Source of the DNA: Gemmatimonadales bacterium
Lineage (GTDB): Bacteria; Gemmatimonadota; Gemmatimonadetes; Gemmatimonadales; GWC2-71-9
Assembly (NCBI GenBank): GCA_036394755.1
Contig: DASWEL010000006.1
Span: 4,475 to 68,474, forward strand
Reading direction: 5' to 3'
Length of the DNA: 64,000 bases
Part shown: positions 1 to 64,000 of the stretch, piece after piece
Numbering within the stretch: position 1 is the first letter of the stretch
Layout: the number at the start of each line of letters is the position of its first letter
Notes under the pieces: generated by a model
What the model saw: the letters and a program-made list of their open reading frames with translations, nothing else
Database searches by the model: none
What the model was told of the DNA's origin: nothing
Position numbers and translations under genes: made by a program

Positions 1-10
1 GAGCATTGGT

Positions 11-1684
11 TTGCTCGTGGCAGCCGCGGTCGCCGGTTCGATCATCGCTGCCGACGTCTTGCTGCGCCGGCACCTCGAGCAGGAAATCGCGACGGAGCTG
101 GAGCGAGAGGCGCGGCTGGTGGCGGCGTTCGCGCCGGTCGACTCGACCAAGTGGCCGGAGTTTGCGGCGCTGGCGGGCGCGCGCCTCGGTCGTCGCGTCA
201 CGCTCATCGACCCTAACGGCCACGTCCGGGGCGACACCGAGTTCGATCGCGCCTCGCTCGCTCAACTCCAGAATCACCGCGACCGTCCTGAGGTACGCGC
301 CGCACTCGATTCTGCGCGCGGGGTCGGGATGAACGAGCGCCTCAGCGCCTCCACCAACGAACGCCAGATGTACGTAGCGATCCGGGGCGGGCCGCCCGGG
401 CTCGCCGTCGTCCGCGTCTCCGCCACACTCGCGATCGTGGACGCGCAGGTTCATGCCGTCCAACGCGCCGTCGCCGTAGCGGGATTGGTCATGCTGCTCG
501 CGGCCTGGCTCCTCGCCTGGGTGCTCGCGCGCGCCCTGGCCTGGCCGCTGCTCCGCATCGCCGACGCGGCCACGGATATCGCCGCCGGCCGCCCGGCGGA
601 ATTCCCCGACGTGCGCGTCCCCGAGCTCGCCCACCAGGTCGACGCGCTTCGCGCGATGCATCACGAGCTCGAGCGACGCTTCGAAGACCTGCGCCGCCAG
701 CGCGAGGAATCCCGTACGCTGCTCGAGGCGCTGTCGGACGGCGTCCTCGCCGCCGACAAGCGGGGCATCGTCGTCGAGACGAACGCGGCCGCCCGCCGGC
801 TGCTCGGCTACGGAGAAACGGAGCCGTTGCCTCCCCTCGGCGAGCTGTTCCATGACCGCGCCCATCGCGCGTTGATGCGCGAGGTCCTGACCGGCGCGGT
901 GGTCGAGGGACGCGAGCTGGATCTCGGCGACCGCACCGTCGTGTTCTCCGCCCGGCCGCTCGCGGAAGGCGGGACGCTGCTCGTGCTGAGTGATGTTACC
1001 GACGTGCGACGACTCGAAACGGTCCGGCGCGATTTCGTGGCGAACGTGTCGCACGAGCTGAAGACTCCGTTGACGGCCATCGCCGGATACGCCGAGACGC
1101 TCGCGGCTGAGGCGTCGGACGCACAGGCGACGGGGTTCGCGCAGACAATCGTGGAGAACGCGCGGCGCATGCAGCGCCTGGTCGATGACCTGCTCGACCT
1201 CTCGCGCATCGAATCCGGAAGCTGGGAGCCTGAACCGCGAAGCGTCGACGTGGAGATGGCCGCACGAGAAGCGTGGGGTCCCTTCGCCGAGCGCGCCGCG
1301 GGCCGCGACGTCGCGTTCGAAAGCGCAACCAACTCGTCGGCCATCAATGCAGACCCCGAAGCATTGCGGCAGATCTTCACCAACCTGTTCGACAACGCGC
1401 TGCGGCACACGCACCCGCGTGGTCGGATCCGCGTCGGCGCGCAGCGAGCGAGCGGTGCCACTGTCGTGCGAGTCAGCGACACCGGTTCCGGCATCCCGGC
1501 GGATCACCTGCCCCGCATCTTCGAGCGCTTCTACCGCGTAGACCCCGGGCGTTCCCGCCAGGAAGGCGGCACGGGGCTCGGTTTGGCGATAGTCAAACAC
1601 CTGGTCGAGGCACATGGCGGCCGCGTCGAGGCCGAGAGCGAGCTCGGTCGCGGCACCACAATCCTTTTGTACTTCCCGACTTAG
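11..1684 (+). CDS. phoR: Phosphate-regulon sensor histidine kinase (PhoR-like): TM/HAMP, PAS, HisKA and HATPase domains. The frame is open to the left window edge, so the true start may lie upstream.
   Basis: H-box 'FVANVSHELKTPLTAI'. ATPase N/G boxes 'NLFDNALRHT', 'DTGSGIP' and 'GGTGLGLAIVKHLV'. N-terminal hydrophobic segments are present. It lies next to pstSCAB-phoU. Confidence 0.8.
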   Translation: MLVAAAVAGSIIAADVLLRRHLEQEIATELEREARLVAAFAPVDSTKWPEFAALAGARLGRRVTLIDPNGHVRGDTEFDRASLAQLQNHRDRPEVRAALDSARGVGMNERLSASTNERQMYVAIRGGPPGLAVVRVSATLAIVDAQVHAVQRAVAVAGLVMLLAAWLLAWVLARALAWPLLRIADAATDIAAGRPAEFPDVRVPELAHQVDALRAMHHELERRFEDLRRQREESRTLLEALSDGVLAADKRGIVVETNAAARRLLGYGETEPLPPLGELFHDRAHRALMREVLTGAVVEGRELDLGDRTVVFSARPLAEGGTLLVLSDVTDVRRLETVRRDFVANVSHELKTPLTAIAGYAETLAAEASDAQATGFAQTIVENARRMQRLVDDLLDLSRIESGSWEPEPRSVDVEMAAREAWGPFAERAAGRDVAFESATNSSAINADPEALRQIFTNLFDNALRHTHPRGRIRVGAQRASGATVVRVSDTGSGIPADHLPRIFERFYRVDPGRSRQEGGTGLGLAIVKHLVEAHGGRVEAESELGRGTTILLYFPT

Positions 1685-1722
1685 CACTCGTTACACAGCC
1701 GTAACGCGTACGTCACCGACTG

Positions 1723-2901
1723 TTGACCGCCCACGCGCAACGTTGGCTCGTGCGAATTGCGCTCGTAACAGACACGTATACGCCGCAGGTCAACGGCGTC
1801 ACGACAGTGGTCGTCCGGATCGCGAATGTGCTGCGCGACTTCGGCCACGAGGTCGTCGTCGTCGCGCCACGATATCCCGGCCACTCGCCTGCGGACCCGG
1901 GTGAGCTGCGGATTCCGTCGGCGTCGTTTCCGCCGTATCCGGCCATCCGGTTGTCGCTCCCGCGGTTCGGGGCTGTGTCGCGGTTCCTCGACTCGTTTGC
2001 GCCTGATGTCGTGCACGTCGCGACGGAGGGACCGCTCGGGTTGACGGGTCGGCGCTACGCCGTGCGGCGCGCCATTCCCCTGGTGACTTCATATCACACG
2101 AACTTCCCACAGTACGCGGGCCACTACGGTGCCGGCGTCGTTGAGCCGCTCGTCTGGAAATGGCTGCGCTGGTTCCATCGGCCCGCCGTGTTGACGCAGA
2201 CGCCCGGCGAGGCAGTCGCGAACGAGCTGGAACGCCGCGGTATCGGGCGCCCGATCGTTTGGGGTCGCGGCGTGGACACCCTGCACTTCAACCCCTCACG
2301 ACGCAGCGCCGGCTGGCGGCGCTGGCTCGCCGGCGGTGACGATACTGCCATCGTCCTGCATGTCGGCCGGCTGGCTCCCGAGAAAAACATCGATGTGCTC
2401 GCCGAGGCGTGGATCGCCGCCCGCGAGCACGTGGGCCAGCGTGCGACGTTCGTGCTGGCCGGGGACGGGCCGGAAGCGCGCCGCCTGCGCGGGCTGCTGC
2501 CCTGGGTCCGCGAACTCGGCTTTCTCGACCGTGACAAGCTCGCGGATGTATACGCGAGCGCCGACATCTGCGTGCTCCCGTCGAAGACGGAGACGTGTGG
2601 TCTGGTGGCTCTCGAGGCGATGGCCTCGGGGCTCGCCGTCATTGCGGCGGATGCCGGGGGCTTTCGTGAAAGCATCACGCACGGGCAAACGGGACGCCTC
2701 GTTGCGCCTGAGGATGCGACCGGGTTTGCCGCCGAAATTCTGTCCCTGGCCATCAGCCCACCGCGTCGCGCCGCGCTTGGGGCGGCAGCGCGTGCCGCGG
2801 CTGTCGCGCGCGACGTCGCTCCCGAGAACCTCGCGCTGCTGCAGCAGTACATGAAAGCCGCCGGACTCTCCAACGCCGGAGCCGCCTCATGCGCTGCGTA
2901 G
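1723..2901 (+). CDS. GT4-family (GT-B fold) glycosyltransferase. An alternative GTG start at 1750 would give 'MRIALVTD...'.
   Basis: N-terminus 'RIALVTDTYTPQVNGVTTVV' and C-terminal 'PSKTETCGLVALEAMASGLAVIA' (E-x7-E type GT4 signature). Its 3' end overlaps the next gene's start. Confidence 0.8.
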   Translation: MTAHAQRWLVRIALVTDTYTPQVNGVTTVVVRIANVLRDFGHEVVVVAPRYPGHSPADPGELRIPSASFPPYPAIRLSLPRFGAVSRFLDSFAPDVVHVATEGPLGLTGRRYAVRRAIPLVTSYHTNFPQYAGHYGAGVVEPLVWKWLRWFHRPAVLTQTPGEAVANELERRGIGRPIVWGRGVDTLHFNPSRRSAGWRRWLAGGDDTAIVLHVGRLAPEKNIDVLAEAWIAAREHVGQRATFVLAGDGPEARRLRGLLPWVRELGFLDRDKLADVYASADICVLPSKTETCGLVALEAMASGLAVIAADAGGFRESITHGQTGRLVAPEDATGFAAEILSLAISPPRRAALGAAARAAAVARDVAPENLALLQQYMKAAGLSNAGAASCAA

Positions 2902-3716
2902 TGCTCGTCCTCGCCGATGGCCTGCGCCCCGACGCCATCACGCCGACGGATATGCCGTCGCTCGACGCGCTGGCTCGGACCTACACGATGGCACTACGGG
3001 CGCGGACGGTGCGCCCCAGTCGCACGGTCGCGGCGCTCGCCTCGCTTGCGACCGGCGTCGCGCCGGAGACGCACGGCTTGATCGAGCCGGGCCTGGGGTT
3101 CCTCGCCCACCTGCCGGCTCTGCGCCCGTTGGCTCGCGAGCTGTCGCGCGGTAGCGTGCCCAGCCAGGTCGTCGCGAGCGAGCTGCTCCCGGCCGAGCGG
3201 GCGGTGCTGTGGGCGCTCACGAAAGCGGCGGGGCTCGGGAAGTACCGCTCCGCCGGTCTACGCGCACGCGACGTCGCGCGGGCGGCCCAGGCCGCCGCGC
3301 TCGCCCCGTCAGCTGGTTTGGTCTTCGTGTATCTGAACGATTGCGACCAGGCGGGACACGCGCACGGCTGGATGTCGCCGCAATATCGCGCCGCGGCGGT
3401 CGAGGTGGACGCCGCGATCGGTGTGCTTGCGGATCTCACCGAACACTCGCTGGTCATCGTGATGGCCGATCACGGCGGTGGAGGCGTGAGCACATACGAC
3501 CACGCCGAGCCGCACCCCATCAACGATCACATCCCCCTCATTCTCGCCGGTCCCGACGTTACGCGCCGCCACCAGCTCACGCGCCAGGTGTCGTTGCTCG
3601 ATGTTCCCCCGACGCTGCTGTGGTGGTTCGGCCTGGACGTTCCGGCGGCCTACGAGGGTCGGGTGCTCACGCAGGCGTTTACGCGGACGTCCGACCCCGT
3701 CGAGGCGGGCGTCTGA
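2889..3716 (+). CDS. Alkaline-phosphatase-superfamily enzyme, nucleotide pyrophosphatase/phosphodiesterase (NPP)-like.
   Basis: 'VLVLADGLRPD' (metal-binding Asp), 'PSRTVAALASLATG' (nucleophile region resembling the NPP 'PT.T.PNH..TG' motif), 'DQAGHAHG' and 'VMADHGGGG'. Overlaps the upstream GT (2889 vs 2901) and shares a TGATG junction with the downstream PAP2 gene. Confidence 0.65.
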   Translation: MRCVVLVLADGLRPDAITPTDMPSLDALARTYTMALRARTVRPSRTVAALASLATGVAPETHGLIEPGLGFLAHLPALRPLARELSRGSVPSQVVASELLPAERAVLWALTKAAGLGKYRSAGLRARDVARAAQAAALAPSAGLVFVYLNDCDQAGHAHGWMSPQYRAAAVEVDAAIGVLADLTEHSLVIVMADHGGGGVSTYDHAEPHPINDHIPLILAGPDVTRRHQLTRQVSLLDVPPTLLWWFGLDVPAAYEGRVLTQAFTRTSDPVEAGV

Positions 3717-4144
3717 TGCGCTGGCTCACGCACCTCGGCGGCGCGCGGGTGACGATCGGCATCGGCCTGTTGCTCGTCGCGGCGGGCGAGCGGCTGCTCG
3801 GTGTCGCCGCGCTGTTTGCGCTGACGACGTCGCACCTGGCGGTACAGGTGCTGAAGCGTGCCGTCGCGCGGCCACGGCCGTGCGACGCGAACGGGCGCTT
3901 GCTGGCGCTGATCGACCTGCCGGATCCGTACTCCTTCCCTTCCGGTCACGCCGCGGCGGCATCGGCAGTGAGCGGCACCGTGGCGCTCGCTCACCCCTTG
4001 CTCGCTCCAATTCTCCTGCCGATTGCGGCGCTGATCGCGATCTCGCGCGTTTCGTTGCGCGTCCATCACGTCGGCGATGTCATCGGGGGCGTGGTGCTTG
4101 GGCTGGCCGGCGCGATCGGCGCCGCAGCCCTCATTCTGCACTGA
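3716..4144 (+). CDS. PAP2-family (type 2 phosphatidic acid / lipid phosphate) phosphatase, integral membrane.
   Basis: The three PAP2 motifs are present: 'KRAVARPRP' (KxxxxxxRP), 'PSGH' and 'SRVSLRVHHVGD' (SRxxxxxHxxxD). There are several hydrophobic helices. The ATG at 3716 overlaps the TGA of the preceding gene. Only the last 142 codons of track ORF 3209..4144 are used. Confidence 0.8.
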   Translation: MRWLTHLGGARVTIGIGLLLVAAGERLLGVAALFALTTSHLAVQVLKRAVARPRPCDANGRLLALIDLPDPYSFPSGHAAAASAVSGTVALAHPLLAPILLPIAALIAISRVSLRVHHVGDVIGGVVLGLAGAIGAAALILH

Positions 4145-4342
4145 CAATCGTCATGTGCCCGGCGGCGGATTGCACGGCCGACTGTCCGGGTGCCCAGGTA
4201 GCGGGGGCCAGCACGGCTCCGCTATCTGCGCATCTGCCCGTTACGCAATTGTGACATCGCCGACTCACGCCAGTGATGCCGAGCGACCAGGTTTTCAGCC
4301 GTGAACGCAGTCAACAATCACCCCAAGTCTTGAGGAGTACTC

Positions 4343-5395
4343 GTGCACGCAAGACTGTCGTATCCGCTCGTGGCGCTGGCGATGTTGGGCGGGTTCGCTG
4401 TCCCCGCCGCTGCTCAGGCGCCCGCCGCGCAGGCGCCGCAGGTCACCGTCGGCGGTGTTGCCTATCTGCAGTACCTCTACCAACTCAAGGACACCACCAA
4501 CCACAACAACAACTTCGACGTGACCCGGGCGTACATCAACGTCCTCGGACGGTTCTCGGGTGGCGTCAGCACACGCATCACGGCGGACATCCAGCGCGTC
4601 GGTGCCGGCGACAACTCACTGCGCTATCGGCTCAAGTACGCGTTCGTCGCGTATACGCCCCAGGGCAGCTCACTCACCTACAAGCTCGGTCAGATCCACA
4701 CGCCCTTCATCGATTGGGAAGAGGCACTGTGGGATTACCGCATGCAAGGGCAGATGGCGATGGAGCGTGGCGCCTACCTCTCATCGTCGGACTTCGGTCT
4801 GGGCGTGGACGGCAACTGGAACGCCGACAAGGTCAATATGCAGGTCGGGATCTACAACGGAGAGAGCTATAGCGGCGGGACCGGCGACAAGCGCAAGGAC
4901 TTCATGGGTCGTGTGTCGGTACGCGTCAAGCCGACCGATGACGCCAGCCGCGTCGGTGGCCTTCGTGTCACCGCGTATGGGCAGTACGGTAAGCCGACCA
5001 GCGGCGGCCAGCGGAGCCGGCTGCTCGGCATGGTGTCGTACCGGACGAAGCAGATCACGTTGGCGGGCGAATACGCCGTGACGAAGGACAGCACCACGGG
5101 ACCAGTGCCAGCCCCCGTCGCCCATTCGTCCGGCTCAGTCGCCAGCTTCTTCGGTGTGTACCGCTTCACCAACTCGAAGGCGGCGGTACTCGCCCGCGTG
5201 GATCTGACGGATCCGAACACGAATGTCGGTAACAACCGCCTAACGCGGTTCATTGGCGGCGCCTCGTATCAGCTTTCGCCAAACCTCCGCCTGCTCGCAG
5301 ACCTGGATATGCTCTCGTACCAGGGCGGCGCGCCGACGCCGGCAGCCGAGGCGACACGCTCGCAAGCATTTTTCCAAGCGCAATTCACGTTCTAA
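4343..5395 (+). CDS. Outer-membrane beta-barrel porin, possibly phosphate-selective by context.
   Basis: GTG start preceded by GAGGAG at 4332-4337. Signal peptide 'LVALAMLGGFAVPAAAQA'. Alternating beta-strand-like pattern and an aromatic C-terminus '...FQAQFTF'. Located directly upstream of pstS. Confidence 0.55.
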   Translation: MHARLSYPLVALAMLGGFAVPAAAQAPAAQAPQVTVGGVAYLQYLYQLKDTTNHNNNFDVTRAYINVLGRFSGGVSTRITADIQRVGAGDNSLRYRLKYAFVAYTPQGSSLTYKLGQIHTPFIDWEEALWDYRMQGQMAMERGAYLSSSDFGLGVDGNWNADKVNMQVGIYNGESYSGGTGDKRKDFMGRVSVRVKPTDDASRVGGLRVTAYGQYGKPTSGGQRSRLLGMVSYRTKQITLAGEYAVTKDSTTGPVPAPVAHSSGSVASFFGVYRFTNSKAAVLARVDLTDPNTNVGNNRLTRFIGGASYQLSPNLRLLADLDMLSYQGGAPTPAAEATRSQAFFQAQFTF

Positions 5396-5418
5396 CGCAG
5401 ACTCGGAGAGAACTACTC

Positions 5419-6471
5419 ATGAAGCTCACACGATTCCTCGCCACCGCCGCGCTGCTCGGCACCGCCCTCCCGGCGGCCGCGCAGGTCACGCTGAACGGCG
5501 CCGGGGCGACGTTCCCGAACATCATCTATTCGAACTGGATGCTGACGTACAATCAGGGGCATCCCGATGTGAAGCTGAACTACCAATCGATCGGGTCGGG
5601 CGGCGGCATCCGTCAGTTCTCCGACGGCACCGTCGATTTCGGCGCTACCGACGCCCCGATGACCGACTCGGCCATCGCCGCCATTAAGGGTGACGTCCTG
5701 CATATCCCCACGGTGCTCGGCGCCGTCGTTGCCGCGTACACGCTGCCCGATGTCTCCCAGCCGATTCGTATCACCCCGGACGTCCTGGCCGACATCTTTC
5801 TCGGTAAAGTCACGAAGTGGAATGACGCACGGTTGGCGAGCATCAACCCCGGCGTCACCCTGCCGAACCAGGACATCATCGTCGTGCACCGCTCGGACGG
5901 TTCCGGCACGTCGTTCGTCTGGACCGACTACCTCTCCAAGGTCAGCCCGGAGTGGGCGCAGAAAGTCGGCAAGGGTCCGTCGGTAAACTGGCCGGTGGGG
6001 CTCGGCGGCCGGGGCAATGAAGGCGTCGCGGCGACCGTCCGGCAGACGCCCGGCGCAATTGGCTACATCGAGCTCGGGTATGCCTTGATCAACAAGATGC
6101 CGTTCGCGGTGCTGAGGAATCAGGCGGGCAACTGGATTACCGCCTCGTTGGAATCGGTGACCGCCGCCGCCGCCGGTGGGATGAAGGACATGGGTCCGAA
6201 TACCGACTTCCGGGTGTCCATCACCAACTCGCCGGGTGCACAGGCGTATCCCGGCGCGAGCTTCACCTGGCTCTTGGTGCACAAGACGTACAGCGATACC
6301 GCCAAGGCCCGGGCGCTGGTGCAGTTCGTCTGGTGGGCGGAAACCGACGGCCAGGCGAAGGCGCCGGAGCTCGGCTATTCGCCGCTGCCTCAGGAGCTGC
6401 GCCCTTGGATCCAAGCCCGCTTGAAGAGCGTCACGGCTGGCGGGCGGTCGGTCTGGAAAACGGCAGAGTAA
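5419..6471 (+). CDS. pstS: Phosphate ABC transporter substrate-binding protein PstS.
   Basis: Signal peptide followed by 'LNGAGATFPNIIYSNWM', 'YQSIGSGGGI', 'FGATDAPM' and 'SDGSGTSF', which are typical PstS motifs. RBS GGAGAG at 5405-5410. Confidence 0.95.
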   Translation: MKLTRFLATAALLGTALPAAAQVTLNGAGATFPNIIYSNWMLTYNQGHPDVKLNYQSIGSGGGIRQFSDGTVDFGATDAPMTDSAIAAIKGDVLHIPTVLGAVVAAYTLPDVSQPIRITPDVLADIFLGKVTKWNDARLASINPGVTLPNQDIIVVHRSDGSGTSFVWTDYLSKVSPEWAQKVGKGPSVNWPVGLGGRGNEGVAATVRQTPGAIGYIELGYALINKMPFAVLRNQAGNWITASLESVTAAAAGGMKDMGPNTDFRVSITNSPGAQAYPGASFTWLLVHKTYSDTAKARALVQFVWWAETDGQAKAPELGYSPLPQELRPWIQARLKSVTAGGRSVWKTAE

Positions 6472-6491
6472 CTCGCTGACGTACGCACATA

Positions 6492-6533
6492 GGCCGCCTC
6501 CCGATGCGCTTTCAGAGGCGTCGGGAGGCGGCC
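6492..6533 (+). terminator. GC-rich stem-loop between pstS and pstC. It could be a partial terminator, attenuator or mRNA-stabilising hairpin.
   Basis: 13-bp perfect stem GGCCGCCTCCCGA (6492-6504) pairing with TCGGGAGGCGGCC (6521-6533). It is followed by ACTTTCG, a weak T tract. Confidence 0.45.
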
Positions 6534-6605
6534 ACTTTCGTAGTGACAATTCCGTTACATCGTTGTGACGGTGACTCCATGAGGCGCCGGTAGGTTTCCG
6601 GCGCG

Positions 6606-7598
6606 ATGACCAGCCTCCCAGTTCCTCCCCCTCCGTCCGAGACCGCACCCTCCCGCTGGCAGTCGCTCCTCGGCAGAGATCGCAGCGATCGCATTTATCG
6701 GCGTGTGCTGACCGCGTTTGCACTCGCGCTGCCGCTGCTGATCGTCATCATCCTCGGCGTGCTGTTCGTGGAAGCCTGGCCGGCACTCAAGCGGTTCGGG
6801 CCGTCGTTCCTGTGGACGTCGACTTGGGATCCTGTCGCCGAGGTATACGGCGCGGCACCGATGATCTTCGGGACGCTGGCGTCGTCGGTGCTGGCACTGC
6901 TGATCGCCGTGCCGCTCGCGCTCAGTGTCGCGATTTTCCTGACGGAGTTTTCCCCGCGGTGGCTGCGCCAGCCGGTGGCTTTTCTGGTCGAGCTGCTGGC
7001 CGCGATCCCCAGCGTCGTCTATGGCATGTGGGGCATCTTCGTCCTGATCCCCTTCCTGCGGAGCTACGTGGTGCCGCCCCTGAAGGCGGTGTTCGGATGG
7101 ACGCCGCTTCTCCAGGGCGTCTTCTACGGCAATTCGCTGCTCGCCGGCGGCGTCATTCTCGCGATCATGATCGTGCCGTACATCGCCGCCGTGTCGCGCG
7201 AGGTGCTGCTGGCGGTACCCACGAGCCAGCGCGAAGCGGCGCTCGCGATGGGCGCCACGCGCTGGGAAGCGGTCCGCTCTGCGGTACTGCCGTACGGCCG
7301 CGCCGGTCTGATCGGCGCGATCATCCTCGGGCTCGGCCGGGCGCTCGGGGAAACGATGGCGGTCACGATGGTCATCGGGAATCGCCACGACATCGGGGTG
7401 TCGGTGCTGCAGCCGGCGTACACGATGGCCGCGGCGATCGCGAACGAGTTCAGTGAAGCGACGACCGCCACGTACCAGTCCGCCCTCATGGAAGTCGGTC
7501 TGATTCTCTTTGTGCTCACGGTGGCGGTCAACGCCATCGCGCGCATTCTGATCTGGCGCGTCGCCCGCGGGGCCGCCGTGGGGAGCACGGCGCTGTGA
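6606..7598 (+). CDS. pstC: Phosphate ABC transporter permease PstC.
   Basis: Multi-TM protein with the EAA loop 'REAALAMGATRWEAV'. Gene order is pstS-C-A-B. Confidence 0.9.
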   Translation: MTSLPVPPPPSETAPSRWQSLLGRDRSDRIYRRVLTAFALALPLLIVIILGVLFVEAWPALKRFGPSFLWTSTWDPVAEVYGAAPMIFGTLASSVLALLIAVPLALSVAIFLTEFSPRWLRQPVAFLVELLAAIPSVVYGMWGIFVLIPFLRSYVVPPLKAVFGWTPLLQGVFYGNSLLAGGVILAIMIVPYIAAVSREVLLAVPTSQREAALAMGATRWEAVRSAVLPYGRAGLIGAIILGLGRALGETMAVTMVIGNRHDIGVSVLQPAYTMAAAIANEFSEATTATYQSALMEVGLILFVLTVAVNAIARILIWRVARGAAVGSTAL

Positions 7599-8443
7599 CC
7601 GCGAGCGCGTTTCGTCGCCACCTCGTGAGCTGCGTGATGACGGTGCTGGTCGTCATCCTGTCGTTCACCGCCGTGCTCGCGCTGGTGCTCATCCTCGGCA
7701 ACCTCATCGCGAAGGGCGCGTCGTCGATCGACTGGGCGTTCTTCACCAAGAGCCCAGTACCGGCAGGACAGTCGGGTGGCGGCGTCGCCAATGCGATCGC
7801 GGGGAGCGGGATCATCGTCGGTGTCGCCGCATTGATCGGCGTCCCGATCGGCGTCGGCGCGGGTTTGTACCTGGCCGAATACGGCTCGGGACGGCTCGGC
7901 TTTTTCGTGCGATTCATCGCCGACGTCCTGAACGGCACCCCATCGATCGTCGTCGGCATCGTAGCGTGGACCTTCATCGTGAAGCCGACCAGCCATTTCT
8001 CCGCCTTAGCGGGCAGCGTCGCCCTCGCGATCCTGATGATCCCGATGCTGGCGCGGACGACGGAAGAGATGGTACGACTGGTGCCGAACTCGCTCCGCGA
8101 GGCGGCGCTGGCGCTCGGGTACCCGCGCTGGCGGACATCGTTGAAGGTCGTGGCGCGCACGGCGATGACCGGCATCGTGACCGGCTGCCTCGTGGGAATC
8201 GCCCGGATCGCCGGCGAGACCGCGCCCCTCCTCTTCACGGCGCTGGGCAACCTGAACTTTACGCTGAACGTCAATCAACCGATGCAGACGTTGTCGCTCC
8301 AGATCTACGTGTATGCGACAGGCCCGTTCGACGAGTGGCACCGGCTGGCGTGGGCATCCGCGCTCGTGCTGATGGGACTCGTGCTCGTGATTTCTCTGAC
8401 CGCCCGCTGGGTCACGAGGGCCAGATATGGTCGCATCCGCTAA
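7595..8443 (+). CDS. pstA: Phosphate ABC transporter permease PstA.
   Basis: Multi-TM protein with the EAA loop '[14 protein letters not shown]'. It shares a 4-nt overlap with pstC. Confidence 0.9.
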
Positions 8444-9203
8444 CACCCGGCTGCGGCTCGAGACGGCGCACCTCACCGCACTGTTCGGGCAACATCGCGC
8501 GGTGCGGGACGTCTCGCTCCTGTTCCCCGCGAACACCGTTACCGCGATCATCGGCCCCTCAGGGTGCGGCAAAAGCACCCTGCTCCGCTGCCTGAACCGC
8601 ATGCACGAGTTGACGCCCGGCGCGAGTGTCGATGGCGTAGTCCTGCTCGATGACGTGAACATATACGCCGGCGACGTGAACGCGGTCGAGCTGCGCCGCC
8701 GGATCGGCATGGTGTTCCAGCGTCCCACGCCGTTCCCGACGATGTCGATCTACGACAACGTCGCCGCGGGACTCAAGGTCAACGGACGCAAGCCGAGACC
8801 GGAAGTGGACGACGCCGTGTCGCGGGCGCTACAGCAAGCGGCGCTGTGGGAAGAAGTGAAGGATCGGCTGCACACCAGCGCGCTGGATCTGTCGGGCGGG
8901 CAGCAGCAGCGACTCTGCATCGCACGGGCGGTCGCTCCCCAGCCGGAAATTCTGCTGCTCGACGAGCCGACCGCCTCCCTCGATCCCGCCGGGACGCAGC
9001 GCATAGAGGAGCTGTGCCACGCGCTGAAGCGCCTCTACACGATCGTCATCGTGACCCACAACATGCAGCAGGCGGCGCGCGTTTCCGACTACACCGCATT
9101 CATGTACCTGGGCAGCCTCATCGAGGTAGGACGCACGGACGAGATCTTCACCAAGCCGAAGGTCGAGCAGACTGAAGCGTACATCACCGGACGGTTCGGA
9201 TGA
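8427..9203 (+). CDS. pstB: Phosphate ABC transporter ATP-binding protein PstB (copy 1).
   Basis: Walker A 'GPSGCGKST', signature 'LSGGQQQRL', Walker B 'ILLLDEP' and the PstB-typical C-terminus '[10 protein letters not shown]'. Confidence 0.95.
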
Positions 9204-10036
9204 AAGCGACTGCGTCGGATCGGCGGATCGACGGATCGCCGGATCGGCGGTTGGACAATCCGCCCATCCGCCCATCCGCCCATCCGCCCGTCCTCGAGTC
9301 CAAGTCGTATAGTTTTTGGTACGGCCCCACTCAGGCGCTGCACGAGGTCAACTGCGCGATTGCGGCCAACGCCATCACTGCGCTGATTGGGCCGTCGGGC
9401 TGCGGCAAGACGACATTCCTGCGCTCCATCAACCGCCTGCACGATCTCACGCCGGGTGCGCGGCACGAGGGCGATATCCTGCTGGACGGCACCTCGATCT
9501 TCGCGCCGGGGACCGACGTCGTCGCGTTGCGACGCCGCGTCGGCATGGTCTTCCAGCGACCCAATCCGTTTCCCAAGGCGGTCTACGACAACGTCGCCTA
9601 CGGGCCGCGATTGAACGCGCTCGCCCCGGCACGCGAGCTCCCCGACCGGGTCGAGCGCGCGCTGCGGCAAGCGGCATTGTGGGATGAGGTATCCGACCGG
9701 CTGCGCGAGCCCGGGACATCGCTCTCGGGGGGACAGCAGCAGCGGCTGTGCATCGCGCGGGCGCTGGCGAACGAGCCGGAGATGCTGTTGATGGACGAGC
9801 CCTGCTCGGCACTCGATCCGATTGCGACCCAGCGCATCGAGGAGCTGCTGGTCGAACTGAAAAAGACATACACTATCGTTATCGTGACGCACAACATGCA
9901 GCAGGCGGCACGGGTTTCGGATTACACTGGGTTCTTCTACGTGGGCCGTCTGGTGGAGTTCGGCGTGACCCAGCAGGTCTTTACTCGGCCCGCCGATGAA
10001 CGCACGGAAGCTTATATCACAGGAAGGTTCGGATGA
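9200..10036 (+). CDS. pstB: Phosphate ABC transporter ATP-binding protein PstB (copy 2), with a low-complexity N-terminal extension.
   Basis: Walker A 'GPSGCGKTT', 'LSGGQQQRL', 'MLLMDEP' and C-terminus '[10 protein letters not shown]'. The ATG overlaps the pstB1 stop (ATGA). No in-frame ATG/GTG/TTG lies between the repeat region and the conserved core. Confidence 0.9.
9217..9289. repeat. Two adjacent tandem octamer arrays, (GGATCGNC)x4 and (ATCCGCCC)x4, that form an imperfect inverted repeat.
   Basis: Read directly: ggatcggc ggatcgac ggatcgcc ggatcggc at 9217-9248, and atccgccc x4 at 9258-9289. The reverse complement of the second unit (GGATGGGC in register) differs from the first unit at one position. 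Confidence 0.8.
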
Positions 10037-10719
10037 ACGCACAAGCCACGAGTCATCGGCATTTTCACGACGAGCTGTCGGAGCTCAAAGTCGCGCTGCT
10101 CAACATGTCCGGCGAGGCGCAGGCGGCGCTCGCCGCGGCGGTCGAAGCAGTGCTCCAGCGAGATGGCGAGAAGGCGCAAAGCGTGATCGCCGGCGATCGC
10201 GAGGTCGACCATCTCGAGCTGGAGGTCGAGGAGACGGTGATCCGTCTGCTGGCGACCCAGCAGCCGATGGCCCGCGATCTCCGGTTCCTCACGGCCGCGA
10301 TGAAGATCTCCAACGATCTGGAGCGCGTCGGCGATCACGCCGTCAACATCGCGCAGTCAGCCGAGCGTCTGCTCGCCAGCCGCCCGATCATTCCCGAGCC
10401 CGAGCTCCTCGAGATGGCGCGCCAGGCCCGCACGATGCTCGCCGACGCGCTCGACGCGTTTGTGCGCGGCGATGCGCAGGCCGGCCGCGCGATCTGCCGC
10501 CGCGACGACAGCGTGGACGCGCTCCACGCGTCGATGTTCCGGATCCTCCTCACGCACATGATGGAGGACCCGCACATCATCGGCACGGCGATGGAGCTGT
10601 TCCTGGTGAGCCGGAACCTCGAGCGCGTCGCGGACCTCGCCACCAACATCGCCGAGGATGTGGTGTTCCTCGTGGAAGGCAAGTCGATCAAACACCATGC
10701 GGAGGACATCGGAGAGTAG
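10033..10719 (+). CDS. phoU: Phosphate signalling complex protein PhoU.
   Basis: Two PhoU repeats with '[13 protein letters not shown]' and '[15 protein letters not shown]'. Shares a 4-nt overlap with pstB2. Confidence 0.95.
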
Positions 10720-11096
10720 TGCCGACGATTCTGTTTTTGTGCGTGAAGAACTCCGCGCGCAGCCAGATGGCGGAGGGATTGGCTCGATCGATGGCGCCCC
10801 CTGGCTACCGTTTCGTGAGCGCGGGCTCCGATCCCGGAACAGTCAATCCGCTCGCCATTCAAGCACTCGCCGAGGAACGGATCGACATCTCGTCGCACCG
10901 CGCCAAAGGTCTGGCGAGCGTGCCGCTCGACGATGTCGAGACGATTGTGACGCTGTGCGCTGAGGGAGTTTGTCCGATCGTCCCAGGACACGTCCATCGA
11001 CTCCACTGGCCGCTGCCGGATCCGAACGACCTCACGAGCTTCCGCGCGGTGCGCGACGAGCTGCGTCGCCGGCTTCCGGGGCTGTGGAATCAGTAA
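10719..11096 (+). CDS. arsC: Arsenate reductase of the thioredoxin-coupled LMW-PTP family (ArsC).
   Basis: P-loop 'LCVKNSARSQMAEG' (CX5R-S). 'TLCAEGVCPIVP' carries both downstream Cys residues corresponding to Cys82/Cys89 of S. aureus pI258 ArsC. 'HWPLPDP' is also present. The GTG at 10719 overlaps the phoU TAG. This is the last 125 codons of track ORF 9996..11096. Confidence 0.75.
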   Translation: MPTILFLCVKNSARSQMAEGLARSMAPPGYRFVSAGSDPGTVNPLAIQALAEERIDISSHRAKGLASVPLDDVETIVTLCAEGVCPIVPGHVHRLHWPLPDPNDLTSFRAVRDELRRRLPGLWNQ

Positions 11097-11852
11097 CTAC
11101 GATAGCCGATAATACGCTTCCGGCGGCTTCGGCCGCCGCCGCAGGACCTCATCCGAAGCAAATAGTCGTATCAGGACCAGCCCCGCGAGGAACCCGCCCA
11201 CGTGCGCAAAGAACGCCACGCCGCCCTTGTCGATCTCGCTGAGACTGCCGAGCCCGCTGACCAGCTGAATCAGCGCCCAGTAGCCGAGCATCACCCAGGC
11301 GGGAAGTGCGACGGTCGTGATGTAGATCGGTAGAATGATCAGTGTGTGCACGCGGACTCTGGGGTACAGCAACAGGTACGCACCGAGGACGCCGCTGATG
11401 GCTCCCGACGCACCGATCATGGGTACGACGGAGTGGGGACTGACAAACGTCTGTGTGGCGGCCGCCGCAACTCCGCAGAGCAGATAGAAGATCACGAACT
11501 TCGCGTGCCCCATCGCGTCTTCGATGTTGTTCCCGAAGACCCACAAGAACAGCATGTTGCCAATCAGGTGAAACCAGCCGCCGTGCATGAACATCGAGGT
11601 GATCACGGTCCAGTACTTCGGCACCGCGTGGACCATGCAGACCATGCCGGGCGCGAGCTCTACACCGCTTCCGGGTGGCACGGTCCGGAGGATCTCCCCC
11701 GGAATGAGACCCAGGTCGCAGACCGACCGGGCCAGGGGTACCTGCGCCCCTGCCCCCTGCACAAGAAGGAAGGCGAGGACGTTGGCGATGATGATGGCGA
11801 CGGTGATGATGGCGGGGTGTTCGGTGGGATTTTCATCTTTGTACGGAAACAT
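11097..11852 (-). CDS. Rhomboid-family intramembrane serine protease.
   Basis: 'HGGWFHLIGNMLFLWVFG', catalytic 'GASGAISGVLGAY' and 'AHVGGFLAG', within a multi-TM protein. Confidence 0.85.
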   Translation of the reverse strand: MFPYKDENPTEHPAIITVAIIIANVLAFLLVQGAGAQVPLARSVCDLGLIPGEILRTVPPGSGVELAPGMVCMVHAVPKYWTVITSMFMHGGWFHLIGNMLFLWVFGNNIEDAMGHAKFVIFYLLCGVAAAATQTFVSPHSVVPMIGASGAISGVLGAYLLLYPRVRVHTLIILPIYITTVALPAWVMLGYWALIQLVSGLGSLSEIDKGGVAFFAHVGGFLAGLVLIRLFASDEVLRRRPKPPEAYYRLS

Positions 11853-11992
11853 GAGGCGGAATCTAGGGTGCCCCCCCTAGTCGTCTAGCCGTCGTCACAA
11901 CTGCCTTTTTGGCATTTTAATTGGGCACGATGCTTGCCCTCTGCGACCAGCAACATCAGGTCCGCATCAAATCCCTATCAGGAGCTGAAAGT

Positions 11993-13936
11993 ATGGCTGA
12001 GAAGATCATTGGCATTGACCTCGGGACGACGAATTCCGTCGTGTCCGTCATGGAAGGTGGCGATCCCGTCGTCATCCCCAACGCCGAGGGCGGTCGCACA
12101 ACCCCATCGGTGGTCGCCTTCACCAAAGACGGCGAACGGCTGGTGGGGACGGTAGCCAAACGGCAAGCGGTGACGAACCCGCAGAACACGGTCTTCTCGA
12201 TCAAACGTTTTATGGGGCGCCGGTACGAGGAAGTGACCGAAGAGATCAAGCGCGTTCCCTACAAAGTCGTGAAGGGTCAAAACGGCCTCGCAGCGGTCGA
12301 GATCATGGGCAAGACCTACACGCCACCCGAGATCTCGGCGATGATCCTCCAGAAGATGCGGCAGACGGCGGAAGACTACCTCGGCCACAAGGTCGAGAAG
12401 GCCGTCATCACCGTGCCGGCGTATTTCAACGACTCGCAGCGCCAGGCGACGAAGGACGCAGGCAAGATCGCCGGGCTCGACGTCGTCCGGATCATCAACG
12501 AGCCGACTGCCTCGGCGCTGGCCTACGGGCTCGATAAGAAGAAGGAAGAGAAGATCGCGGTGTACGACCTGGGCGGCGGTACCTACGACATCTCGATTCT
12601 CGAGCTCGCCGAGGGCGTGTTCGAGGTCAAGAGCACCAACGGCGACACCCACCTGGGCGGCGACGACTTCGACGCGCGGGTCATGGAGTGGTTGGTAGGG
12701 GAGTTCAAGCGTGACCAGGGGATCGACCTCTCCAAGGATCCGATGGCGCTGCAGCGGCTGAAGGAAGCCGCCGAAAAGGCCAAGATGGAGCTGTCGACCG
12801 TGATGCAGACCGAAATCAATCTGCCGTTCATCACGGCGGATCAGTCCGGTCCCAAGCATCTGAATCTCACGCTCACGCGTGCGAAGCTCGAGCAGCTGGT
12901 GGACGATCTGGTGAAACGGACGATGCCGCCGATGCAGCAGGCGCTGACCGACGCCGGCCTCAAGCCGGGCGACATCAACGAAGTGATCCTGGTCGGTGGC
13001 CAGACGCGGATGCCGAAGGTCCAGGAGATCGTCAAGAACTTCTTCGGCAAGGAGCCCCACAAGGGTGTGAACCCCGACGAGGTGGTGGCGATCGGGGCGG
13101 CGATTCAGGGCGGCGTACTCGCGGGCGAGGTGAAGGACGTCCTGTTGCTCGACGTTACGCCGCTGTCGCTGGGCATCGAGACGTTGGGCGGCGTTACCAC
13201 GGTCCTCATCCCGCGCAACACCACGATTCCGACGAAGAAGTCGGAAGTCTTCTCCACGGCGGAGGACAATCAGACGACGGTGGAGATCCACGTGCTGCAG
13301 GGCGAGCGCCAGATGGCGCAGGACAACCGCACCATCGGCAAGTTCCAGCTCACCGGAATTCCACCCGCTCCGCGCGGCATCCCGCAAGTCGAAGTGGGGT
13401 TCGATATCGACGCGAACGGCATCCTCCACGTGGCGGCGAAGGACAAGGCCACTGGCAAGGAGCAGAAGATTCGGATCGAGGCGTCTTCGGGCCTCGGCGA
13501 CAAGGATATCGACAAGATGGTGAAGGACGCCGAGGCGCACGCGGCGGAGGACAAGAAGCGGCGCGATGTGATCGAGCAGCGTAACCGGCTTGATAACATG
13601 GTGTACCAGGTGCAAAAGGAGTCCAAAGATTGGGTCGAGAAGCTCGAGCCGGGTCTCAAGTCGCGGCTCGACGCGGCGATCCAGTCGGCGCAGGCGGCCC
13701 TGCGGAGCGGAAATGCTGACGAAATCAGCAAAGCACTCGACGAGCTCCAGCAGGCATATTCAGCGGCGGGGGCGTCGCTGTACGCGGCTCGCGGCGCGGA
13801 AGCCGGCGCAGGCACCAGCGGAGGGACGTCAGGTGGTGGGGATGGTCCGACCGCCGGCGCCGAAGCGAAGAAGGATGACAAGGTCGTGGATGCCGATTAC
13901 GAAATCATGGACGACGACAAATCGAAGAAGTCATAA
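11993..13936 (+). CDS. dnaK: Molecular chaperone DnaK (Hsp70).
   Basis: '[17 protein letters not shown]', '[12 protein letters not shown]' and '[13 protein letters not shown]'. The ATG at 11993 is preceded by GGAG at 11981. The upstream extension to 11921 in the track is not Hsp70-like. Confidence 0.97.
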
Positions 13937-13948
13937 AAGGGGGGACGG

Positions 13949-15490
13949 ATGTCGGGGAAGACGCGAGACTGGTTGAAGTTCGGCACATTGGTGGCACTGG
14001 CGTTTGCGCTCGGTCTGGCATTCGCCTCGGCGTTCCGCCTGCCGACGCGTGGTGAGGCGGCGGTGCGGTCGGTGCTTCAGGACACGAGCCGGCCCCTGCC
14101 GCAAGCAAAGGCGGCCGTCGATCTGGGCGACGCATTCGCCTCGGTCGCCGAGCACGTGAAGCCGGCCGTAGTGTTCATCAAGTCGGAACGTCGCGAGCGT
14201 GTCTCCAGCCGGCGTGTGCCGAGTTTCGACGACTTCTTCAACGCCCCGCGCCGTCCCCAGGTCGAGCAAGGCTCGGGGTCGGGGTTCATTGTTTCGCAGG
14301 ACGGCTACATCCTCACCAATAACCACGTCGTCCAAGGCGCGGACCGCGTGACGGTGCGGCTGCTCGACAACCGGGAGTTCACCGCCAAGACAATTGGCAC
14401 CGATCCGAACACGGACATCGCAGTCATCAAGATCCAGACAACCGGGCTGCCTACGGTGCGGCTCGGCGATGCTGACTCCACCAAGATCGGCAACTGGGTA
14501 CTCGCGATCGGTAATCCGCTCGGTGAGGCCTTCACCTTCACGGTGACGGCAGGAATCGTGAGTGCCAAGGGCCGGGGGTTACAGGGGCTGAATTCAGGCG
14601 GGCTTGCGATTCAAGACTTCATTCAGACAGACGCGGCCATCAATCCCGGCAATTCGGGAGGACCGCTGGTCAACGTGCGCGGCGAGGTCATCGGCATCAA
14701 TGCGGCGATCGCCAGTGAGACCGGGTTCTATTCGGGCTACGGGTTTGCAATCCCCATCAACATCGCGAAGACCGTGATGACACAGCTGATTGCGACCGGC
14801 CATGTCGAGCGATCCGTCATAGGCGTGTCGGTACTGCCGGTGCGGCAAGAGGATGCGGAGGACGTCAAGCTGCCTGACATCAAGGGCGCGGTCGTGCAGG
14901 GATTCACAACCGACGACGCTCCTGCCAAGCGCGCTGGTCTTCAAGAGGGGGATGTCATCATCGCGATCGACGGTCAGCCGGTCGAAGCGGTCGCCCAGCT
15001 ACAGCAGCGTATTGGGTTTAAGAAGCCCGGTGAGACCGTCCAGGTTACTGTGGCGAGGAAGGGAGGCGCAAGGAAGACAATTCCGGTCACGCTGACCGCG
15101 GCCCCTGGCAGCGAATCCGAAACGGCCGACGCCAATGAAGACCGCCCGAGCCGGGATTCAGCCCCATCTGAGCAGGCGCTTGGCATTTCGGTGGAGCCGC
15201 TCTCGCAGGAGGATGCGCGTGATGCCCAACTCAGCTCGGTGATCCGGAGCGGAGGCGGCCTTGTGGTCACGCAGGTCTCTCCGTATGGTCCCGCTTACGA
15301 GCGACTCGCCGATGCCAGTATCGGAGGCCCCGATATCATCCTCCGCGTCAATGGCCAGGCCACACGAACCCGGGCAGAGCTTCACAGAGCGGTGGCATCC
15401 ACGAGATCCGGTGACATCTTGATGCTCACGGTGCTCTCACGGACCGGGGACGGCTGGCAACCGCGGGTCGTGCGGTTACGCAGACAGTAG
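13949..15490 (+). CDS. HtrA/DegP-family periplasmic serine protease with two PDZ domains.
   Basis: N-terminal TM/signal segment. Catalytic triad context 'ILTNNHVV', 'DIAVIKI' and 'GNSGGPLV'. Two PDZ-like regions follow ('VVQGF...GDVIIAIDG' and 'VTQVS...ILRVNG'). Confidence 0.9.
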   Translation: MSGKTRDWLKFGTLVALAFALGLAFASAFRLPTRGEAAVRSVLQDTSRPLPQAKAAVDLGDAFASVAEHVKPAVVFIKSERRERVSSRRVPSFDDFFNAPRRPQVEQGSGSGFIVSQDGYILTNNHVVQGADRVTVRLLDNREFTAKTIGTDPNTDIAVIKIQTTGLPTVRLGDADSTKIGNWVLAIGNPLGEAFTFTVTAGIVSAKGRGLQGLNSGGLAIQDFIQTDAAINPGNSGGPLVNVRGEVIGINAAIASETGFYSGYGFAIPINIAKTVMTQLIATGHVERSVIGVSVLPVRQEDAEDVKLPDIKGAVVQGFTTDDAPAKRAGLQEGDVIIAIDGQPVEAVAQLQQRIGFKKPGETVQVTVARKGGARKTIPVTLTAAPGSESETADANEDRPSRDSAPSEQALGISVEPLSQEDARDAQLSSVIRSGGGLVVTQVSPYGPAYERLADASIGGPDIILRVNGQATRTRAELHRAVASTRSGDILMLTVLSRTGDGWQPRVVRLRRQ

Positions 15491-15515
15491 TTCACGCTCA
15501 AGTCGTAGTAGAATA

Positions 15516-15543
15516 AGGGCCCTCAACCGAGGGCCCTCTATTT
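15516..15543. terminator. Bidirectional intrinsic terminator between convergent genes.
   Basis: Stem AGGGCCCTC (15516-15524), loop AACC, stem GAGGGCCCT (15529-15537), then CTATTT. The other strand has TTATTCT after the stem. Confidence 0.6.
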
Positions 15544-15551
15544 CATGTGGG

Positions 15552-16205
15552 TTAGCGACGATCCGCCAGCATCACGACGGCGGTCGCCGCCAGCCAGACG
15601 ACGAACAGCGCCTGGCTGTAGTAGAGATTCGGCGAGAACTCGCTGAACACTACGGCCACGGCGCCGTTCGCCGCCGCAACGACCCAGGCCATCCAGGCGA
15701 GCCACTTCGGCCACACCCCGCCGTTCCGTATCGCCCAACCGAACATGTACGCCACGAGTCCCAGCATGAACGTCGCGAGCCGCTCAGCCGCGAGGCCCAT
15801 CGGGTGGAGCATGTCGTAGACGAAGACGGCATGCGTGCCGGTCAGTCCTGTGTCGGACGCCGTGTACGCATGGGCGAGCTGGTAGCCCGCGCCAACCATG
15901 AACAGGATGTTCAGCGACCAGACGGAGAACGCGAACGCACCCATCCGAACCGCGGCACGGCCCGGTGTCGCGCCGGGAGTATCGTTGTGGCGCAACGCCA
16001 CGCCGATCACGCCGGCATACATGAACGCGAGCCCGAACAGCAGCGCCCAGTGCATCAGGCGCCAGTCGGCCGTCTTGGCGATCATCGCGAGCTGCGCGGC
16101 ACCATCGCCGGCGAGCAACGGATGTTTGAGGCCGGCGATCCCAAACAGCAGAGTTCCGAGGAGCAGGCAGAGGCCGTAGAACAACGGACGGCGGGTCACG
16201 ATCAT
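15552..16205 (-). CDS. Hypothetical integral membrane protein (about 6 predicted helices).
   Basis: Long ORF with strongly hydrophobic segments and GC3-rich codon usage. I recognise no family. Confidence 0.5.
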   Translation of the reverse strand: MIVTRRPLFYGLCLLLGTLLFGIAGLKHPLLAGDGAAQLAMIAKTADWRLMHWALLFGLAFMYAGVIGVALRHNDTPGATPGRAAVRMGAFAFSVWSLNILFMVGAGYQLAHAYTASDTGLTGTHAVFVYDMLHPMGLAAERLATFMLGLVAYMFGWAIRNGGVWPKWLAWMAWVVAAANGAVAVVFSEFSPNLYYSQALFVVWLAATAVVMLADRR

Positions 16206-16253
16206 GGGGCCCTAATCTAGCACGCACTCCGCCCGGCGATATATTGGGCGGAC

Positions 16254-16757
16254 ATGGACTTGAATCGCATTCTGCGCGAGGGCTTCATCGCCGGATGCAT
16301 CGGGGCGGCGGCCGTCGCGATCTGGTTTCTCATCGTAGACGTCATCAACGGCCAGCCGCTCTTCACGCCCGCGATGCTCGGCAGTGCGGTATTCTGGGGC
16401 GCGACGGGATCAGAGCACGTCATCATCGAGCCCGCCCGCATCTTCGGCTACACCATGATTCACGTCAGCGCCTTCGTCGTCGTGGGCTGCATCGCCGCCG
16501 CGCTCGCCGCCGAGGTCGAGTACGCGCCTTCTACGCTGTTTCTCGTGATCGTGGGATTCTGTTTCTTCGAGGTCGGGTTCTACATCCTCGTCGCCCTGCT
16601 CGCCAAGCCACTGCTCGGCTATCTCGCGTGGTGGAACGTGGCTATCGGCAACGGATTGGCCGCGTTTGCGATGGGGTACTACCTGTGGCGGGAGCATCCA
16701 CGAATCGGCGAAGAGCTGCGCCGTCACCCTCTGGGAGAGACAGAGGACGGAGAATAA
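16254..16757 (+). CDS. Hypothetical integral membrane protein (about 4 predicted helices).
   Basis: Hydrophobic helices such as 'IAGCIGAAAVAIWFLIV' and 'FVVVGCIAAALAA'. I recognise no family. Confidence 0.5.
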   Translation: MDLNRILREGFIAGCIGAAAVAIWFLIVDVINGQPLFTPAMLGSAVFWGATGSEHVIIEPARIFGYTMIHVSAFVVVGCIAAALAAEVEYAPSTLFLVIVGFCFFEVGFYILVALLAKPLLGYLAWWNVAIGNGLAAFAMGYYLWREHPRIGEELRRHPLGETEDGE

Positions 16758-16836
16758 CGTGCGGCGTGGGGCATGCGGCATATGCACGAAACCATCATTG
16801 CCGTGCCGCACGCCGCACGTTTAACGCCGCACGTCG
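16757..16836. repeat. Palindromic repeat element with termini ACGTGCGGCGTG...CACGCCGCACGT and heptamer-built arms. It likely also serves as the terminator for the + strand gene.
   Basis: Left terminus at 16757-16768 and right terminus at 16809-16820, followed by TTT. An extra half-copy ACGCCGCACGT lies at 16824-16834. The same 12-nt termini occur at 61895/61988. Confidence 0.65.
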
Positions 16837-17618
16837 TAGGCCTCCTCCGGCACCTTCGTTTCAGCATCCCCTCTTTGGTCCCAAACTGAGTATCGGAACC
16901 AGACGACCGTCATCACAATCCAGAGCATCAGCCCGCCCAACACCCACATCAGTAGTCCGCCGATTTGCTGATCATCCAACGGAGATAGTCCGCCCACCCT
17001 GGGCGCAGTCGCATAGAACGGATAGAGCACCGAATCCGATAACGTGATCAGGGCGCCCGTGACGGACATCGGAATGCCCAGTAAGAACAGATAGAGCATC
17101 TGCACGAGATGCTGCGCGCGCGGCAACTCCGGCACCGGCGACAGCACCGGCCACCACATGATCACGGCCGTCGTGAGAAAGACGAGATGCTGGGCGATAT
17201 GCAGGTTGTGATGACGCAGCGCCGCTTCGTACAACGCGGGGACGTGCCAGATCACGATTGGCGCAGTAAAGATGGTGGCCGCGGCGAGCGGCCGGGTGAC
17301 GACGCGAGCGATCGCCATCACCCAGCGGGGCCGCAGCAACGGCCGAATGACATGCGCCGGCGTGCCGTAGAGCAGCAGCGGCGGGAATACGAGCGTCAGT
17401 AACAGGTGCTGCGCCATGTGGGCACTGAACAGGTAGGTATCGGAGAGATTGTGCAGCGGTCCATTCAAGGCCACAAACAGTACGACGAGGGCCCCGAAGA
17501 AACTTGCGACGTGCCGGCGTGCCGACCTGTGACCCCCCAAAAAGACGTAAAGCCCGCCCAGGAGGACGAGCCCGATCAGCACGCTGGGATGGAGATCCCA
17601 CCTATTCCAGGGGCTCAC
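16821..17618 (-). CDS. ctaG: Cytochrome c oxidase assembly factor CtaG (caa3-type, membrane).
   Basis: Multi-TM protein with 'FSAHMAQHLLLTLVFPPLL' and 'HIAQHLVFL', which are Caa3_CtaG-like. It is the last gene of the oxidase operon and overlaps ctaF by 4 nt. Confidence 0.75.
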   Translation of the reverse strand: MSPWNRWDLHPSVLIGLVLLGGLYVFLGGHRSARRHVASFFGALVVLFVALNGPLHNLSDTYLFSAHMAQHLLLTLVFPPLLLYGTPAHVIRPLLRPRWVMAIARVVTRPLAAATIFTAPIVIWHVPALYEAALRHHNLHIAQHLVFLTTAVIMWWPVLSPVPELPRAQHLVQMLYLFLLGIPMSVTGALITLSDSVLYPFYATAPRVGGLSPLDDQQIGGLLMWVLGGLMLWIVMTVVWFRYSVWDQRGDAETKVPEEAYDVRR

Positions 17619-17929
17619 ATTCCAGTACGAAGGCGGACTGCCCCATAAAAAATGAGCAGCAGGCTGACGATCACGACCAGCGCCAGCAGCAGCGGTCCAC
17701 CGAACAGGAACGCGAAGAACCGATTATCGAACTTGAGATGCATGTAGAACATCACGACCAGCGTGAACTTCACGGCCGACAGAAACAGCAACAGCGGTAC
17801 GAGGACGGTTTGAAAGGCGGGGACGTAGAACACCCCTACCTCGATCAGGGTGATCATCACGAGAATCGCCGCGATGCGCAGGTATGTGCCCGTCGTCGCG
17901 TGGGCTGCCCCCGCCCCGTGCTCGCTCAT
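17615..17929 (-). CDS. ctaF: Cytochrome c oxidase subunit IV (small prokaryotic subunit).
   Basis: 104 aa with three hydrophobic helices. It sits between subunit III and ctaG. Confidence 0.7.
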   Translation of the reverse strand: MSEHGAGAAHATTGTYLRIAAILVMITLIEVGVFYVPAFQTVLVPLLLFLSAVKFTLVVMFYMHLKFDNRFFAFLFGGPLLLALVVIVSLLLIFYGAVRLRTGM

Positions 17930-17939
17930 GCCATTGCCC

Positions 17940-18536
17940 TCATTGAATCAGGTAAACCACGGTAAAGATCACGATCCACACGACGTCCACGAAGTGCCAG
18001 TACAACCCCGTGATCTCGACCGTGAGGGCCTGCTTTGGCCCCAACTTCCCGCGTAAGGCCTGGATCCAGAGCGTCAGCAGCCAGATCACACCCACGGTCA
18101 CGTGCGCACCGTGCGTCCCAGTCAACACGTAGAACGTCGAGCCGAACAGGTTCGTGGTGAGGCCGAGTCCCTCATGCAAGAAGTGGCTGAATTCCCAGAA
18201 CTGGCCTCCCAAAAAGACGAGGCCCAGCAGCGCGGTGACCAGCAGCCACAGCTTGCCCTGCTTCATGTCGCCGCGCTGGACCGCCGCGAGCGCGAGCACC
18301 ATCGCGAGACTCGACATAAGCAGGTCGAACGTGCTGAACGACGTGAACGGGATATTGAGAATCTCGTGCGGATACGGCCCGACGAGGCTTCTTCCCTTGT
18401 AGACCAGATAGGTCGCGATCAGCGAGCCGAAGAGCAGGCATTCCGAGCCGATGAAAGCCCAGAACGCCATCTTGCGGCTGTCCACCCCCATGCTCGTACG
18501 GTGCGCTTCGTGCGCGTGTGCAGATCCGTGTGTCAT
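17940..18536 (-). CDS. ctaE: Cytochrome c oxidase subunit III.
   Basis: 'FWAFIGSECLLFGSLI', 'TGTHGAHVTVGVIWL' and 'YWHFVDVVWI'. Confidence 0.9.
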   Translation of the reverse strand: MTHGSAHAHEAHRTSMGVDSRKMAFWAFIGSECLLFGSLIATYLVYKGRSLVGPYPHEILNIPFTSFSTFDLLMSSLAMVLALAAVQRGDMKQGKLWLLVTALLGLVFLGGQFWEFSHFLHEGLGLTTNLFGSTFYVLTGTHGAHVTVGVIWLLTLWIQALRGKLGPKQALTVEITGLYWHFVDVVWIVIFTVVYLIQ

Positions 18537-20330
18537 CTACATCTCGAAGGGCTCATAGGCCCAGCGGTAGATGCCGACGATGACGACCGCCGCGCCGGCG
18601 AGGACGATGGGGATCAGGTGCGCAAGCGCACCGATCGCGATGATCGGCAAGCCGAGGGCCGTGATCATGGGCCACCAGGACCCGCCCGGCACGTGAATCG
18701 GCGCCGGCGGCTCGGCGGGGAGCGCCGCCATCGGCGCGTGGCGCTCGGTCTGCCATAGCGGGAGCCGGCTCGCCACGGTGGGAATCACCGTGAAGTTGTA
18801 CACCGGCGGGGGCGAAGACATCGCCCATTCCAGGGTGGCGCCTCCCCACGGATTGGCAGGCGCATTCGCCGGCCGCCAGCGGGTGCGCAGCAGATTCCAG
18901 AAGAAGATCAGGGTGGCGATGCCGATGAGAAACGCGCCAATGGTCGAGAGTTGATTGAACCGGGCGACGCCCAGCTCGGCGGGATAGGTGTAAATCCGCC
19001 GCGGCATACCGAGCAAGCCGGAGACGTGCATCGGGAAGAACGCCAGGTTCATCCCGATCATCGTGAGCCAGAAGTGTACTTTCCCCAGACCCTCCGATAG
19101 AAACCGACCTGTCATCTTCGGCCACCAGTAATACATCCCCGCGAACAACCCAAGGACCGTCCCGCCGAACAGGACGTAATGGATATGGGCGACCACATAG
19201 TAAGTATCGGTCTGCTGCAGATCCGACGGCGCCGACGCGTGGGTCACGCCCGACAGCCCACCGATGATGAACATGGCGATGAAACCGACCGCGAACAGCA
19301 ACGACGTGGTGAACCGGATCTGACCACCCCAAAGTGTGCCGATCCAGTTGAAGATCTTCACCCCGGTGGGGATCGCGATGAGCATCGTCGTGCCGGCAAA
19401 CACCGAATCGGCGATCGGGCCCAGCCCGGTCGAGAACATGTGGTGGCTCCACACGCTCCAGCCGAGGAACGCGATCACCACGCCCGAGTACACGACGACG
19501 GTGTAGCCGAACAGCGGCTTCTTGGAAAATGTCGGCAAGACCTCCGACACGATGCCCATCGCCGGCAGGATGAGGATGTAGACCTCGGGATGGCCGAACA
19601 TCCAGAACAGATGCTGCCACAGGATCGGATCACCGCCGCCCGCCGGCAGGAAGAAATGCGTGCCGAAGAAGCGGTCGAACATCAGCAGTACGAGCGCGAC
19701 CGTGATCACCGGGAACGCCGTGATGACGAGGAACTGCGTGACGAGCGTCATCCATGTGAATACCGGCAGGCGCAGCATGCGCATGCCCGGCGCCCGCATG
19801 TTGAGAATCGTCACGACGAAGTTGAAACCGGCGGCGAGCGAAGCGATCCCGAGGATCTGCAAGCCGAGCAGCCAGAAATCGACGTTCGGGCCCGGCGAAA
19901 ACTGCCGGGAGGTGAGGTTGGCGTACCCGAACCAACCGGCATCGGGCGCGACCGACAGCCGATCGGCGCCGAACAGCGGCCCGGCGATGAAACTCGCGTT
20001 CAAGAACAGGCCGCCCAGCAGGAAGACCCAATAGCTGAATGCATTCAGCCTCGGGAATGCGACGTCGCGCGCGCCGATCTGGAGGGGAATGATGAAGTTG
20101 AAGAACGCGGCCGAGAGCGGCATCAGCGCGAGAAACACCATCGTCGTGCCGTGCATCGTAAAGAGCTGATTGAACGTCTCGGCGCTCACGCCGAGGCCAC
20201 CATCCGGCCGAATCAGCTGCGCGCGGATGATGAGCGCCTCCAGCCCGCCGATCATGAAAAAGCCGAACGACGTCCAGAAATAGAGCAGCCCGATGCGTTT
20301 ATGATCGGTGGTGGTCAGCCAGCTCTTCAT
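18537..20330 (-). CDS. ctaD: Cytochrome c oxidase subunit I (heme-copper oxidase).
   Basis: 'TTDHKRIGLLY', 'WMFGHPEVYILILP' and 'VAHIHYVLFGG'. About 12 or more TM helices. Confidence 0.97.
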   Translation of the reverse strand: MKSWLTTTDHKRIGLLYFWTSFGFFMIGGLEALIIRAQLIRPDGGLGVSAETFNQLFTMHGTTMVFLALMPLSAAFFNFIIPLQIGARDVAFPRLNAFSYWVFLLGGLFLNASFIAGPLFGADRLSVAPDAGWFGYANLTSRQFSPGPNVDFWLLGLQILGIASLAAGFNFVVTILNMRAPGMRMLRLPVFTWMTLVTQFLVITAFPVITVALVLLMFDRFFGTHFFLPAGGGDPILWQHLFWMFGHPEVYILILPAMGIVSEVLPTFSKKPLFGYTVVVYSGVVIAFLGWSVWSHHMFSTGLGPIADSVFAGTTMLIAIPTGVKIFNWIGTLWGGQIRFTTSLLFAVGFIAMFIIGGLSGVTHASAPSDLQQTDTYYVVAHIHYVLFGGTVLGLFAGMYYWWPKMTGRFLSEGLGKVHFWLTMIGMNLAFFPMHVSGLLGMPRRIYTYPAELGVARFNQLSTIGAFLIGIATLIFFWNLLRTRWRPANAPANPWGGATLEWAMSSPPPVYNFTVIPTVASRLPLWQTERHAPMAALPAEPPAPIHVPGGSWWPMITALGLPIIAIGALAHLIPIVLAGAAVVIVGIYRWAYEPFEM

Positions 20331-21310
20331 TTCAAGCTCTGGAGATAGGCTACAACCGCATCGAGGTCCTGGGGCGACAGATTCTGCGGCGGCATCAGCG
20401 CGCCGGGCTTGAGCGACGGCGCATTCATGATCCAGCGGTGCAGCATTTCACTGGTATTGGGGAACAACGCGCCCGCGATGGTCGCGCGGCCCCCGACGTG
20501 GCTCAAATCAGGACCAACTTTGCCTTGCGCGATGCCGGCAATCGTATGGCAGCCGATGCACGCGCTGCGCCGGAAGACCTGCTGCCCGGCTTCGGCGGGT
20601 GAGCCCTTCGCCGGCGTCGCCGGCGCCGCACGCTGCTGATCCACCCACCGCTGGAACATGGAGTCCGACTGCACGAACACGCGGAGTCGCATGTTGGCGT
20701 GCGAGGCGCCGCAGAACTCCGCGCATTGGCCCCAGTACTCGCCGGTCGAGTCGGCGCGGAAGGCGATGCGATTGGTGCGTCCCTGGATGAGATCCCGTTT
20801 GCCGCCCAGCCGCGGCACCCAGAAGCTGTGGATCACGTCTGCCGACGTCATTTCGAGCTGAATCGGCGTCCCTATCGGTAGGTGCAGCTCATTGTACGCG
20901 CTGATGTTCAAGGTCGGGTACCGGTATTCCCACCACCACTGGTGACCGATGACCTCCACCCGCAGCGCGCCTTCGGGAGCGTGCCCCGCCGTCGCGAAAA
21001 TCGCGCGCATCGTGGGAACGGCGATGAAGACGAGGATCAGCGCGGGCGCGAGTGTCCACCCGATCTCGAGCGCGGTGTGGCCGTGCACGGGCTTGGCCTC
21101 GGCTGCACCGCGGCGCGCGCGATAGCGCGCGAGCGCGATCAACAGCAACGACTCGACGATGACAAAGACGGCGACCGCCCACCAGAAAATGCCTTGGAAG
21201 AGCCCCGCCAGCTGGGTGCTGAAATCGGAGCGGGGAGCGAACACCGATTGCGGAAATTGCCCGCTGCACGCGGTGAGAAAGAGCAGGAGGAGAGCTAGTA
21301 CAAACCGCAC
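20327..21310 (-). CDS. ctaC: Cytochrome c oxidase subunit II with a fused C-terminal cytochrome c domain (caa3 type).
   Basis: CuA site 'HSFWVP' and 'CAEFCGASHANM'. Heme c motif 'CIGCH' near the C-terminus. N-terminal lipobox-like 'LLFLTAC'. Confidence 0.93.
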   Translation of the reverse strand: MRFVLALLLLFLTACSGQFPQSVFAPRSDFSTQLAGLFQGIFWWAVAVFVIVESLLLIALARYRARRGAAEAKPVHGHTALEIGWTLAPALILVFIAVPTMRAIFATAGHAPEGALRVEVIGHQWWWEYRYPTLNISAYNELHLPIGTPIQLEMTSADVIHSFWVPRLGGKRDLIQGRTNRIAFRADSTGEYWGQCAEFCGASHANMRLRVFVQSDSMFQRWVDQQRAAPATPAKGSPAEAGQQVFRRSACIGCHTIAGIAQGKVGPDLSHVGGRATIAGALFPNTSEMLHRWIMNAPSLKPGALMPPQNLSPQDLDAVVAYLQSLK

Positions 21311-21350
21311 GGCGTCAAAGTAGATGGCGCCCCACAGCGCGTCAACGCGA

Positions 21351-22052
21351 CTAGTTCGGCGGCGTGCCGCCCGGTAATCCCGGCATCGCGACCGGGGTCT
21401 CGGTAATGGATGATTTGGCGTCTGTTCCCTGCCCCGTCAGTTGTATCACCGCACCGTCCTTCAGGACCGCTTTCACCATCGAGAATTGGATGTCTGGCTG
21501 CAGCCAGACCTCGGACACCATCTGCGACGCTGCATTCCGCATGTGCAGGGCGCGGAACTCACCTCCGGGAACCGTGACAAGCTCCCATCCCACGACCTCC
21601 ATCGCCTGACACTGGCGGGCGAGATCGGCTGCGATGTTCATCCCGGGTGAGGAGTTCACCATCTGGATCATCTGTGCGGGCATTTTCATCGCAGGTTGGT
21701 CCCCGCTCTTCATCACGATGCTGCGCACGCTTCCCACCCCGATCCCCGACACCAACATCTGCATGATCATTTTGTCCCTGGGCCGTTTGGGATCGGCGAA
21801 CGAGACTTCGTACCAGTAGTAGGTCGTACCCTCCTGAGGCTCCTTACCGACGACCGCCATCCGCATCGTGCTGCCGTTGCTCGAGCCACCGGTCCAGGTG
21901 TAGGTCGACCACGTTCCTACGGCGAGCGTGCGGTTCTGCACCTGGCTGCAGACTTTGTCCTTGTCTTGTGATGCCTGTCCGGCCGCGGGACGGGTGAAGA
22001 CGGCGGCACCGAGGGCGACCGCGAGGACGATGGAAGAGCGGGTGCGAACCAT
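21351..22052 (-). CDS. Secreted methionine-rich hypothetical protein.
   Basis: Signal peptide 'MVRTRSSIVLAVALGAAVFTRPAAGQ'. Met clusters 'DKMIMQMLV' and 'PAMKMPAQMIQMVNSSPGM'. The start was trimmed to 22052 because the track's extension to 22280 runs antisense through a tRNA. Confidence 0.6.
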   Translation of the reverse strand: MVRTRSSIVLAVALGAAVFTRPAAGQASQDKDKVCSQVQNRTLAVGTWSTYTWTGGSSNGSTMRMAVVGKEPQEGTTYYWYEVSFADPKRPRDKMIMQMLVSGIGVGSVRSIVMKSGDQPAMKMPAQMIQMVNSSPGMNIAADLARQCQAMEVVGWELVTVPGGEFRALHMRNAASQMVSEVWLQPDIQFSMVKAVLKDGAVIQLTGQGTDAKSSITETPVAMPGLPGGTPPN

Positions 22053-22120
22053 GATGTGGCTCCAGAAGCTGGACAGGGACGACAACAGGACCCGGGAAAG
22101 ATACATTTCGCACACGGTTC

Positions 22121-22202
22121 GCGACCGTGGCGGAATTGGCAGACGCGCCAGCCTTAGGAGCTGGTGGGGCAACCCGTGGGGGTTCGAGTCCCTCCGGTCG
22201 CA
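22121..22202 (+). tRNA. tRNA-Leu, anticodon TAG, class II with a long variable arm.
   Basis: Acceptor stem GCGACCG/CGGTCGC plus discriminator A. D-arm 'GGCGGAATTGGCAGACGCGCC', anticodon loop 'CTTAGGA', long variable arm and T-arm 'GGGGGTTCGAGTCCCTC'. CCA is not encoded. Confidence 0.9.
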
Positions 22203-22212
22203 TCCTAACTCC

Positions 22213-22288
22213 CGTGCGTCGTGCGTGGTACGTCGTGCGTCGGGACCTTCGCGACCCGCCACGTACGACGCACGACGCACGACGCACG
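22213..22288. repeat. Hairpin built from inverted tandem heptamer arrays, (CGTGCGT)x4 and (ACGCACG)x4.
   Basis: Left arm 22213-22240: cgtgcgt cgtgcgt ggtacgt cgtgcgt. Right arm 22261-22288: acgtacg acgcacg acgcacg acgcacg. The spacer is 20 nt. It lies between tRNA-Leu and tig. Confidence 0.75.
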
Positions 22289-22305
22289 ATTAGATTTCGC
22301 GCAAC

Positions 22306-23556
22306 ATGCCCGACACCATTCTCGTCAAGAAAACCCGCGCCGAGCCTGGCGAAGCGTCGCTAGAAGTAACGATCCCGCCCGACAACGTGAAGGCGGCCGA
22401 GGAGCGCGCGACGAAGGCCTATCAGCAGCGCGCCCGTCTCCCCGGGTTCCGTCAGGGCAAGGTGCCTGCTGCCGTCGTGCGGAAGAAATTCGCCGATGAC
22501 ATCCGGCAGGAAACGCTGCGCGAGCTGGTGCAGGAGAGCTGGCGCGTCGCGCAGAAGCAGGAAGAGCTGAAACCGATCGCCGACCCCCACATTCACAACC
22601 TGAAGTGGGAAGAAGGCGCCCCCGTCACGTTCGAGTTTCATGTCGAACTGAAGCCCGACTTGAAGCTGCAGCGCCTGGGCGGCTTCCGGCTCACGCGGAC
22701 CGTACCCGCGGTCAGCGCCGCGCAGGTCGACGCCCAGCTCACCGCGATGCGCGAGCAGCGCGCGCCCTGGACGCCGGTCACGGGCGAGAAGCCGAAGCCC
22801 AAGGATCTCGTGGACGTGATCATCGCGACGCGGGAGAACGGTGCGGTCAAAGATCCGCAGCCCTACCAGTTCGTGCTGGGCGAGGGCCGGGCCATTCCAG
22901 ACGTCGAAGAGCGCGTCATGAACCTGACGCCGGGCGAATCGCTCGATGCCACGGTGCGCTTTCCCGATGACTTCGCGGAAGAAGCCAAGCGAGGCCAGAC
23001 GCGCGACATCCAGCTCACACTCCGGGAAGTGAAGCGTCAGGAGGTCGCGACGCTGGACGATGCCTTCGCGCGGGAGATGGGAGATTTCGAGTCGCTCGAC
23101 GCGCTCCGCACGGCGATCGCCACGGACCTCGGTAAGGAAGCCGAGCGGGACGCCGACGCCAAGGTCCGCTCGGAGCTGGTCGAGCAGATCGTGCAGGCGA
23201 ACAACGTCATTGCGCCGCGCCCGCTGGTCGAGCGCGTGCTGGGGATGTACGCGCAGGCGTACGAGATCCCCGAGGAGCGCTGGCCGAAGTTCGCCGAGGA
23301 GTTCCGCTCGATCGCCGAGGCGCAGGTCCGGCGCGACCTCGTGCTCGACTACGTCGTCGAGTCGCAGAATCTGCGCGCCACCGAAGGCGAGCTGGATGAG
23401 CGCATTCAGCAGCTCGCCGAGCGGCGTGGGACGCCGGCGGCGCAGCTGTATGCGTCGCTGGAGAAGGCCAAACGGCTCCGCGATGTCGCGCGGAGCATCA
23501 CCGAGGAGAAGGTGTTCGCCTATCTCCTGTCGCAGTCCACCGTGGAGCAAGCGTGA
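22306..23556 (+). CDS. tig: Trigger factor.
   Basis: Ribosome-binding signature 'PGFRQGKVP'. Typical length (416 aa) and conserved tig-clpP-clpX order. Confidence 0.93.
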
Positions 23557-24185
23557 CGAAGAGCGAAAGCCACATCTATCCCCCGTACATCATCGAGCGC
23601 TCGAGCCGTGGCGAGCGCACCTACGACATCTTCAGCCGCCTGCTGATGGATCGGATCGTGTTCCTCGGCACGTCCATCACCGACGATGTCGCCAACATCA
23701 TCATCGCCCAGCTGCTGTTTCTCGATGCCGACAACCCGGAACGAGACATTTACCTGTACGTGAATTCCCCAGGTGGGCTCGTTTCCTCCGGCATGGCGAT
23801 CTACGACACGATGCAGTTCCTGCGGGCCCCCGTGAACACGATCTGCATGGGCATGGCGGCCTCGATGGGCTCCTTCCTGCTCACCGCCGGACGCAAGGGG
23901 AAGCGCTCGGCGCTGCCGCACGCCCGGATCATGATGCACCAGCCCTCCGGCGGCACGCAGGGCACGGCGTCGGACATCGAGATCCAGGCGCGGGAGATCC
24001 TGTTCCTGCGCCGCAAGCTCAACGAGCTGTATGCCAAGCATACCGGCAAAACCGTCGAATCGATCGAAAAGGACATGGACCGCGACCGCTTCATGTCGGC
24101 GGAAGAGGCCAAAGAGTACGGTTTGATCGATCACGTGATCTCGAACTTCGAGGAAATCAAGGAAGACGGGAAGGCAAAGAAGTGA
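23553..24185 (+). CDS. clpP: ATP-dependent Clp protease proteolytic subunit ClpP.
   Basis: '[16 protein letters not shown]', active Ser in '[11 protein letters not shown]' and His in 'MMHQPSGG'. The GTG start overlaps the tig stop. Confidence 0.97.
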
Positions 24186-24226
24186 TCCCTTGCGCCGCTA
24201 GAAGCGCCTTCCCATACTAGGATACG

Positions 24227-25477
24227 ATGTCCCACGACAAGCATCTCCGCTGCTCGTTTTGCGGTAAATCGAAGGATTCAGTCCGGAAGTTCATCTCCGG
24301 GCCGTCCGTCTATATCTGCAATGAGTGCATCGCGCTTTGCAATGAGATTCTGGCGGAGGACGAAGAGCGCGAAGTCGCCGAAGCCATCACGCAGGTCCCC
24401 ACGCCTGCCGAAATCAAGGATGTGCTGGACCAGTACGTGATCGGGCAGGACCGCGCCAAGAAGACCCTCGCCGTCGCCGTCTACAATCACTACAAGCGGA
24501 TCAATTCGCACTCGGGCCGCGATAACGAGGTCGAGCTCGACAAGAGCAACATCCTGTTGATTGGCCCGACGGGGGTCGGCAAGACGCTCCTGGCGCAAAC
24601 GTTGGCCCGAATTCTGGACGTGCCGTTCACGATTGCCGACGCCACCACCCTCACCGAGGCTGGCTACGTCGGTGAGGACGTCGAAAACATCCTCGTGCGC
24701 CTGCTGCAAGCCGCCGATTTCAACGTTTCCGAGGCCGAGCGGGGCATCGTCTATATCGACGAGATCGACAAGATCGCGCGCAAGTCAGAAAACCCCAGCA
24801 TCACGCGCGACGTCTCGGGCGAAGGTGTGCAGCAGGCGCTGCTCAAGATTCTGGAAGGCACAGTCGCGAGCGTGCCGCCGCAGGGCGGCCGCAAGCATCC
24901 GCAGCAGGAATACATCCAGGTCAACACCAAGGACATCCTGTTCATCTGCGGCGGCGCGTTCGACGGGCTCGAGAAGATCATCGAATCCCGCACAGGCCGG
25001 CGCCAGATCGGCTTCACCAAGGAAGAGGTGGCTGAAGGTGTCGCCGAGAAGCTGAAGAAGAATCCGTTCCAAGACGTCGAGCCGGACGACTTGCTGCGCT
25101 ACGGCCTCATCCCCGAGCTGGTCGGCCGCCTCCCGGTCACCGTGCCGCTCGACGCGCTCGACGAGGAGGCATTGGTCAAGATCCTCACCGAGCCCAAGAA
25201 CGCGCTCGCCAAGCAGTACCAGAAACTGTTCGATCTCGAGGACGTGCGGCTGACGCTCGAGAAGGACGCGCTCAAGGCGATCGCGGCGAAGGCGATGAAG
25301 CGCGGCACCGGCGCGAGAGGGTTGCGCGCCATCCTCGAAGAGATGATGACCGAGATCATGTTCGAGCTGCCGAGCCGCGATGACGTGCGCGAGGTGGCCA
25401 TTACCGCCGAATGCGTCACGTCCGGCCGCGCGCCGCTCCTCGTCACCGAGCGCCCCCGCCAGAAGAAAGAAGCCTGA
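24227..25477 (+). CDS. clpX: ATP-dependent Clp protease ATP-binding subunit ClpX.
   Basis: Zinc finger 'CSFCGK...CNEC', Walker A '[11 protein letters not shown]', '[10 protein letters not shown]' and 'GARGLR'. Confidence 0.97.
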
Positions 25478-26124
25478 GCGACCCTCGCTACATCGGCTCG
25501 TTTCCACGCGCTGATGTGTTGCTCGATCCTCCACTTCCCGAAGTCGCGTTCGTCGGCCGCTCCAATGTCGGCAAGTCTTCGCTGCTCAATGCTCTTGTAG
25601 GGCGACGGATCGCAAAGATCTCCGGCACGCCGGGGAAGACCCGGGCGTTGAATGTCTTCCTAATTCCAAACCTGGGGAGTGAGGAGTGGGGAGTGGGAGC
25701 TTCCGGGGCGCACCGTCGCGAACCACTCCCCACTCCCCACTCCCTGTATTTTTTGGACCTGCCCGGGTATGGATACGCACGGGCGGGCAAAGCACAGCGA
25801 GCCGCGTTCCGGGGATTGGTGAAGCACGCCTTGCGACGCGAGCGGTTGCGTGGCGTGGTCTGGCTGCTCGACATCCGGCACGCGCTGTCCACGGACGACG
25901 AGGCGATGCAGGACGCCCTCGCGGAAGAAGCAACGCAAGTGCTCGCAGCCCTCACGAAAGGGGATAAGCTTTCTTCAGGCAAACGCAGCACGAGAGAGCG
26001 CGAGCTGCGCGAAGAGCTGGGGCTGCTGGAGGATCAGGTGACGGTGACGAGCGCGAAAACCGGCGAGGGCATCGCCGATTTGCAGGAAGCGATTGCGGGA
26101 CTGGTTTCAGGAGTGGTGCAGTGA
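25411..26124 (+). CDS. engB: Ribosome-biogenesis GTPase EngB/YsxC, carrying an in-frame repeat insertion. The start is uncertain, because the 25411 ATG overlaps clpX by 67 nt.
   Basis: G1 '[12 protein letters not shown]', G3 'DLPGYGYA', G4 'TKGDK' and the conserved N-terminal 'PEVAFVGRS' context. Confidence 0.85.
25674..25744. repeat. Palindromic element with heptamer-array arms, (GGAGTGR)x3 and (CCACTCC)x3, located inside the engB reading frame.
   Basis: Left arm ggggagtgaggagtggggagtgggag at 25674-25699. Right arm ccactccccactccccactccc at 25723-25744. The loop is 23 nt. Confidence 0.8.
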
Positions 26125-26699
26125 TCATCGCATTGCTGGTGTGTCTCATTGCACAGGATACGGTGCCTGCCGGTTACGGCACGCTCCACCGCGACGATAT
26201 CGCCGTCCGCCTCGCGACGGGCACCATCGAGGTCCAGGTGCTGCCGCTCGACGAGCAGGTGATCCGCCTGTTGGCTCCCGACACCTACCACTCGCTCACA
26301 GAGCTCGTCCGCAGTCGCGCCGCGGATCTCACCGATGCTGCCGCCCGCGGATCGACGCAGAATCCGACTCTGGTGATGGTGACATTTCTTGGAGTGGTGC
26401 CACAGGCGCGATTCAATCCGGAGGAGCTGACCATCACGAGCCGCGGCCGCCTGTTTCGCCCCATCGGGATCGTGCCGCTCTCGCCCACCTGGAGCTCATT
26501 TCAGCTCGATGCACGGCAGCAGGCGGCCGCGATCTACCTCTTCGATCCCGGCATCAGCTTCGCCGAACAGCTGACCGTCAGCTACCAGGGCCTGTCCAGC
26601 GATGTCTGGAGCCACTCGCTGCGCCTGCTCGATCAGGAACGCGCGCGGGTCAGGGCCCGCGCGCAGGTGGGAGCGAAACACGATTCTGGAGACCTGTAG
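26121..26699 (+). CDS. Hypothetical protein with an N-terminal hydrophobic signal or anchor.
   Basis: The GTG start overlaps the engB TGA (GTGA). The ORF has coding-like GC3 bias. I recognise no family. Confidence 0.45.
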   Translation: MIIALLVCLIAQDTVPAGYGTLHRDDIAVRLATGTIEVQVLPLDEQVIRLLAPDTYHSLTELVRSRAADLTDAAARGSTQNPTLVMVTFLGVVPQARFNPEELTITSRGRLFRPIGIVPLSPTWSSFQLDARQQAAAIYLFDPGISFAEQLTVSYQGLSSDVWSHSLRLLDQERARVRARAQVGAKHDSGDL

Positions 26700-27384
26700 C
26701 CCACCGCACGCCCGTCGAGTCCGCACATATCACATGCATCCCCTGCGCCACCGCGAGGGCGCGGTCGCACCCCAGCGCGAGCAGCGCCGCCGCCCAGGCG
26801 CTTGCCGTCAGACCGTCCCCCGCCAGCACCGTCACCGAGCGTGCCGCGCCGCGCGGCGCATTGCGCTGCGACGCGGTCCGCACTGAGCCGCCTTGTAGAT
26901 CGACAACCGCCAGCGTGCGCAGCGTGTTGTCGGGATCGGGAATGCCGACCGCCCGGTGTGTCGGACGCGCGGGCGGCGCGTGCGGCCCTACCCAGAGGTA
27001 CTGGCCGCCCAGGTCCAGCAGCGCGCTGTCCACCACATTGGCGAGCGCCAACGCCGCGCGATCGAGCGCATATCCAGGAGCGATGCTGTCGGCCACGAGT
27101 GCGATACCGGTGCGCCGAAGAATCTCGCGCCGCACGGCATCGAGTGCGGCGATCGATACGTGCCGTTGGAGCAGTGAGTCGATGTGATCGACGGAATCGC
27201 GCGCCGCATCCAGGGTGCGCGCAACGCGCGTGCTATCCGTTCCCCACGCGGCGGCGGACATCATCGTCCCCAACTCGGGCCATACGCGCGAGACACCGGG
27301 GCGCGCTTCGGCGTCGCACGCCGCGAGGCTCAAGCACAGCAGAAGATTGATTCTCAAGATGTATAGTTGAATATAGATGCCCAT
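26650..27384 (-). CDS. apbE: FAD:protein FMN transferase (ApbE family) lipoprotein. An alternative TTG start at 27357 gives 'MRINLLLCLSLAAC'.
   Basis: Lipobox 'LSLAAC'. ApbE-like 'IAPGYALDRAA', 'LLDLGGQ' and 'TASAWAAALLALG'. The upstream part of track ORF 26650..27603 would overlap the divergent kinase gene. Confidence 0.75.
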   Translation of the reverse strand: MGIYIQLYILRINLLLCLSLAACDAEARPGVSRVWPELGTMMSAAAWGTDSTRVARTLDAARDSVDHIDSLLQRHVSIAALDAVRREILRRTGIALVADSIAPGYALDRAALALANVVDSALLDLGGQYLWVGPHAPPARPTHRAVGIPDPDNTLRTLAVVDLQGGSVRTASQRNAPRGAARSVTVLAGDGLTASAWAAALLALGCDRALAVAQGMHVICADSTGVRWATGLQNRVSLPPARGP

Positions 27385-29521
27385 GGACCTGCTGCGACAA
27401 CACGCACTGGAGTTCGCGACGATTGCGATCGCCCTGATTTTCGCGGGCGCTGGGCTCGTGTTGTGGCGTTTGCGGCAGCGGTTGCTGCGCTCCGAGCAGG
27501 AGCGGCGCCGCGCCGCCGAAGAGCTCAATCGTCGCCTGTCCGAGCTCTTTTCTCTGCAGGAGCTGTCGTACGTCCTGTCCGACTCGCTCGAGCTGGACCG
27601 CATCGTCGAGCAGGTGGTGCGCTACGCCGTTCGCTTTCTCGACGCGCAGGGCGCGCTGCTGGCGCTGCTGGCGGATGCACCCAGCGATCCCCTGCAGATC
27701 GCCGCTGCCGAAGGCACACTCGCGCCGCTGCGCGGCCAGAAGATCCAGGGAGATGATCCAGGCCTCGTCGCGCGCTCCACGGGCCGGGAGCACCTGGAGC
27801 TGATCCGGAATTCGGGGGCCGCGCCCACGGTCATCGTGAAGGGCTTCGACGCCGCCGCTGCCGCCGCCGTTCCGCTCCGGTCGCACGGGATCGTCATCGG
27901 TACGCTCATCATCACCGACCCCAAGGAAGGCGTGTTCGTCCCGGAGGACATCCGGCTGCTGTCCACCCTGGCGACCCACGCTGCCGTCGTCATCGCGAAC
28001 GCGCGCTTTTTCGAGATGGTCCGGCGCGCCAAGGAGCAGTGGGAGACGGCCTTTGACGCGTTGAGCGAGGGCATCGCGGTCGTGGACGACGAGGGACGGG
28101 TGCGACGCTCGAATCGCGCGCTCGCCAGCCTGCTCAACATGCCGCTGCAGAACGTCGTCGGCACGCCGCTCGGCGAGGCCCTACTCGGCAAGCCGAGCGC
28201 GCTGCAGGAGCTGCTCGCGGCGACGCGGCGCGGCGACCGTCCGGCGCCGCTGGTCGCGCGCTCCGAGCGACTGGGGCGCGCCGTCCGCGTCAACGCCGCC
28301 CGCATTCCGGGCGCGGCGACCGAACAGAGCATCGTCGTGATGGTCGAGGACGTCACGGAGCAGCAGGCCCTCGAAACGCAGCTGGTTCAGAGCGAGAAGC
28401 TGGCGGCCGTCGGCCAGCTCGTCTCCGGCGTCGCCCATGAGCTCAACAATCCGCTGACATCGATCGCGGGGCTGTCGGAGTTCCTGCTCGAACAGAAAGA
28501 GCTCGGCAAGAAGGACCGCGGTCATTTGCAGGTGATTCAGGAACAGGCGGAGCGCGCCAGCCGCATCGTGCGCAATCTCCTCACGTTCGCGCGCAAAGGC
28601 GCGGCCGAGCGCGTGCCGGTCGACTTGAACGACGTGATTCGCCGAACGCTGTCGCTGACGTCGTACGACTTGAAGCTCAAGGACATCGTGGTCGAGCGGG
28701 AGTTGAGCGGCGCGCTGCCCGACGTGTTCGGGGACCGGCATGGCCTGCAGCAGGTCGTGCTGAATCTCGTGACCAACGCGGCCCACGCCGTCGCGGAGAA
28801 CCCACGGGAGCGTCCCCGCGAAATCACCGTGTCGACCTGGTTCGACGGGCAGGTGCACCTGCGCGTCGCGGACACGGGGCCCGGCATTGCCGACGAGATT
28901 GCTCAGAGCGTCTTCACGCCGTTCTTCACGACCAAGGAACCCGGCAAAGGCACGGGCCTCGGCCTCTCGATCACGTATTCGATCGTCGAGAGTCATGGCG
29001 GACAGATCACGCTCGAACCCCGCGGCCCGCGTGGCGGCGCGGCGTTTCGCGTGGACCTGCCTCCCGCGCCGGCCGACGCCGTGCGGCCGGCGCTCACGCC
29101 CGTCCACGGCACGCCGGCCGTCAACGCCGCATCGATGGTGAAGCGCACCATTCTGCTCGTCGACGCGGATCCCGCGGTGCAGCGGACGATCAAGGCGCTG
29201 TTCGCGCGCGACGGCCACGACGTCGAAGTGGCGGGCGATCCGCAGCACGCGCTCGATCTGGCACAGCGCGGCGGCTTTGACCTCGTGATCACCGACGCGC
29301 GCGCGATGGCGCCGGGGAAACGCGGGACGCTGTTGGCGGAGGAATTGGTGACGCGGATGCCGGCGCTGCGGGATCGGATCATCGTCGCCACGGGCGACGT
29401 GCGCCCGACGACGGAAGAGACGCTCGCGCGTCTCGGCGTGCGTTACGTGCGCAAGCCTTTCAACCTGCGCGATCTCCGCGTCGAGGCGGCGCGCTTGTGG
29501 GAGGCGACGGCGCTGTCGTAG
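27377..29521 (+). CDS. Hybrid sensor histidine kinase: TM, GAF, PAS, HisKA, HATPase and a C-terminal receiver domain.
   Basis: H-box 'VAHELNNPLTSI', 'NLVTNAAHAV', 'DTGPGI' and 'GKGTGLGLSI'. Receiver domain 'ILLVDADPAV...DLVITDARAM...KPF'. Confidence 0.85.
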   Translation: MPMDLLRQHALEFATIAIALIFAGAGLVLWRLRQRLLRSEQERRRAAEELNRRLSELFSLQELSYVLSDSLELDRIVEQVVRYAVRFLDAQGALLALLADAPSDPLQIAAAEGTLAPLRGQKIQGDDPGLVARSTGREHLELIRNSGAAPTVIVKGFDAAAAAAVPLRSHGIVIGTLIITDPKEGVFVPEDIRLLSTLATHAAVVIANARFFEMVRRAKEQWETAFDALSEGIAVVDDEGRVRRSNRALASLLNMPLQNVVGTPLGEALLGKPSALQELLAATRRGDRPAPLVARSERLGRAVRVNAARIPGAATEQSIVVMVEDVTEQQALETQLVQSEKLAAVGQLVSGVAHELNNPLTSIAGLSEFLLEQKELGKKDRGHLQVIQEQAERASRIVRNLLTFARKGAAERVPVDLNDVIRRTLSLTSYDLKLKDIVVERELSGALPDVFGDRHGLQQVVLNLVTNAAHAVAENPRERPREITVSTWFDGQVHLRVADTGPGIADEIAQSVFTPFFTTKEPGKGTGLGLSITYSIVESHGGQITLEPRGPRGGAAFRVDLPPAPADAVRPALTPVHGTPAVNAASMVKRTILLVDADPAVQRTIKALFARDGHDVEVAGDPQHALDLAQRGGFDLVITDARAMAPGKRGTLLAEELVTRMPALRDRIIVATGDVRPTTEETLARLGVRYVRKPFNLRDLRVEAARLWEATALS

Positions 29522-29832
29522 GCCTCCGACGGCCAGCCATACGTCGCAAGGTTGACCGCTCCACCCGGTGCGAACCGCACGCCTTCACGCAACAACAACG
29601 CCCGCTGCAGCACCGCGCTGTGATCCTGCCCGGAAAACGAAATGCGGCCCGCGGCGTTGATGACGCGCCACCACGGCACATCGTTGTCTTCGGGGAGTGC
29701 GGAGAGGGCCCAGCCGACCGTGCGGGCGGCGCCGGGGCGACCCGCGAGCCGCGCGATGATCCCGTACGTCGCCACCCGTCCCTTGGGGATGTGACGGACC
29801 ACGCGGTAGATCCGATGATAGAATGGATTCAC
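29443..29832 (-). CDS. MGMT-family DNA-binding protein of the alkyltransferase-like (ATL/YbaZ) type.
   Basis: 'IPKGRVATYGIIA' helix-turn-helix region. 'VPWWRVIN' stands in place of the Ogt/Ada active-site 'PCHRV', so the acceptor Cys is replaced by Trp. Confidence 0.75.
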   Translation of the reverse strand: MNPFYHRIYRVVRHIPKGRVATYGIIARLAGRPGAARTVGWALSALPEDNDVPWWRVINAAGRISFSGQDHSAVLQRALLLREGVRFAPGGAVNLATYGWPSEAYDSAVASHKRAASTRRSRRLKGLRT

Positions 29833-29847
29833 AAGGGAGCCTGAGTA

Positions 29848-30300
29848 CTAGCTTACTCGCAGGACGTCTTCCAGCAAGCCCGCGTCCCCACCCCCCACTA
29901 TTGACAAAATGTCCTCCATTGCTCTCCGCTCTCGCGGCCAGGCGAACCGCCCCGCCGCGTCCCGGGCCTCGAGCCACTCCGCGCGATCGTGCTCCGCCGA
30001 GAGTTTTACGCTCGCGCCGGACGCGACGAACGCGGCGAACACCGGAATCAGCGCCACCTCGTCGCGCGTGTGTTGATAAAACGCTTCCGTGCGGCTGAGA
30101 TTGTAGAATTTGTCCGGCACGAGACCGGTTTCTTCGCGCAGCTCACGCAATGACGCCTGCACCGGCGTCTCGCCGGGCTCGATCGTGCCGTGCACCGTCT
30201 CCCACGATCCGACGTTGCGGCCGTGCGGACCGCGCCGCAGCGCCAGCACCTCGAGCGTCGGCCCCGCTCCGCGCAGGGCGTACGTGTCCACGAAGGACAC
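29848..30300 (-). CDS. NUDIX hydrolase.
   Basis: Nudix box 'GTIEPGETPVQASLRELREETGL' (GX5EX7REUXEEXGU). Confidence 0.85.
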   Translation of the reverse strand: MSFVDTYALRGAGPTLEVLALRRGPHGRNVGSWETVHGTIEPGETPVQASLRELREETGLVPDKFYNLSRTEAFYQHTRDEVALIPVFAAFVASGASVKLSAEHDRAEWLEARDAAGRFAWPRERRAMEDILSIVGGGDAGLLEDVLRVS

Positions 30301-30311
30301 TCGAACGGAAG

Positions 30312-32546
30312 TCAGCGGCGGCGGCCGAGCACGGCTTCGAGACGCGCGGAGAGCGCGCGCGCGCGGAATGGCTTGGTGAGAAAGTCGTCGGCGCCCAGCT
30401 CGAAGACGCGCACTTCGTTGTCTTCGTCGCCTTTCGCAGTCAGTACGATCACGGGAATGTTCGCGGTGGCCGGGCGCGAGCGCAGGTGCGACAGCACGCC
30501 GTAGCCGTCCAGGCCCGGCAGGTTCAAATCGAGCACGATGATGTCGGGCCCTACGCGATCGACCTGATCGAGCGCCTGCACGCCGTCGCGGGCCTCGGTC
30601 ACGGCGTAGCCGTCGCGCTCCAGCAGGTCGCGCATCACTTTGCGCAGGCTATCCTCGTCGTCGACGAGCAGCACCTTCGATGCGGGCTGGCCGTGCGCGC
30701 CAGAGCGCCGCGCGGGCGGCGCGGACTCCTCGAGCAGATCGAAGACCGTAGAGACCGGTGCGGCGGGCTCTGGCGGAGCGCCAACCGTCCCGGCGGCCGG
30801 GCTGCCTCGTACGGCGGCGCTGCCGCGTGAGACGCGCGGCTCTTGCGGCGAAGCTTCCGGTTCGTCGGGAATATCCACCACGCGCGTGAGCTCATCGAGG
30901 GTGGACTCGCCGCGTGCCACATGCGCCAACCCCGAATCCCACAGGGACTTCATCCCGCCGCGTTGCGCGGCCTCCGCGATCCGGTTCGCCGCCTCGCCGG
31001 CGGCGATCAGCCGCTCGAGCTCCGGCGTCATCGTGAGGATTTCGAGAATGGAGAACCGGCCGCGGTACCCCGTCATCGCGCAATCGGGACAGCCCGCGGC
31101 GCGATAGAGCGGCGTCCCCTTGGGAATCCAGCGCCGCAGCCGCTCGGGCGGCGCTTCAATCCAGACTTCCTTGCACGTGGCGCACAACTTCCGCATCAGG
31201 CGCTGCGCCACGACGCCACGCAGCGACGCCGCGATCTTGTACGACTCGACGCCGATGTCGACGAGCCGCGTGACGGCGTTGGCCGCGTCGTTCGTGTGGA
31301 GCGTGGACAGGACCAGGTGTCCGGTGAGCGACGCCTGCACGGCGATCTGTGCCGTTTCCTTGTCGCGAATCTCTCCGACCAACACGACGTTCGGGTCCTG
31401 CCGCAGGATCGAGCGCAGCGCCGCGGCAAAGGTGAGGCCGGCTTTCTCCTGCACTTGCACCTGCACGATCCCCTGCATCCGGTACTCCACCGGGTCTTCG
31501 ACCGTCACGATGTTGACGCCTTCGCTCTTGATCTGATTGATCGCCGAGTAGAGCGTGGTCGTTTTGCCCGAGCCGGTCGGCCCCGTGACGAGCAGGATAC
31601 CCTCGTGGTTCTCGAGCAGCCGCTTGATCGCTTCGGCTTCGCCCGGATTGAGGCCGAGGGTGTCGAGCGACTTGACCGTCGCGCGGGAGTCGAGAATGCG
31701 GATGACGACTTTTTCGCCGAGCTGCGCGGGCAGCGTCGAGACGCGCAGGTCGATCGGCTGGCCGTTCACCGCAACCCGCGCGCGCCCGTCCTGCGGGCGG
31801 AGGCGGTCGGCGATGTCGAGCGAAGACATGATCTTGATCCGCGAGATGAGCGGCAGCCCCGCTTGGCGCGGGATCTTCATGACCTGCCGCAGCACGCCGT
31901 CGATCCGGTAGCGCACCGCCACGCCGCCCTCTTCGGGCTCGACGTGGATATCGCTCGCCCGGGAAAGGATCCCCTCGGAAATGATCATGTCGACGAGGCG
32001 AACGACGGGCTTCTGGCTGGCGTCTGCTTCGGAGATGTTGAGCTCTTCGGGCGCCGGCGCATCCGCCAGGGTCGTGACCTCTTGATCGCCCATCCCCTCG
32101 AGCAGCTTGTCGATCGCCCTGTCCGACCGGTACATCTCATCCAGCTTCTCTCTGATTTTCGATGGCGCCAGCAGGAACAGCCGGATCTCGCGCGCCGTGG
32201 CGAATGCCATCGCCTTTTCGGCGTCGAGATCGAAGGGGTTCGCCGTTCCCAGCTCGAGGAAGGAATCGGTCAGGCGCAGCGGCAGCACGTGGTAGCGGCG
32301 CGCGAGCTGTTCGGGCACGCCATCCCGCGCCGTGATATCGATCTTGGAAGCGTCGCCGATCTTCAGCCGGAAGCGGTGCGACAACTTGTCGATGATCTCA
32401 GAGTCGGTATGGATCTTCTCGGCCACGAGGCATTCCCACAGCGTCCGGCCGGACTCCGACTTTGCCCGGAGCTCCTGGAGGCGCTCGGGCGTCAGGCCCT
32501 CGAGGGACTGGGCCAACCACTCGTCTGGGAAGGCGTTTACGGGCAT
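30312..32546 (-). CDS. GspE/PilB-family type II secretion / type IV pilus ATPase fused to a C-terminal response-regulator receiver domain.
   Basis: N-terminal T2SSE_N-like domain. Walker A 'VTGPTGSGKTTTLY', Walker B 'VLVGEIRD', His box 'GHLVLSTLHTNDA' and tetracysteine 'CATC...CPDC'. A Pro/Ala-rich linker leads to a REC domain 'KVLLVDDEDS...IIVLDLNLPGLDG...TAKG...KPF'. Confidence 0.85.
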   Translation of the reverse strand: MPVNAFPDEWLAQSLEGLTPERLQELRAKSESGRTLWECLVAEKIHTDSEIIDKLSHRFRLKIGDASKIDITARDGVPEQLARRYHVLPLRLTDSFLELGTANPFDLDAEKAMAFATAREIRLFLLAPSKIREKLDEMYRSDRAIDKLLEGMGDQEVTTLADAPAPEELNISEADASQKPVVRLVDMIISEGILSRASDIHVEPEEGGVAVRYRIDGVLRQVMKIPRQAGLPLISRIKIMSSLDIADRLRPQDGRARVAVNGQPIDLRVSTLPAQLGEKVVIRILDSRATVKSLDTLGLNPGEAEAIKRLLENHEGILLVTGPTGSGKTTTLYSAINQIKSEGVNIVTVEDPVEYRMQGIVQVQVQEKAGLTFAAALRSILRQDPNVVLVGEIRDKETAQIAVQASLTGHLVLSTLHTNDAANAVTRLVDIGVESYKIAASLRGVVAQRLMRKLCATCKEVWIEAPPERLRRWIPKGTPLYRAAGCPDCAMTGYRGRFSILEILTMTPELERLIAAGEAANRIAEAAQRGGMKSLWDSGLAHVARGESTLDELTRVVDIPDEPEASPQEPRVSRGSAAVRGSPAAGTVGAPPEPAAPVSTVFDLLEESAPPARRSGAHGQPASKVLLVDDEDSLRKVMRDLLERDGYAVTEARDGVQALDQVDRVGPDIIVLDLNLPGLDGYGVLSHLRSRPATANIPVIVLTAKGDEDNEVRVFELGADDFLTKPFRARALSARLEAVLGRRR

Positions 32547-32596
32547 GAGGCTGCCTCCAAGCTATTACCGAAGGCGCCCGAGTCCAGTATTCCGTA

Positions 32597-34624
32597 TCAC
32601 AGAATGTCCCAAAAATCGCGCGTGATGTCGAAGGCGACACGTATCTGGCGTGTCTGGACCCCGTATCCCGCTTCGAGCCGCAACAGTCCGAGCCATTCCG
32701 CACCGAGTCCCAAGGTCACGCGGCTTCCGGGCGTCGCCTGCCACGGTGTGAGCCCGATCGGCTCCGCGGTCCACCCCCACGCGGCGTAGGGCGCGAGCGT
32801 GATCGTGGCCGGCGTCCGCGCCGGCCCCGCGCTCAGACGAATGAATGGCACGGGAGTGCGCCATTCGATGTGCAAGAGTGCAGCCCGGCGGCCGCCCCAA
32901 TCCCGGAACCCATCGCCCAACAGCGTCCCACGGCCGCCGAGGACAAACGCGCGGTGTGGCGGCAGGTTGCGCGTCGCCAGACCAAACTGCACCCGCGCCA
33001 ACAACCGGCTTGGCCCTGCCCCGACCGGCACGAGCAAGTGCGCCGTCCCACTGAGGCGCGTATAACGCTCGCCGAATTCCAACGTCACCTCGCCGGCGAC
33101 ATCGCGGCGCACGGCGAAGCCCTCGCTGCGGCGCCGCAGGGTCAACGCGGCCGTGGAGTAGTCGCCGTCGTTCACGGCGGGATTGGGACGATAGTGTCCC
33201 GTCGCCGGCGTCGCGTGAACCGCGAGTGATGCGACGTGCTCGTGTGCGGTTGCGAAGCGCCACTCGCCGCGCGCGCCGAGCCCCGAGCGCACGCTGAGCC
33301 GCACGCCCGCCGCACGATAGTAGTCGCCGTAGTCGTCGCCGAATTCCTGCGACGCGATCGAGTTGAGCAGCGGTGCGATCACGGGCGCTTCCCCGATGTC
33401 TCGGACTTGGGCGTACGCCGTCAGCTCGAGCCCGTCGGCGGACGTGAATGCGATGCTGCCCTTCCCCGTCCGGTCGGCAAACCCGTAAGTCCCCAGGCCG
33501 CGGAGCTCGAAGCCATCGTCGGGCGTGCGCCACACGAAACCGGCTCCCACGGCGAGACCCTCCACGCGATTGACGTGGACCAGCTCGCTCAGCGAGCGCG
33601 CCCCGAGGCGTTGGCGTTTGAGCCCCGTGAGCGCGCGGCGGCCCGCGATGCGACTGACTTCGGCACGCACGTGTTGCAGATCGTTCTCGCGCACCGGCTC
33701 GGCGACGTCCTGGATGGCGGCGCTGAGGGTGCTCGGCCACGGAAAGGAATCGCGCTGGGCCTTGGGCAGCGCCGTGATCTCTTCGCCGCGGAAAAAGCTC
33801 GTCTCGAGGCCGAGGTTGAAGACGTAGCTGTCGATCTCCCAGCGTCCGCGGATGATGCCGCGCGCCGGGATGTCGAGCCACGTGGCGCGGCGGCGAATCT
33901 CCACCTCCTGACGGTACGGCAGCCAGAATTGTCCTTCCCAGAGAGCGTTGTCCAGGATGATGCTGACGTCCTCGAGCTGTGGATCCAGATACGCCTTGGG
34001 CGTGAAATTGAACGTCATGCGTACCAGCTCGGCGGATTCGACGTCGACGAAGAGCGTGCCGACGATGGCGGCGGTGCCGAAGTCCTTGGGCCGCACCCGC
34101 AGCGCGACGACGCGCACCGCGCGTTGCGAAAGCACGATCGCCGTCGTGTCGCCCAGGGCAAAGTCGTACCGGTCTGTGCCACCGGGGGCGAGCGGGTGCG
34201 GCACGTCGCGCACTTCGTCGCCCTCACCGAGTCGGATGGCGATGCCGAAGTTGTTCTGCACGATGCCGAGGTGATCGCGGTGGTAGTTGATATCGGTGGG
34301 GAGCTCGGCGCGATCGCGCCAGCCGATGATGCGCTGCTTGCTGAGCTGCGGCGCCTTCCAGTACACTTCCAGCTCCAGCTGATCCGCTTTGACGAGCCGC
34401 GGCGGCTCGGTGAGCCCTTCGCCGAACTGCCCCAGGAAGAAGAGAAAACCGTGAGCTTTGGCCTTGTAGTCGCGCAGCGCTGTGTCGACCGCGGTCTGTG
34501 CCCGGCGGTCTATAGCGCGCCGCGCCAGCGCCAGGGCGGAATCGCTGTTCCAGTCCTGTGCCGCGGCAGCTGGGGGGGTTGCAAGCAGGAGCAAGAGCAC
34601 AGCAGACCAGCGCATTGCCGCCAA
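32597..34624 (-). CDS. Large outer-membrane protein with an Omp85/surface-antigen-like C-terminal beta-barrel (tentative).
   Basis: Signal peptide 'AVLLLLLATPPAAAAQ'. The C-terminal half shows an alternating strand pattern, 'LGGRGTLLGDGF' (resembling the Omp85 'GG..RG(F/Y)' motif) and terminal strands 'LRLEAGYGV...RVAFDI'. Confidence 0.5.
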   Translation of the reverse strand: MAAMRWSAVLLLLLATPPAAAAQDWNSDSALALARRAIDRRAQTAVDTALRDYKAKAHGFLFFLGQFGEGLTEPPRLVKADQLELEVYWKAPQLSKQRIIGWRDRAELPTDINYHRDHLGIVQNNFGIAIRLGEGDEVRDVPHPLAPGGTDRYDFALGDTTAIVLSQRAVRVVALRVRPKDFGTAAIVGTLFVDVESAELVRMTFNFTPKAYLDPQLEDVSIILDNALWEGQFWLPYRQEVEIRRRATWLDIPARGIIRGRWEIDSYVFNLGLETSFFRGEEITALPKAQRDSFPWPSTLSAAIQDVAEPVRENDLQHVRAEVSRIAGRRALTGLKRQRLGARSLSELVHVNRVEGLAVGAGFVWRTPDDGFELRGLGTYGFADRTGKGSIAFTSADGLELTAYAQVRDIGEAPVIAPLLNSIASQEFGDDYGDYYRAAGVRLSVRSGLGARGEWRFATAHEHVASLAVHATPATGHYRPNPAVNDGDYSTAALTLRRRSEGFAVRRDVAGEVTLEFGERYTRLSGTAHLLVPVGAGPSRLLARVQFGLATRNLPPHRAFVLGGRGTLLGDGFRDWGGRRAALLHIEWRTPVPFIRLSAGPARTPATITLAPYAAWGWTAEPIGLTPWQATPGSRVTLGLGAEWLGLLRLEAGYGVQTRQIRVAFDITRDFWDIL

Positions 34625-34633
34625 ATTTAGGGC

Positions 34634-36130
34634 ATGGACCCCCGCGACGCATTCCTGGAGCGCGCCAAGCGTGGCGGAATCGTGCCGGTGATCCGCGAAG
34701 TGGTCACCGATGCCGATACGCCGGTGGCCGCCTTCGCGAAGATCGCGCGGCCGCCGTTCGCGTTTCTGCTCGAATCACTGGTCGGCGGCGAACGCTGGGC
34801 CCGGTACACCTTCCTCGGCACGGAACCTCGGGAAGCGTGGCGGTATCGCGGGCAACGGGTCGACCGCTGGACGCCAGCGTCTGGCTGGGAACAGACGGGC
34901 CAGACGACCGACCCCGTGGCCCACCTCGCCGACCGCCTGCGCGCGCTCCCGAGCGTCGCGCTGCCCGGGTTGCCACGCTTCATGGGCGGCGCGGTCGGAT
35001 ACCTCGGGTACGACGTCGTGCGCAGCATCGAACGTCTCCCCGCGGGCCCCACCGACACGCTCGGCGTGCCCGACGCGGTCGTGATGATCGCGGACTCGCT
35101 CGTGATTCTCGACAACGTGTTCGGTCGCGCCATCGTCGTGGCGAACGTCGAGGTGCCCGCGAAGGCGTCGGCCGCGCAGCGGCTGCGGCTGTACGACGTC
35201 GCGCAGGAGCGGCTCGACACCTTGATCGGGCGCCTGAGCGGGACGCATCAGCTCGCGCCGCTGGCGTTGGACGACGATGGACTCGCGCTGCGGCCGCCCC
35301 CGCAATCGCAGTACGGGCGAGCGGCATTCGAGCGCGATGTCGCCAAGATCCGCGAGTACATCGCCGCAGGCGACGTCTTCCAGGCCGTCCTGTCGCGCCG
35401 GCAGGTCGTGCCGGGTGCGGTCGACCCGCTGCGACTGTACCGGTACCTGCGCGCCCTGAACCCCGCTCCCTATCTCTTCTATCTCACGCTCGACGATCTG
35501 ACGCTCGTCGGGAGCTCGCCTGAGGTGCTGGTCCGGGTCGAAGGCGATGAAGTCACGGTGCGACCCATCGCCGGCACCCGCCCCCGTGGCGCCAGCCCCG
35601 AGGAGGATGAAGCGCTGGCGATGTCGCTGCGCGAGGACGCCAAGGAGCTGGCCGAGCACCGCATGCTCGTCGACCTGGGACGCAACGATGTCGGGCGGGT
35701 GGCGCAGTACGGCACGGTGCGCGTGACAGAATCGCTGCAGATCGAGCGCTACTCGCATGTGCAGCATCTCGTGAGCGAGGTCCGCGGCCGGTTGAGGGAC
35801 GGCTATGACGCGCTCGACGTGTTTCGCGCGTGTTTCCCCGCCGGGACGGTCAGCGGCGCGCCCAAGGTGCGCGCGATGGAGATCATCGACGAGCTGGAGC
35901 CAGAGCGGCGCGGTCCCTATGCGGGGGCGGTCGGCTACGTCGGGTGGGGCGCGACGAGCATGGATACGGCGATCGTGATTCGTTCGGCGCTCGTGCTCAA
36001 GGACCGGGTCGTCGTGCAGGCAGGCGCCGGCATCGTCGCGGACTCAGACCCCTCACGCGAGTTCGCGGAAACCGAGGCCAAGGCACAAGCTGTGCTTCGG
36101 GCGCTCGCGCTGACCAAAGCGGGTGATTAG
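34634..36130 (+). CDS. trpE: Anthranilate synthase component I.
   Basis: 'LLESLVGGERWARYTFLG', 'PAGTVSGAPKVRAMEIIDELE', 'RGPYAGAVGY' and 'AGAGIVADS'. Confidence 0.93.
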   Translation: MDPRDAFLERAKRGGIVPVIREVVTDADTPVAAFAKIARPPFAFLLESLVGGERWARYTFLGTEPREAWRYRGQRVDRWTPASGWEQTGQTTDPVAHLADRLRALPSVALPGLPRFMGGAVGYLGYDVVRSIERLPAGPTDTLGVPDAVVMIADSLVILDNVFGRAIVVANVEVPAKASAAQRLRLYDVAQERLDTLIGRLSGTHQLAPLALDDDGLALRPPPQSQYGRAAFERDVAKIREYIAAGDVFQAVLSRRQVVPGAVDPLRLYRYLRALNPAPYLFYLTLDDLTLVGSSPEVLVRVEGDEVTVRPIAGTRPRGASPEEDEALAMSLREDAKELAEHRMLVDLGRNDVGRVAQYGTVRVTESLQIERYSHVQHLVSEVRGRLRDGYDALDVFRACFPAGTVSGAPKVRAMEIIDELEPERRGPYAGAVGYVGWGATSMDTAIVIRSALVLKDRVVVQAGAGIVADSDPSREFAETEAKAQAVLRALALTKAGD

Positions 36131-37760
36131 TTTCGGGCCTGTGTTCAAACTGCTGAGCACATCCGGCGAACAATCGATCGACCTCCAGCTCGGGCGCAAG
36201 CTCGTGGTGGGGCGGGCGGTCACGAGCGACGTCCCCATCTACGACCCCACGATCTCCCGCCGGCACGCCGAAGTCGTGCTCACCGAAAGCGGCGTCCTAG
36301 TCACCGACCTCGGCTCCTCGAACGGCACATTCCTGAACGGCGCCAAGATCACCGAGGCCGAGGCGGGAGCCAACGACGTCGTGACCTTCGGGAAGGTGGC
36401 ATTTCGTGTCAAAGAGGTGACGGCTCCCCTCCCGCGACCGCACGTCGTGCCCCCCGCCGAATTCGCGAGCCCGAAGCCAGGCGTCAAAGGCGGAGCGGCC
36501 GGCACGATCGTCCGGCAACTGCCGGTCAGCGGCGGCGTCCCGGCGATCGTCATCGATCAGCCGCAAGGCTCCTCGCACCTCAAGGTCCAGGGGCAGAGTC
36601 AGGAGGAGCGGCGCGAGAAGAAGCTCTCCCTGTTGCTCGAAGTGTCGAAGGAGCTGTCGAAGCAGCAGGAGCTCGACCGCCTGCTCGACAAAGTCGTCGA
36701 CTTCACGTTCCAGATCATGAACGTGGACCGCGTCTCGATTCTGCTGCTCGACGGCAAGTCGGATGAGCTGATTCCGCGCATCTCCAAGAGCCGGACGGGC
36801 GACGCCAGCGCCGCCAAGCACGTGCCCCAGTCGATCGCCCGGAAAGCGGTCGAAGAGCGGGTCGCGATTCTGTCGGATAATGCCGCCGCCGACGAGCGCT
36901 TCAAGGGGAAATCGATTCTCATCCAGAGCGTCCGCAGCGCGATGTGCACGCCGCTCATGGGCTCCGACCAGAAGGTCCTGGGCATCCTCTACGTCGACAA
37001 CCTCACCGCGACGCACTCGTTCGCCGACGAGGATCTCGAGTTTCTCATAGCGTTCGGCGGTCTCACGGCGATCGCCATCGAGAACTCGCAGCTCTCGGAA
37101 CGCATCCGCCGCGAGGCGCTCGTGCGCTCGAACTTCGAGCGCTACTTCTCGCCCAACATCGCGTCGGTGATCGCCGAGCAGCAGGATGCCGGGAAGCTGC
37201 CGAGCCAGAAGCAGCCGGTGGTCGTGTTCTTTTCGGACATTCGCGGCTTCACCCCGATGTCGGAAACGATGAACCCCGACGAGATCGCCGGCCTGCTCAC
37301 CGATTACTTCACCGAAATGGTGGACATCGTGTTCGAGCACTCCGGCACGCTCGACAAGTTCATGGGCGACGCCATCATGGCGCTGTGGGGCGCGCCGATC
37401 GGCCACGCCGACGACGCCGACCGCGCCATGCAATGCGCCCTCGACCAGCTCGACACGCTGGAGAAGATGAACGCCAAGTGGAAGGAATCGGGGCGCCAGC
37501 CGCTCGCGATCGGCATCGGCATCAACTACGGCGAGGTCTTTGCCGGCAACGTCGGCTCGAACCGGCGGCTCGAGTACACCGTCATCGGCGACGCGGTGAA
37601 CACCGCCAGCCGGCTCTGCTCATCGGCCGGCGGCAACGAGATTCTGATTTCGGAGCCGTTCTACAAGGCGCTCAAGAAGCCCCCCAAGGTGGAGGCGCTC
37701 GAGCCGATTCAGGTCAAGGGAAAGACGAAGAAGGTGCCGGTCTATCGCGTGAAGCGGTAA
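36123..37760 (+). CDS. FHA - GAF - class III adenylate/guanylate cyclase.
   Basis: FHA 'LVVGRA...ISRRHAEV...GSSNGTFLNG'. A GAF region follows. Cyclase domain 'VVVFFSDIRGFTPMSE', 'KFMGDAIMALWGAP' and 'YTVIGDAVNTASRL'. Confidence 0.85.
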   Translation: MISFGPVFKLLSTSGEQSIDLQLGRKLVVGRAVTSDVPIYDPTISRRHAEVVLTESGVLVTDLGSSNGTFLNGAKITEAEAGANDVVTFGKVAFRVKEVTAPLPRPHVVPPAEFASPKPGVKGGAAGTIVRQLPVSGGVPAIVIDQPQGSSHLKVQGQSQEERREKKLSLLLEVSKELSKQQELDRLLDKVVDFTFQIMNVDRVSILLLDGKSDELIPRISKSRTGDASAAKHVPQSIARKAVEERVAILSDNAAADERFKGKSILIQSVRSAMCTPLMGSDQKVLGILYVDNLTATHSFADEDLEFLIAFGGLTAIAIENSQLSERIRREALVRSNFERYFSPNIASVIAEQQDAGKLPSQKQPVVVFFSDIRGFTPMSETMNPDEIAGLLTDYFTEMVDIVFEHSGTLDKFMGDAIMALWGAPIGHADDADRAMQCALDQLDTLEKMNAKWKESGRQPLAIGIGINYGEVFAGNVGSNRRLEYTVIGDAVNTASRLCSSAGGNEILISEPFYKALKKPPKVEALEPIQVKGKTKKVPVYRVKR

Positions 37761-38326
37761 GGCCGGCCGAATTTCGCCAGCAGGTCCAGCGCCAGCCGCA
37801 GCGGCAGTCCCATCACGCCAAAGAAGTCGCCTTCCACCCGTTCGATGAGCGGCGCGCCGAGTCCCTGGATCGCGTACGCCCCTGCCTTATCGAGTGGCTC
37901 GCCGGTCGCGACGTACTCCTCCAGTGTGCGGCGGTCGTTCGGCCGGAAGGTGACGCGCGAGACGTCCAGCGCCTGCTCGAGCCTGCCGTTCTCCGCCACC
38001 GCGACGGCGGTGAGCACCTCGTGCGTCTTCCCCTGGAGCTGCTCGAGCATCTCCACGGCGTGCTGTGGTGACGTCGGCTTCTCGAAGATCTTCCCGCCCA
38101 GGACGACCGTGGTGTCGGCCGCTAGAATCACCTCACCCGGCGCGCGCGCCAACACGGCCTCGGCTTTCGCGCGCGACAAGCGCGTGACATAGGCGTCAGG
38201 CTTTTCCCCCGGAAGGACGTGCTCGTCCACGTCGGGGGCGATCACGCGGAAGGGGATGCGCAACATTTCGAGCAGCTGCTTCCGGCGCGGCGAGCCCGAC
38301 GCGAGCACGATCGGTTTGGTGGACAC
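37742..38326 (-). CDS. maf: Maf-family nucleoside triphosphate pyrophosphatase.
   Basis: 'IVLASGSPRRKQLL', 'ILAADTVV' and 'KAGAYAIQG'. Confidence 0.9.
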   Translation of the reverse strand: MSTKPIVLASGSPRRKQLLEMLRIPFRVIAPDVDEHVLPGEKPDAYVTRLSRAKAEAVLARAPGEVILAADTTVVLGGKIFEKPTSPQHAVEMLEQLQGKTHEVLTAVAVAENGRLEQALDVSRVTFRPNDRRTLEEYVATGEPLDKAGAYAIQGLGAPLIERVEGDFFGVMGLPLRLALDLLAKFGRPYRFTR

Positions 38327-38352
38327 GCGGAAAAAGATAGCTCGGGCTAAGT

Positions 38353-39240
38353 TTGGGCGTGCTCTGGATCGCGCTGTTCACTCTGCAAGCCGCGCCTGCC
38401 GCTCCGGCTGGGTCGCCTGCGACTGACATCTATCTGGCCGACCTGCGCGTCGTCCAGGGTCGCATCAGCGTCGGCGTGCCCGTCAACGTCACCGCCAGGC
38501 CGGGCTACGACAACCAGCCGTTTTTCCTGCCGGACGGTCGTGCGTTCCTCTATACGTCGATCCGCGAGGACAGTCAGGCGGACATCTACCGGTACGACAT
38601 CGACCAGAGGACGAGCGTCCGGCTCACCGCGACGCGCGAGAGCGAGTATTCGCCCACGCCGCTGCCGGACGGCAGCGGCTTCTCTGTGGTGCGCGTCGAA
38701 GCCGATTCGACTCAGCGCCTGTGGGCGTTCGACCTCGCCGGGTCGCGGCCACGCGTGGTGCTCGACTCGATCAAACCGGTGGGCTACCACGCCTGGGGCG
38801 ACGACCACACGCTGGTCCTCTTCGTCCTCGGCTCGCCTTCCACATTGCAGATCGCGGATGCCGGTTTTCCGACGACCCGCGGCGAGGTGTTCGCCAAAAA
38901 CATCGGTCGATCATTGCAGCGGATCCCCGGGCGCATGTCGGTCAGCTTCGTGCAGCGCGACTCCTTGGCCGGTCCCGCGCTCGAGGAGCTCGACATCGGG
39001 AGGCGTCGTGTGACGATGCTCGCGAAGGTCCCACGGGGCGCCGAATTCTTCGCCTGGACACCTGACGGCATCGTGTTGACCGCGAGCGGAACGACCTTGT
39101 ATCAGTGGGATTCGCGACGCGGAGGAGCCTGGGAGCAGGTGGCGGACCTTGCCGCCGCTGGTCTCAGCAACGTGACGCGCCTCGCGGTGAGCCCACAAGG
39201 GGACCGCCTCGCGATCGTGGCCGTTCCCGTCGCCCGCTAG
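38353..39240 (+). CDS. Periplasmic TolB-like (PD40/WD40-like) beta-propeller protein.
   Basis: Repeated 'D.QP.F.PDG....Y' type units ('PGYDNQPFFLPDGRAFLYTS' and 'SEYSPTPLPDGSGFSVV'). N-terminal signal-like segment. Confidence 0.6.
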   Translation: MGVLWIALFTLQAAPAAPAGSPATDIYLADLRVVQGRISVGVPVNVTARPGYDNQPFFLPDGRAFLYTSIREDSQADIYRYDIDQRTSVRLTATRESEYSPTPLPDGSGFSVVRVEADSTQRLWAFDLAGSRPRVVLDSIKPVGYHAWGDDHTLVLFVLGSPSTLQIADAGFPTTRGEVFAKNIGRSLQRIPGRMSVSFVQRDSLAGPALEELDIGRRRVTMLAKVPRGAEFFAWTPDGIVLTASGTTLYQWDSRRGGAWEQVADLAAAGLSNVTRLAVSPQGDRLAIVAVPVAR

Positions 39241-39683
39241 CGCTCGAGAATCAACGTCACCGGTCCGTCGTTGACCAGCTCGACGTCCATCATCGCGCCG
39301 AACTCCCCGGTCTCGACGGGAATCTTTCCGACAGCCTTCTCCCGCAATAGCGCGACGAATTTTTCGTAGAGAGGGATCGCAAGATTCGGCGGAGCGGCAT
39401 CGATAAAGCTGGGCCGCCGGCCCTTGCTCGCATCCCCGTAGAGCGTGAACTGCGACACCACAAGCAGCGAACCACCTGTTTCTGACAGATCCCGATTCAT
39501 TTTCGCTTGGTCATCGGCGAACACTCGAAGCCCGAGGATTTTGTCGGCCATCCAGGAGAGCTGCACGTCGGTGTCAGTCGGGGCAAAACCGGCGAGCACG
39601 AGAAAGCCGGGCCCGATCTTCCCGGCAACCCGGCTATCTACCCGAACCTCCGCGCGTTTGACCCGCTGGAGGACGACCCTCAC
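39237..39683 (-). CDS. dtd: D-aminoacyl-tRNA deacylase.
   Basis: 'MRVVLQRV', 'SQFTLYGD', 'GRRPSF' and 'NDGPVTL'. Confidence 0.93.
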   Translation of the reverse strand: MRVVLQRVKRAEVRVDSRVAGKIGPGFLVLAGFAPTDTDVQLSWMADKILGLRVFADDQAKMNRDLSETGGSLLVVSQFTLYGDASKGRRPSFIDAAPPNLAIPLYEKFVALLREKAVGKIPVETGEFGAMMDVELVNDGPVTLILER

Positions 39684-41509
39684 TCGACCGTCACGCTCTT
39701 GGCCAGATTGCGCGGTTGATCGACGTTACAGCCGCGCCGGACCGCGATGTAGTAGGCAAGCAATTGCAGCGGCACCACGCTCAAGACCGGCGTCAGCAGA
39801 TCGAGAGTCTCGGGAATCTCGATGCGGTGGTCGGCCAGTTTGTCGAGCGCCGTGTCGCCCTCGGTCACGATCGCAATCACGCGGCCGCCGCGCGCCTTCA
39901 CCTCTTCGATGTTGCTCACGACCTTTTGATGCACGCCGTCCTTGGGCGCGATGAAGACGACCGGCATCAGGTCGTCGATCAGGGCGATGGGGCCGTGCTT
40001 CATCTCGGCCGCCGGATAGCCCTCGGCGTGGATATAGGAGATTTCCTTGAGCTTGAGCGCGCCCTCGAGCGCGACCGGGAAATTGTAGCCGCGCCCCAGA
40101 TACAGCACGTTTTGCGCCCGCACCAGCCGCTCGGCGATCTGCTCGACCTGGGGCGCCTTGGCGAGCACGCGACTCACCAGCTCCGGCAGCTTGGCCAGCG
40201 CCCGCACTACCTCGCGTCCCTGCAGGATCGAGAGCGCGCGCAGCCGGCCCATTTTCAGCGTCAATAGCGCCAGCGCGACGATCTGACTGGTGAACGCCTT
40301 GGTGCTCGCCACGCCGATCTCGGGCCCGGCGTGGAGATAGATGCCGCCGTCCACCTCTCGGGCGATCGTGCTGCCCACGACGTTGACGAGTCCCAGCGTC
40401 CGGGCGCCGCGCCGCTTGGCTTCGCGCAGGGCGGCCAGTGTGTCGGCGGTCTCGCCCGACTGAGAAATCCCGATCACCAGGGTACGCTCGTCGACGATCG
40501 GGTTCCGGTAACGAAACTCCGATGCGTACTCCACTTCTGTCGGGATCCGCGCCAGCTCCTCCATCATATATTCGCCGATCAGCGCCGAATGCCACGACGT
40601 GCCGCACGCGGTGATCACGATGCGCTGCACCTTGAGCAGCTCTTCGTCGCTGATGTTCAGGCCGCCGAAGCGGACCGTGCCTTCTTCCTCGAGCAGCCGC
40701 CCGCGCAGCGTGTTTCGTACGCTCTCGGGCTGCTCCATGATCTCCTTGAGCATGAAGTGCGCGTAGCCACCGCGCTCGATGGTCGCGAGATCCCACTCCA
40801 CGTGCGTGACCGTCTTCTCCTTCTCGGCGGAAGCGAGATCCATGATGCGGTAATCGTTCGGCTTCACCTCGGCGATGTCGCCGTCGTCCAGGTAGACGAC
40901 CGACCGCGTGTACGCGAGGACGGCCGACGCATCGGAGGCGACGAAATTCTCCCCATCGCCAATCGCCACGAGCAGCGGCGATCCGCGCCGCGCCGCGACC
41001 AGGGTGTCGGGCTCTCGGCTCGAGATCACCGCGATGCCGTAGGTCCCTTCGACCTGGCGCAGTGCCTCAGCGGTCGCGTCCACCAGCGACGCTCCCGTGG
41101 TATGCGTTTCCTCGATCAGGTGAGAGAGGGCTTCGGTGTCCGTCTGAGAACGGAATACGTGGCCGCGCTTGGTGAGGGCCTGTCGCAGCGCTCCGGAGTT
41201 TTCAATGATGCCGTTGTGCACCACGGCGAGGGTGCCGCCGCAGTCCGCATGCGGATGCGCATTGACGGTGTTCGGTGCGCCGTGCGTCGCCCAGCGCGTG
41301 TGCGCGATCGCGGTTGTGCCTGGGGGCAGCTTGCTGCCGATCTCGCGCTCGAGCGCGGCGATCCTTCCAGGTGCGCGGAATATCTCGAGCCCGCCGTTGA
41401 CGACGGCCAGACCCGCCGAGTCGTACCCGCGATACTCGAGACGCTTCAGCCCCTCGAGCACGACGGGCGCTGCCGTCCGTTTGCCGACGTACCCTACGAT
41501 GCCGCACAT
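39680..41509 (-). CDS. glmS: Glutamine--fructose-6-phosphate aminotransferase.
   Basis: 'MCGIVGYVG' N-terminal nucleophile Cys. Two SIS domains ('GISQSGETADT') and C-terminus 'NLAKSVTVE'. Confidence 0.97.
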   Translation of the reverse strand: MCGIVGYVGKRTAAPVVLEGLKRLEYRGYDSAGLAVVNGGLEIFRAPGRIAALEREIGSKLPPGTTAIAHTRWATHGAPNTVNAHPHADCGGTLAVVHNGIIENSGALRQALTKRGHVFRSQTDTEALSHLIEETHTTGASLVDATAEALRQVEGTYGIAVISSREPDTLVAARRGSPLLVAIGDGENFVASDASAVLAYTRSVVYLDDGDIAEVKPNDYRIMDLASAEKEKTVTHVEWDLATIERGGYAHFMLKEIMEQPESVRNTLRGRLLEEEGTVRFGGLNISDEELLKVQRIVITACGTSWHSALIGEYMMEELARIPTEVEYASEFRYRNPIVDERTLVIGISQSGETADTLAALREAKRRGARTLGLVNVVGSTIAREVDGGIYLHAGPEIGVASTKAFTSQIVALALLTLKMGRLRALSILQGREVVRALAKLPELVSRVLAKAPQVEQIAERLVRAQNVLYLGRGYNFPVALEGALKLKEISYIHAEGYPAAEMKHGPIALIDDLMPVVFIAPKDGVHQKVVSNIEEVKARGGRVIAIVTEGDTALDKLADHRIEIPETLDLLTPVLSVVPLQLLAYYIAVRRGCNVDQPRNLAKSVTVE

Positions 41510-42891
41510 AACCGCCGCCCCTCTTCTATCAGACGTTCAGCGTCAGCGCTCGACGGCGCTTCCGCGATCAGTCGAATGATCGGCTCGGTGCCGGAGGGCC
41601 GCACATGCAGCCAGCGATCCGGCCAGGCGAGTCGGAGCCCATCCTGGACATCGACCGTTGCATCACTAAAACGTTGTCGCAAACCGTCGTAGACTTGCTC
41701 CAGCCGCGCCCCCCGAGGAGCCTTCGCTTTCACGATCGTGTAACGTGGCGCGCGCGCAACCAGTGCACTCACCGTGATGCGCTCGCGCGCGAGCAGCGAC
41801 AGCGCCAACGCCCCAGCCACCGGCGCATCGCGACCGACATGCAGCGCCGGATACATCACTCCACCATTCCCTTCGCCGCCGATCACCGCTTTCAGCTCGA
41901 TGATCTTTCGCGCGACGTACGCTTCGCCGACCGGTGCGCGAACCAAGCGTGCGCCGTACTCCCGAGCCGCATCTTCCACGACAAGCGACGTGGAGAGATT
42001 GCACACAACAGACCGTCCGACCGTCCGAGCGTCCGAGCGCCCCAAGACGGCCCGGATGGCAAACGCGAGAGTGTAATCCTCGCCGATGGGTCGTCCCTTT
42101 TCATCTACAATCGCCAACCGATCCACGTCCGGATCGACCGCGATGCCGATGTCCGCCTTCTTTCGTCGCACCAGCGCGCCGAGGGCCTTCAAGTTTTCAG
42201 GCACCGGCTCCGGCGGTCGCGGAAACAGACCATCAGTTTCGAGATTGATCGCAGCGACCCGACACCCCAGTCGCTCGAGCAGCTCCGGCATCAGCGCGCC
42301 GCCGGCGCCGCGCACCGTATCGAGCGCGACCCGGAAGCGCCGCCGCCGGATCGCGCGAACATCGACCCCGCGAAGCGCGAGCACGGCAGCGAGGTGGCGG
42401 GAAATCGCGTCCGGATCCGCCTCCACCCCGCCGATCGCATTGTATTTGGCTCGTGGCAGGGAATCCCCCGCCGCCAGTTCGCGCACCCGCGTGCCCGCCA
42501 CACTATCAAGAAAGATGCCATCGGGACCGACGAACTTGAGCGCGTTCCATTCGATGGGATTGTGGCTGGCGGTGAGGATGATCCCGCCGGTGGCGCGATG
42601 ATGCTCGACGGCGAGTTGGACCGTGGGTGTTGCGACCAAGCCCACATCGATTACATGGCACCCCACTGAGTTAAGACCAGCGGTGGCTGCGTCGGCGAAC
42701 ATGGGGCCCGAGGTGCGGGCATCGCGCCCGATGACGATTTTGACGGGCCGACGGCCCGACGGGCCGATGGGCCGTCCGTCTTTCGCCCACGTGCCAAACG
42801 CAGCAGCCCAGCGAGCCACCATTTCGGGAGTGAGGTCCGTTCCAACCAGACCCCGAACTCCCGACACACTCACCATTAGAGTGTCGGACAT
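41494..42891 (-). CDS. glmM: Phosphoglucosamine mutase / phosphohexomutase family (probably GlmM by coupling to glmS).
   Basis: 'SGVRG', active-site 'TASHNP', metal loop 'AVDPDVDRL' and 'GGEGNGG'. Overlaps glmS by 16 nt. Confidence 0.8.
   Translation of the reverse strand: MSDTLMVSVSGVRGLVGTDLTPEMVARWAAAFGTWAKDGRPIGPSGRRPVKIVIGRDARTSGPMFADAATAGLNSVGCHVIDVGLVATPTVQLAVEHHRATGGIILTASHNPIEWNALKFVGPDGIFLDSVAGTRVRELAAGDSLPRAKYNAIGGVEADPDAISRHLAAVLALRGVDVRAIRRRRFRVALDTVRGAGGALMPELLERLGCRVAAINLETDGLFPRPPEPVPENLKALGALVRRKKADIGIAVDPDVDRLAIVDEKGRPIGEDYTLAFAIRAVLGRSDARTVGRSVVCNLSTSLVVEDAAREYGARLVRAPVGEAYVARKIIELKAVIGGEGNGGVMYPALHVGRDAPVAGALALSLLARERITVSALVARAPRYTIVKAKAPRGARLEQVYDGLRQRFSDATVDVQDGLRLAWPDRWLHVRPSGTEPIIRLIAEAPSSADAERLIEEGRRLCAAS
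42011..42042. repeat. Intragenic tandem octamer array (GACCGTCC GACCGTCC GAGCGTCC GAGCGCCC) inside glmM.
   Basis: Read directly from the sequence. It translates on the - strand within 'LGRSDARTVGRSV'. Confidence 0.6.
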
Positions 42892-42915
42892 CGGACCATC
42901 AATTTAATGAGTGAA

Positions 42916-44001
42916 TCAGGCTCGACGCGCTTCCATCGCCCGCGTCGGCAGGCGTAAGGGCTGGAGCTGCGGCGTCGGGATGGGCAGCGACGTTCCCTCG
43001 GCAAACGCGCGCAGGAACGCCTTGACGATCTCGGCATCGAACTGGACGCCCTGCCCCTCCTCGAGCTCCCGCATCGCGTGTTTCACCGGGAGCGACGGGC
43101 GATACGGCCGCACGCTCGTCATCGCGTCGAAGGCGTCAGCGACGCTGACGAGCCGAGCCTCGAACGGGATCTGATCGCCTTTCAGGCTGTCGGGGGAGCC
43201 GGTGCCGTCGAGCCGCTCGTGATGCGAGCGCACGATCGACAGTGCGCCGGGGGCATCGCGCATCAGCGGCCCCAGAATGCGCGCGCCGATCACCGTATGC
43301 TCCATGATGTGGCGGTACTCGGCGTCGGTCAGCTTGCCTGCCTTGTGCAGCACGCTCTCACTGACGCCGATCTTGCCCACGTCATGCAGCTCGGCGCCGA
43401 GCGCGATCGTATCGATGAGGTCCTTATCGAGGCCGAGTGCGCGGGCGATCCCGACAGAGTAGTTGGCAACGCGCATCGAGTGACCGCGCGTGTACGCATC
43501 CTTCGCTTCGAGCGCGAAGACGAGCGCGTGCACACCCTCGAGAAACAGCTCTTCGATGCGCCGCGCCTGCGCCTCGACGCGCTCTTCGAGACCCTGCTGG
43601 TAGTTGCGGTTTTCGATGATGAGCCGGCGCTTGTCGAGCGCCTGCGAAACGCGCGCGCGCACTTCGTCGAGATGAAACGGCTTCGCGACGTAATCGAGCG
43701 CGCCCATTTGCAGGCAGGCCACCGCGCTCTCGACTTCGGCAACGGCGGTCACCACGATGACGGCCGTCTCGGGCCAGCGCGTGGTGATCTCGCGCAGCAG
43801 CGTGACGCCGTCCATTTCCGGCATCCGCAAGTCGGAGATGACCAGCGGCACCGCTCCCTTCTCGAGCTCCCGCAACGCCTCAACTCCGGAGCCGGCCTCG
43901 GCGCACGCGAACCCTTCGCCCTCGAGCAACCGGACGAGCACGCGCCGCAAACGCGGCTCGTCGTCGACGACGAGGCAGCGCATTCCGGAGAAGGGTGGCA
44001 T
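42916..44001 (-). CDS. Response regulator with an HD-GYP-family output domain.
   Basis: REC domain 'MRCLVVDDEPRL...LVISDLRMPEMDG'. HD domain 'ELHDVGKIGV' and 'HHERLDGTGSPD'. The ATG at 44001 is preferred over the TTG at 44034. Confidence 0.85.
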   Translation of the reverse strand: MPPFSGMRCLVVDDEPRLRRVLVRLLEGEGFACAEAGSGVEALRELEKGAVPLVISDLRMPEMDGVTLLREITTRWPETAVIVVTAVAEVESAVACLQMGALDYVAKPFHLDEVRARVSQALDKRRLIIENRNYQQGLEERVEAQARRIEELFLEGVHALVFALEAKDAYTRGHSMRVANYSVGIARALGLDKDLIDTIALGAELHDVGKIGVSESVLHKAGKLTDAEYRHIMEHTVIGARILGPLMRDAPGALSIVRSHHERLDGTGSPDSLKGDQIPFEARLVSVADAFDAMTSVRPYRPSLPVKHAMRELEEGQGVQFDAEIVKAFLRAFAEGTSLPIPTPQLQPLRLPTRAMEARRA

Positions 44002-44059
44002 GGCCCCGCCAAAGTAAAGGTCGCTTGCCCCCAAGGAAAGCCGCCCTTACGTTCCGGCC

Positions 44060-45229
44060 ATGACGCGAGTCGTCGAACGTGACCTAACACACCGGATTGC
44101 GACCCGCGCCGTGCACGCCGGCTACCTAGGGGATCCCCTGAGCGGCGCGGTTATGGGGCCCATCTATCAGACGTCTACCTACATCCAGGAAGGGCTGGGG
44201 CGTAACAAAGGCTACGAGTACGCGCGCACGCGCAACCCCACGCGCGAGGCGCTCGAGCGCAATGTGGCGGCGCTCGAAGGCGGTCTGCATGGGTTCGCGT
44301 TTGGGTCGGGGTTAGCGGCGCTCGATGCCGTGATGAAGTTGCTGTCGGCCGGCGATCACGTCGTGAGCGGCGAGAACGTGTACGGCGGCTCCCACCGACA
44401 GATGACACACATCTGGTCGCGCCTCGGCCTCACCTTCACGTTCGTGGACGGCGGCGATACGCGGGCAGTCGCAGCCGCCGTCACGCCGAACACCAAGATC
44501 GTGTACGCCGAGACGCCGACCAATCCGATGATGCGACTGTGCGATCTCGCGGCGACCGGCGAGATTGCACGCAACGTCAAAGCGTTGTTCGTCGTCGACA
44601 ACACCTTCGCGACCCCCTATTTCCAGCAGCCGCTGCAGTTCGGCGCCGATATCGTCCTCCACTCGACGACCAAGTACTTGAACGGCCATTCCGACATGGT
44701 AGGCGGCATGCTCGTCGCGACCCGCGACGACGTCGCCGAGCGGCTCGGGTTCATTCAGAACTCTTCCGGTGCCGTCCCGGGGCCGTTCGACTGCTGGCTG
44801 GCGCTGCGCGGCACCAAGACGCTGGCGCTGCGCATGCGCCAGCACGACGCGAACGGCCGGCGCGTGGCGGAGTGGCTGGAGAAGCATCCCCGCGTGCAAC
44901 GGGTGTATTATCCGGGACTGCGTTCGCATCCCCAGCACGAGCTCGCCGGCCGTCAGATGAAGGGATTCGGCGGGATGCTGAGTATCGAGCTGGGCGACAC
45001 CGCGTTTGCGCGCCGCTTCGTCGAGCGCACCAAAATCTTCGCGCTCGCCGAGTCGCTGGGCGGCGTCGAGAGCCTGATCGGGCATCCAGCATCGATGACG
45101 CACGCGAGCGTGCCGCCCGAGATGCGGCGCCGCATGGGATTGACCGACAGCCTGGTCCGCCTGTCGGTCGGAATCGAGGATGTAGAGGACCTGGTCGGCG
45201 ATCTCGACCAGGCATTGGCGGACGACTAA
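44060..45229 (+). CDS. Cys/Met-metabolism PLP enzyme (cystathionine gamma-synthase/gamma-lyase/beta-lyase family).
   Basis: 'YARTRNPTREALE' and the PLP-lysine motif 'STTKYLNGHSD'. Length is about 389 aa. Confidence 0.85.
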   Translation: MTRVVERDLTHRIATRAVHAGYLGDPLSGAVMGPIYQTSTYIQEGLGRNKGYEYARTRNPTREALERNVAALEGGLHGFAFGSGLAALDAVMKLLSAGDHVVSGENVYGGSHRQMTHIWSRLGLTFTFVDGGDTRAVAAAVTPNTKIVYAETPTNPMMRLCDLAATGEIARNVKALFVVDNTFATPYFQQPLQFGADIVLHSTTKYLNGHSDMVGGMLVATRDDVAERLGFIQNSSGAVPGPFDCWLALRGTKTLALRMRQHDANGRRVAEWLEKHPRVQRVYYPGLRSHPQHELAGRQMKGFGGMLSIELGDTAFARRFVERTKIFALAESLGGVESLIGHPASMTHASVPPEMRRRMGLTDSLVRLSVGIEDVEDLVGDLDQALADD

Positions 45230-45286
45230 CCGAAACACGGGGTTCTCGGGCCCGTACGTGAGGGAATCCATTCGCAGGAGAGAGGC

Positions 45287-46288
45287 ATGACCGAACCGAC
45301 GAATACCCTTCCCGCGGCGCGTCCGCGGAAAGTCTTGACCCAGATCGCTGCCGTCTCGTGGGAGCATCCGGCCGATCGCGCGGCGCTGCAGTCGCTGCGC
45401 TCCATCCCCGGATTCGACCAGGTAGTGAAGAAGATCTACGGATTCATCGGCGAGCGCGGTATCCGGCTGCTGTTCCAGGCGGACGCGGTGCGCGTCGGGC
45501 CCAGGCAGTTCCCGCGCCTCAACGAGCTGTACACCGACGTGCTGACGACGATGGATTGGGACCCGCGGCCCGATCTGTACGTGTCCCAGACGCCGTTCGT
45601 CAACGCGGGCGCGTACGGGATGGACCGGCCGTTCATCGTCATCAACTCGGGCGCGCTGAAGCTGCTCGACGACGACGAGATGCGGACGCTGCTGGGCCAC
45701 GAGCTGGGACACGTGATGAGCGGCCACGCGCTCTACGTCACGATCCTGATCCTGATCCTCAACTTCAGTTTCTCGACGTTACCGTTCCTGGCGGGCATTG
45801 CCCTGCTGCCCATCCGGATCGCGCTGCTCGAATGGTTCCGGAAGAGCGAGCTCTCGTCCGATCGCGCGGGTCTCCTGGCGGTCCAGGATCCGCACGCCGC
45901 GATGCGCATGCATCTCAAGATGGCGGGCGGCGGCGACATGAAGCAGATGAGCCTCGACGAGTTCCTCGTACAGGCCAAGGAATACGAGGAATCGGGTGGC
46001 GCGCTCGACCGGATCTTTCAGATCCTCAACACGCTCGAGCGCACCCATCCGTTCAGCACGCTGCGCGCCGCCGAGCTGCAGCGCTGGATCGGCGCCGGCC
46101 AGTACGAGCGCATTCTGAACGGCGAGTACACGCGCCGCGGCCCCGACGCCGACAATCGCCCGATCGACAAGGACATCGATGAGGCGCGCGAGCACTATAT
46201 GAAGGAAGCGAAGGCCGTTGTGAACGACGTGGTTGACTCCGCCAAGCGAGCCGCCCAGGCGTTTACGGACGCATTCAAGAAGAGGTGA
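45287..46288 (+). CDS. M48-family zinc metallopeptidase.
   Basis: 'LLGHELGHVMSGH' (HExxH) and a downstream 'ELSSDRAG'. Confidence 0.8.
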   Translation: MTEPTNTLPAARPRKVLTQIAAVSWEHPADRAALQSLRSIPGFDQVVKKIYGFIGERGIRLLFQADAVRVGPRQFPRLNELYTDVLTTMDWDPRPDLYVSQTPFVNAGAYGMDRPFIVINSGALKLLDDDEMRTLLGHELGHVMSGHALYVTILILILNFSFSTLPFLAGIALLPIRIALLEWFRKSELSSDRAGLLAVQDPHAAMRMHLKMAGGGDMKQMSLDEFLVQAKEYEESGGALDRIFQILNTLERTHPFSTLRAAELQRWIGAGQYERILNGEYTRRGPDADNRPIDKDIDEAREHYMKEAKAVVNDVVDSAKRAAQAFTDAFKKR

Positions 46289-47595
46289 AAGTACTGGTCG
46301 TCGGAGGCGGCGGCCGCGAACATGCCCTCTGCTGGGCACTGCGTCGCGACGCCGCCTCTGCCTTTTCCGACGACCTGACGCTGTTCGCAGCACCGGGCAA
46401 TCCCGGCACCGCCGCGCTCGCCACCAATCTCCCCATCCTTGCCACCGCCGTCGATCACGTCGTCGCGGCCGTCCTGCGGCACGAAATCGACGTCACCATC
46501 GTCGGTCCGGAGGCACCCCTCGCCGCCGGCCTGGCGGACCACCTGCGTGAACAAGGGCGTGCGGTGTTCGGTCCGTCGGCCGCCGCGGCGCAACTCGAGT
46601 CGTCCAAGGCGTACGCCAAAGAGGTGATGCGTCGCGCCGGTGTTCCGACGGCCGCAAGCGCCACATTCGTCGACGAGACGCCGGCGCTCGACTACATCGC
46701 GAGCCATGCCGAGCCCCTCGTCGTGAAAGCGTCCGGACTCGCGGCCGGCAAGGGAGCGGTCGTGTGCCAGACGCGAGCCGACGCCGTCGCCGTTGCCCGC
46801 GCCATGCTCGGAGGCTCCCTCGGCGCAGCCGGCAAGGAAATCGTGATCGAGGAGTTCCTCGATGGCGAAGAGCTCTCCGTGCTGGCCCTCACTGACGGTG
46901 AGCGCATCGTCATCCTTCCGCCCGCCCAGGACCACAAACGACTCGGCGAGGGCGATACCGGTCCCAACACCGGTGGGATGGGCGCCTACTGTCCGGTCGG
47001 GATCGCGACGGAACCGCTGCTCGCACGCGTGCGCGCGGAAGTCTTCGAGCCGGTGTTACGCGAAGTCGCGGCTCAAGGCACTCCCTACGAAGGTGTGCTG
47101 TATGCCGGTCTGATGATCCGGCCCGATGGCACACCCTCGGTGCTCGAATTCAATGCGCGTTTCGGCGACCCGGAAGCGCAGGTACTCCTGCCCGCGTTGT
47201 TGCCCGGATTCAGCGAGCATCTTGCGGCGATTGCGCAGCGGCGCTGGGACCCCGTGGCGAGCCAGCAGGCGTTGATCGTCGATCGGGCTGCGGTCACCAC
47301 CGTCCTGGCCGCGCGCGGGTATCCCGACAATCCGGAAAAAGGCGCCGCGATCAGGCTCCCGGACGCGGCGGACCTCGGAGACGATGTGATCGTCTTTCAC
47401 GCGGGCACGGATCGCGATAACGAAGGAAGACTGCGGACCTCCGGTGGCCGTGTGCTGAGCGTGACGGGTCTCGGTCCGACCGTGGCACTCGCCGCGCAGG
47501 CGAGCCGCGGCGCAGCCGAGCGCATCGCTTTTGAGGGCAAGACCTGGCGGCGCGACGTCGCCTGGCGCGAGATCCAGCGTGCCGGAGCTGCCTGA
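46285..47595 (+). CDS. purD: Phosphoribosylamine--glycine ligase.
   Basis: 'KVLVVGGGGREHAL', 'PLVVKASGLAAGKG' and 'LEFNARFGDPE'. Confidence 0.95.
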   Translation: MKVLVVGGGGREHALCWALRRDAASAFSDDLTLFAAPGNPGTAALATNLPILATAVDHVVAAVLRHEIDVTIVGPEAPLAAGLADHLREQGRAVFGPSAAAAQLESSKAYAKEVMRRAGVPTAASATFVDETPALDYIASHAEPLVVKASGLAAGKGAVVCQTRADAVAVARAMLGGSLGAAGKEIVIEEFLDGEELSVLALTDGERIVILPPAQDHKRLGEGDTGPNTGGMGAYCPVGIATEPLLARVRAEVFEPVLREVAAQGTPYEGVLYAGLMIRPDGTPSVLEFNARFGDPEAQVLLPALLPGFSEHLAAIAQRRWDPVASQQALIVDRAAVTTVLAARGYPDNPEKGAAIRLPDAADLGDDVIVFHAGTDRDNEGRLRTSGGRVLSVTGLGPTVALAAQASRGAAERIAFEGKTWRRDVAWREIQRAGAA

Positions 47596-48406
47596 AGTCG
47601 AGACGATCGTCCGCGAGATTGCGCCCGGGCTCGAGGGGTGCCGCATCGCCCGCGTGGAGCTGAAGAAAACCGATGTGTTGCGCCAGGTCTCCAAGGCGCG
47701 CCTGATCAAGACGCTGCGCGGCAACACCATCGAGCAGGTCTCCCGGCGCGCCAAGCACGCCGTGTTCCGGCTCTCATCCGGCCACCGCATGATCATCCAG
47801 CCGCGCATGACCGGCTCGCTCCTCGTCTATGAACGGCGGCTGACGCGGGACGAGGCGAAGTACGCCGTCCTGATCTGCACGCTGACCGACGGGCGCAGGT
47901 TCGTGTACCGCGACGTGCGGCGGCTCGGCACGATCTGGCTGCTCGAGGAAAAGGGCTGGATCGCGTACACCGGCCGGCTCGGCCCCGAGCCGCTCGAAGA
48001 GACGTTCACACCGTTCGTATTCGCCGATCGGCTGAGGGGCACGCGTACCGCGGTCAAGAAAGCCATCATGGACCAGAAGCGACTGGCGGGAGTCGGCAAC
48101 ATCTACGCCAACGAAGCGCTGTTCGACGCCAGACTCGATCCGGCGAAACCCACAAACAAATTGTCGCTCGAGGAATTCGCGCGATTGCACGCCGCGATCG
48201 TGGACGTCCTGCAACGGGCACTCGCGTCGTCCGGGACGACGCTGCGCGACTATCGCACGGGCAGAGGCGAGCGCGGCCGCTTCCAGTTCGAGCTACGCGT
48301 GTATGGACGAGGCGGGAAGAAGTGCGCGAACTGCGGCCGGAAGCTCGTGATGACGCACGAGATCGACAAACGGCAGACGGTGTTTTGCCGAAGATGCCAG
48401 CGGTAG
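47579..48406 (+). CDS. mutM: Formamidopyrimidine-DNA glycosylase.
   Basis: The GTG start gives the obligatory N-terminal 'PELPEVE'. H2TH region 'GVGNIYANEALF' and C-terminal zinc finger 'CANCG...FCRRCQ'. Confidence 0.9.
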   Translation: MPELPEVETIVREIAPGLEGCRIARVELKKTDVLRQVSKARLIKTLRGNTIEQVSRRAKHAVFRLSSGHRMIIQPRMTGSLLVYERRLTRDEAKYAVLICTLTDGRRFVYRDVRRLGTIWLLEEKGWIAYTGRLGPEPLEETFTPFVFADRLRGTRTAVKKAIMDQKRLAGVGNIYANEALFDARLDPAKPTNKLSLEEFARLHAAIVDVLQRALASSGTTLRDYRTGRGERGRFQFELRVYGRGGKKCANCGRKLVMTHEIDKRQTVFCRRCQR

Positions 48407-48411
48407 CAACA

Positions 48412-48477
48412 AGGGCGGCAAAGGCGCAGGGGCGGCAACCTTGCCGCCATTGCCGCCCATGCCGCCCATGCCGCCCT
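48412..48477. repeat. Hairpin built from inverted tandem nonamer arrays (about 3 units of GGGCGGCAA type and 4 units of TGCCGCCNN). Probably a bidirectional terminator.
   Basis: Right arm tgccgccat tgccgccca tgccgccca tgccgccct at 48442-48477. The left arm at 48412-48437 is complementary. A perfect GGCGGCAA/TTGCCGCC stem forms the tip. It lies between the convergent mutM and DUF1854 genes and is followed by TTTC. Confidence 0.65.
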
Positions 48478-48478
48478 T

Positions 48479-49000
48479 TCAGTCCACAAACGCCCACAGC
48501 AACTCCCGGCTTTTCCGATCGAGAGCCCCGGGCCTGCCGAGATGATATAAATCCCCCGCGAGGTCGCGGATCAGCAGCCCACCATGCGGCAACGTGCGCG
48601 GCCAATCATCGAGCCTCGTCTGGAACGTGCGAGGACCCTGCTGCGTCTCGACTCGCCAGCGGCGAATCTCGACTTCCTCGTCGATCTCCAGCACGCGCGT
48701 CACCTCGAACACGAACCCCGCGACCGCGAGCGCCATCTCCAGCGCGGCGCGGGAGCGCGGATCGAGTTCGGCGGGGTCCCTGACGAGCGCGAACTCCTCT
48801 TCGTCCGCGTCCCGCAGCGAGAGATGATGTGCGGGCTCCGACCAGGGGAAGCAGCGCCGCACCGATACCGGCCGCTCCTCGTCCCCTTTCGTCGCCCACA
48901 GTGAGCCGTCGGTCCGCCATTCCAACGTCAGCGTATCGCGCCTCCGTTGTTCCAGCGGCCGACGGCCCAACAGGGTTGCATCCATGGTCCCTCCTCTCAT
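48479..49000 (-). CDS. DUF1854-like protein (the partner family usually found after a specific ABC exporter).
   Basis: 'VSVRRCFPWSEP' and 'FVFEVTRVLEIDEEVEIRRWRVET'. The ATGA overlap with the upstream ABC gene indicates translational coupling. The family assignment is from memory and not verified. Confidence 0.55.
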   Translation of the reverse strand: MRGGTMDATLLGRRPLEQRRRDTLTLEWRTDGSLWATKGDEERPVSVRRCFPWSEPAHHLSLRDADEEEFALVRDPAELDPRSRAALEMALAVAGFVFEVTRVLEIDEEVEIRRWRVETQQGPRTFQTRLDDWPRTLPHGGLLIRDLAGDLYHLGRPGALDRKSRELLWAFVD

Positions 49001-51264
49001 TGAAGCTGCAATTGCAGCTCGTACAAGTGCCGGTACTTCCCGTCGGGTTTCGCCAGCAGCTCCGCATGCGTGCCGTGCTCGACCAACCGGCCGTCCTCGA
49101 TCACGAACAGCCGCGACGCCTTGCGGAGCGTCGACAGGCGGTGCGCAATCGCGAACACGGTCCGCCCCGCCACCAGCCGCTCGAGCGCCTCCTGGATCTC
49201 ACGCTCGGTTTCCGTATCCACGCTGCTCGTCGCCTCGTCCAGAATGAGGATCCGAGGATCGTGGAGGATCGCGCGCGCGATCGAGACACGCTGGCGCTCA
49301 CCACCCGACAACGTGTGTCCCCGCTCCCCCACCACCGTGTCGTAGCCGTGCTGCAGCTTGGTGATGAAGTCGTGGGCATTCGCCGCCTGCGCCGCCGCGA
49401 CAACCTGATGCAACGGCGCCTCCGGCAGGCCGTAGCGGATGTTCTCCACCACCGTCCCATGAAACAGGTACGGATCCTGGAGCACCATCCCCATCTGCCG
49501 GCGGTAATGCCCCGTATCGAGGCGCCTGAGATCGACGCCATCGATCCGAATCGTTCCCCCGCTCACGTCGTAGAAGCGCGCAATCAGGTTCACGATCGTC
49601 GTCTTGCCACCGCCCGACGGGCCGACGAGCCCGATCAGCTCGCCTGCCGCCACATCGAAGCTCACGCCCCGCAGCACCTGGCGGACGCCGTCGTAGCCGA
49701 ATGTCACGTGCTCGAACGTCACCCGTCCGTGGACCGGCTCGAGCCGCACCGGCTCCACCATGTCGCGGATCTCCGGCTCGGTGTCGAGCACCTCGAACAC
49801 CCGGTGCGCCGACGTCGTCGCCCGGTTGATCGTGCGCGCCATCTGCCCGATCACGTCGATCGGCGCGAGGAACATCGTCGTGTAGAGCAGGAACGAGACG
49901 AACGTTCCCACCGGCAGCTGTGGGCCTGTGCCGAGCAGCCGCGGCACGGCGAACAGCCACACCGTAATCGTCATCGCGTGCACGCCGAGGACGAGCAGCG
50001 GCCAGAACGTCGTCCATGACGCGTGAATCCGGTTGAACTCCGCCGTCACGTCCGCGTTGCGCTCGCCGAAGCGCGCGATTTCCCGGTCCTCCTGGTTGAA
50101 CGCTTTCACCACCCGGATTCCGGGGATGGTGTCCGACAACACGTCGGTCACGCGCGACCACTTCCGCCACGCCCGGATGAACAGCCGGCTGATGTTCTCG
50201 CCGTGCCGATAGATCACCCAGCAAAACACCGGGATCGGCAGGGTCATCACCAGACCAAGCCTCCAGTCGAGCGAGAGTAACACCGTTCCCAGTCCCAGCA
50301 GCTGCACCAGCGAGAGTGACACATCGACGATCCCAAACGCGAGGAACTCCCAGAGACGGTCGGTATCGGCGGACACGCGTGTGATCAGGCTGCCCGTTCG
50401 CTTGCGCGAGAAGAACGACAGGCTGAGCCGCTGGATGTGCTCGTACAGTTGATCGCGCAAATCCCGGGCAACCCATTCGCCAAGAATCGCCATCAACCGC
50501 AGCCGGACATACGCCGCGGCCTGTTTGACGAGGTACACCGCCGCCATCGCGGCCACGGCGAGCGTCGCAATCGTCCCCGCGCGGGTGAGCGACAACGTGC
50601 CCGCCTGCGCCGGGCGCACCACGCGGTCGATCAGATAGCCCGCGAGATACGGCGGGATCAGACTGACCAGCGTGATGACGGTGGCCGCTGCCATGCCGAG
50701 CGTCAGGTCGCGGCGATAGGGCTTTAGATAGCCTAGCAAGCGCCGGATGACGGCCGTCTGCCGGCCCGACACGAGTGCCTGCGCGTCGCGAATCGGCCGC
50801 GCCACACTCTCGGCATACAACCGGTCCGCTTCGCCGTCGGCCAGCTCGCGCGTGTGGCCCTGAACCTGCTCCTCGAGCACGAACCGGATGTTCTCGAACG
50901 CGCGCCGCTGCCGGTGCGTGTAGCGCAGCAATGCCAGCGCCGGCTCGCCCGGTGCGCCCAGGATCGTCAGCGTGTTCGCCGACAACCCGGGCGCTTCACG
51001 GACCGCCTCGATGCTTGCCCGCTCGATGCTGCGCACGTCCCAGCCCTCGCTGTCCCGCTTCGCGACCGCGATGTGCCTGGGGCCCAGCGCGAACCACGTT
51101 TCCGAGAGCACAAGGCTCTGGTCGAGATCAGCGAGCGCGTACAGCTGGATGGGCGCGCCCTGCCAGGCGTGCTCGATCTCCCGTCGCAACTCCGGAGGGA
51201 GCCGCGTCGGCTGGGCGGTGTAGCGCTCGATGATGTGATCGTCGAGTTGTTGCTGCGTGCTCAT
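48997..51264 (-). CDS. ABC exporter (fused TMD-NBD, MsbA/type I exporter-like) with an extra N-terminal soluble domain of about 170 aa.
   Basis: Six-helix TMD. Walker A 'GPSGGGKTT', signature 'LSGGERQRV' and Walker B 'ILILDEATS'. The N-terminal region before the first TM has no transporter motif. Confidence 0.9.
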   Translation of the reverse strand: MSTQQQLDDHIIERYTAQPTRLPPELRREIEHAWQGAPIQLYALADLDQSLVLSETWFALGPRHIAVAKRDSEGWDVRSIERASIEAVREAPGLSANTLTILGAPGEPALALLRYTHRQRRAFENIRFVLEEQVQGHTRELADGEADRLYAESVARPIRDAQALVSGRQTAVIRRLLGYLKPYRRDLTLGMAAATVITLVSLIPPYLAGYLIDRVVRPAQAGTLSLTRAGTIATLAVAAMAAVYLVKQAAAYVRLRLMAILGEWVARDLRDQLYEHIQRLSLSFFSRKRTGSLITRVSADTDRLWEFLAFGIVDVSLSLVQLLGLGTVLLSLDWRLGLVMTLPIPVFCWVIYRHGENISRLFIRAWRKWSRVTDVLSDTIPGIRVVKAFNQEDREIARFGERNADVTAEFNRIHASWTTFWPLLVLGVHAMTITVWLFAVPRLLGTGPQLPVGTFVSFLLYTTMFLAPIDVIGQMARTINRATTSAHRVFEVLDTEPEIRDMVEPVRLEPVHGRVTFEHVTFGYDGVRQVLRGVSFDVAAGELIGLVGPSGGGKTTIVNLIARFYDVSGGTIRIDGVDLRRLDTGHYRRQMGMVLQDPYLFHGTVVENIRYGLPEAPLHQVVAAAQAANAHDFITKLQHGYDTVVGERGHTLSGGERQRVSIARAILHDPRILILDEATSSVDTETEREIQEALERLVAGRTVFAIAHRLSTLRKASRLFVIEDGRLVEHGTHAELLAKPDGKYRHLYELQLQLQ

Positions 51265-51597
51265 GTCCGTGATCCTCGAATCGGGGGTAACAGAACGGCC
51301 TCCCAGGTCCCATGAAGCACCCGGAAGGCCGGATCACGGCGCGAACTAGATCCGATCGACTTCTAGGGTGCTCCTCCACCTCCACCGGCGCCGGCGATGC
51401 CGGACGCAACACGCCCACGCACGTCGACAAACGGCGCGACCAGGCACCAGGCCAGGCCCACCCAGAGGCGACGCAGCATTGGCGTGACGGTGGATTGACG
51501 AATCATTTCAGTCCGAGACCCTTTCGTGCGTGTTTCGGGGGGCTACTTCGAGCAAACTAAGACGACGTACGGAGTCGGTCAAGGCGAAGATTCACGA

Positions 51598-53076
51598 TCA
51601 CCCCCGAATCGGCCGTCCCGCAGCGAAATCGAAGAGCGTGGCACCGCGCAGGCGGTAGAGCGCCGTCCAGTATCCGCGCAGCCCCCGGACGTATTCGACC
51701 AGCGCCTGGTCCTTCTCGGCCTGCGCGATGTACAGATTGTCGATCGTAATGCGGCCGATCACGTAGCGATTGTACGCCACCTCAAAGCGCTTGGCGGCGA
51801 CGCTGTCCGCCTTCGCCACGAGCAGTGCGGTGCGGCGCGCCTGTGCGAGTGCGAGCGCGGCGAAACGAGCGTCGTGCACAACCTGGGCGAGCGTCGCGTC
51901 CGAGAGGTTGGTGACGCGCTCGCGATCGGCCTCGGCCGCCCGCACTCGTTCGTGATGCGCGCCCCACTGCCACAGCGGAACCTGTACCGACAGCGTGAAG
52001 CGCCGAGCCTCGAGCAGGTTCTGATATGCGAGGCTCGCCTCCGGCGCCGTGGCGTTGAATCCGTAGCTGGCCTGGACGGTGGCACCGGCGCCCGAACGAA
52101 GACGCGCCTCGGCGACGCTCCGCCGGGCCTGGACGTCATCGAGGGCGACGGCCGTCACCGCGGCGCGATTCTTCAACGCTTCGGCCACGGCGCGAGCCGT
52201 GTCGGCCTCGAACTCGCGGACCTCCCCCGTCACCGCGACCCCGACCGGCGTCCCGGGGGGGAGATCGAGCGCGAGGCGCAAGGCGTCGGTGGCGCGTTCG
52301 TGCTCCAGCCGCGCCGACTCGAGGGAGGTACGGGAGCGGAGCAACGCGAGCTCGCTCTGCAGCAGATCGTTCTCGCCGATCTTGCCGACCTCGAACCGCC
52401 CGGTGTTCAGGCGGTACAACGTGTCGTTCACCGCGGCATTCGTCACGGCATTCTCGAGCGCGACGCGGGCGGCGTAGACATCGAAGAAGAGCGTGGCCGT
52501 TTGGAGAGCCAGGTCCTCCATCGCTTCGAGATATGCGCGTTCGTCCAGCTCGGCGCGCACCGCGTCCTCCTGACCGTCCCACGCGGCGGTGTTCGGACGG
52601 AAGATGTCCTGCCGCAATCCCACCGATACCGGCGTCGAAGACCACGACTGGTAGGCGGTCGGGCCGCTCACCCTGAGCCGAGCCAGCGACGATGACACAA
52701 ACAGATCCCCGCCCGTAACCGGGATTTTCTGAGCGAGGGTGAGCGTTACGCTGGCGTCGGTCTGCTGCTGGGGCACGAATTCGGTGCTCCCGTCATCCCG
52801 GAGCACCGAAATGATCGACTTGTTATACGACGGCAGCGTTCCTCCGAGAGACAGCTGCGGTAGCAGCCCGGAGCGGTACGCACGGTGGCGGTAGCGCCCC
52901 GATTCACGTGCCGCCCGCGCGGCGCGGGCCTGGTGCCCGCGCTGCTGCGCGAGCGCGATGGCCTCCGACAGCGTGATCGCCTGGGAGGAATCCCGAGGCG
53001 CCGCCTGGGCCGCGAGCGTGGGTGTCACAGGCGCGCCAAGGGCGAGGGCTAAGGTGAGGCACACGCGGTTGTTCAT
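51598..53076 (-). CDS. TolC-family outer-membrane efflux protein.
   Basis: Signal peptide. Two repeated coiled-coil/beta halves with typical 'LTLSEAIALA...' and 'LLPQLSLGG' OEP features. Confidence 0.85.
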   Translation of the reverse strand: MNNRVCLTLALALGAPVTPTLAAQAAPRDSSQAITLSEAIALAQQRGHQARAARAARESGRYRHRAYRSGLLPQLSLGGTLPSYNKSIISVLRDDGSTEFVPQQQTDASVTLTLAQKIPVTGGDLFVSSSLARLRVSGPTAYQSWSSTPVSVGLRQDIFRPNTAAWDGQEDAVRAELDERAYLEAMEDLALQTATLFFDVYAARVALENAVTNAAVNDTLYRLNTGRFEVGKIGENDLLQSELALLRSRTSLESARLEHERATDALRLALDLPPGTPVGVAVTGEVREFEADTARAVAEALKNRAAVTAVALDDVQARRSVAEARLRSGAGATVQASYGFNATAPEASLAYQNLLEARRFTLSVQVPLWQWGAHHERVRAAEADRERVTNLSDATLAQVVHDARFAALALAQARRTALLVAKADSVAAKRFEVAYNRYVIGRITIDNLYIAQAEKDQALVEYVRGLRGYWTALYRLRGATLFDFAAGRPIRG

Positions 53077-53080
53077 GAGT

Positions 53081-54463
53081 TCACTCGTAGCGGAGGCAGA
53101 CGACTGGATCCTGTCGCGCGGCGCGGTAGGCCGGGACGATCCCGAAGGCGATGCCCACGGTGAACGACACGCCGAAGGCGACGAAGACGGACAGGGATGA
53201 CACGATCGTGGTGATTCCCGCGAACCGCTCGATGCCCATCGACAGGCCGACGCCGACGAGAATGCCCACCACGCCCCCGGCCACGCTGATCAGCACCGCC
53301 TCGCTCAGGAACTGAAAGAGGATGTCTTTCTGGGTGGCGCCCATGGCGCGGCGCACCCCGATCTCCCGGATCCGCTCCAGGACCGACGCGAGCATGATGT
53401 TCATGATCCCGATGCCGCCCACCACGAGCGAAATGGAGGCGATGGCGCCCAGCACGACGTTGAAGATCGTCTTGGTGCGCTGCTCCTGGCGGAGCAGCAG
53501 CTCCGGCACGGTAATCTCGAAATCCACCACCGTGTTGTGTCGGCGAACGAGCATCCGCTGCAACACGTCGGCGACGGGAGACACGAACCGCGACTCGGTC
53601 ACCCGCACGATGATGCGATCGAGCTGGTTGCGGTTGGTGCGCTCCTCACGCTGCTGCTCGGACTCCGTCGGCGCGTCGTTGGTGGTGACGGTGACCTCCC
53701 GGGCCGCCTGCTCGATATCGCGCTGTGTGAGCTGTGCACGATTCCGGAAGCGGATGAGCACGGTGCGCACTGGCACGTACACGTCCATGTTGGCGTCGCG
53801 GATGCCCAGGCGCTGCGCGGTCTGCTGCGTCAGGCGACGATCCTGGAGCACGCCGACGACGGTGACCCAGGTCTCGCCGACCTTGAGGGGGCGGCCGATC
53901 GGATCCTCGGTCGTGAAGAAGCGCGTGCGTACGCCATGGCCGATGATCGCGACGGGGAGCCCGCGCTCCACCTGCAACGGGGTGAACGTCGTCCCGGTGG
54001 CAAGTGCCAGGTTCGTAAGGCGGAAGTAGGTCGTGTCCACGCCCACCAACTTTCCCGAGCGTCGCAGGCCCTCCCGCGTGAGCGACGTATTGAGGACGAC
54101 TTCCGCGCTCGTCACCTCGACCCCAGGAACCACGTGCGCGATCGCCTGGGCGTCGGCGTAGGTGAGGCCGGGCGAGAACTTCGTCACCTTCTTGTCGGGT
54201 TGGTCGTCGGCGGGGCCCTCGCGCTGCTCCACGAGCGGCGTGATCATCACATTGTTCGAGCCGAGCAGGCGCATCTGCTCGAGGATTTCACGCTCGGCGC
54301 CCTTTCCGATCGCGAGCATCGCAATCACTGAGGCGACGCCGAACAGGATGCCCAGCGAGGTGAGCGAAGCCCGCAGCTTGTTGTGCCGCACGGCTTCGAC
54401 CGCCGTGCGCATGCTGAATCCAACGTGCGCGATGAACTGGCGGCGCAGCTCGGCGACGTTCAC
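53081..54463 (-). CDS. MacB/FtsX-family ABC transporter permease with no fused ATPase.
   Basis: N-terminal TM 'LTSLGILFGVASVIAML', a large periplasmic domain, and a C-terminal FtsX domain 'ERIREIGVRRAMGA' plus three TM helices. Confidence 0.85.
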   Translation of the reverse strand: MNVAELRRQFIAHVGFSMRTAVEAVRHNKLRASLTSLGILFGVASVIAMLAIGKGAEREILEQMRLLGSNNVMITPLVEQREGPADDQPDKKVTKFSPGLTYADAQAIAHVVPGVEVTSAEVVLNTSLTREGLRRSGKLVGVDTTYFRLTNLALATGTTFTPLQVERGLPVAIIGHGVRTRFFTTEDPIGRPLKVGETWVTVVGVLQDRRLTQQTAQRLGIRDANMDVYVPVRTVLIRFRNRAQLTQRDIEQAAREVTVTTNDAPTESEQQREERTNRNQLDRIIVRVTESRFVSPVADVLQRMLVRRHNTVVDFEITVPELLLRQEQRTKTIFNVVLGAIASISLVVGGIGIMNIMLASVLERIREIGVRRAMGATQKDILFQFLSEAVLISVAGGVVGILVGVGLSMGIERFAGITTIVSSLSVFVAFGVSFTVGIAFGIVPAYRAARQDPVVCLRYE

Positions 54464-55830
54464 CGCACTGGCGGTGGAACCGCGATGCCTCCCCGGGGTG
54501 CGGTGTCACCGCCCGCCACCGGCAGGCTGTCGCGCACGGAAGCCGGGAGACGCGTCAGCGCGATTCGGTCGTGATCCGGTGGAGGCGTCAGCAGCACCCG
54601 GTCGTTCTCCTCGAGGCCGCGCACGATCACCACTTCGTCGTCGTTCATCGGTCCGGTGATCACTTCCTGTTTCACGATGCGTCCACCGTCCTGGCGATAC
54701 ACGAACGGGATGCCGCCCGCGCTGCTCACCGCTTCGAGCGGTACGAACAGCGCCACATTGAGCTTGAGGGTCTCAATCGCGTTCCCCGTCGTCATCCCGG
54801 GACGCAGCGTCGTGTCGGAGCCCTGGACCGTCACCTTCACCTCGAAAACCTTCGCGTCGGCGTTCGGCCGCTGTTCACCGACGTTCGCGACAGTCCCCAC
54901 GCTTCCGGTGAGGCGCTTGGTAGGATCGGCATCCAGCGTGAGCGTCACGGGCTGGCCGACGGCAAGCTTGCGCACGTCGATTTCGTTGACGTAGGTGACC
55001 GACTCCATTTGCGTGAGGTCCGGCAGCGTGGCAACACCCGGCTCCCACGCGTTCACCTGCGAGCCGGTCGTGCGCTTGCGGCCATTCCATTCTTTCACGT
55101 AGATCACCATCCCGGGCGCCGGCGCGCGGATCGTAAACCCCGCCATCACGTCCTGCACCACCTTCAGCAGATTGCGCTGCCGCTGGAGATCAGCGCCAAC
55201 CTCGCGCATCTTCGCGCGCGCCTGCTCGGTCTTGGTCTCGTAGTCCGACCGGGCCTGGGTCAGCGCGCGGTCCGCCCGTTCGTAGTCGATCGCGGCCTGG
55301 CGCTGCACCGTCGGCGCCTCGTAGACCGCCTGCTCCTTGGCGAGACGTTTCTCCTCCAGCGCCAACTCCATCGTGCGAATGTTCTCGCGTGCGGTCGACA
55401 GCGTCAGGGTGGAGTCGAGCATCGCCTGCTCGTACTGCGCCTCCGCTTTCTGGAGGGCGAGGCGCGTCTCGTCAAGCTTGTTCGCCAGGGTCGAGCGGTC
55501 GAGCTCCGCGACCACATCGCCCTGTTTTACAATCGTGCCTTCCGGCACGATGGACTGGATCTTCATTTGCCACGCGCCCGCTTGCTGCGCGCCGGCGGGA
55601 GCGGTGATTTGCACGAACTGCCGCGCCCGCAACTCGCCGGACGTGGTGACCGTGACGGCGAACGGACCACGCTTGACGCGAGCGACGAGGGAATTTTCCG
55701 GGGCTGCGGGACCCCGCGCCAGCAGCCAGGCGCTGGGGACGAGAATGGCTATTCCGATCCCGGTCAGTTGCCGCCGAGTGGGGCGGAACGCCCGCAGCGT
55801 TGCCAGCGAGGGAAGTCGAAGCGCACGCAT
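54460..55830 (-). CDS. HlyD/MacA-type periplasmic adaptor (membrane fusion protein).
   Basis: N-terminal anchor, lipoyl/barrel segments flanking a long coiled coil ('LQKAEAQYEQ...LQRQRNLL'). Shares a 4-nt overlap with the permease gene. Confidence 0.85.
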   Translation of the reverse strand: MRALRLPSLATLRAFRPTRRQLTGIGIAILVPSAWLLARGPAAPENSLVARVKRGPFAVTVTTSGELRARQFVQITAPAGAQQAGAWQMKIQSIVPEGTIVKQGDVVAELDRSTLANKLDETRLALQKAEAQYEQAMLDSTLTLSTARENIRTMELALEEKRLAKEQAVYEAPTVQRQAAIDYERADRALTQARSDYETKTEQARAKMREVGADLQRQRNLLKVVQDVMAGFTIRAPAPGMVIYVKEWNGRKRTTGSQVNAWEPGVATLPDLTQMESVTYVNEIDVRKLAVGQPVTLTLDADPTKRLTGSVGTVANVGEQRPNADAKVFEVKVTVQGSDTTLRPGMTTGNAIETLKLNVALFVPLEAVSSAGGIPFVYRQDGGRIVKQEVITGPMNDDEVVIVRGLEENDRVLLTPPPDHDRIALTRLPASVRDSLPVAGGDTAPRGGIAVPPPVR

Positions 55831-55898
55831 CGTGTTACCTCACGGGAGAGCCGTAAGTTAGACACAATCCAGCCGTTTTCCGTTCCACGCTAGATGGC

Positions 55899-56534
55899 CT
55901 AGGAGCCGCCGAGCCGCCGCGCGACGTCCCGGCTCCACGCCGCCTGCTGGTCCGCCAGGAGCCCATGGTTCGTCTCGTCATCGTAACGGCGTTGCTCGGC
56001 CTTCTCCTCCTCGGCAAGTCGCTGCGCCAGGGCGCTCAACTCCGCATCGGTCTTGGCGCAGGGGCGGGCCAGATCCCCAAACGCCCGCTGCATCCGGCGG
56101 GCGTGCACCTCCGCCAGATCGAAATGCGTCTGTTCGTGGCCCAGCACCGTCCGGCGTTGCGTGGTGTCGTTCAGGACGATCGCCTTGACCCACGACTGCC
56201 GCGGCCGGAACCCGGCGATCACCCGAAACTCGAACCCATCACCTCTGCATTTCCAGCCTGAGTACAGCGTGTACGAGATCTTCGCGCCCTCCGCGCCCTC
56301 CGAGGGCGGGGACCCCTGGAAGTCCCTCCAGGCGAGGCGCCGCCCTGCGGACCACGGGAACGCCTGGTCTGCGGCCAGATCGCGCTGCAGCACGTCGCCC
56401 AGCGCATTCGACGCTGCAGCGGACGGCGATCCACGCCTGGAGGGACTTGGGGCCGGGCCCCGAGCAGGAGCCGGGACGGCGTGGCTGGCGCACCCAAAGC
56501 CCAAGAAGAGCAAGACCGCAACGGCGAGTCTCAC
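55899..56534 (-). CDS. Secreted putative zinc-dependent protein (DUF922-like, HExxH).
   Basis: Lipobox-like 'LLFLGFGCA' and 'VLGHEQTHFDLAEVHAR'. The family assignment is tentative. Confidence 0.5.
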   Translation of the reverse strand: MRLAVAVLLFLGFGCASHAVPAPARGPAPSPSRRGSPSAAASNALGDVLQRDLAADQAFPWSAGRRLAWRDFQGSPPSEGAEGAKISYTLYSGWKCRGDGFEFRVIAGFRPRQSWVKAIVLNDTTQRRTVLGHEQTHFDLAEVHARRMQRAFGDLARPCAKTDAELSALAQRLAEEEKAEQRRYDDETNHGLLADQQAAWSRDVARRLGGS

Positions 56535-57007
56535 GGAAGGACCACGATCCGTCCCCGCGGCGGAATCCCCGCCTCGAGCTCCAGAATCCCGACGCTCGGC
56601 GCAATCCCAAACCGGGGCGCGCCTGCGCCACCCGGATTCATCACCGTCACCGTCTTGTCCACCAGCTCGAGCAGCGGCCGGTGACTGTGCCCAAAGATGA
56701 TGATCTCGGCATCAGGAAACGCCTCGTGCAGTTTGGCGGGATTGGGGCTGCCGAACTGATCGCCGTGCGTCACGACGATGGGGAAACCGTCCAGCTCGAT
56801 TTCGGCGACCTGCGGAAGCTGCGCCCGCAAATCGACGCCGTCGCTGTTGCCGTACACCGCCGTCACGGGCGCCAACGCTCGGAGCTCGACCAACAGGTCG
56901 CTGCGCCCGATGTCACCACCGTGCAGGATATGATCGACTTCCTTGAAGATCTCGAACACCTGCGGGCGCAGCATCCCGTGCGTATCCGAGATGACGCCCA
57001 GTCTCAC
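56531..57007 (-). CDS. YfcE/MJ0936-family metallophosphoesterase.
   Basis: 'GVISDTHG', 'HGGDI', 'GNSD', 'THGD' and 'GHSHRP'. Confidence 0.85.
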   Translation of the reverse strand: MRLGVISDTHGMLRPQVFEIFKEVDHILHGGDIGRSDLLVELRALAPVTAVYGNSDGVDLRAQLPQVAEIELDGFPIVVTHGDQFGSPNPAKLHEAFPDAEIIIFGHSHRPLLELVDKTVTVMNPGGAGAPRFGIAPSVGILELEAGIPPRGRIVVLP

Positions 57008-58632
57008 GGCGCTTGCGACGCCGTCACGTAGAAGTTCTCGTCCACGCTCAATTCACCCGCCTGCGCTGAGGCCTCCAAGCTCTGCCACGCTTCGGTAGGC
57101 CGGAGTAGCCGAGTCCCCATTCCCGGAATTTGGACGCGGACCGGCATATCGAATCCCGGGACGACGTTGGCCCAGTGATAGGACAGCGTGGTACCCTGGA
57201 CGCGGAACTCGAACACGGGGATCCTGGTCGTCGTGAGATACTGTGCGAATACCTTACTGAGATCGATTCCCGCTTCGTGGCTGATGTAGTCCTGCACCTG
57301 TTTGCCGGTGACGGTCTGATGGTAGAACGCCTTGTTCAGGCCGCGCAGGATATCGCGCCACCTGGCGTCGTCGTCGATGATCGCCCGGATCGTGTGCAAC
57401 ATGTTCCCACCCTTGGGATACATGTCGCCCGACCCTTGAGCGTTGACACCAAACGCGGGCACGATCGGCCGGTCATTCCGCACTCCCCGGCGCGCGCCGA
57501 TCATGTACGCCGCGCCGGCGCTCTTCCCCAGGCGGCACTCGGTGTAGATCCCCTCGGCGTAATTCGCGAAGCTCTCGTGCACCCACATGTCGGCGTGATC
57601 CTGGGCCGAGATGTTGTTGCCGAACCACTCGTGGGCGCTCTCGTGCACGATGATGAAGTCCCACTGCAGGCCGAGTCCCGTGCCCGACAGGTCGCGGCCC
57701 AGGTAGCCGTTGAGGAAGTGATTGCCGTACGCGACGGCGCTCTGATGCTCCATGCCGAGGTGCGGTGTCTCGACGAGCTTGTAGCCGTCGGCGTACCACG
57801 GATAGGGACCGAACCAATGCTCGAAACAGCGCATCAATGGGGTCACCTGCTGAAACTGGCGGCGGGCCGTGTCGACATGATAGTCGAGCGGCCAGAAGTC
57901 GAGTGTCAGCCGTCCCGCCTCGCCGTTCAGGGTATCGCTGAAATCCGCGTAGTGACCGGCATTGATCGTCACGTCGTAGTTGTTGATCGGACTCGTGACG
58001 AACCACTCGTAGGTCGTGGTGCCGTCGCGATTCTTCGTGGTGCTCCGCAGCCGGCCGTTCGAGACATCGACCAGCGGATCGGGCACCGTGACCGCGATGC
58101 GCTGGCTGTCCGGCTCGTCGGCGAGATAGTCCTTGTTGGGCCACCACACGCTGGCGCCCAATCCTTCGTTCGCGGTCGCGATCCACGGGCGGCCGAGGCT
58201 GTCGGTCGGGAATGTGAATCCGCCATCCCACGGCAGCCGCCGCCCGACCCGAGGCTTGCCGTGATACCACACGGTAATCGTCCGAGCCTCGCCGGGACGC
58301 TGCCGCGCGGTGAGCGTCACGAAGAACGCGTTGCCGTCACGCCGGTAGGTCAGCCTGCGACGGTCCTGCACGATGCTGTCCACGACGAGGGGTTGCTGGA
58401 GGTCGATCTGCATCTCACGCGCCGTTTTAAGCACGCGGTAGGTGATCCCGTTCCACCCGACGATGCTGGAATCCTGCAGGTTCACGCGCGTGTGCAGGTC
58501 GTAGAACTGCACGTCCCACCACGCGCGCGCGGGTCCGTTGGAGCCACGCAGCGTGTCGGCGTGGGTGTAACGCGTCGTGTCCTGCGCCGACCCGATCGAA
58601 ACCAGCGCGAGCCCGGCGGCGAGAAAACTCAT
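57004..58632 (-). CDS. M1-family (aminopeptidase N-like) zinc metallopeptidase, secreted.
   Basis: 'VVHESAHEWFGN...WVHESFANY' (HExxH-x18-E). The ATG at 58632 gives the signal peptide 'MSFLAAGLALVSIGSAQ' and overlaps the upstream stop (ATGA). Confidence 0.85.
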   Translation of the reverse strand: MSFLAAGLALVSIGSAQDTTRYTHADTLRGSNGPARAWWDVQFYDLHTRVNLQDSSIVGWNGITYRVLKTAREMQIDLQQPLVVDSIVQDRRRLTYRRDGNAFFVTLTARQRPGEARTITVWYHGKPRVGRRLPWDGGFTFPTDSLGRPWIATANEGLGASVWWPNKDYLADEPDSQRIAVTVPDPLVDVSNGRLRSTTKNRDGTTTYEWFVTSPINNYDVTINAGHYADFSDTLNGEAGRLTLDFWPLDYHVDTARRQFQQVTPLMRCFEHWFGPYPWYADGYKLVETPHLGMEHQSAVAYGNHFLNGYLGRDLSGTGLGLQWDFIIVHESAHEWFGNNISAQDHADMWVHESFANYAEGIYTECRLGKSAGAAYMIGARRGVRNDRPIVPAFGVNAQGSGDMYPKGGNMLHTIRAIIDDDARWRDILRGLNKAFYHQTVTGKQVQDYISHEAGIDLSKVFAQYLTTTRIPVFEFRVQGTTLSYHWANVVPGFDMPVRVQIPGMGTRLLRPTEAWQSLEASAQAGELSVDENFYVTASQAP

Positions 58633-59054
58633 GGCAGCACGAATACGCGCTCCCCGGCGAACTTCCGTCCCTTGATGTCCCATAGGAAGAAAATTACCAC
58701 GCGAAAGGTGACGCGCTCGCCGGTCGGCGCGCGCTCGAGCCACTTCCCTTTGTGCGTTCCGTTCACCAACGCTTCCTCGCACACGCCCTGCGGCCCGATG
58801 ACGATGCTCTGAAGATCGAAGTGGATGTCGGGAAAGGCACCCAGCAATTCCATATAGAAACGTGTCGCACCCGCGTGGCCCTCCCAGCGGCCGCCGTCGG
58901 GAAGGACTTCGTACACGCAGTCGGGCGTCAACGTCGCAATGAGCCCGGCGATGTCGCGCTTGTCCTCCGCAATCGAATGCGCCTTCCAGAGCGCGCGAAT
59001 CTCGCGATACAGCTCCGGCGTCACCTCGCGCGCGAGCAGCTCCCGGACGTCCAC
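58629..59054 (-). CDS. SnoaL-like / NTF2-fold (ester cyclase-like) protein.
   Basis: 141 aa with '...DIAGLIATLTPDCVYEV...', typical of SnoaL-like domains. The assignment is tentative. Confidence 0.5.
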   Translation of the reverse strand: MDVRELLAREVTPELYREIRALWKAHSIAEDKRDIAGLIATLTPDCVYEVLPDGGRWEGHAGATRFYMELLGAFPDIHFDLQSIVIGPQGVCEEALVNGTHKGKWLERAPTGERVTFRVVIFFLWDIKGRKFAGERVFVLP

Positions 59055-59056
59055 CG

Positions 59057-59659
59057 TCAGCCTTGCCAGGGTTTGATCAATCGAATCTCGAGGCCCACCT
59101 GATCGACGATGCGCTGGACGATGAAGTCGACGAGCTGGCCGATCTCGCTTGGTCGCTGATAGAACCCCGGTGCCGCCGGCATCACGACCGCGCCCGCTTC
59201 GGCCGCCAGCGCCATGTTGCGCAGATGTATGAGCGAGAGCGGTGTCTCCCGCGGGACCAGGATGAGCTTGCGCCGTTCCTTGAGCGTCACGTCAGCGGCA
59301 CGCTCGATGAGTGAGCGGCTCGTACCATGGGCGATCGCAGCCAACGTGCCCATCGAACACGGGCACACCACCATCCCGAGCGTTTTCACCGACCCCGACG
59401 CCGGCTCGGCGCCGCGGTCCGAGTCATTGAAGAGACGCACGCACCCCCAGTCGCCGCCCGTCGCCTCCTTCAGGCCGGCTTCGTCCTTGATGCCGCATTC
59501 TTCGGTGAGCAGGCGCCAGCCATGCGTGGACACCAGCAGCCACGTGGGAACGTGATTGCTCGCGAGAATCTCGAGCAGTCGCACCGCGTACGGCGCGCCG
59601 GACGCGCCGGTGATCGCGAGCACCAGTGGAGCAGAAGGGGTTGCCACGGCCGGAAACAT
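59057..59659 (-). CDS. ubiX: Flavin prenyltransferase UbiX.
   Basis: 'LVLAITGASGAPYAVRLLE', 'VVCPCSMGTLAAIA' and 'KLILVPRETPL'. Confidence 0.92.
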   Translation of the reverse strand: MFPAVATPSAPLVLAITGASGAPYAVRLLEILASNHVPTWLLVSTHGWRLLTEECGIKDEAGLKEATGGDWGCVRLFNDSDRGAEPASGSVKTLGMVVCPCSMGTLAAIAHGTSRSLIERAADVTLKERRKLILVPRETPLSLIHLRNMALAAEAGAVVMPAAPGFYQRPSEIGQLVDFIVQRIVDQVGLEIRLIKPWQG

Positions 59660-59676
59660 AGCGTTAAATCGACCTC

Positions 59677-61827
59677 ATGCTCTCATACACTCGCTGCCTG
59701 GCCTTCGCGGCCTTCGTCCCGACTTTCGTCGTTGCCCAGCAAACCCCGACGACGTCTCCCGCCGCGCCGGCGCTGACACCACCCGTGGCGGCGGAGCGAC
59801 CACATCGCTTCGACGAGTTTGGCACCGTGCGCATCGACCAGTACTACTGGCTCAAAGACCGGAATAATCCGGAAGTCATCAAATACCTCGAAGACGAGAA
59901 TGCGTACACCAAGGCCGTCATGGCGCACACGGAGGCGCTGCAGGGACGACTCTACGACGAGCTGAAGGGGCGCGTGTTGCAGAATGATCAGTCGGTGCCG
60001 TTCCGCGAAGGCAACTACTTCTACTATACGCGGCTCGTAGAGGGGAAGAACTATCCGATCTACGCCCGCAAGCGCGGTTCGGTGAGCGCCCCGGAAGAGA
60101 TCATGATCGACGCCAACGCGCTTGCCGAAGGAAAAGCGACATTCCTGATCAGAGGGTGGGATGTCAGCTCCGGGGAGGATCTGCTCGCGTTCGCGGTGGA
60201 CACCACCGGTGGCCGTGTCAGCTCGATTCGATTCAAGAACCTGCGGACCGGCGAGATGTTGTCCGACGTCGTGCCGCGCTCCATCGGGGGCATTGCCTGG
60301 GCCGAGGACAACCGCACCCTGTTTTACACGAAGCCCGATTCCGTGTCGGTGCGGCCCTATCAGGTGTATCGTCACAAACTCGGCACACCGGCAGCGACCG
60401 ATCAAATGGTGTACGAAGACAAGGATGAGACGTATTACGTCGGCGTCTCCAAGACCAAGTCCCGCGCGTACATCATGATTCAGTCGTCGCAAACGATGGC
60501 GACCGAATACAGCTATATCCGTGCTGACCAGCCCGACGCGCCATTCCGCATCCTGATCCCTCGTGAGCGCGGTCACGAATATTACGCCAACCATTTCGGC
60601 GACTACTTCTACATTCTCTCCAACGACCACGCGAAGAATTTCCGGCTCATGCGCACGCCGGTCGCGCGGCCGGGGCGGGACAACTGGGAAGAAGTCATTC
60701 CGCACCGCGCCGACGTGCTGCTCGAGGATTTCGAGTTCTTCCGCGACTACCTCGTGCTGACCGAGCGCAAGGACGGTCTGGTGCAGCTGCGCGTCCGGCC
60801 GTGGACCCTGGGGGGGCAGAACGAGTACTACCTCGACTTCGGCGAGCCGGCGTACCTCGCCTACGTCAGCACCAACCTCGAGTTCAACACGCCGGTGCTG
60901 CGCTACGGATACACGTCATTGACGACGCCGTCGTCGACCTACGACTACGACATGAAGACGCGCCAGAAGACGCTGCTCAAGCGGGATCAGATCCTGGGCG
61001 GCTTCGATCCGGCGAAATATGTGACCGAGCGGTTTTTCACCACCGCGCGCGACGGTGCGCGCGTGCCTGTCTCGCTCGTGTATCGGAAGGGGATCGCCCG
61101 TCCCGCGCCGTTGCTGCTGACGGGCTACGGGTCGTACGGGTCGAGCTCCGATCCCACGTTCTCGTCGGACCGGCTGTCACTGCTCGATCGCGGCTTCGTG
61201 TTCGCGATCGCGCACATTCGTGGCGGATCGGAGATGGGACGCGCGTGGTACGAAAACGGCCGGCAGCTCCAGAAGAAGAACACGTTCACCGATTTCATCG
61301 ACGTGGCGGACGATCTGATCCGGCGCGGTTACACGGCCTCGAATCGGCTGTTTGCGCGTGGGGCCAGTGCCGGTGGGCTGCTCATGGGCGCGGTCGTGAA
61401 CATGCGGCCCGAGCTGTTCCGGGGCGTCATCGCGGGGGTGCCGTACGTCGACGTCATCACCACCATGTCGGACTCGACGATTCCGTTGACGACCGGTGAA
61501 TACGATGAGTGGGGCAATCCCCATGATTCGACATTCTACCGGTACATGCTGTCGTATTCACCGTATGACAACGTCCAGCGGAAGGCGTATCCGAACCTGC
61601 TGATCACGGCCGGTCTGTATGACACGCAGGTGCTGTATGTCGAACCGGCGAAATGGACCGCTCGGCTTCGCGCGATGAAGACGGATAACAACCGCTTGAT
61701 CCTGCGGACGAATATGGAAGCGGGACACGGCGGCGCTTCGGGCCGCTACAAGCGCTGGCACGACGTGGCGTTCGAGTATGCTTTTTTGCTGGACCTGGCC
61801 GGGCTGGGAGATAAACCGACGCCCTGA
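59677..61827 (+). CDS. ptrB: S9A-family serine peptidase (oligopeptidase B / prolyl oligopeptidase).
   Basis: N-terminal 'YYWLKDRNNPEVIKYLEDEN'. Catalytic Ser 'GASAGGLLMG', Asp 'DTQV' region and His 'GHGG'. Confidence 0.9.
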   Translation: MLSYTRCLAFAAFVPTFVVAQQTPTTSPAAPALTPPVAAERPHRFDEFGTVRIDQYYWLKDRNNPEVIKYLEDENAYTKAVMAHTEALQGRLYDELKGRVLQNDQSVPFREGNYFYYTRLVEGKNYPIYARKRGSVSAPEEIMIDANALAEGKATFLIRGWDVSSGEDLLAFAVDTTGGRVSSIRFKNLRTGEMLSDVVPRSIGGIAWAEDNRTLFYTKPDSVSVRPYQVYRHKLGTPAATDQMVYEDKDETYYVGVSKTKSRAYIMIQSSQTMATEYSYIRADQPDAPFRILIPRERGHEYYANHFGDYFYILSNDHAKNFRLMRTPVARPGRDNWEEVIPHRADVLLEDFEFFRDYLVLTERKDGLVQLRVRPWTLGGQNEYYLDFGEPAYLAYVSTNLEFNTPVLRYGYTSLTTPSSTYDYDMKTRQKTLLKRDQILGGFDPAKYVTERFFTTARDGARVPVSLVYRKGIARPAPLLLTGYGSYGSSSDPTFSSDRLSLLDRGFVFAIAHIRGGSEMGRAWYENGRQLQKKNTFTDFIDVADDLIRRGYTASNRLFARGASAGGLLMGAVVNMRPELFRGVIAGVPYVDVITTMSDSTIPLTTGEYDEWGNPHDSTFYRYMLSYSPYDNVQRKAYPNLLITAGLYDTQVLYVEPAKWTARLRAMKTDNNRLILRTNMEAGHGGASGRYKRWHDVAFEYAFLLDLAGLGDKPTP

Positions 61828-61894
61828 TTCCTAGCGCCCGCGCCGATTCGGCGTTGGGGAGCGTTTCGGGTGAGCGGGTGGGCGTGGAGGATTC

Positions 61895-61999
61895 ACGTGC
61901 GGCGTGCGGCGTGTCGCGCGCGGCGTTGAAGACAGAGGTCGCTTGGTCGAACGACCTTTCCTAGTCATGCCGCACGCCGCGCGGCTCCACGCCGCACGT
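61895..61999. repeat. Second copy of the ACGTGCGGCGTG...CACGCCGCACGT palindromic element, with heptamer-built arms and an internal small hairpin.
   Basis: Termini at 61895-61906 and 61988-61999, followed by TTT. The left arm reads gtgcggc gtgcggc gtgtcgc gcgcggc. An inner stem AGGTCG/CGACCT lies at 61936-61957. Confidence 0.65.
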
Positions 62000-62002
62000 T
62001 TC

Positions 62003-62911
62003 TCATAGCACCCGATCTATCAGAGCACCCAGAAACACGACAATGCTCACGATCCCGTTGGCCGTGAAGAACGCGGCATTGAGTCTGGACAGATCTCCAG
62101 GGCGGACAAGCTGATGCTCCCAGGCGATCAGCCCTGCCCCGATTCCCACGCCGACGAAATAGCCGATGCCCAGGCCGGCGCCGTACCCGAACGCCACGAG
62201 CGCTCCTATGGCGGTGCCATGCAGCAGCTTCGCGACGAAAATGGCCCGCGCCTGCCCCAGCCGCACGACCAGCGAGCGCAACCGCTCGGCGCGATCGAAG
62301 GCTTCATCCTGCAGTGCGTAGAAGATGTCGAACCCCGCGACCCAGCAGGTGACCGCCAGCGCGATCACCAAGAGCAGCCACCACGGCTCACTCCAGGCGC
62401 CCGTGACGGCGACATAGCCGCCGACCGGGGCAATCGCGAGCGCGCCGCCGAGCCAGAGATGCGTCCAGTCCGTGAATCGCTTCGTGTAGCTGTACGTCGC
62501 AATCCAGATCAGGGCGACCGGCGCGAGCGCCGCGCACAACGGATTCAGCGCCCACGCCGCAAAGAGGAACACCACCATCGCGCCGATCACCGCGGCCCAC
62601 GCCTGGCTGATCGTCAGGCGGCCGGTCGGCAGCTCACGGCCCTGGGTGCGCGGGTTTCTGGCGTCGAGGCGGCGGTCCGCGATGCGATTGAATCCCATCG
62701 CGACGAAACGGGCCGCCGTGAACCCCAGAATGACGAGGATCGCGACGCGCCACGTCACCGGTTGCTTATACGACGCGACGATCACGCCGAGCAGTGCGAA
62801 CGGCAGCGCGAAGATCGTGTGCGGGAGTTTGACGAAATTCACATAACGGATGACGAGCGAATCGCCGCCAAAAGTCTGTCCTTCTCGACCCCTACCGCCC
62901 CCTACCGCCAC
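62003..62911 (-). CDS. ubiA: UbiA-family aromatic prenyltransferase. The true start is possibly the downstream GTG giving 'MNFVKLPHTIF'.
   Basis: 'NRIADRRLDARNPRT' (NxxxDxxxD). A second Asp-rich region 'YALQDEAFD'. About 8-9 TM helices. Confidence 0.85.
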   Translation of the reverse strand: MAVGGGRGREGQTFGGDSLVIRYVNFVKLPHTIFALPFALLGVIVASYKQPVTWRVAILVILGFTAARFVAMGFNRIADRRLDARNPRTQGRELPTGRLTISQAWAAVIGAMVVFLFAAWALNPLCAALAPVALIWIATYSYTKRFTDWTHLWLGGALAIAPVGGYVAVTGAWSEPWWLLLVIALAVTCWVAGFDIFYALQDEAFDRAERLRSLVVRLGQARAIFVAKLLHGTAIGALVAFGYGAGLGIGYFVGVGIGAGLIAWEHQLVRPGDLSRLNAAFFTANGIVSIVVFLGALIDRVL

Positions 62912-62930
62912 CTACCGCCCCCTACCGTCG
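62891..62930. repeat. Tandem decamer array (CCTACCGCCN)x4 at the ubiD/ubiA junction.
   Basis: Reads cctaccgccc cctaccgcca cctaccgccc cctaccgtcg. It is flanked by CTCGAC (62884-62889) and GTCGAG (62927-62932). Confidence 0.8.
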
Positions 62931-64000
62931 AGGTCGATTCCCAGATCCTCCCACATGGCATCTACTCTTTGCTTGGTCTCCGCATCCATCACGATCTTGT
63001 TCGGCCACTCGCGCGTGAATCCCTCTTCCTTCCATTTCCGCGTCGCGTCGATTCCCATCTTCGAGCCGTACGTGAAGCCGCGGCTGGAGTGATCGAGCAC
63101 GTCGATCGGCCCCATCGTGAAGCGCACGTCACGCTCGGGATCGATGTGATTGAGCGCGACCCACCAGGCCTCCTTGGGATCGCGCACGTTGACGTCCTTG
63201 TCGACGACGACGATCACTTTGGCCAGTGACATCAATCCCTGCCCCCACAGGCCGCTCATCACCTTGTACGCCTGGCCCGGGTACTGCTTGTCAATGCTCA
63301 CGAACACCAGGTTGTGAAAGATCCCCTCGGCCGGCATGTGCAGGTCTACGATCTCGGGGATCGTGAGCTTGAGCAGCGGCAGGAAAATCCGCTCGGTCGC
63401 GTGGCCGAGGTAGTAGTCCTCCATCGGGGGGCGGCCCACGATCGTGTGCGGCCAGATGGGATCGTCCCGTAAGGTCACGGCGGTGACGTGTACCTTCGGG
63501 TAGTAGTCGGCGAGCGAGTAAAACCCGGTGTGGTCGCCGAACGGCCCCTCGAGTATCAGCTCTTCGCGCGGATCGATGTAGCCTTCGATCACGATCTCCG
63601 CTTCCGCGGGGACTTCGAGATCGGACGTCACCGCCTTGGCGAGACGCACCGGCTCCCCTCGCAGGAAGCCGGCGAACAGATACTCGTCGATCGTCGGCGG
63701 CAGCGGCGCCGACGCCGCATAGACGCTCGCAGGATCTCCGCCCAGCGCGATCGCCACCGGCATCTTCTCCCCGCGCTCCGCCATCGTGCGCCAGTGCGCC
63801 GCGCCAACTTTGTGACGCTGCCAGTGCATCGCCAACGTGTTCTTGCTCAACACCTGTACTCGATACATCCCCACATTCCGAACCCCCGACTCCGGGCTCC
63901 TCGTAATGACTCCTCCCAGCGTGATGTACGGCCCGCCGTCCTCGGGCCAGCAGATCGGTACCGGGAACTGGGCGAGGTCGACATCCGATTGCTCGATCAC
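62912..64000 (-). CDS. ubiD: UbiD-family (prenylated-FMN-dependent) decarboxylase. Partial: the N-terminus lies beyond the window.
   Basis: 'CWPEDGGPYITLGGVITR', 'RNVGMYRVQV' and 'GPFGDHTGFYS'. The ORF is open at the right edge. Confidence 0.9.
   Translation of the reverse strand: MIEQSDVDLAQFPVPICWPEDGGPYITLGGVITRSPESGVRNVGMYRVQVLSKNTLAMHWQRHKVGAAHWRTMAERGEKMPVAIALGGDPASVYAASAPLPPTIDEYLFAGFLRGEPVRLAKAVTSDLEVPAEAEIVIEGYIDPREELILEGPFGDHTGFYSLADYYPKVHVTAVTLRDDPIWPHTIVGRPPMEDYYLGHATERIFLPLLKLTIPEIVDLHMPAEGIFHNLVFVSIDKQYPGQAYKVMSGLWGQGLMSLAKVIVVVDKDVNVRDPKEAWWVALNHIDPERDVRFTMGPIDVLDHSSRGFTYGSKMGIDATRKWKEEGFTREWPNKIVMDAETKQRVDAMWEDLGIDLDGRGR

Follow-up and report, generated by a model that had tools for sequence, protein, structure and literature searches.

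A conserved GT4, NPP-like and PAP2 gene cassette at the phosphate-sensing locus of Gemmatimonadales is a candidate for membrane-lipid remodelling

Why would a phosphate-sensing locus carry a glycosyltransferase gene together with two genes for phosphatase-like enzymes? In a Gemmatimonadales metagenome-assembled genome, a three-gene cassette (GT4 glycosyltransferase, NPP-like enzyme and PAP2 phosphatase) lies between phoBR and porin-pstSCABB-phoU. Gemmatimonadota are among the commonest phyla in soil, where phosphorus is often limiting. An earlier note on this DNA proposed that the cassette is a phosphate-starvation module that remodels lipids. Our literature search returned no relevant report of a Pho-linked lipid module of PAP2/GT4 or NPP type, whether for bacteria at large or for Gemmatimonadota.

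Locus and promoter

The window, meaning the whole 64,000-nucleotide stretch that was analysed, comes from a fragmented assembly of 3.78 Mb (89.6% complete, 68% GC). GC3-based gene calls served as a rough guide only, given that strands are miscalled in DNA of this composition (for PAP2, for instance, the antisense strand was preferred). The features that bear on the cassette are as follows.

11-1684, forward strand: phoR sensor kinase, with HisKA, HATPase and PAS domains (PhoR/PnpS models, 293-310 bits)
1690-1729, forward strand: PhoB-box-like element of four 11-bp-phased units (GTTACAC / GTAACGC / GTCACCG / TTGACCG)
1738-1743, forward strand: -10-like hexamer CAACGT, 6 nt 5' of the GTG start
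1750-2901, forward strand: GT4 (GT-B) glycosyltransferase, 383 aa, probably lipid-directed (frame open from TTG 1723)
2889-3716, forward strand: minimal, cytoplasmic NPP-type enzyme of the alkaline phosphatase (AP) superfamily, 275 aa (PF01663)
3716-4144, forward strand: short lipid phosphate phosphatase of the PAP2 family (PF01569; 142 aa, 4-5 transmembrane segments)
4240-4279, forward strand: second PhoB-box-like repeat, 5' of porin-pstS (GTTACGC-N4-GTGACAT-N4-GACTCAC-N4-GTGATGC)
4343-6471, forward strand: porin and pstS, Pho genes that delimit the cassette on its 3' side
6543-6571, forward strand: third PhoB-box-like repeat, 5' of pstC (GTGACAA-N4-GTTACAT-N4-GTGACGG)

Just 5' of the window lies phoB (G000:C6:3700-4452), and the region beyond the window edge also holds an ArsR-like gene and a divergent ppx-ppk1 pair. 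Downstream, the porin gene (4343-5395) is followed by pstS, pstC, pstA, two copies of pstB and phoU. The flanks are thus those that the earlier note had described (phoR before the cassette; porin, pst genes and phoU after it), the Pfam matches bear out its assignment of the three ORFs to the GT4, NPP and PAP2 families, and the tight coupling that it reported, a 13-nt overlap at 2889-2901 and a TGATG junction at 3714-3718, is present in the sequence.

The distance of 39 nt that it gave between phoR and the cassette needs correction. The GT4 start is most likely GTG 1750 rather than TTG 1723, judging from relatives, whose GT4 start codon is the homologue of GTG 1750 (protein start Met-Arg-Ile...), and from the position of TTG 1723 inside the promoter, where it forms the fourth unit of the conserved repeat. 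With the start at GTG 1750, the gap between phoR and GT4 is 65 nt, not 38-39.

The same four-unit layout of GTnAC/TTGAC repeats in 11-bp phase lies 5' of GT4 in 31 distinct promoter sequences. In nearly all of them, an xATxxT hexamer follows 9-10 nt past the last repeat and 6-7 nt ahead of the start codon, and the spacing from repeat to hexamer and from repeat to start codon is fixed across the set. By sequence pattern this is the layout of a PhoB/PhoP box, with 11-bp direct repeats abutting the -10 region, and PhoB would be the regulator that binds it. The hexamer lies so close to the GT4 start (6 nt in this genome) that the GT4-NPP-PAP2 mRNA may be leaderless and begin at GUG. No Shine-Dalgarno sequence was found before the GT4 start in the comparison of the 31 promoters. 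The box is kept 5' of GT4 in family f2, though phoBR is not adjacent there; the GT4-PAP2 pair in f7, among more distant Gemmatimonadota, has no such box.

Perfect triple GTNAC repeats at 11-bp spacing occur three times in the 3.78-Mb assembly, two of them at the cassette locus. A genome-wide scan of the roughly 90%-complete assembly did not show the box consensus at many other genes. The 40-nt matrix trained on GT4 promoters, which is too promoter-specific for wider use on a fragmented assembly, had no matches above threshold other than the promoter of GT4 and that of the porin gene (the porin-pstS repeat is its second-best match genome-wide), and for both of these reasons it offers no validation of the motif on phoA- or phoX-type genes.

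The three proteins

The GT4 ORF (1723-2901) matches Glyco_transf_4 (1.4e-31) and Glycos_transf_1 (3.4e-33), and these two domains together with an EX7E motif place the protein in CAZy family GT4, with the retaining GT-B type. Its conserved motifs are DTYxPQVNGV, SYHTDF, W..LRrFH and ETxGLVxLEA, the last with both glutamates (E281 and E289) conserved. The top NCBIfam model, GpgS (GlcNAc-PG synthase, NF053787), aligns over the full length at 130 bits, far under its cut-off of 480; the second, Mgs (MGlcDAG synthase), is also far under its cut-off. With this score, and with NPP and PAP2 rather than gpgD or gpgF as neighbours, the protein does not belong to GpgS. GpgS and Mgs, both lipid glycosyltransferases, are the only models that align over the N-terminal acceptor domain, and those of cell-wall and EPS GT4 enzymes cover just the generic C-terminal domain. 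For this reason the GT4 does not group with EPS or cell-wall transferases, a grouping that the earlier note had named as evidence against its own proposal. The enzyme is probably directed at membrane lipids.

That note had also asked whether the GT4 clusters with Agt or with MGlcDAG synthases, and the answer is divided: it resembles Mgs and GpgS, below cut-off, but is no Agt orthologue. The Agt/GTcp clade is characterized by a length of about 334 aa, a signature position occupied by Asp instead of Glu, and less than 25% identity to other GT4s (PMC8231724). Judged by these published features and by the taxa of the closest homologues, Agt orthology was rejected: the cassette GT4 has 383 aa, keeps the signature Glu and has its closest homologues beyond Gemmatimonadota in Bacillota and Planctomycetota, not in Alphaproteobacteria.

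The NPP-like protein scores 94 bits against PF01663 (cut-off 23), and its nucleophile, Thr46, and metal ligands (D10, D153, H157, D194, H195 and H209) are invariant. Its N-terminus enters strand 1 directly, so that it has no signal peptide and does not share the secreted or ecto location of known NPPs. A moderately confident structural model (pLDDT 67) retrieved sulfatases, Xac NPP, YejM and LtaP at TM-scores of about 0.6-0.7; this fold search returned the generic AP core only, with no lipid-specific relative. Xanthomonas NPP is the nearest solved sequence relative. The enzyme shares its Pfam family, a Thr nucleophile and a bimetal site with that protein and with NPP2, NPP6 and NPP7, but it is about 120 residues shorter, lacks canonical nucleotide-pocket residues (TVAAL instead of TFPNH, with both Phe and Asn missing, and HGLIEP instead of HGIxxN) and is tied genetically, sometimes by fusion, to a glycosyltransferase. 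NPP2, NPP6 and NPP7 are lipid phosphodiesterases in which both regiochemistries are represented, and LtaS and EptA, also of the AP superfamily, set diacylglycerol free from phospholipids.

The PAP2 protein (PF01569, 72 bits) has all three motifs, KxxxxxxRP, PSGH and SRxxxxxHxxxD, intact. Its top solved relative is a lipid phosphatase, B. subtilis PgpB/YodM (5jki). The three motifs and the membrane core are shared with this protein and with E. coli PgpB, which dephosphorylate PGP, PA and C55-PP, whereas the cassette protein, with its 142 aa, is a truncated form in which the first one or two helices are missing. As a counterpoint to a role in glycolipid synthesis, its top NCBIfam models are the undecaprenyl-diphosphatases SepP and PRK11837, although the match is weak (45 bits against a cut-off of 250).

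Distribution of the cassette

About 80 of the 401 Gemmatimonadota genomes keep the cassette as a unit despite rearrangements. In dozens of genomes the three genes occur side by side, with identities of 38-95%, and neither inversions nor reshuffling have separated them. Their neighbours are pst, ppk, ppx or ppk2 genes, in a number of different arrangements. Within one genus, a single junction occurs in three states: empty, with GT4-PAP2 and with GT4-NPP-PAP2. The cassette is a movable unit within the phosphate-sensing locus of soil Gemmatimonadales, and, if it works as a glycolipid module, the three states would provide a natural experiment for separating the contribution of each gene.

The NPP-like gene is a lineage-specific, optional add-on, not an equal partner to GT4 and PAP2. 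It was lost through a clean deletion in one relative, and on three metagenome contigs it is joined to GT4 by a linker in a 702-aa fusion protein, with PAP2 as the next gene. One complete genome in the sample has a GT4a/GT4b/PAP2 cluster that lacks NPP. GT4-PAP2 pairs without an NPP gene occur in other Gemmatimonadota and lie adjacent in many Bacillota, and PAP2 homologues adjoin GT4 homologues across phyla. In Paenibacillus, PAP2 is flanked by a cassette-type GT4 and by a GT28 of the MGDG-synthase type, which uses diacylglycerol. Judging from these gene arrangements, GT4 and PAP2 are the ancestral, conserved core.

Discussion

The PhoB-box-like promoter, the position at pho, pst and ppk loci in several arrangements and the natural GT4-NPP fusion support the view that the three genes are a functional unit within the phosphate-starvation response. 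Its most likely task is the exchange of phosphorus lipids for sugar lipids by a previously undescribed route. More specifically, we see about an even chance that the cassette belongs to the PhoBR regulon as an accessory element and shifts membrane lipids from phospholipids to phosphorus-free glycolipids. To this extent the proposed starvation module stands, with its unity and its Pho link resting on the conserved promoter, the locus position and the fusion; the equal standing given to the NPP-like enzyme does not.

In this scenario, PhoB would bind the four phased repeats (1690-1729) at low phosphate and drive a GT4-NPP-PAP2 transcript, probably leaderless. PAP2 would dephosphorylate phosphatidic acid (or a similar lipid phosphomonoester) to diacylglycerol and Pi, and the cytoplasmic GT4 would transfer sugar from a nucleotide sugar to diacylglycerol at the inner membrane face, producing a glycolipid. 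The NPP-like add-on would supply the pathway from existing lipids, by cleaving a phosphodiester or pyrophosphate bond of PE, PG or cardiolipin (in a PLC- or PLD-type reaction) or of CDP-diacylglycerol, to give diacylglycerol or phosphatidic acid. PhoB binding, every substrate and the glycolipid product are what we infer from the sequences, and the lipid product is assigned from genomic context. PAP2 active sites mostly face the periplasm, which counts against a lipid swap shared with a cytoplasmic GT4 and NPP. Also on the opposing side are the lack of the box before the f7 GT4-PAP2 pair, the scarcity of the box consensus at other genes of the assembly, the weak undecaprenyl-diphosphatase matches of PAP2, the generic fold matches of the NPP-like model, and the low GpgS score of a GT4 whose closest characterized family uses phosphatidylglycerol.

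PlcP-Agt operons offer a precedent: they have Pho boxes, and their products are MGDG and GADG when phosphorus is short (PMC4796936, PMC8231724). In SAR11, Phaeobacter, Agrobacterium, Pseudomonas and Burkholderia, as in the cassette by its sequence pattern, a small operon with a Pho box pairs an enzyme that could yield diacylglycerol with a cytoplasmic GT4, and the distribution is patchy and accessory. The families differ: PlcP is a metallophosphoesterase, whereas here the candidate enzymes come from the PAP2 family and, in the case of the NPP-like protein, from the AP superfamily, and the GT4 has canonical glutamates and GpgS and Mgs as its top models. We think that the cassette provides Pho-induced diacylglycerol supply (by PAP2, with or without the NPP-like enzyme) followed by glycosylation, which makes it a novel variation on the PlcP-Agt theme. 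The earlier suggestion of a non-orthologous PlcP-Agt version needs narrowing: a replacement or absence of PlcP cannot be claimed, because the genome has two LpxH/PlcP-superfamily paralogues elsewhere, at contig ends, neither beside a GT4. No OlsB-type domain was found in the 89.6%-complete assembly.

In plants and cyanobacteria under phosphorus stress, NPC4/5, or PLD with PAH/LPP (PAP2), supply diacylglycerol to the GT4-type enzymes DGD1 and SQD2. The cassette shares this logic, PAP2-family LPPs included, but it comes from unrelated organisms and uses unrelated protein families, and the plant genes form no operon. GpgSDF of P. aeruginosa and HexSDF of C. difficile are, like the cassette, three-gene lipid-modifying operons, and GpgS is the closest characterized GT4 family. 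Their partners are a deacetylase and a flippase, whereas those of the cassette are phosphatases, and we know of no Pho-regulon link for either operon.

GpgS sugar-tags phosphatidylglycerol rather than diacylglycerol (its chemistry is described in PMC12713373). An alternative that we consider unlikely is accordingly a glycosylated phospholipid, with PAP2 as a PgpB-type PGP phosphatase and GT4 adding sugar to the PG head group, which would alter membrane charge under stress. GpgS is the top family for the cassette GT4 and for every relative tested, and the top solved PAP2 relative is a PgpB, but the GpgS scores reach just 130-173 bits of the required 480 and the neighbours in the examined loci include neither a GpgD deacetylase nor a GpgF flippase. 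A phospholipid product would also save no phosphorus, a poor fit with a dedicated Pho promoter, and would leave the NPP-like enzyme and its fusion to GT4 without a role.

About equally improbable is a variant of the glycolipid pathway in which the NPP-like enzyme acts on nucleotides, either converting CDP-diacylglycerol to phosphatidic acid and CMP for PAP2 or clearing UDP after GT4. Hydrolysis of nucleotide pyrophosphates is the canonical NPP reaction, and the nearest solved relative is of that kind. The path from CDP-DAG via PA and DAG to a glycolipid would be strictly linear, with three enzymes, and fusion to GT4 would fit UDP removal equally well. In Xanthomonas NPP, however, we take the Phe of TFPNH to be the base-stacking residue and the Asn of HGIVHN to contact the phosphoryl group; in the alignment TFPNH reads TVAAL and this Asn lies opposite Pro67. 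The loss of Phe and Asn argues against a standard nucleotide pocket.

Less probable again is an envelope-polymer switch in the teichoic-to-teichuronic style, with PAP2 serving to recycle undecaprenyl diphosphate and a phosphate-free surface glycan arising as GT4 glycosylates an acceptor that is either polyprenyl-linked or LPS. B. subtilis offers a precedent in its tua operon, which PhoP controls, and the top PAP2 models are undecaprenyl-diphosphatases. Against this, those PAP2 matches are far below cut-off, the EPS and cell-wall GT4 models fit a generic domain only, the Paenibacillus partner is a diacylglycerol-type GT28, and a lone GT4 without a flippase, polymerase or priming transferase could make no polymer. 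That the three genes are chance neighbours or unrelated housekeeping genes is highly improbable and was rejected, being contradicted by co-inheritance in about 80 genomes across rearrangements, the GT4-NPP gene fusion, the common conserved promoter and block-wise presence and absence.

Returning to the exchange of phospholipids for glycolipids, a broader evolutionary proposal can be offered tentatively, and we hold it to be somewhat doubtful. PAP2 and GT4 could be an old, so far overlooked, cross-phylum phosphatidate-to-glycolipid module that came under direct PhoB control in Gemmatimonadales and gained a new NPP-derived class of phospholipid-cleaving enzyme, minimal, cytoplasmic and in some cases fused to GT4, making it a third independent solution for lipid renovation under phosphorus starvation beside PlcP and PlcH/NPC. 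Should the cassette function as a glycolipid module, surveys that count plcP and agt would overlook lipid renovation in Gemmatimonadota and perhaps also in Bacillota that carry GT4-PAP2, and the NPP-like protein would represent a novel type of enzyme, namely a lipid phosphodiesterase of the AP superfamily that is both small and cytoplasmic.

The conserved GT4 promoter provides a first PhoB-box model for Gemmatimonadales, along with a candidate leaderless GUG transcript. Other intergenic repeat dimers in the genome (C24, C58 and C356) were uninformative; they precede genes for a response regulator, a BTAD/TPR regulator and a HAD-like protein.

Gene organization and GT4 start codon

The cassette belongs to a metagenome-assembled genome of 3.78 Mb (357 contigs, 89.6% complete; contig C6 carries the window). 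Its close relatives are named Gemmatimonadales or Gemmatimonadetes bacterium, and come from soil in most cases. The gene order is:

ppk1 and ppx, minus strand, at the 5' end
ArsR-like gene, phoB and phoR (phoR ends at 1684)
1750-2901, plus strand, GT4 glycosyltransferase (Glyco_transf_4 and Glycos_transf_1)
2889-3716, plus strand, NPP-like gene (PF01663, 94 bits against a cut-off of 23)
3716-4144, plus strand, PAP2 (PF01569, 72 bits)
porin, pstS, a hairpin, pstC, pstA, pstB, pstB, phoU and arsC, in that order

Judged by these profile matches, the three family assignments can be considered secure. The open reading frames, the 13-nt overlap (2889-2901) and the TGATG junction (3714-3718) described in the earlier note are all present, as is its downstream flank of porin, pst genes and phoU, with pstB in two copies. 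Its GT4 start does not hold: TTG 1723, 39 nt from phoR, lies within a conserved promoter repeat and orthologues begin at a codon homologous to GTG 1750 (MRIALVTDTYTPQVNGV...), so that GTG 1750 is almost certainly the true start and the phoR-GT4 spacer is 65 nt.

The tandem pstB genes (8427-10036; the copies' positions are about 60% identical) are kept in all related pho loci examined, and the duplication is therefore old in the lineage. The ArsR-family gene (G000:C6:3339-3710 in the source assembly) lies just 5' of the window, directly upstream of phoB and overlapping it. At the opposite end of the pst operon is arsC, described earlier as coupled to phoU.

A probable Pho-type promoter

The spacer contains the array GTTACAC-AGCC-GTAACGC-GTAC-GTCACCG-ACTG-TTGACCG, in which four units recur every 11 bp. 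A run of three perfect GTNAC units with this spacing is found at only three sites in the whole assembly, two of them in this locus (before GT4 and before pstC); triplets at other spacings are absent from the assembly, save two at 15 bp. A third, less perfect array lies 5' of the porin gene. Despite diverged spacers, the GT4 array is kept in 31 distinct promoter sequences, with the consensus GTTAC-N6-GTnAC-N6-GTCrC-N6-TTGAC, 9-10 nt, an xATxxT hexamer (variants include CATCGT, GATCCT and CAACGT), 6-7 nt and the GTG start. PhoB activation at E. coli Pho promoters has this geometry: the repeats take the place of the -35 element and stop about 10 bp short of the -10. We consider it very probable that the cassette is a member of the Pho regulon.

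Similar arrays are found within the divergent GT4/NPP promoter region of family f2, where phoBR is elsewhere, and were not seen at the more distant GT4-PAP2 pairs of family f7. There is no terminator-like plus-strand site between phoR and the cassette, nor between the cassette and the porin gene, so that transcripts could also reach the cassette by read-through from phoBR. Within 1738-1752, and likewise in the 31 homologous promoters (e.g., L001 6838-6861 and L002 6852-6873 in relatives), the GTG lies 6-7 nt after the conserved -10-like hexamer without a Shine-Dalgarno sequence. This short distance and the missing Shine-Dalgarno sequence suggest that the GT4 mRNA in Gemmatimonadales is leaderless and GUG-initiated. 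Elsewhere in the assembly, a HAD-like hydrolase gene that may also be Pho-regulated is preceded, at a distance of 212 nt, by two GTGAC units with 11-bp spacing (G000:C356:14629-14856).

Conservation of the cassette in Gemmatimonadota

At a threshold of E below about 1e-32, NPP-like orthologues were found in about 85 of 401 Gemmatimonadota genomes, every one belonging to the same taxonomic order as the source genome. A GT4 orthologue adjoins the NPP-like gene in 45 of 50 inspected loci; the other five are the most distant NPP matches (33-36% identity). Given that four of these five are among the 85 (G350, G336 C3) or just under the threshold, about 80 genomes have the cassette. PAP2 is adjacent in these 45 GT4-NPP loci with two exceptions, and gene order and orientation differ between lineages (arrowheads, direction of transcription):

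family f1: phoBR > GT4 > NPP > PAP2
genus g6: phoR > PAP2 > / < GT4 / NPP > porin-pstS
family f2: < GT4 / NPP > PAP2 > (second GT4), apart from phoBR

Loci with differing flanks are still bordered by phosphate genes, either ppk2-ppx-ppk1 or, in succession, a TonB receptor, porin O/P and pstS; ppx and ppk1 flank the cassette in one f2 locus (L139). The second, divergent GT4 of f2 (L037, L039, L040, L044, L047, L048 and L139) falls with the Bacillota and f7 clade in the GT4 tree, and hints at a diglycosyl product. One NPP orthologue (L090 7170-7990, MAG AG30) is split by a mid-gene frameshift, through decay or assembly error.

The earlier view of the three genes as a unit stands as far as co-location across rearrangements is concerned, but the core is GT4 and PAP2, and the NPP-like gene is dispensable. 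Searches with GT4 as query recovered GT4-PAP2 pairs without NPP in one congeneric genome, in genus g3 (still within the pho locus), in family f7 and in two complete Gemmatimonas-like genomes. At the phoR-porin junction, genomes of a single genus show three forms: empty (four genomes), GT4-PAP2 and GT4-NPP-PAP2. In the congeneric GT4-PAP2 locus (L054 8060-8180, genome G004; also L092), GT4 terminates in the last 13 NPP codons (AFTRTAQPVEAGV, then stop), followed by the unchanged TGATG-PAP2 junction; judged by this junction, that genus arrived at GT4-PAP2 secondarily, through in-frame deletion of NPP.

Three metagenome contigs encode a 702-aa fusion protein in which about 55 low-complexity residues link GT4 to the NPP-like domain, with PAP2 directly 3'; in L172 (fusion and PAP2 at 6001-8648) PAP2 has 180 aa. 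A fusion of this type is a classic argument for cooperation between the two proteins, and for their location on one side of the membrane. L172 also has two GTnAC units with 11-bp spacing about 35 nt upstream of the fusion gene.

The three proteins and possible substrates

Among NCBIfam models, only those of lipid glycosyltransferases align with the N-terminal acceptor domain of GT4: GpgS, the GlcNAc-phosphatidylglycerol synthase of P. aeruginosa (130 bits, residues 11-360), and Mgs, the alpha-monoglucosyl-diacylglycerol synthase. This ranking is unchanged for relatives from f2, f7, Bacillus, Paenibacillus and Orenia, and the window GT4 is the only GT4 of its genome that matches a lipid-type model over its full length. 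All scores are far under the equivalog cut-offs, and GT4 is therefore a sister clade whose own acceptor is not given by the models. A less likely alternative to a diacylglycerol acceptor is a GpgS-like pathway to glycosyl-phosphatidylglycerol. A conserved Trp/Arg-rich segment, LVWKWLRWFH, may form an interfacial helix.

A polyprenyl or envelope-glycan role, which we consider unlikely, would fit the weak NCBIfam matches of PAP2, which are undecaprenyl-diphosphatases. The earlier note had proposed that clustering of GT4 with exopolysaccharide or cell-wall enzymes would speak against lipid remodelling; the matches to models of such enzymes, and to those of glycogen enzymes, are confined to the nucleotide-sugar domain. 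PAP2 (142 aa) has three intact catalytic motifs and 4-5 hydrophobic segments. Its best solved relative, B. subtilis PgpB/YodM, is aligned at residues 67-203, and the first helices are therefore missing from the window protein.

The NPP-like protein (275 aa) has no signal peptide, and strand 1, bearing the metal-binding Asp10, begins at residue 4. Across 15 orthologues there is no variation at the nucleophile Thr46 or at the ligands D153/H157, D194/H195 and H209, and these residues align with Xanthomonas NPP. Against a nucleotide-directed activity, a less likely alternative, TFPNH reads TVAAL and Pro67 stands opposite the Asn of HGIVHN. The protein is also about 120 residues shorter than a normal NPP. 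An AlphaFold model (pLDDT 67, pTM 0.73) matches only the generic alkaline phosphatase core. Among 1.84 billion representatives, its orthologues form a small group of 35 clusters (E ≤ 1e-30), and distant relatives (30-40% identity) include secreted Big_1-domain forms and a 273-aa Anaerolineales protein.

Proposed mechanism and relation to PlcP-Agt

We think it likely that the cassette acts on membrane lipids, and give glycosyl-diacylglycerol about an even chance of being the product. In the simplest scheme that uses all observations, PhoB would switch the cassette on, PAP2 would dephosphorylate phosphatidic acid, yielding diacylglycerol and free phosphate, GT4 would add a sugar to this diacylglycerol, and the NPP-like protein, where encoded, would mobilise pre-existing lipids. 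The latter could make a phospholipase D-type cut yielding phosphatidic acid for PAP2, make a phospholipase C-type cut yielding diacylglycerol directly, or cleave CDP-diacylglycerol to phosphatidic acid; any one of these substrates is doubtful. The scheme as a whole, which we regard as equally likely to be right or wrong, accounts for the ancient GT4-PAP2 core, for an NPP that is dispensable yet tightly coupled and even fused to GT4, and for the position in the Pho regulon. A weak point is a topology mismatch, in that PAP2 sites are usually periplasmic.

The closest functional system is the PlcP-Agt operon, which is Pho-box-controlled (PMC4796936). The Agt/GTcp clade is described as about 334 aa long, with Asp for the signature Glu and <25% identity to other GT4s (PMC8231724), whereas the window GT4 keeps an intact ETxGLVxLEA; by these published features it does not belong to that clade. 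The cassette thus differs from PlcP-Agt at both proteins and is an analogue, not a member. Replacement of PlcP, as in the suggested "non-orthologous version", cannot be claimed because the genome has two LpxH/PlcP-superfamily paralogues. Our literature search found no paper on a bacterial Pho lipid module of the PAP2-GT4 or NPP type, nor on lipid renovation in Gemmatimonadota.

Homologues outside the phylum

PAP2 adjacency is present in all three major clades of a tree of 157 GT4 sequences. The nearest GT4 homologues beyond Gemmatimonadota (34-43% identity, full length) are from Bacillota, Planctomycetota and one Treponema, and roughly 20 of 50 adjoin a PAP2 homologue with 31-41% identity to that of the window. 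In Paenibacillus, PAP2 is flanked by this GT4 type and an MGDG-synthase-type GT28, an enzyme whose substrate is diacylglycerol. One such locus (L138 4082-8750, Paenibacillus sp.), in the order GT28 < PAP2 < > GT4 > GT2, looks like a compact glycolipid cluster centred on PAP2. A few Bacillota loci are likewise near pst, pho or ppk genes.

Follow-up and report, generated by a model that had tools for sequence, protein, structure and literature searches.

A heptamer-array hairpin in frame within engB of a Gemmatimonadales bacterium, probably a copy of a dispersed DNA repeat

Described palindromic and heptamer repeats

The precedent for palindromic elements lying in frame within genes is that of the Rickettsia palindromic elements, or RPEs (review PMC10969869). 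In the 64,000-nucleotide stretch of Gemmatimonadales DNA analysed here, which we call the window, a hairpin-forming segment of about 70 bases, made of repeated 7-base units, lies in frame in engB, and a preliminary description had likened it to the RPEs. Both are dispersed long-hairpin palindromes that occur in frame in many unrelated genes, at surface positions, with the ORF and the fold kept (PMC10969869). RPE hosts, however, are AT-rich obligate intracellular bacteria, whereas the present host is a free-living soil bacterium of an unrelated phylum with 65% GC; the elements found here are ~60-100 bp long instead of ~100-150 bp and have arms that are tandem heptamer arrays; and here no element-encoded peptide is conserved across families, while one codon is hit by many families. 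By analogy, the engB element seems to work like the RPEs, and sequence kinship is not expected given the phylum and the composition. The earlier comparison therefore stands as a functional analogy but not as family membership.

Tandem G-rich heptamers are known from other systems. In Xanthomonas, 70-75 convergent pairs of GGGAATC arrays form inverted repeats (PMC4692102). The engB element shares with these arrays, with the cyanobacterial STRR sequences and with the Nostoc GGGGA(C/T)T repeats the use of tandem G-rich heptamers, often in convergent pairs; the Nostoc unit GGGGACT is one base away from the window unit GGGGAGT, and the engB loop of one relative (L010) holds GGGGACT itself. The Xanthomonas and Nostoc arrays are described as intergenic, with one unit per genome, and are discussed as G-quadruplex formers, whereas here many units coexist, the palindromic centre is conserved, some copies are in frame within genes and there is a hot spot.

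REP sequences and REPINs form hairpins with compensatory stem changes, insert into or next to existing elements and are mostly extragenic, often at gene 3' ends (PMC3116915). As in REPINs, two inverted halves flank a spacer in the elements studied here, and units of the GGAG-TG/CG/CA/AA-G series co-vary on both sides of a shared centre, but the heptamer element lacks a conserved GTAG-type foot, and a search of 1.9 Mb, a weak test, found no RAYT. REPINs are not known to have tandem-heptamer arms or to survive in frame. MITEs such as Correia, ERIC and Nezha offer a further likeness, being small non-autonomous inverted-repeat elements that can lie inside ORFs (PMC10969869). Their terminal inverted repeats have a counterpart in the engB element, which is wholly palindromic; however, the core of a MITE is not palindromic, and MITEs also have target-site duplications and a recognisable parent IS; the engB element showed none of these features. 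The element is not demonstrably a member of the RPEs, the REPINs or the Xanthomonas/Nostoc arrays, and a literature search on Gemmatimonadetes heptamer hairpins found no report of one in Gemmatimonadota or in EngB.

The engB hairpin and the loop it encodes

The features of the locus are as follows (window coordinates).

24227-25477, plus strand: clpX, the upstream gene, 416 aa (ClpX sequence; the L207 orthologue carries ClpX Pfam domains)
25411-26124, plus strand: engB (yihA/ysxC) ORF, host of the element (YihA/YsxC homologues, Pfam MMR_HSR1, PDB matches)
25665-25757, no strand assigned: whole hairpin-forming segment including the outer stem (fold and alignment with the empty allele of L081)
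25673-25699, no strand assigned: G-rich 5' arm TGGGGAGTGAGGAGTGGGGAGTGGGAG, ~3.8 heptamers GGAGTGG (equivalent to GGGGAGT), encoding LGSEEWGVG (TRF, repeat search)
25700-25722, no strand assigned: centre CTTCCGGGGCGCACCGTCGCGAA, encoding ASGAHRRE (comparison of centres)
25723-25745, no strand assigned: C-rich 3' arm, (CCACTCC)x3 plus C, encoding PLPTPHS (TRF, repeat search)

The identity of the host gene was clear from its homologues, which are annotated YihA/YsxC and come from Gemmatimonadota, and from PDB matches of the window protein to EngB/YsxC (E = 1.8e-28). The motifs G1 GRSNVGKS, G3 DLPGYG and G4 TKGDK are all intact in the ORF, which bears out the earlier remark that the frame is kept and that G3 and G4 survive downstream of the repeat. 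The ORF as called from its first ATG shares 67 nt with clpX, which makes this ATG an uncertain start; conservation of the EngB core sets in near 25480. As a side observation, a REP-like palindrome supplies the annotated engB start codon in relatives, and a 28-nt palindrome of relatives that starts with GTAG resembles a classical REP.

The heptamer inverted repeat that had been claimed at 25674-25744 was recovered by two programs. A repeat search placed its arms at 25675-25696 and 25723-25744 (22 nt each, 95% complementary, 26 nt spacer), with (GGAGTGG)x3 facing (CCACTCC)x3, and TRF called period-7 arrays at 25675-25699 and 25723-25744, the right one with 3.1 copies of CCACTCC at 100% matches. 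The peptide first quoted for this segment matches the translation of the ORF at 25411..26124 exactly. The 14-mer GGAGTGGGGAGTGG occurs 6 times in the 64-kb window when up to 2 mismatches are allowed, against 0.46 expected, and 4 of these 6 occurrences are the engB hairpin arms; the GGAGTGG element itself is present in a single copy within the window. Four further hairpins made of facing arrays were noticed in the window, apparently all outside genes or at gene edges. The RNA fold of 25660-25760 reaches -58.8 kcal/mol (z = -6.5), a stability equalled by 0 of 200 shuffles, and an outer stem continues the arms, UCCAAA at 25665-25670 pairing with UUUGGA at 25752-25757. A comparison of centres showed that the window element has a diverged version of the centre typical of the family, TAC(C/G)TGACGGTGCACCGTCGCGAA, itself palindromic; the centres of L087 and L181 read ...GGTGC(A/G)C(C/A)GCGTCGCGAA.

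The hairpin lies in frame, after strand beta2 and ahead of the G3 motif, where it adjoins switch I and G3. Residues 18-63 of the window protein align with YsxC 21-67 and residues 89-206 with YsxC 70-189, and the 25-26 residues in between compare with 2 in B. subtilis YsxC (1sul) and 3 in T. maritima EngB (3pqc). Close relatives with an empty allele have 9 residues here, which makes the window protein 23 residues (69 nt) longer, so the first estimate of about 20 extra residues was right. At the DNA level, alignment with the empty allele of L081 puts the 69 nt of net extra DNA within about 25665-25746, where it replaces ~12 nt, GACGAGTCTCAC. The AlphaFold2 model (mean pLDDT 71.5) has the insert between strands 58-63 and 90-94, with residues 68-87 below a pLDDT of 50. 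The inserted loop is hence predicted to be a disordered, Gly/Pro-rich extension at the tip of the beta2-beta3 hairpin, the position at which structure mapping had been expected to put it. Read through in frame, the engB copy would add a 23-residue loop and leave the GTPase motifs intact.

Variation of the loop among relatives and a recombinant tract

To see how this loop varies, 80 species-representative Gemmatimonadales engB loci were fetched, of which 78 were scorable. The DNA between the N-x-F and D-x-PGYG motifs was scored instead of called ORFs, which makes the frame test blind to gene calls. The insert site is 24-33 nt long in 40/78 loci and 39-120 nt long in 38/78. Both flanking motifs were in one frame in 79/79 sequences (the 78 loci and the window), including all 39 with 39-120 nt, and this conservation of frame at every scorable locus implies that the ribosome reads through the insert. 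Among the best 120 homologues of the window protein (73-91% identity), the 9-residue loop LIDESHYFL or LIDASHYFL is common, and the other loops have 12-34 residues and a wide variety of unrelated sequences.

At least 12 hairpin families were found in the engB loop of related species. Most are heptamer arrays with differing units (GGAGTGG, GGAGTCG/GGAGCCA, GGGAGAA, GGGGACT, GAGCACG, GGGGCTC, GTGGGGC, GGGGAGC, GGTCGGT, GGTCATC and GTGCGCG), and a non-heptamer 28-nt palindrome, GTAGGGGCGCAGCA|TGCTGCGCCCCTAC, was also found there. The survey shows a hot spot at one engB codon position, filled by at least 12 hairpin families in related species. Within 10 kb on either side of engB, no second recurrent coding site was found in the 80 genomes. 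Recurrence at one codon in about half of the species is not what would be expected from random insertion followed by a survivorship filter. Some loops hold short remnants, for example LIPGPLTPLYFL and LIPESSRWSHAFYLL, and since loss, to judge by them, is imprecise, alleles with a pristine LIDESHYFL are ancestral and not excision products.

In an EngB tree built without the insert, the types of insert are scattered, and empty alleles lie between them. We compared the near-site flanks (90 nt upstream and 30 nt downstream) with the distal gene; the ratio of near-site to distal divergence was 2.5 for filled/empty pairs, 2.1 for pairs of different type and ~1 for pairs of the same type, so that every hairpin type comes with an old, diverged flank haplotype of its own. 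A single origin of all filled alleles was considered and is unsupported, as different types have no common flank haplotype.

The closest empty allele allowed the history of the window copy to be followed. The protein P0013, encoded on contig L081, shares 96% identity with the window protein, and its loop is the ordinary 9-residue LIDESHYFL. Its contig matches the window perfectly for ~700 nt upstream of the hairpin, in clpX, and for ~570 nt downstream; divergence is confined to one tract.

25400-25760, no strand assigned: recombinant tract carrying the hairpin, ~360 bp (alignment of the window with L081 and L082)

Between the window and L081 there are 0 mismatches outside 25400-25760 and 8-10 per 60 nt inside. 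The opposite pattern was seen with L082, which has the same hairpin: within the tract 0-4 mismatches fall in each 60 nt, against 8-12 elsewhere. Divergence between L081 and L082 is uniform along their length, so that the window, L081-like outside the tract and L082-like inside, is the recombinant. These alignments show that the window lineage got its hairpin by homologous recombination, with a ~360-bp tract from a more distantly related lineage that already bore it. The last ~80 nt of clpX fall in the tract, and its right breakpoint is the hairpin edge. The acquisition in the window lineage is recent, and as near-identical strains do without the hairpin, it is dispensable. The preliminary description had seen here an RPE-like insertion in frame: that it is lineage-specific and in frame held, but the hairpin arrived by import through recombination and not by insertion on the spot. 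Alignment of orthologues, the check it had proposed, found the segment missing in close and distant orthologues alike; neither a peptide of the same length conserved across phyla nor a relative keeping the peptide without the palindrome was seen, either of which would have spoken for an ancestral loop.

These results bear on the idea that the extra loop is an adaptive protein feature, with selection acting on the peptide (for example through a new 50S contact during assembly) and the palindrome being incidental. Its appeal is that the insert is always in frame and adjoins switch I and G3, a functionally sensitive place. The peptide, however, is not conserved between families while the DNA palindrome is, the loop is predicted to be disordered, presence and absence differ between near-identical strains, and the remnants are imprecise. 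We regard this explanation as extremely improbable.

Selection could instead act on the RNA. The hairpin would then be a cis-regulatory structure in the engB mRNA (an attenuator or terminator, an RNase III/E site, or a ribosome pause) that tunes EngB downstream of clpX, the frame being a secondary constraint. The great stability of the fold agrees with this, as does the sequence of the window, in which the stem is followed by TGTATTTTTTG and a complementary AAA lies upstream. That about half of the species have a hairpin exactly here, with many unrelated sequences, could also reflect convergent selection for structure, and intergenic hairpins of like architecture in the window occupy terminator-type sites, after tRNA-Leu and between convergent ORFs. 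The hairpin is missing, however, from strains whose flanks are identical, and the same element lies in frame in unrelated genes. Moreover, selection on the sense-strand RNA was examined and rejected, since neither G.U versus A.C asymmetry nor a bias in fold energy was seen: in 34 engB hairpins there are 59 G.U pairs in the sense strand against 80 in the antisense strand, and the sense fold is the more stable in only 13/34. With no sense-strand bias, the palindrome looks like a DNA-level feature.

An intrinsic terminator was likewise rejected, as the loop is 26 nt, the T-run begins 5 nt past the stem, and the hairpin was not called in a terminator/promoter consensus scan of 16-30 kb, in which counts were at shuffle level. 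Nor can the T-rich tail serve as a terminator signature, as it consists of Tyr-Phe-Leu codons and is T-rich in empty alleles too (TACTTTCTC). An Rfam scan of the whole window returned tRNA-Leu alone. A regulatory RNA is therefore a very improbable explanation of the hairpin, although somewhat less so than an adaptive peptide.

Dispersal, concerted change and mobility

A search for further such hairpins had been proposed as another check, and metagenome contigs showed them to be dispersed. The pattern (GGAGTGG)2 N8-38 (CCACTCC)2 retrieved the GGAGTGG family from at least 120 contigs, at many unrelated loci, and only 3 of the matches listed were engB. About 22 GC-rich copies share a 24-26-nt palindromic centre, TAC(C/G)TGACGGTGCACCG...GAA. 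Translation and Pfam placed further copies in frame in four other proteins, namely inside the domain of an Asparaginase_II protein, in a linker of 2-oxoglutarate dehydrogenase, in a membrane Metallophos protein (two contigs) and in the central loop of an MFS_1 transporter, where they encode PLPTPHS-like peptides. A fixed-string search with the 14-nt core GACGGTGCACCGTC and up to 2 substitutions gave only 3 true elements, the centre being too variable for it. Calling coding copies by GC3 was abandoned as poorly discriminating (engB itself reaches only 0.62-0.72), and long stop-free frames in L102, L086, L168, L095 and L159 were set aside as non-coding by their Arg/Pro-rich look. Within single genomes, L024 and L057 carry one hairpin family both at the engB loop and after tRNA-Leu, and L013 has a GGAGTGG element after tRNA-Leu with the engB loop empty.

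The wider architecture of these elements is regular. In 1.25 Mb (the window and the 80 loci) we counted 61 facing array pairs, 37 with period 7 and 21 with period 8. The 5' arm has more G than C in 49 of the 51 non-tied pairs (p = 1e-12), and as the elements are palindromic this G-rich-5' polarity holds on both strands. Two more orthologous hot spots were found, one immediately downstream of tRNA-Leu (period 7) and one immediately downstream of the engB stop codon (period 8), with units that vary among genomes. Absence of stop codons in all six frames was found for 13/16 heptamer arrays in the engB loop and for 33/42 elsewhere, so that freedom from stops is not specific to engB.

Some of these data would fit growth of the hairpin at its present site, with no mobility at any time. 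On this view, slippage and template switching would have expanded a small palindrome of the ancestral loop (ATCGACGAGTCGCAC, with CGAC..GTCG), and the families would be diverged descendants of one old hairpin. The empty engB site is indeed itself a quasi-palindrome. The period of the arrays appears to depend on the site, being 7 within the engB loop and behind tRNA-Leu and 8 behind the engB stop, a pattern that speaks more for descent in place than for repeated insertion. In addition, engB inserts built of GGAG-CG-G, GGAG-CA-G and GGAG-AA-G keep the VVRDGA-encoding centre that they share with GGAG-TG-G elements; different heptamers around one centre, with both arms co-varying, indicate that the units change in concert. 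Growth in place is nevertheless hard to reconcile with an identical element, centre included, at many unrelated loci and in four other proteins, with the element at two sites of one genome, with filled alleles of different type that have no common flank haplotype, and with the unrelated 28-nt palindrome GTAGGGGCGCAGCATGCTGCGCCCCTAC, which sits in the same loop of other genomes and elsewhere too. We give it very little weight, about as little as the regulatory RNA or slightly less.

The reading that we favour, and consider quite probable, is that the segment is a copy of a dispersed hairpin DNA repeat of soil Gemmatimonadota, selfish or neutral, RPE-like in its working and REPIN/MITE-like in its architecture. 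The family is built of a G-rich 5' arm of 2-4 tandem GGAGTGG units, a short palindromic centre and a complementary C-rich arm. Copies could persist in engB where the extra length is a multiple of three, the surface loop is tolerant and the heptamer composition gives no stops in any frame or strand. The arms may be homogenised by slippage within the arrays and by palindrome-templated correction, with the centre remaining recognisable. New sites might first be reached by a hairpin-dependent single-strand mechanism, or by insertion into existing hairpins.

Alignments of filled and empty alleles contained no flanking direct repeat that would mark a target-site duplication, at boundaries blurred by diverged flanks, and tblastn of a small 1.9-Mb sample with an IS200 TnpA and E. 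coli RayT gave no significant match. As no target-site duplication, transposase or RAYT was found, we infer mobility from the distribution only. Hairpin-targeted insertion or replacement might account for the recurrence at one codon and for the period that differs by site. A bolder and more doubtful proposal, which we put forward tentatively, is an undescribed class of site-seeking hairpins with arms of tandem 7- or 8-base units homogenised in concert, the G-rich arm being invariably 5' and the C-rich arm 3', whichever strand is read; these would colonise, or replace one another at, the engB codon, the post-tRNA-Leu site and the site after the engB stop, and would spread by short recombination tracts with a breakpoint at the hairpin, in a homing-like manner without a known enzyme.

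In-frame selfish palindromes have largely been treated as a Rickettsia curiosity, and here they occur in a free-living, GC-rich soil phylum. Among the proteins affected are EngB, an essential GTPase of ribosome assembly, and at least four others, and alleles with and without the insert separate strains that are identical over the flanking 1.3 kb. The engB loop serves as a natural experiment in the tolerance of a P-loop GTPase for disordered sequence beside switch I and G3. The system also provides a tractable instance of concerted evolution within a palindrome, in both arms at once, and a recombination or insertion hot spot with a testable cause, target preference or selection. Hairpins of this kind make proteins look more diverse than they are and will mislead gene callers.

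Hairpins and tandem arrays along the window

Besides the engB element, four hairpins built of facing arrays (a tandem-unit 5′ arm and a complementary 3′ arm) and four tandem arrays without an adjacent facing partner were located in the window:

9216-9293: octamer-array hairpin, (CGGATCGG)x4.4 facing (ATCCGCCC)x4.5
16756-16834 and 61896-61998: heptamer-array hairpins, units GTGCGGC and CGTGCGG facing GCCGCAC
22213-22289: heptamer-array hairpin, (CGTGCGT)x4 facing (ACGCACG)x4
42011-42039 and 42742-42774: tandem arrays without adjacent facing partner, (GACCGTCC)x3 and (GACGGGCC)x4
48442-48476: period-9 tandem array without adjacent facing partner, (TGCCGCCCA)x3.9
62889-62927: tandem array without adjacent facing partner, (CCCCTACCGC)x3.9

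The hairpin at 22213-22289 lies immediately 3′ of a tRNA-Leu gene (22121-22202), ahead of the next gene, and at the orthologous position relatives carry hairpins of different units: GGAGTGG in a metagenome contig (L084) and an engB locus of another species (L013), GAGCACG in L024 and L019, and GTGCGCG in L057. Two further hairpins separate convergent stop codons, that of 16756-16834 between ORFs 16254..16757 (+) and 16821..17618 (-) and that of 61896-61998 between ORFs 59677..61827 (+) and 62003..62911 (-), where bidirectional terminators would be expected. The octamer hairpin sits at the boundary of ORFs 8427..9203 and 9200..10036. As the ATG at 9200 is upstream of it, the hairpin may be translated as the N-terminus of the second ORF, the alternative being that the real start is further 3′; the later sequence of this ORF resembles the N-terminal region of PstB-type ABC ATPases, a candidate assignment. 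The arrays at 42011-42039 and 42742-42774 are approximately complementary and separated by ~700 nt, the C-rich array being the first.

Across the window and the 80 species-representative Gemmatimonadales engB loci (1.25 Mb), facing arrays show a polarity: G outnumbers C in the 5′ arm of 49 of the 51 pairs without a tie (p = 1e-12). The reverse arrangement, with the C-rich arm 5′, was nearly absent. Because the elements are palindromic, this polarity holds for both strands.

Elements at the two ends of engB

A second orthologous hot spot was found just 3′ of the engB stop codon, at ~10575-10720 in locus coordinates, where L008, L010-L012, L022, L031, L032, L035, L040, L041, L066 and other loci carry octamer-array hairpins of several distinct units (GGGCGGTT, GGAATGAT, GAAGGACG, GACGCCAC, GCACGTCG). 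Arrays at this site have a period of 8, against 7 for those in the engB loop. In the window this position is without a hairpin, since the next ORF (GTG at 26121) overlaps the stop codon of engB.

At the other end, the first ATG of the engB ORF gives a 67-nt overlap with the 3′ end of clpX (25411-25477). Homologues seem to conserve an N-terminus 'MRHVRPRAA...', which may merely reflect the overlapping clpX frame. The true start codon in the window is uncertain. In several relatives the interval from the clpX stop codon to engB contains a perfect palindrome of 28 nt, GTAGGGGCGCAGCATGCTGCGCCCC(T)AC. This element is REP-like, with a GTAG foot, and the engB start annotated in these relatives is the ATG inside it ('MLRP...' N-termini). 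It was located at 900-930 in L081, a close relative's contig with an empty engB loop, and at ~9982-10003 in L007 and L012, 4623 and 4843 in L080, 10205 in L064, 2110 in L067 and 53 in L029; the window lacks it. The identical palindrome also occurs in frame in the engB loop of other genomes, encoding VGAQHAAPL.

The GGAGTGG family in metagenome contigs

In one metagenome contig (L157), the 2-oxoglutarate dehydrogenase that carries a GGAGTGG insert contains a further stretch rich first in Gly and then in Pro, GLGAGGWGLGGSAASAVPSLQAQGPSPQALAPSPQP (ORF residues ~335-370), which resembles another translated hairpin element.

Among the matches listed from the metagenome scan (L083-L202), roughly two in three (GGAGTGG)n hairpins had short A/T-rich centres and longer arrays, the latter with GGAATGG and GGAGTAG variants, and the flanks were lower in GC in about a third of all copies. 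From these centres, variant arrays and flanks, the GGAGTGG-type heptamer hairpin theme is probably also present in other soil or mat phyla.

Follow-up and report, generated by a model that had tools for sequence, protein, structure and literature searches.

Gene content and layout of the locus

The window, that is, the whole 64-kb stretch of DNA analysed, contains a run of closely spaced genes on the reverse strand that is centred on a secretion-type ATPase and adjoins a hybrid kinase gene on the forward strand:

27377..29521, forward strand: hybrid histidine kinase gene, GAF-PAS-HisKA-HATPase-REC (Pfam)
29443..29832, reverse strand: ATL protein gene (ATL/Ogt DNA-binding domain), 129 aa (PF01035, 87 bits)
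29848..30300, reverse strand: Nudix hydrolase gene, 150 aa (PF00293, 57 bits)
30312..32546, reverse strand: ATPase-REC gene, 744 aa, a PilB/GspE-family assembly ATPase with a C-terminal receiver (MshEN/T2SSE_N - T2SSE - linker - REC)
32597..34624, reverse strand: Omp85-like outer-membrane protein (OMP) gene, 672/675 aa, signal peptide, distant DUF5686 relative

These open reading frames lay where the original prediction had placed them and showed coding-type composition (GC3 0.83-0.86), with the OMP gene upstream of the ATPase gene and the Nudix and ATL genes downstream in that order, separated by intergenic gaps of 50, 11 and 15 nt in turn. The start of the OMP gene is probably the ATG at 34615, because its homologues measure 672 aa. 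A GGAGG lies in the 50-nt gap between the OMP and ATPase genes, and the gaps between the OMP, ATPase and Nudix genes gave no match to a terminator or promoter. The OMP gene is likely co-transcribed with the ATPase gene, and one transcript probably covers all four genes up to the ATL gene, which closes the same-strand run and is found in closer relatives only. Signalling genes flank the locus (FHA-GAF-cyclase, hybrid kinase and REC-HD-GYP).

The ATPase had been described as an orphan, and this held for the window and for the flanks of the gene in relatives. When 56 further window ORFs were scanned with Pfam, none had a T2SSF, secretin, N_methyl or Peptidase_A24 domain, no prepilin cleavage motif occurred in the six frames of the 64 kb, and genes for PilC/GspF, PilD, pilin, secretin or PilT were absent both from the window and from the 10 kb on either side of the ATPase at 80 species-level loci.

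Domain architecture and conservation of the ATPase

Within the 744-aa protein, four segments were delimited on the reverse strand:

32115..32351, reverse strand: MshEN/T2SSE_N-type N-domain, aa 66-144 (PF05157, 53 bits)
30882..32021, reverse strand: T2SSE core, aa 176-555 (PF00437, 447 bits)
30687..30881, reverse strand: Pro/Ala-rich linker, aa 556-620 (from composition; poorly conserved)
30327..30686, reverse strand: CheY-like receiver (REC), aa 621-740 (PF00072 Response_reg at aa 625-736, 112 bits)

Pfam and motif reading thus agreed on the predicted succession of N-domain, core with all motifs, Pro/Ala linker and receiver. The core carries Walker A (322-329), an Asp box (348-355), Walker B (384-395), a His box (408-420) and the tetracysteine motif as two CxxC pairs (455-458 and 486-489), all read from the sequence; the Walker A lysine and the four cysteines were kept in 79-80 of 89 extracted orthologues. 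The protein is under purifying selection and evolves slowly, as more than 120 homologues were at least 89% identical to it, with the architecture common to all. Its top NCBIfam score was to the GspE model TIGR02533 (563 bits, positions 4-485 of 486), below the cut-off of 630, and the PilB model scored 527 bits against a cut-off of 676; since both equivalog cut-offs were missed, the ATPase is assignable to neither system type by these models. Among PDB matches, PilB reached 385 bits over nearly its full length (query aa 32-557) and GspE 375 bits.

The receiver is canonical, as had been predicted, and looks phosphorylatable by its key residues and their conservation: D629, D630, the phospho-acceptor D673, T703 and K725 are present and were kept in 66-79 of the 89 orthologues, and the PhoB and PleD receivers in the PDB matched it at E values of about 1e-24 to 1e-26. 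Mean identity among the orthologues was 76% for the receiver, 72% for the ATPase core and 31% for the linker (65 aa with 11 Pro and 11 Ala); by this measure, selection on the receiver is as strong as that on the core.

Binding of c-di-GMP by an MshEN-type motif, which had been put forward for examination, found no support. The N-terminal domain is homologous to that of Vibrio cholerae MshE (PDB 5HTL; E 1e-5), yet both 24-residue c-di-GMP motifs (PMC5013675) are degenerate in the ATPase-REC protein. Degenerate motif copies lie in aa 1-65, ahead of the MshEN/T2SSE_N domain; aligned to 5HTL, motif 1 is without its R, L and G, and in motif 2 RLG is replaced by TLW, G by K and Q by R. Even in relaxed form the motif occurred in none of the 89 orthologues, nor in the other REC-fused lineages tested. 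The co-occurrence of MshEN and REC domains was already noted by Wang et al. 2016 (PMC5013675).

Neighbouring genes and the roles they suggest

The Nudix link was the tightest of all. The gene lies immediately downstream of the ATPase gene in 42 of 71 loci and, in most of the remaining ones, still downstream past inserted his genes. In a sister clade whose receiver is lost or degenerate, represented by 48 independent metagenome contigs, the Nudix domain is fused in frame to the ATPase in place of REC, and 42 of these fusions keep Walker A, the Nudix box and both CxxC pairs. It was unexpected that a receiver should be swapped for the downstream hydrolase by in-frame fusion. The receiver is also degenerate at locus P0248. 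Taken with the signalling genes all around the locus, these observations would fit an ATPase that has given up filament assembly for a regulatory or nucleotide-linked enzymatic role. It might, for instance, be a signalling ATPase that acts with the Nudix protein on a nucleotide pool or messenger, where REC and the fused Nudix would be alternative C-terminal modules. We consider this unlikely. Conservation is strict for the motor features of the PilB/GspE family, among them the Zn-binding tetracysteine and the MshEN/T2SSE_N-type domain, and to our knowledge the family has no non-filament role. The Nudix protein, although its Nudix box is intact, gave no equivalog match from which a specificity could be assigned (best NudB, 42 bits against a cut-off of 103), and a deletion that removed REC and joined two neighbouring genes of one transcript could be enough to explain the fusion.

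The hybrid histidine kinase had been mentioned as lying nearby in connection with the cognate kinase. It was indeed kept nearby in most of 80 GTDB loci, but it was missing at the locus in the more distant REC-bearing orthologues; no Hpt domain was seen, and the kinase is a candidate for the kinase of the receiver by proximity only.

The OMP has a signal-peptide-like N-terminus, and its Pfam matches fell below the gathering thresholds (DUF5686 29.5 bits against 39.2; Omp85 16.7 bits against 24). The overall confidence of its AlphaFold model was low (pLDDT 54), with block means mostly of 60-90 and some blocks lower over a barrel at aa ~355-667. Foldseek matched this barrel to those of BamA, TamA, Toc75 and Sam50 (E ~1e-8, target-normalised TM ~0.5) at 11-17% sequence identity. 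The C-terminal half, some 310 aa, therefore models as an Omp85-type barrel, consistent with what had been predicted; the protein differs from the Omp85 superfamily and DUF5686 in its sub-threshold Pfam scores and in that no POTRA domain was detected in its 675 aa, and its N-terminal ~350 aa showed no recognisable fold.

Conservation of the pair as neighbours was confirmed, the OMP gene being directly upstream of the ATPase gene in 57 of 59 GTDB species loci and in most loci of a deeper REC-less clade. This adjacency, the short gaps between three same-strand genes with no terminator or promoter match, and the lack of platform or secretin genes near any locus could be interpreted as a lineage-specific envelope module, in which the Omp85-like protein, the ATPase(-REC) and the Nudix protein serve an outer-membrane process independent of classical pili or type II secretion, given inner-membrane and periplasmic links from outside the three genes. 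We regard such a module as distinctly unlikely. Unrelated neighbours in the block were equally stable (FHA-cyclase/TrpE in 40 of 41 loci, ClpX/ClpP in 23 of 23), and the whole housekeeping block was retained in the deeper clade, so the adjacency is no better conserved than that of these housekeeping genes. About ten ATPase loci had no adjacent OMP gene (L063, L067, L080, L090, L098, L099, L107, L110, L159 and P0248), and none of the 8 loci inspected for ATPase-REC relatives outside the lineage had such an OMP nearby. Moreover, a cytoplasmic hexameric ATPase needs an inner-membrane partner to reach the outer membrane, and the unit encodes none. These results speak against the novel envelope machine that had been considered possible. 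The OMP, Nudix and ATL genes lie in a deeply conserved Gemmatimonadota housekeeping block, the place of the OMP gene beside the ATPase gene looks like a matter of conserved gene order and not of a new machine, and the OMP is a candidate partner at most.

ATPase-REC relatives and the proposed control of filament assembly

When retrieved relatives were clustered at 50% identity, the receiver followed the core in 111 of 161 representatives, at about 40% identity to the 744-aa protein. ATPase-REC proteins are thus a large family of widespread design, and most of the relatives retrieved share their architecture. In a distant bacterium (locus L085), an MshEN-T2SSE-REC gene heads a complete, canonical type IV pilus/T2SS-like operon, followed by Peptidase_A24, T2SSF, three N_methyl pilins, PilM-like, PilO, T2SSC-like, secretin and PilT-like ATPase genes. 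In a second ATPase-REC lineage, labelled Gemmatimonadales, the ATPase-REC gene is operonic with the genes that come after it, which encode a single REC, a membrane protein and a genuine type IV prepilin (RRGFTFVEMLIV...). Gemmatimonadales therefore do possess components of type IV filaments. The family breadth, the operon and the prepilin-linked lineage speak against the original view that the gene pair matches no known system.

That the ATPase is a GspE for protein export by type II secretion and not a pilus extension motor, a sub-case of the filament-ATPase reading and one favoured by the protein's top NCBIfam score and by the T2SSC-like gene and secretin at L085, is quite improbable, as that score is below cut-off, the PDB matches slightly favour PilB, L085 also has the pilus features PilT-like retraction ATPase and PilM/PilO, and the Gemmatimonadales sister lineage adjoins a prepilin and not gsp genes.

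On balance, we favour the reading that the ATPase-REC of this soil Gemmatimonadota bacterium is a type IV filament assembly ATPase that is gated by phosphorylation and whose gene lies away from those for the rest of its machine. The 744-aa protein would be a functional hexameric motor of the PilB/GspE class in the type IV filament superfamily, whose regulatory input would be the cis-fused two-component receiver and not c-di-GMP. A kinase or phosphorelay would phosphorylate Asp673, and the phosphorylated receiver, on its flexible linker of about 65 aa, would change its contact with the ATPase and so gate pilus or pseudopilus assembly.

PilB of Geobacter metallireducens (PDB 5TSG/5ZFR) and Myxococcus xanthus likewise has an MshEN-type domain followed by an N2/C-terminal core with all motifs alike, whereas the ATPase-REC adds the linker and receiver, scores below the PilB equivalog cut-off and is not beside pilC, pilD or pilT. 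GspE/EpsE (Vibrio cholerae EpsE, PDB 1P9R/4KSS) shares the core and Zn motif, but has no such REC, and no gspC/F/L/M or pseudopilin genes lie near the ATPase-REC gene. The proposed logic would resemble that of free CheY-like regulators. PilG (Pil-Chp) and PixG/PixE/PATAN-REC, the latter binding PilB1 in Synechocystis, are reported to exert REC-type control of PilB in trans. A phosphorylatable receiver is paired with a pilus extension ATPase in both cases, and at locus L092 the fusion adjoins CheW/MCP/CheB and single-domain REC genes. By contrast, the receiver studied here is covalently fused to its motor, no chemosensory genes occur in the 64-kb window, and we infer that control would be intramolecular.

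The stable OMP and Nudix neighbours and the Nudix fusion hint at a function that differs from that of ordinary PilB. If the second, prepilin-linked ATPase-REC co-occurs in the same genome, that protein might be the true pilus motor there and the 744-aa protein a diverged paralogue.

On the favoured reading, other loci of the genome would supply the remaining parts of the machine, namely the PilC/GspF platform, the prepilin peptidase, the pilins, the alignment complex and an outer-membrane channel. Such dispersal is usual among T4aP systems, whose genes are commonly spread over multiple loci (PMC6668835). Gemmatimonadota genomes have been reported with type IV pilus genes (PMC10581226), and PilY1 homologues have also been reported in this phylum (PMC13190605).

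Architecture and class of the receiver-fused ATPase

The gene encoding the ATPase with the C-terminal receiver (REC) domain lies in a head-to-tail run of four minus-strand ORFs, all four with a strong GC3 bias of the coding type, in a window of 62–71% G+C.

Minus-strand gene run containing the ATPase-REC gene
32597-34624, (-) strand: Omp85-like outer-membrane protein (OMP), 675 aa, gap to next gene 50 nt
30312-32546, (-) strand: ATPase-REC, 744 aa, gap to next gene 11 nt
29848-30300, (-) strand: Nudix hydrolase, 150 aa, gap to next gene 15 nt
29443-29832, (-) strand: alkyltransferase-like (ATL) protein, 129 aa, last gene of the same-strand run

These ORFs, with gaps of 50 nt and 11 nt, agree with those of the original prediction. 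The 50-nt gap carries a GGAGG 8 nt ahead of the ATPase ATG and gave no match when searched for a terminator or promoter, so that the OMP and ATPase genes are likely co-transcribed. At the other end of the run, the 3' ends of the ATL gene and of a plus-strand hybrid kinase gene overlap convergently by 79 nt (29443-29521), as they also do in four related loci (L001-L004).

Pfam analysis of the ATPase identified an MshEN/T2SSE_N domain (PF05157, aa 66-144, 53 bits against a cut-off of 23), a T2SSE core (PF00437, aa 176-555, 447 bits) and a Response_reg domain (PF00072, aa 625-736, 112 bits). The N-domain aligned with those of MshE, PilB and XpsE, and the core contained Walker A (322-329), Asp box (348-355), Walker B (384-395) and His box (408-420) motifs together with a tetracysteine Zn-binding motif formed by C455, C458, C486 and C489 (CxxC at 455-458 and 486-489). 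A 65-aa linker with 11 Pro and 11 Ala connects the core to the receiver, in which D629 and D630 (acidic pocket), D673 (phospho-acceptor), T703 and K725 were located. The Pfam matches and motif positions bear out the domain succession that had been read from the DNA, from the T2SSE_N-like domain to the REC.

Scores against the NCBIfam equivalogs GspE (TIGR02533, 563.3 bits against 630.25) and PilB (TIGR02538, 527.5 bits against 675.65) did not reach either threshold, and sequence scores against PDB entries were close for PilB (385 bits) and GspE (375 bits). By these scores the window ATPase is classed as a GspE/PilB member belonging to neither equivalog, because it falls under both cut-offs. 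Pfam scans of 56 other window ORFs detected pst/phoU, DnaK, cytochrome oxidase, TF-ClpP-ClpX, TrpE, GlmS, MacB-type efflux and ubiquinone genes and none with T2SSF, secretin, N_methyl or Peptidase_A24 domains, and a search of the window in all frames gave no prepilin cleavage motif. The original observation, an ATPase of this kind with none of the usual secretion or pilus partners in the window, is confirmed, since the architecture is present and both the partner genes and the prepilin motif are absent from the window.

Conservation of the ATPase and its gene block

A conservation scan that took one genome from each GTDB species yielded 80 loci, almost all of them titled as Gemmatimonadales/Gemmatimonadota MAGs, with ATPase-REC orthologues of 56–92% identity that were full length where the contig permitted. 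Homologues of the window ATPase carry the names Gemmatimonadetes or Gemmatimonadales bacterium and originate from soil MAGs; the Gemmatimonadota are an abundant soil phylum that is poorly cultured. Mean identity of 89 extracted orthologues to the window protein was 72% in the core, 76% in the REC, 57% in the MshEN-type domain and 31% in the linker. The Walker A Lys and the four Cys were kept in 79–80 of the 89, and D630, D673, T703 and K725 in 77–79, while position 629 was D in 66 and E in 19. Most of the minority residues in these counts come from approximately nine of the 89 sequences that were mis-framed on extraction. This level of conservation across the orthologues indicates that the receiver is a selected and, judged by its residues, phosphorylatable module. 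A pseudogene or decay reading of the window ATPase is ruled out by the intact motifs and the strong conservation. Within Gemmatimonadota the gene evolves slowly, is inherited vertically and is sited within a housekeeping block, which together suggest an important surface function.

Of the 59 loci with enough upstream sequence, 57 had OMP as the next gene upstream in the same orientation (exceptions L067 and L080), and OMP was also missing at L063. The two genes are thus conserved neighbours, as the original prediction supposed. Other adjacencies in the block were as constant: the FHA-GAF-cyclase/TrpE junction in 40/41 loci, Maf/cyclase in 37/41, ClpX/ClpP in 23/23 and ClpP/trigger factor in 22/22. 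A deeper clade (47–62% identity), reached by scanning metagenomes, keeps the order FHA-cyclase - TrpE / OMP - ATPase - Nudix / ... GTPase ... ClpX. Among the relatives inspected, OMP did not lie beside the ATPase at L063, L067, L080, L090, L098, L099, L107, L110, L159 and the P0248 locus, and it was not seen beside ATPase-REC relatives at the loci inspected outside the window lineage. The OMP-ATPase junction is therefore real and old, and is conserved no better than junctions of plainly unrelated genes. Because those unrelated junctions are equally conserved and OMP is absent from several loci, adjacency provides no argument for a dedicated ATPase/OMP machine. The proposal of a novel ATPase-REC/Omp85 system consequently finds no support, as the whole block is syntenic and ten ATPase loci lack OMP.

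The OMP itself was below threshold in Pfam for both DUF5686 (PF18939, 29.5 bits against 39.2) and Omp85 (16.7 bits against 24) and had no match in NCBIfam; a precomputed PF18939 match exists for about half of its close homologues. An AlphaFold model built on a shallow alignment of 29 homologues (mean pLDDT 54) contained a predicted beta-barrel at aa ~355-667, with block-mean pLDDT mostly 60–90 and some blocks lower, and an N-terminal half of pLDDT <50. Foldseek comparison of this model (mean pLDDT 54) with the PDB returned Omp85-type barrels for all top matches (BamA, TamA, Toc75 and Sam50; E ~1e-8, TM ~0.5 normalised to target). The barrel is predicted to be like that of the Omp85 superfamily (BamA/TamA/TpsB), whereas POTRA domains were not detected: neither Pfam nor NCBIfam found POTRA, Surf_Ag_VNR or ShlB in OMP, of which the N-terminal 350 aa are unmodelled. 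An Omp85-superfamily-like barrel, distantly related to DUF5686, is a fair description of the modelled protein.

Homologues of OMP are 672 aa in length, and for this reason its true start is probably the ATG at 34615. This start would leave 18 nt to the divergent trpE-like gene at 34634, and both promoters would therefore lie inside neighbouring coding regions; in many relatives a gene for a lipoprotein of ~205 aa is inserted between the two. The trpE-like gene (34634-36130, plus strand) encodes a TrpE-type anthranilate synthase component I (512 bits against a TIGR00564 cut-off of 518) and overlaps by 8 nt an FHA-GAF-adenylate/guanylate cyclase gene (36123-37760, plus strand). This odd pair is neighbouring in the 40/41 related loci and also in the deeper clade.

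Nudix association and relatives of the fused ATPase

The Nudix gene product (PF00293, 57 bits) contains the Nudix box GX5EX7REUXEEXGU as GTIEPGETPVQASLRELREETGL. Assignment as NudB or MutT was rejected on scores far below the cut-offs, the best being NudB with 42 bits against 103; none of the subfamily cut-offs was reached, and the Nudix has no assignable specificity. Nudix followed the ATPase immediately in 42 of 71 loci, and in most of the others it was still downstream, after inserted hisC/hisB/hisH, making it the most persistent neighbour of the window ATPase. The his insertion (hisC, hisB and sometimes hisH, on the same strand) marks one subclade comprising L036, L056, L063 and ~25 loci at 62–65% identity.

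A sister clade lacks the receiver and has a Nudix homologue fused in frame to the PilB-like ATPase, as seen in three representative clusters (P0255, P0292 and P0316). Core and Nudix were in one ORF in 48 of 80 independent metagenome contigs, and 42 of these 48 retained Walker A, the canonical Nudix box and both CxxC pairs. The loci concerned are L098-L145, L148-L150, L152, L157, L170 and L173, plus L089, a nanopore contig in which the fusion is interrupted by a frameshift. Additionally, the pseudo-receiver of P0248 is degenerate; a separate Nudix comes after it, and here OMP is absent. A rough neighbour-joining tree without support values placed the fused and P0248 forms as sister to the window clade. 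These fusions may mean that motor and Nudix are functionally linked; they may also represent neutral fusion of adjacent co-transcribed genes following REC deletion. That an in-frame Nudix has repeatedly taken the place of the receiver may point to nucleotide-based control of such motors.

At L090:10001-13519 (P0401, P0244) a window-clade ATPase of 1172 aa with 73% core identity carries extensions of ~140 aa at the N-terminus and ~530 aa at the C-terminus without a Pfam match, has no receiver, and has neither OMP nor Nudix nearby.

Beyond the window clade, an exhaustive HMMER search was carried out over 1.84 billion cluster representatives, with the best 150 matches listed, and the receiver was C-terminal to the core in 111 of 161 such sequences, with full-length identities of typically ~40%. 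The ATPase-REC architecture thus defines a large family and is no local invention. Some members are labelled 'PilB-like protein/CheY-like' by JGI, and MshEN-REC combinations have been mentioned by Wang et al. 2016 (PMC5013675); our literature search for PilB-REC or PilB-Nudix fusions found no paper. The same architecture occurs elsewhere in canonical contexts as well as in orphan ones.

Gene contexts of receiver-fused relatives
L085 (39% G+C), 41% identity: fusion is the first gene of a complete type IV pilus/T2SS-like operon, L085:10001-22239
L092, P0392 (90%-identity cluster of P0262, 43%): after CheW, MCP, CheB, a sigma-54 activator and two single REC genes
L088, P0293, 41% identity: orphan
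L091, P0395 (90%-identity cluster of P0284, 41%): orphan

The L085 operon includes Peptidase_A24, T2SSF, three N_methyl pilins, PilM-like, PilO, T2SSC-like, secretin and PilT-like ATPase genes; immediately upstream of it is a polysaccharide export cluster of the Wza/Wzc/Wzy type, with a sulfotransferase among its genes. In P0272 and P0395 (L091), from other phyla, the ATPase-receiver linker is not a Pro/Ala-rich spacer but contains a double zinc ribbon (DZR), and P0272 extends ~750 aa further.

Partner genes, regulatory input and function

Gemmatimonadales possess a second MshEN-T2SSE-REC lineage (P0253 type; P0253, P0513 and P0431 at L087 and L093-L096, labelled Gemmatimonadales/Gemmatimonadetes by NCBI) that is 48% identical to the window protein. 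Downstream of its ATPase-REC gene come a single REC, a membrane protein of 176-199 aa and a protein of 151-155 aa. The last of these, starting with RRGFTFVEMLIVMIVLG..., is a classic type IV prepilin (RRGFTFVEMLIV...), and L093 carries two membrane-protein/prepilin pairs. No PilC was found within 10 kb of these loci. Type IV filament components do exist in Gemmatimonadales, since a prepilin adjoins this ATPase-REC, and they are scattered, since PilC is missing within that distance. The contig lists of the two lineages, compared at contig level, had none in common, and the prepilin-linked lineage was located elsewhere in the rough tree.

Around the window-type ATPase, no platform protein or pilins were found within +-10 kb in 80 loci, and tblastn searches of 88 loci with the L085 pilus proteins (PilC/GspF, PilD, secretin, PilT and pilins) returned the ATPase as sole match. 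Published surveys point to filaments in the phylum more generally: type IV pilus genes were reported in Gemmatimonadota from all environments except marine (PMC10581226), a general statement on pili whose supplements list no pil or gsp gene names, and PilY1 homologues were also reported (PMC13190605). Denise et al. contains nothing on Gemmatimonadota.

From these data we infer that the window ATPase would be a working assembly ATPase in a type IV filament machine of the pilus or T2SS-like kind, that phosphorylation of its own receiver would gate either its activity or how it engages the platform, and that the other machine parts, PilC/GspF among them, would be encoded elsewhere in the genome. 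We regard this reading, a receiver-gated filament assembly ATPase encoded apart from its machine, as rather probable. Receiver control would here act in cis, as a counterpart of PilG/PixG-type control of PilB. It is considerably less credible, and in our judgement improbable, that the Omp85-like protein, PilB-like ATPase and Nudix form a phylum-specific unit, in which a receiver- or Nudix-gated filament-type motor would drive or govern an outer-membrane process separate from classical pili and T2SS, with the prepilin-linked lineage as the ordinary pilus motor. The window gene is best filed as an unstudied receiver-fused PilB/GspE-type motor within a housekeeping block that is conserved across the phylum.

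Known tuning inputs of PilB/GspE motors are c-di-GMP, which acts via MshEN, FimX or PilZ partners, and CheY-like proteins that are not fused to the motor. A check for an MshEN-type c-di-GMP motif had been suggested for the N-domain, and the motif proved to be absent. It consists of two tandem 24-residue RLGxx(L/V/I)(L/V/I)xxG(L/V/I)(L/V/I)xxxxLxxxLxxQ units (PMC5013675). Although the N-terminal region of the window ATPase could be aligned with MshE of V. cholerae (5HTL, E 1e-5), the key residues for contacting c-di-GMP were substituted: R, L and G are missing from motif 1, and motif 2 shows RLG->TLW, G->K and Q->R. A relaxed form of the published motif matched 0/89 orthologues, and none in the second (P0253-type) lineage and the distant fusions tested, while the MshE control matched. 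Binding of c-di-GMP by the window N-domain was rejected on these motif grounds. A large, apparently unstudied family in which the receiver is fused to the motor and the c-di-GMP motif is lost would be a simple system in which direct two-component control of a type IV filament machine could be tested. The residual novelty lies in this family-wide swap of c-di-GMP for a fused receiver, in the Nudix fusions and in the constancy of the OMP neighbour.

As a candidate partner for the receiver, the hybrid kinase (27377-29521) is suggested by proximity alone, being 0.8 kb from the ATPase and staying nearby in most close relatives. Little weight is placed on it, because no Hpt domain was found in it and it is missing at the locus in REC-bearing orthologues of 57–60% identity; as the cognate kinase it was set aside, not being kept in deeper clades. 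Signalling genes are abundant in the window, including a REC-HD-GYP (RpfG-like) response regulator (42916-44034, minus strand) 10 kb from the ATPase, the FHA-GAF-cyclase and two histidine kinases (11-1684 and 27377-29521).
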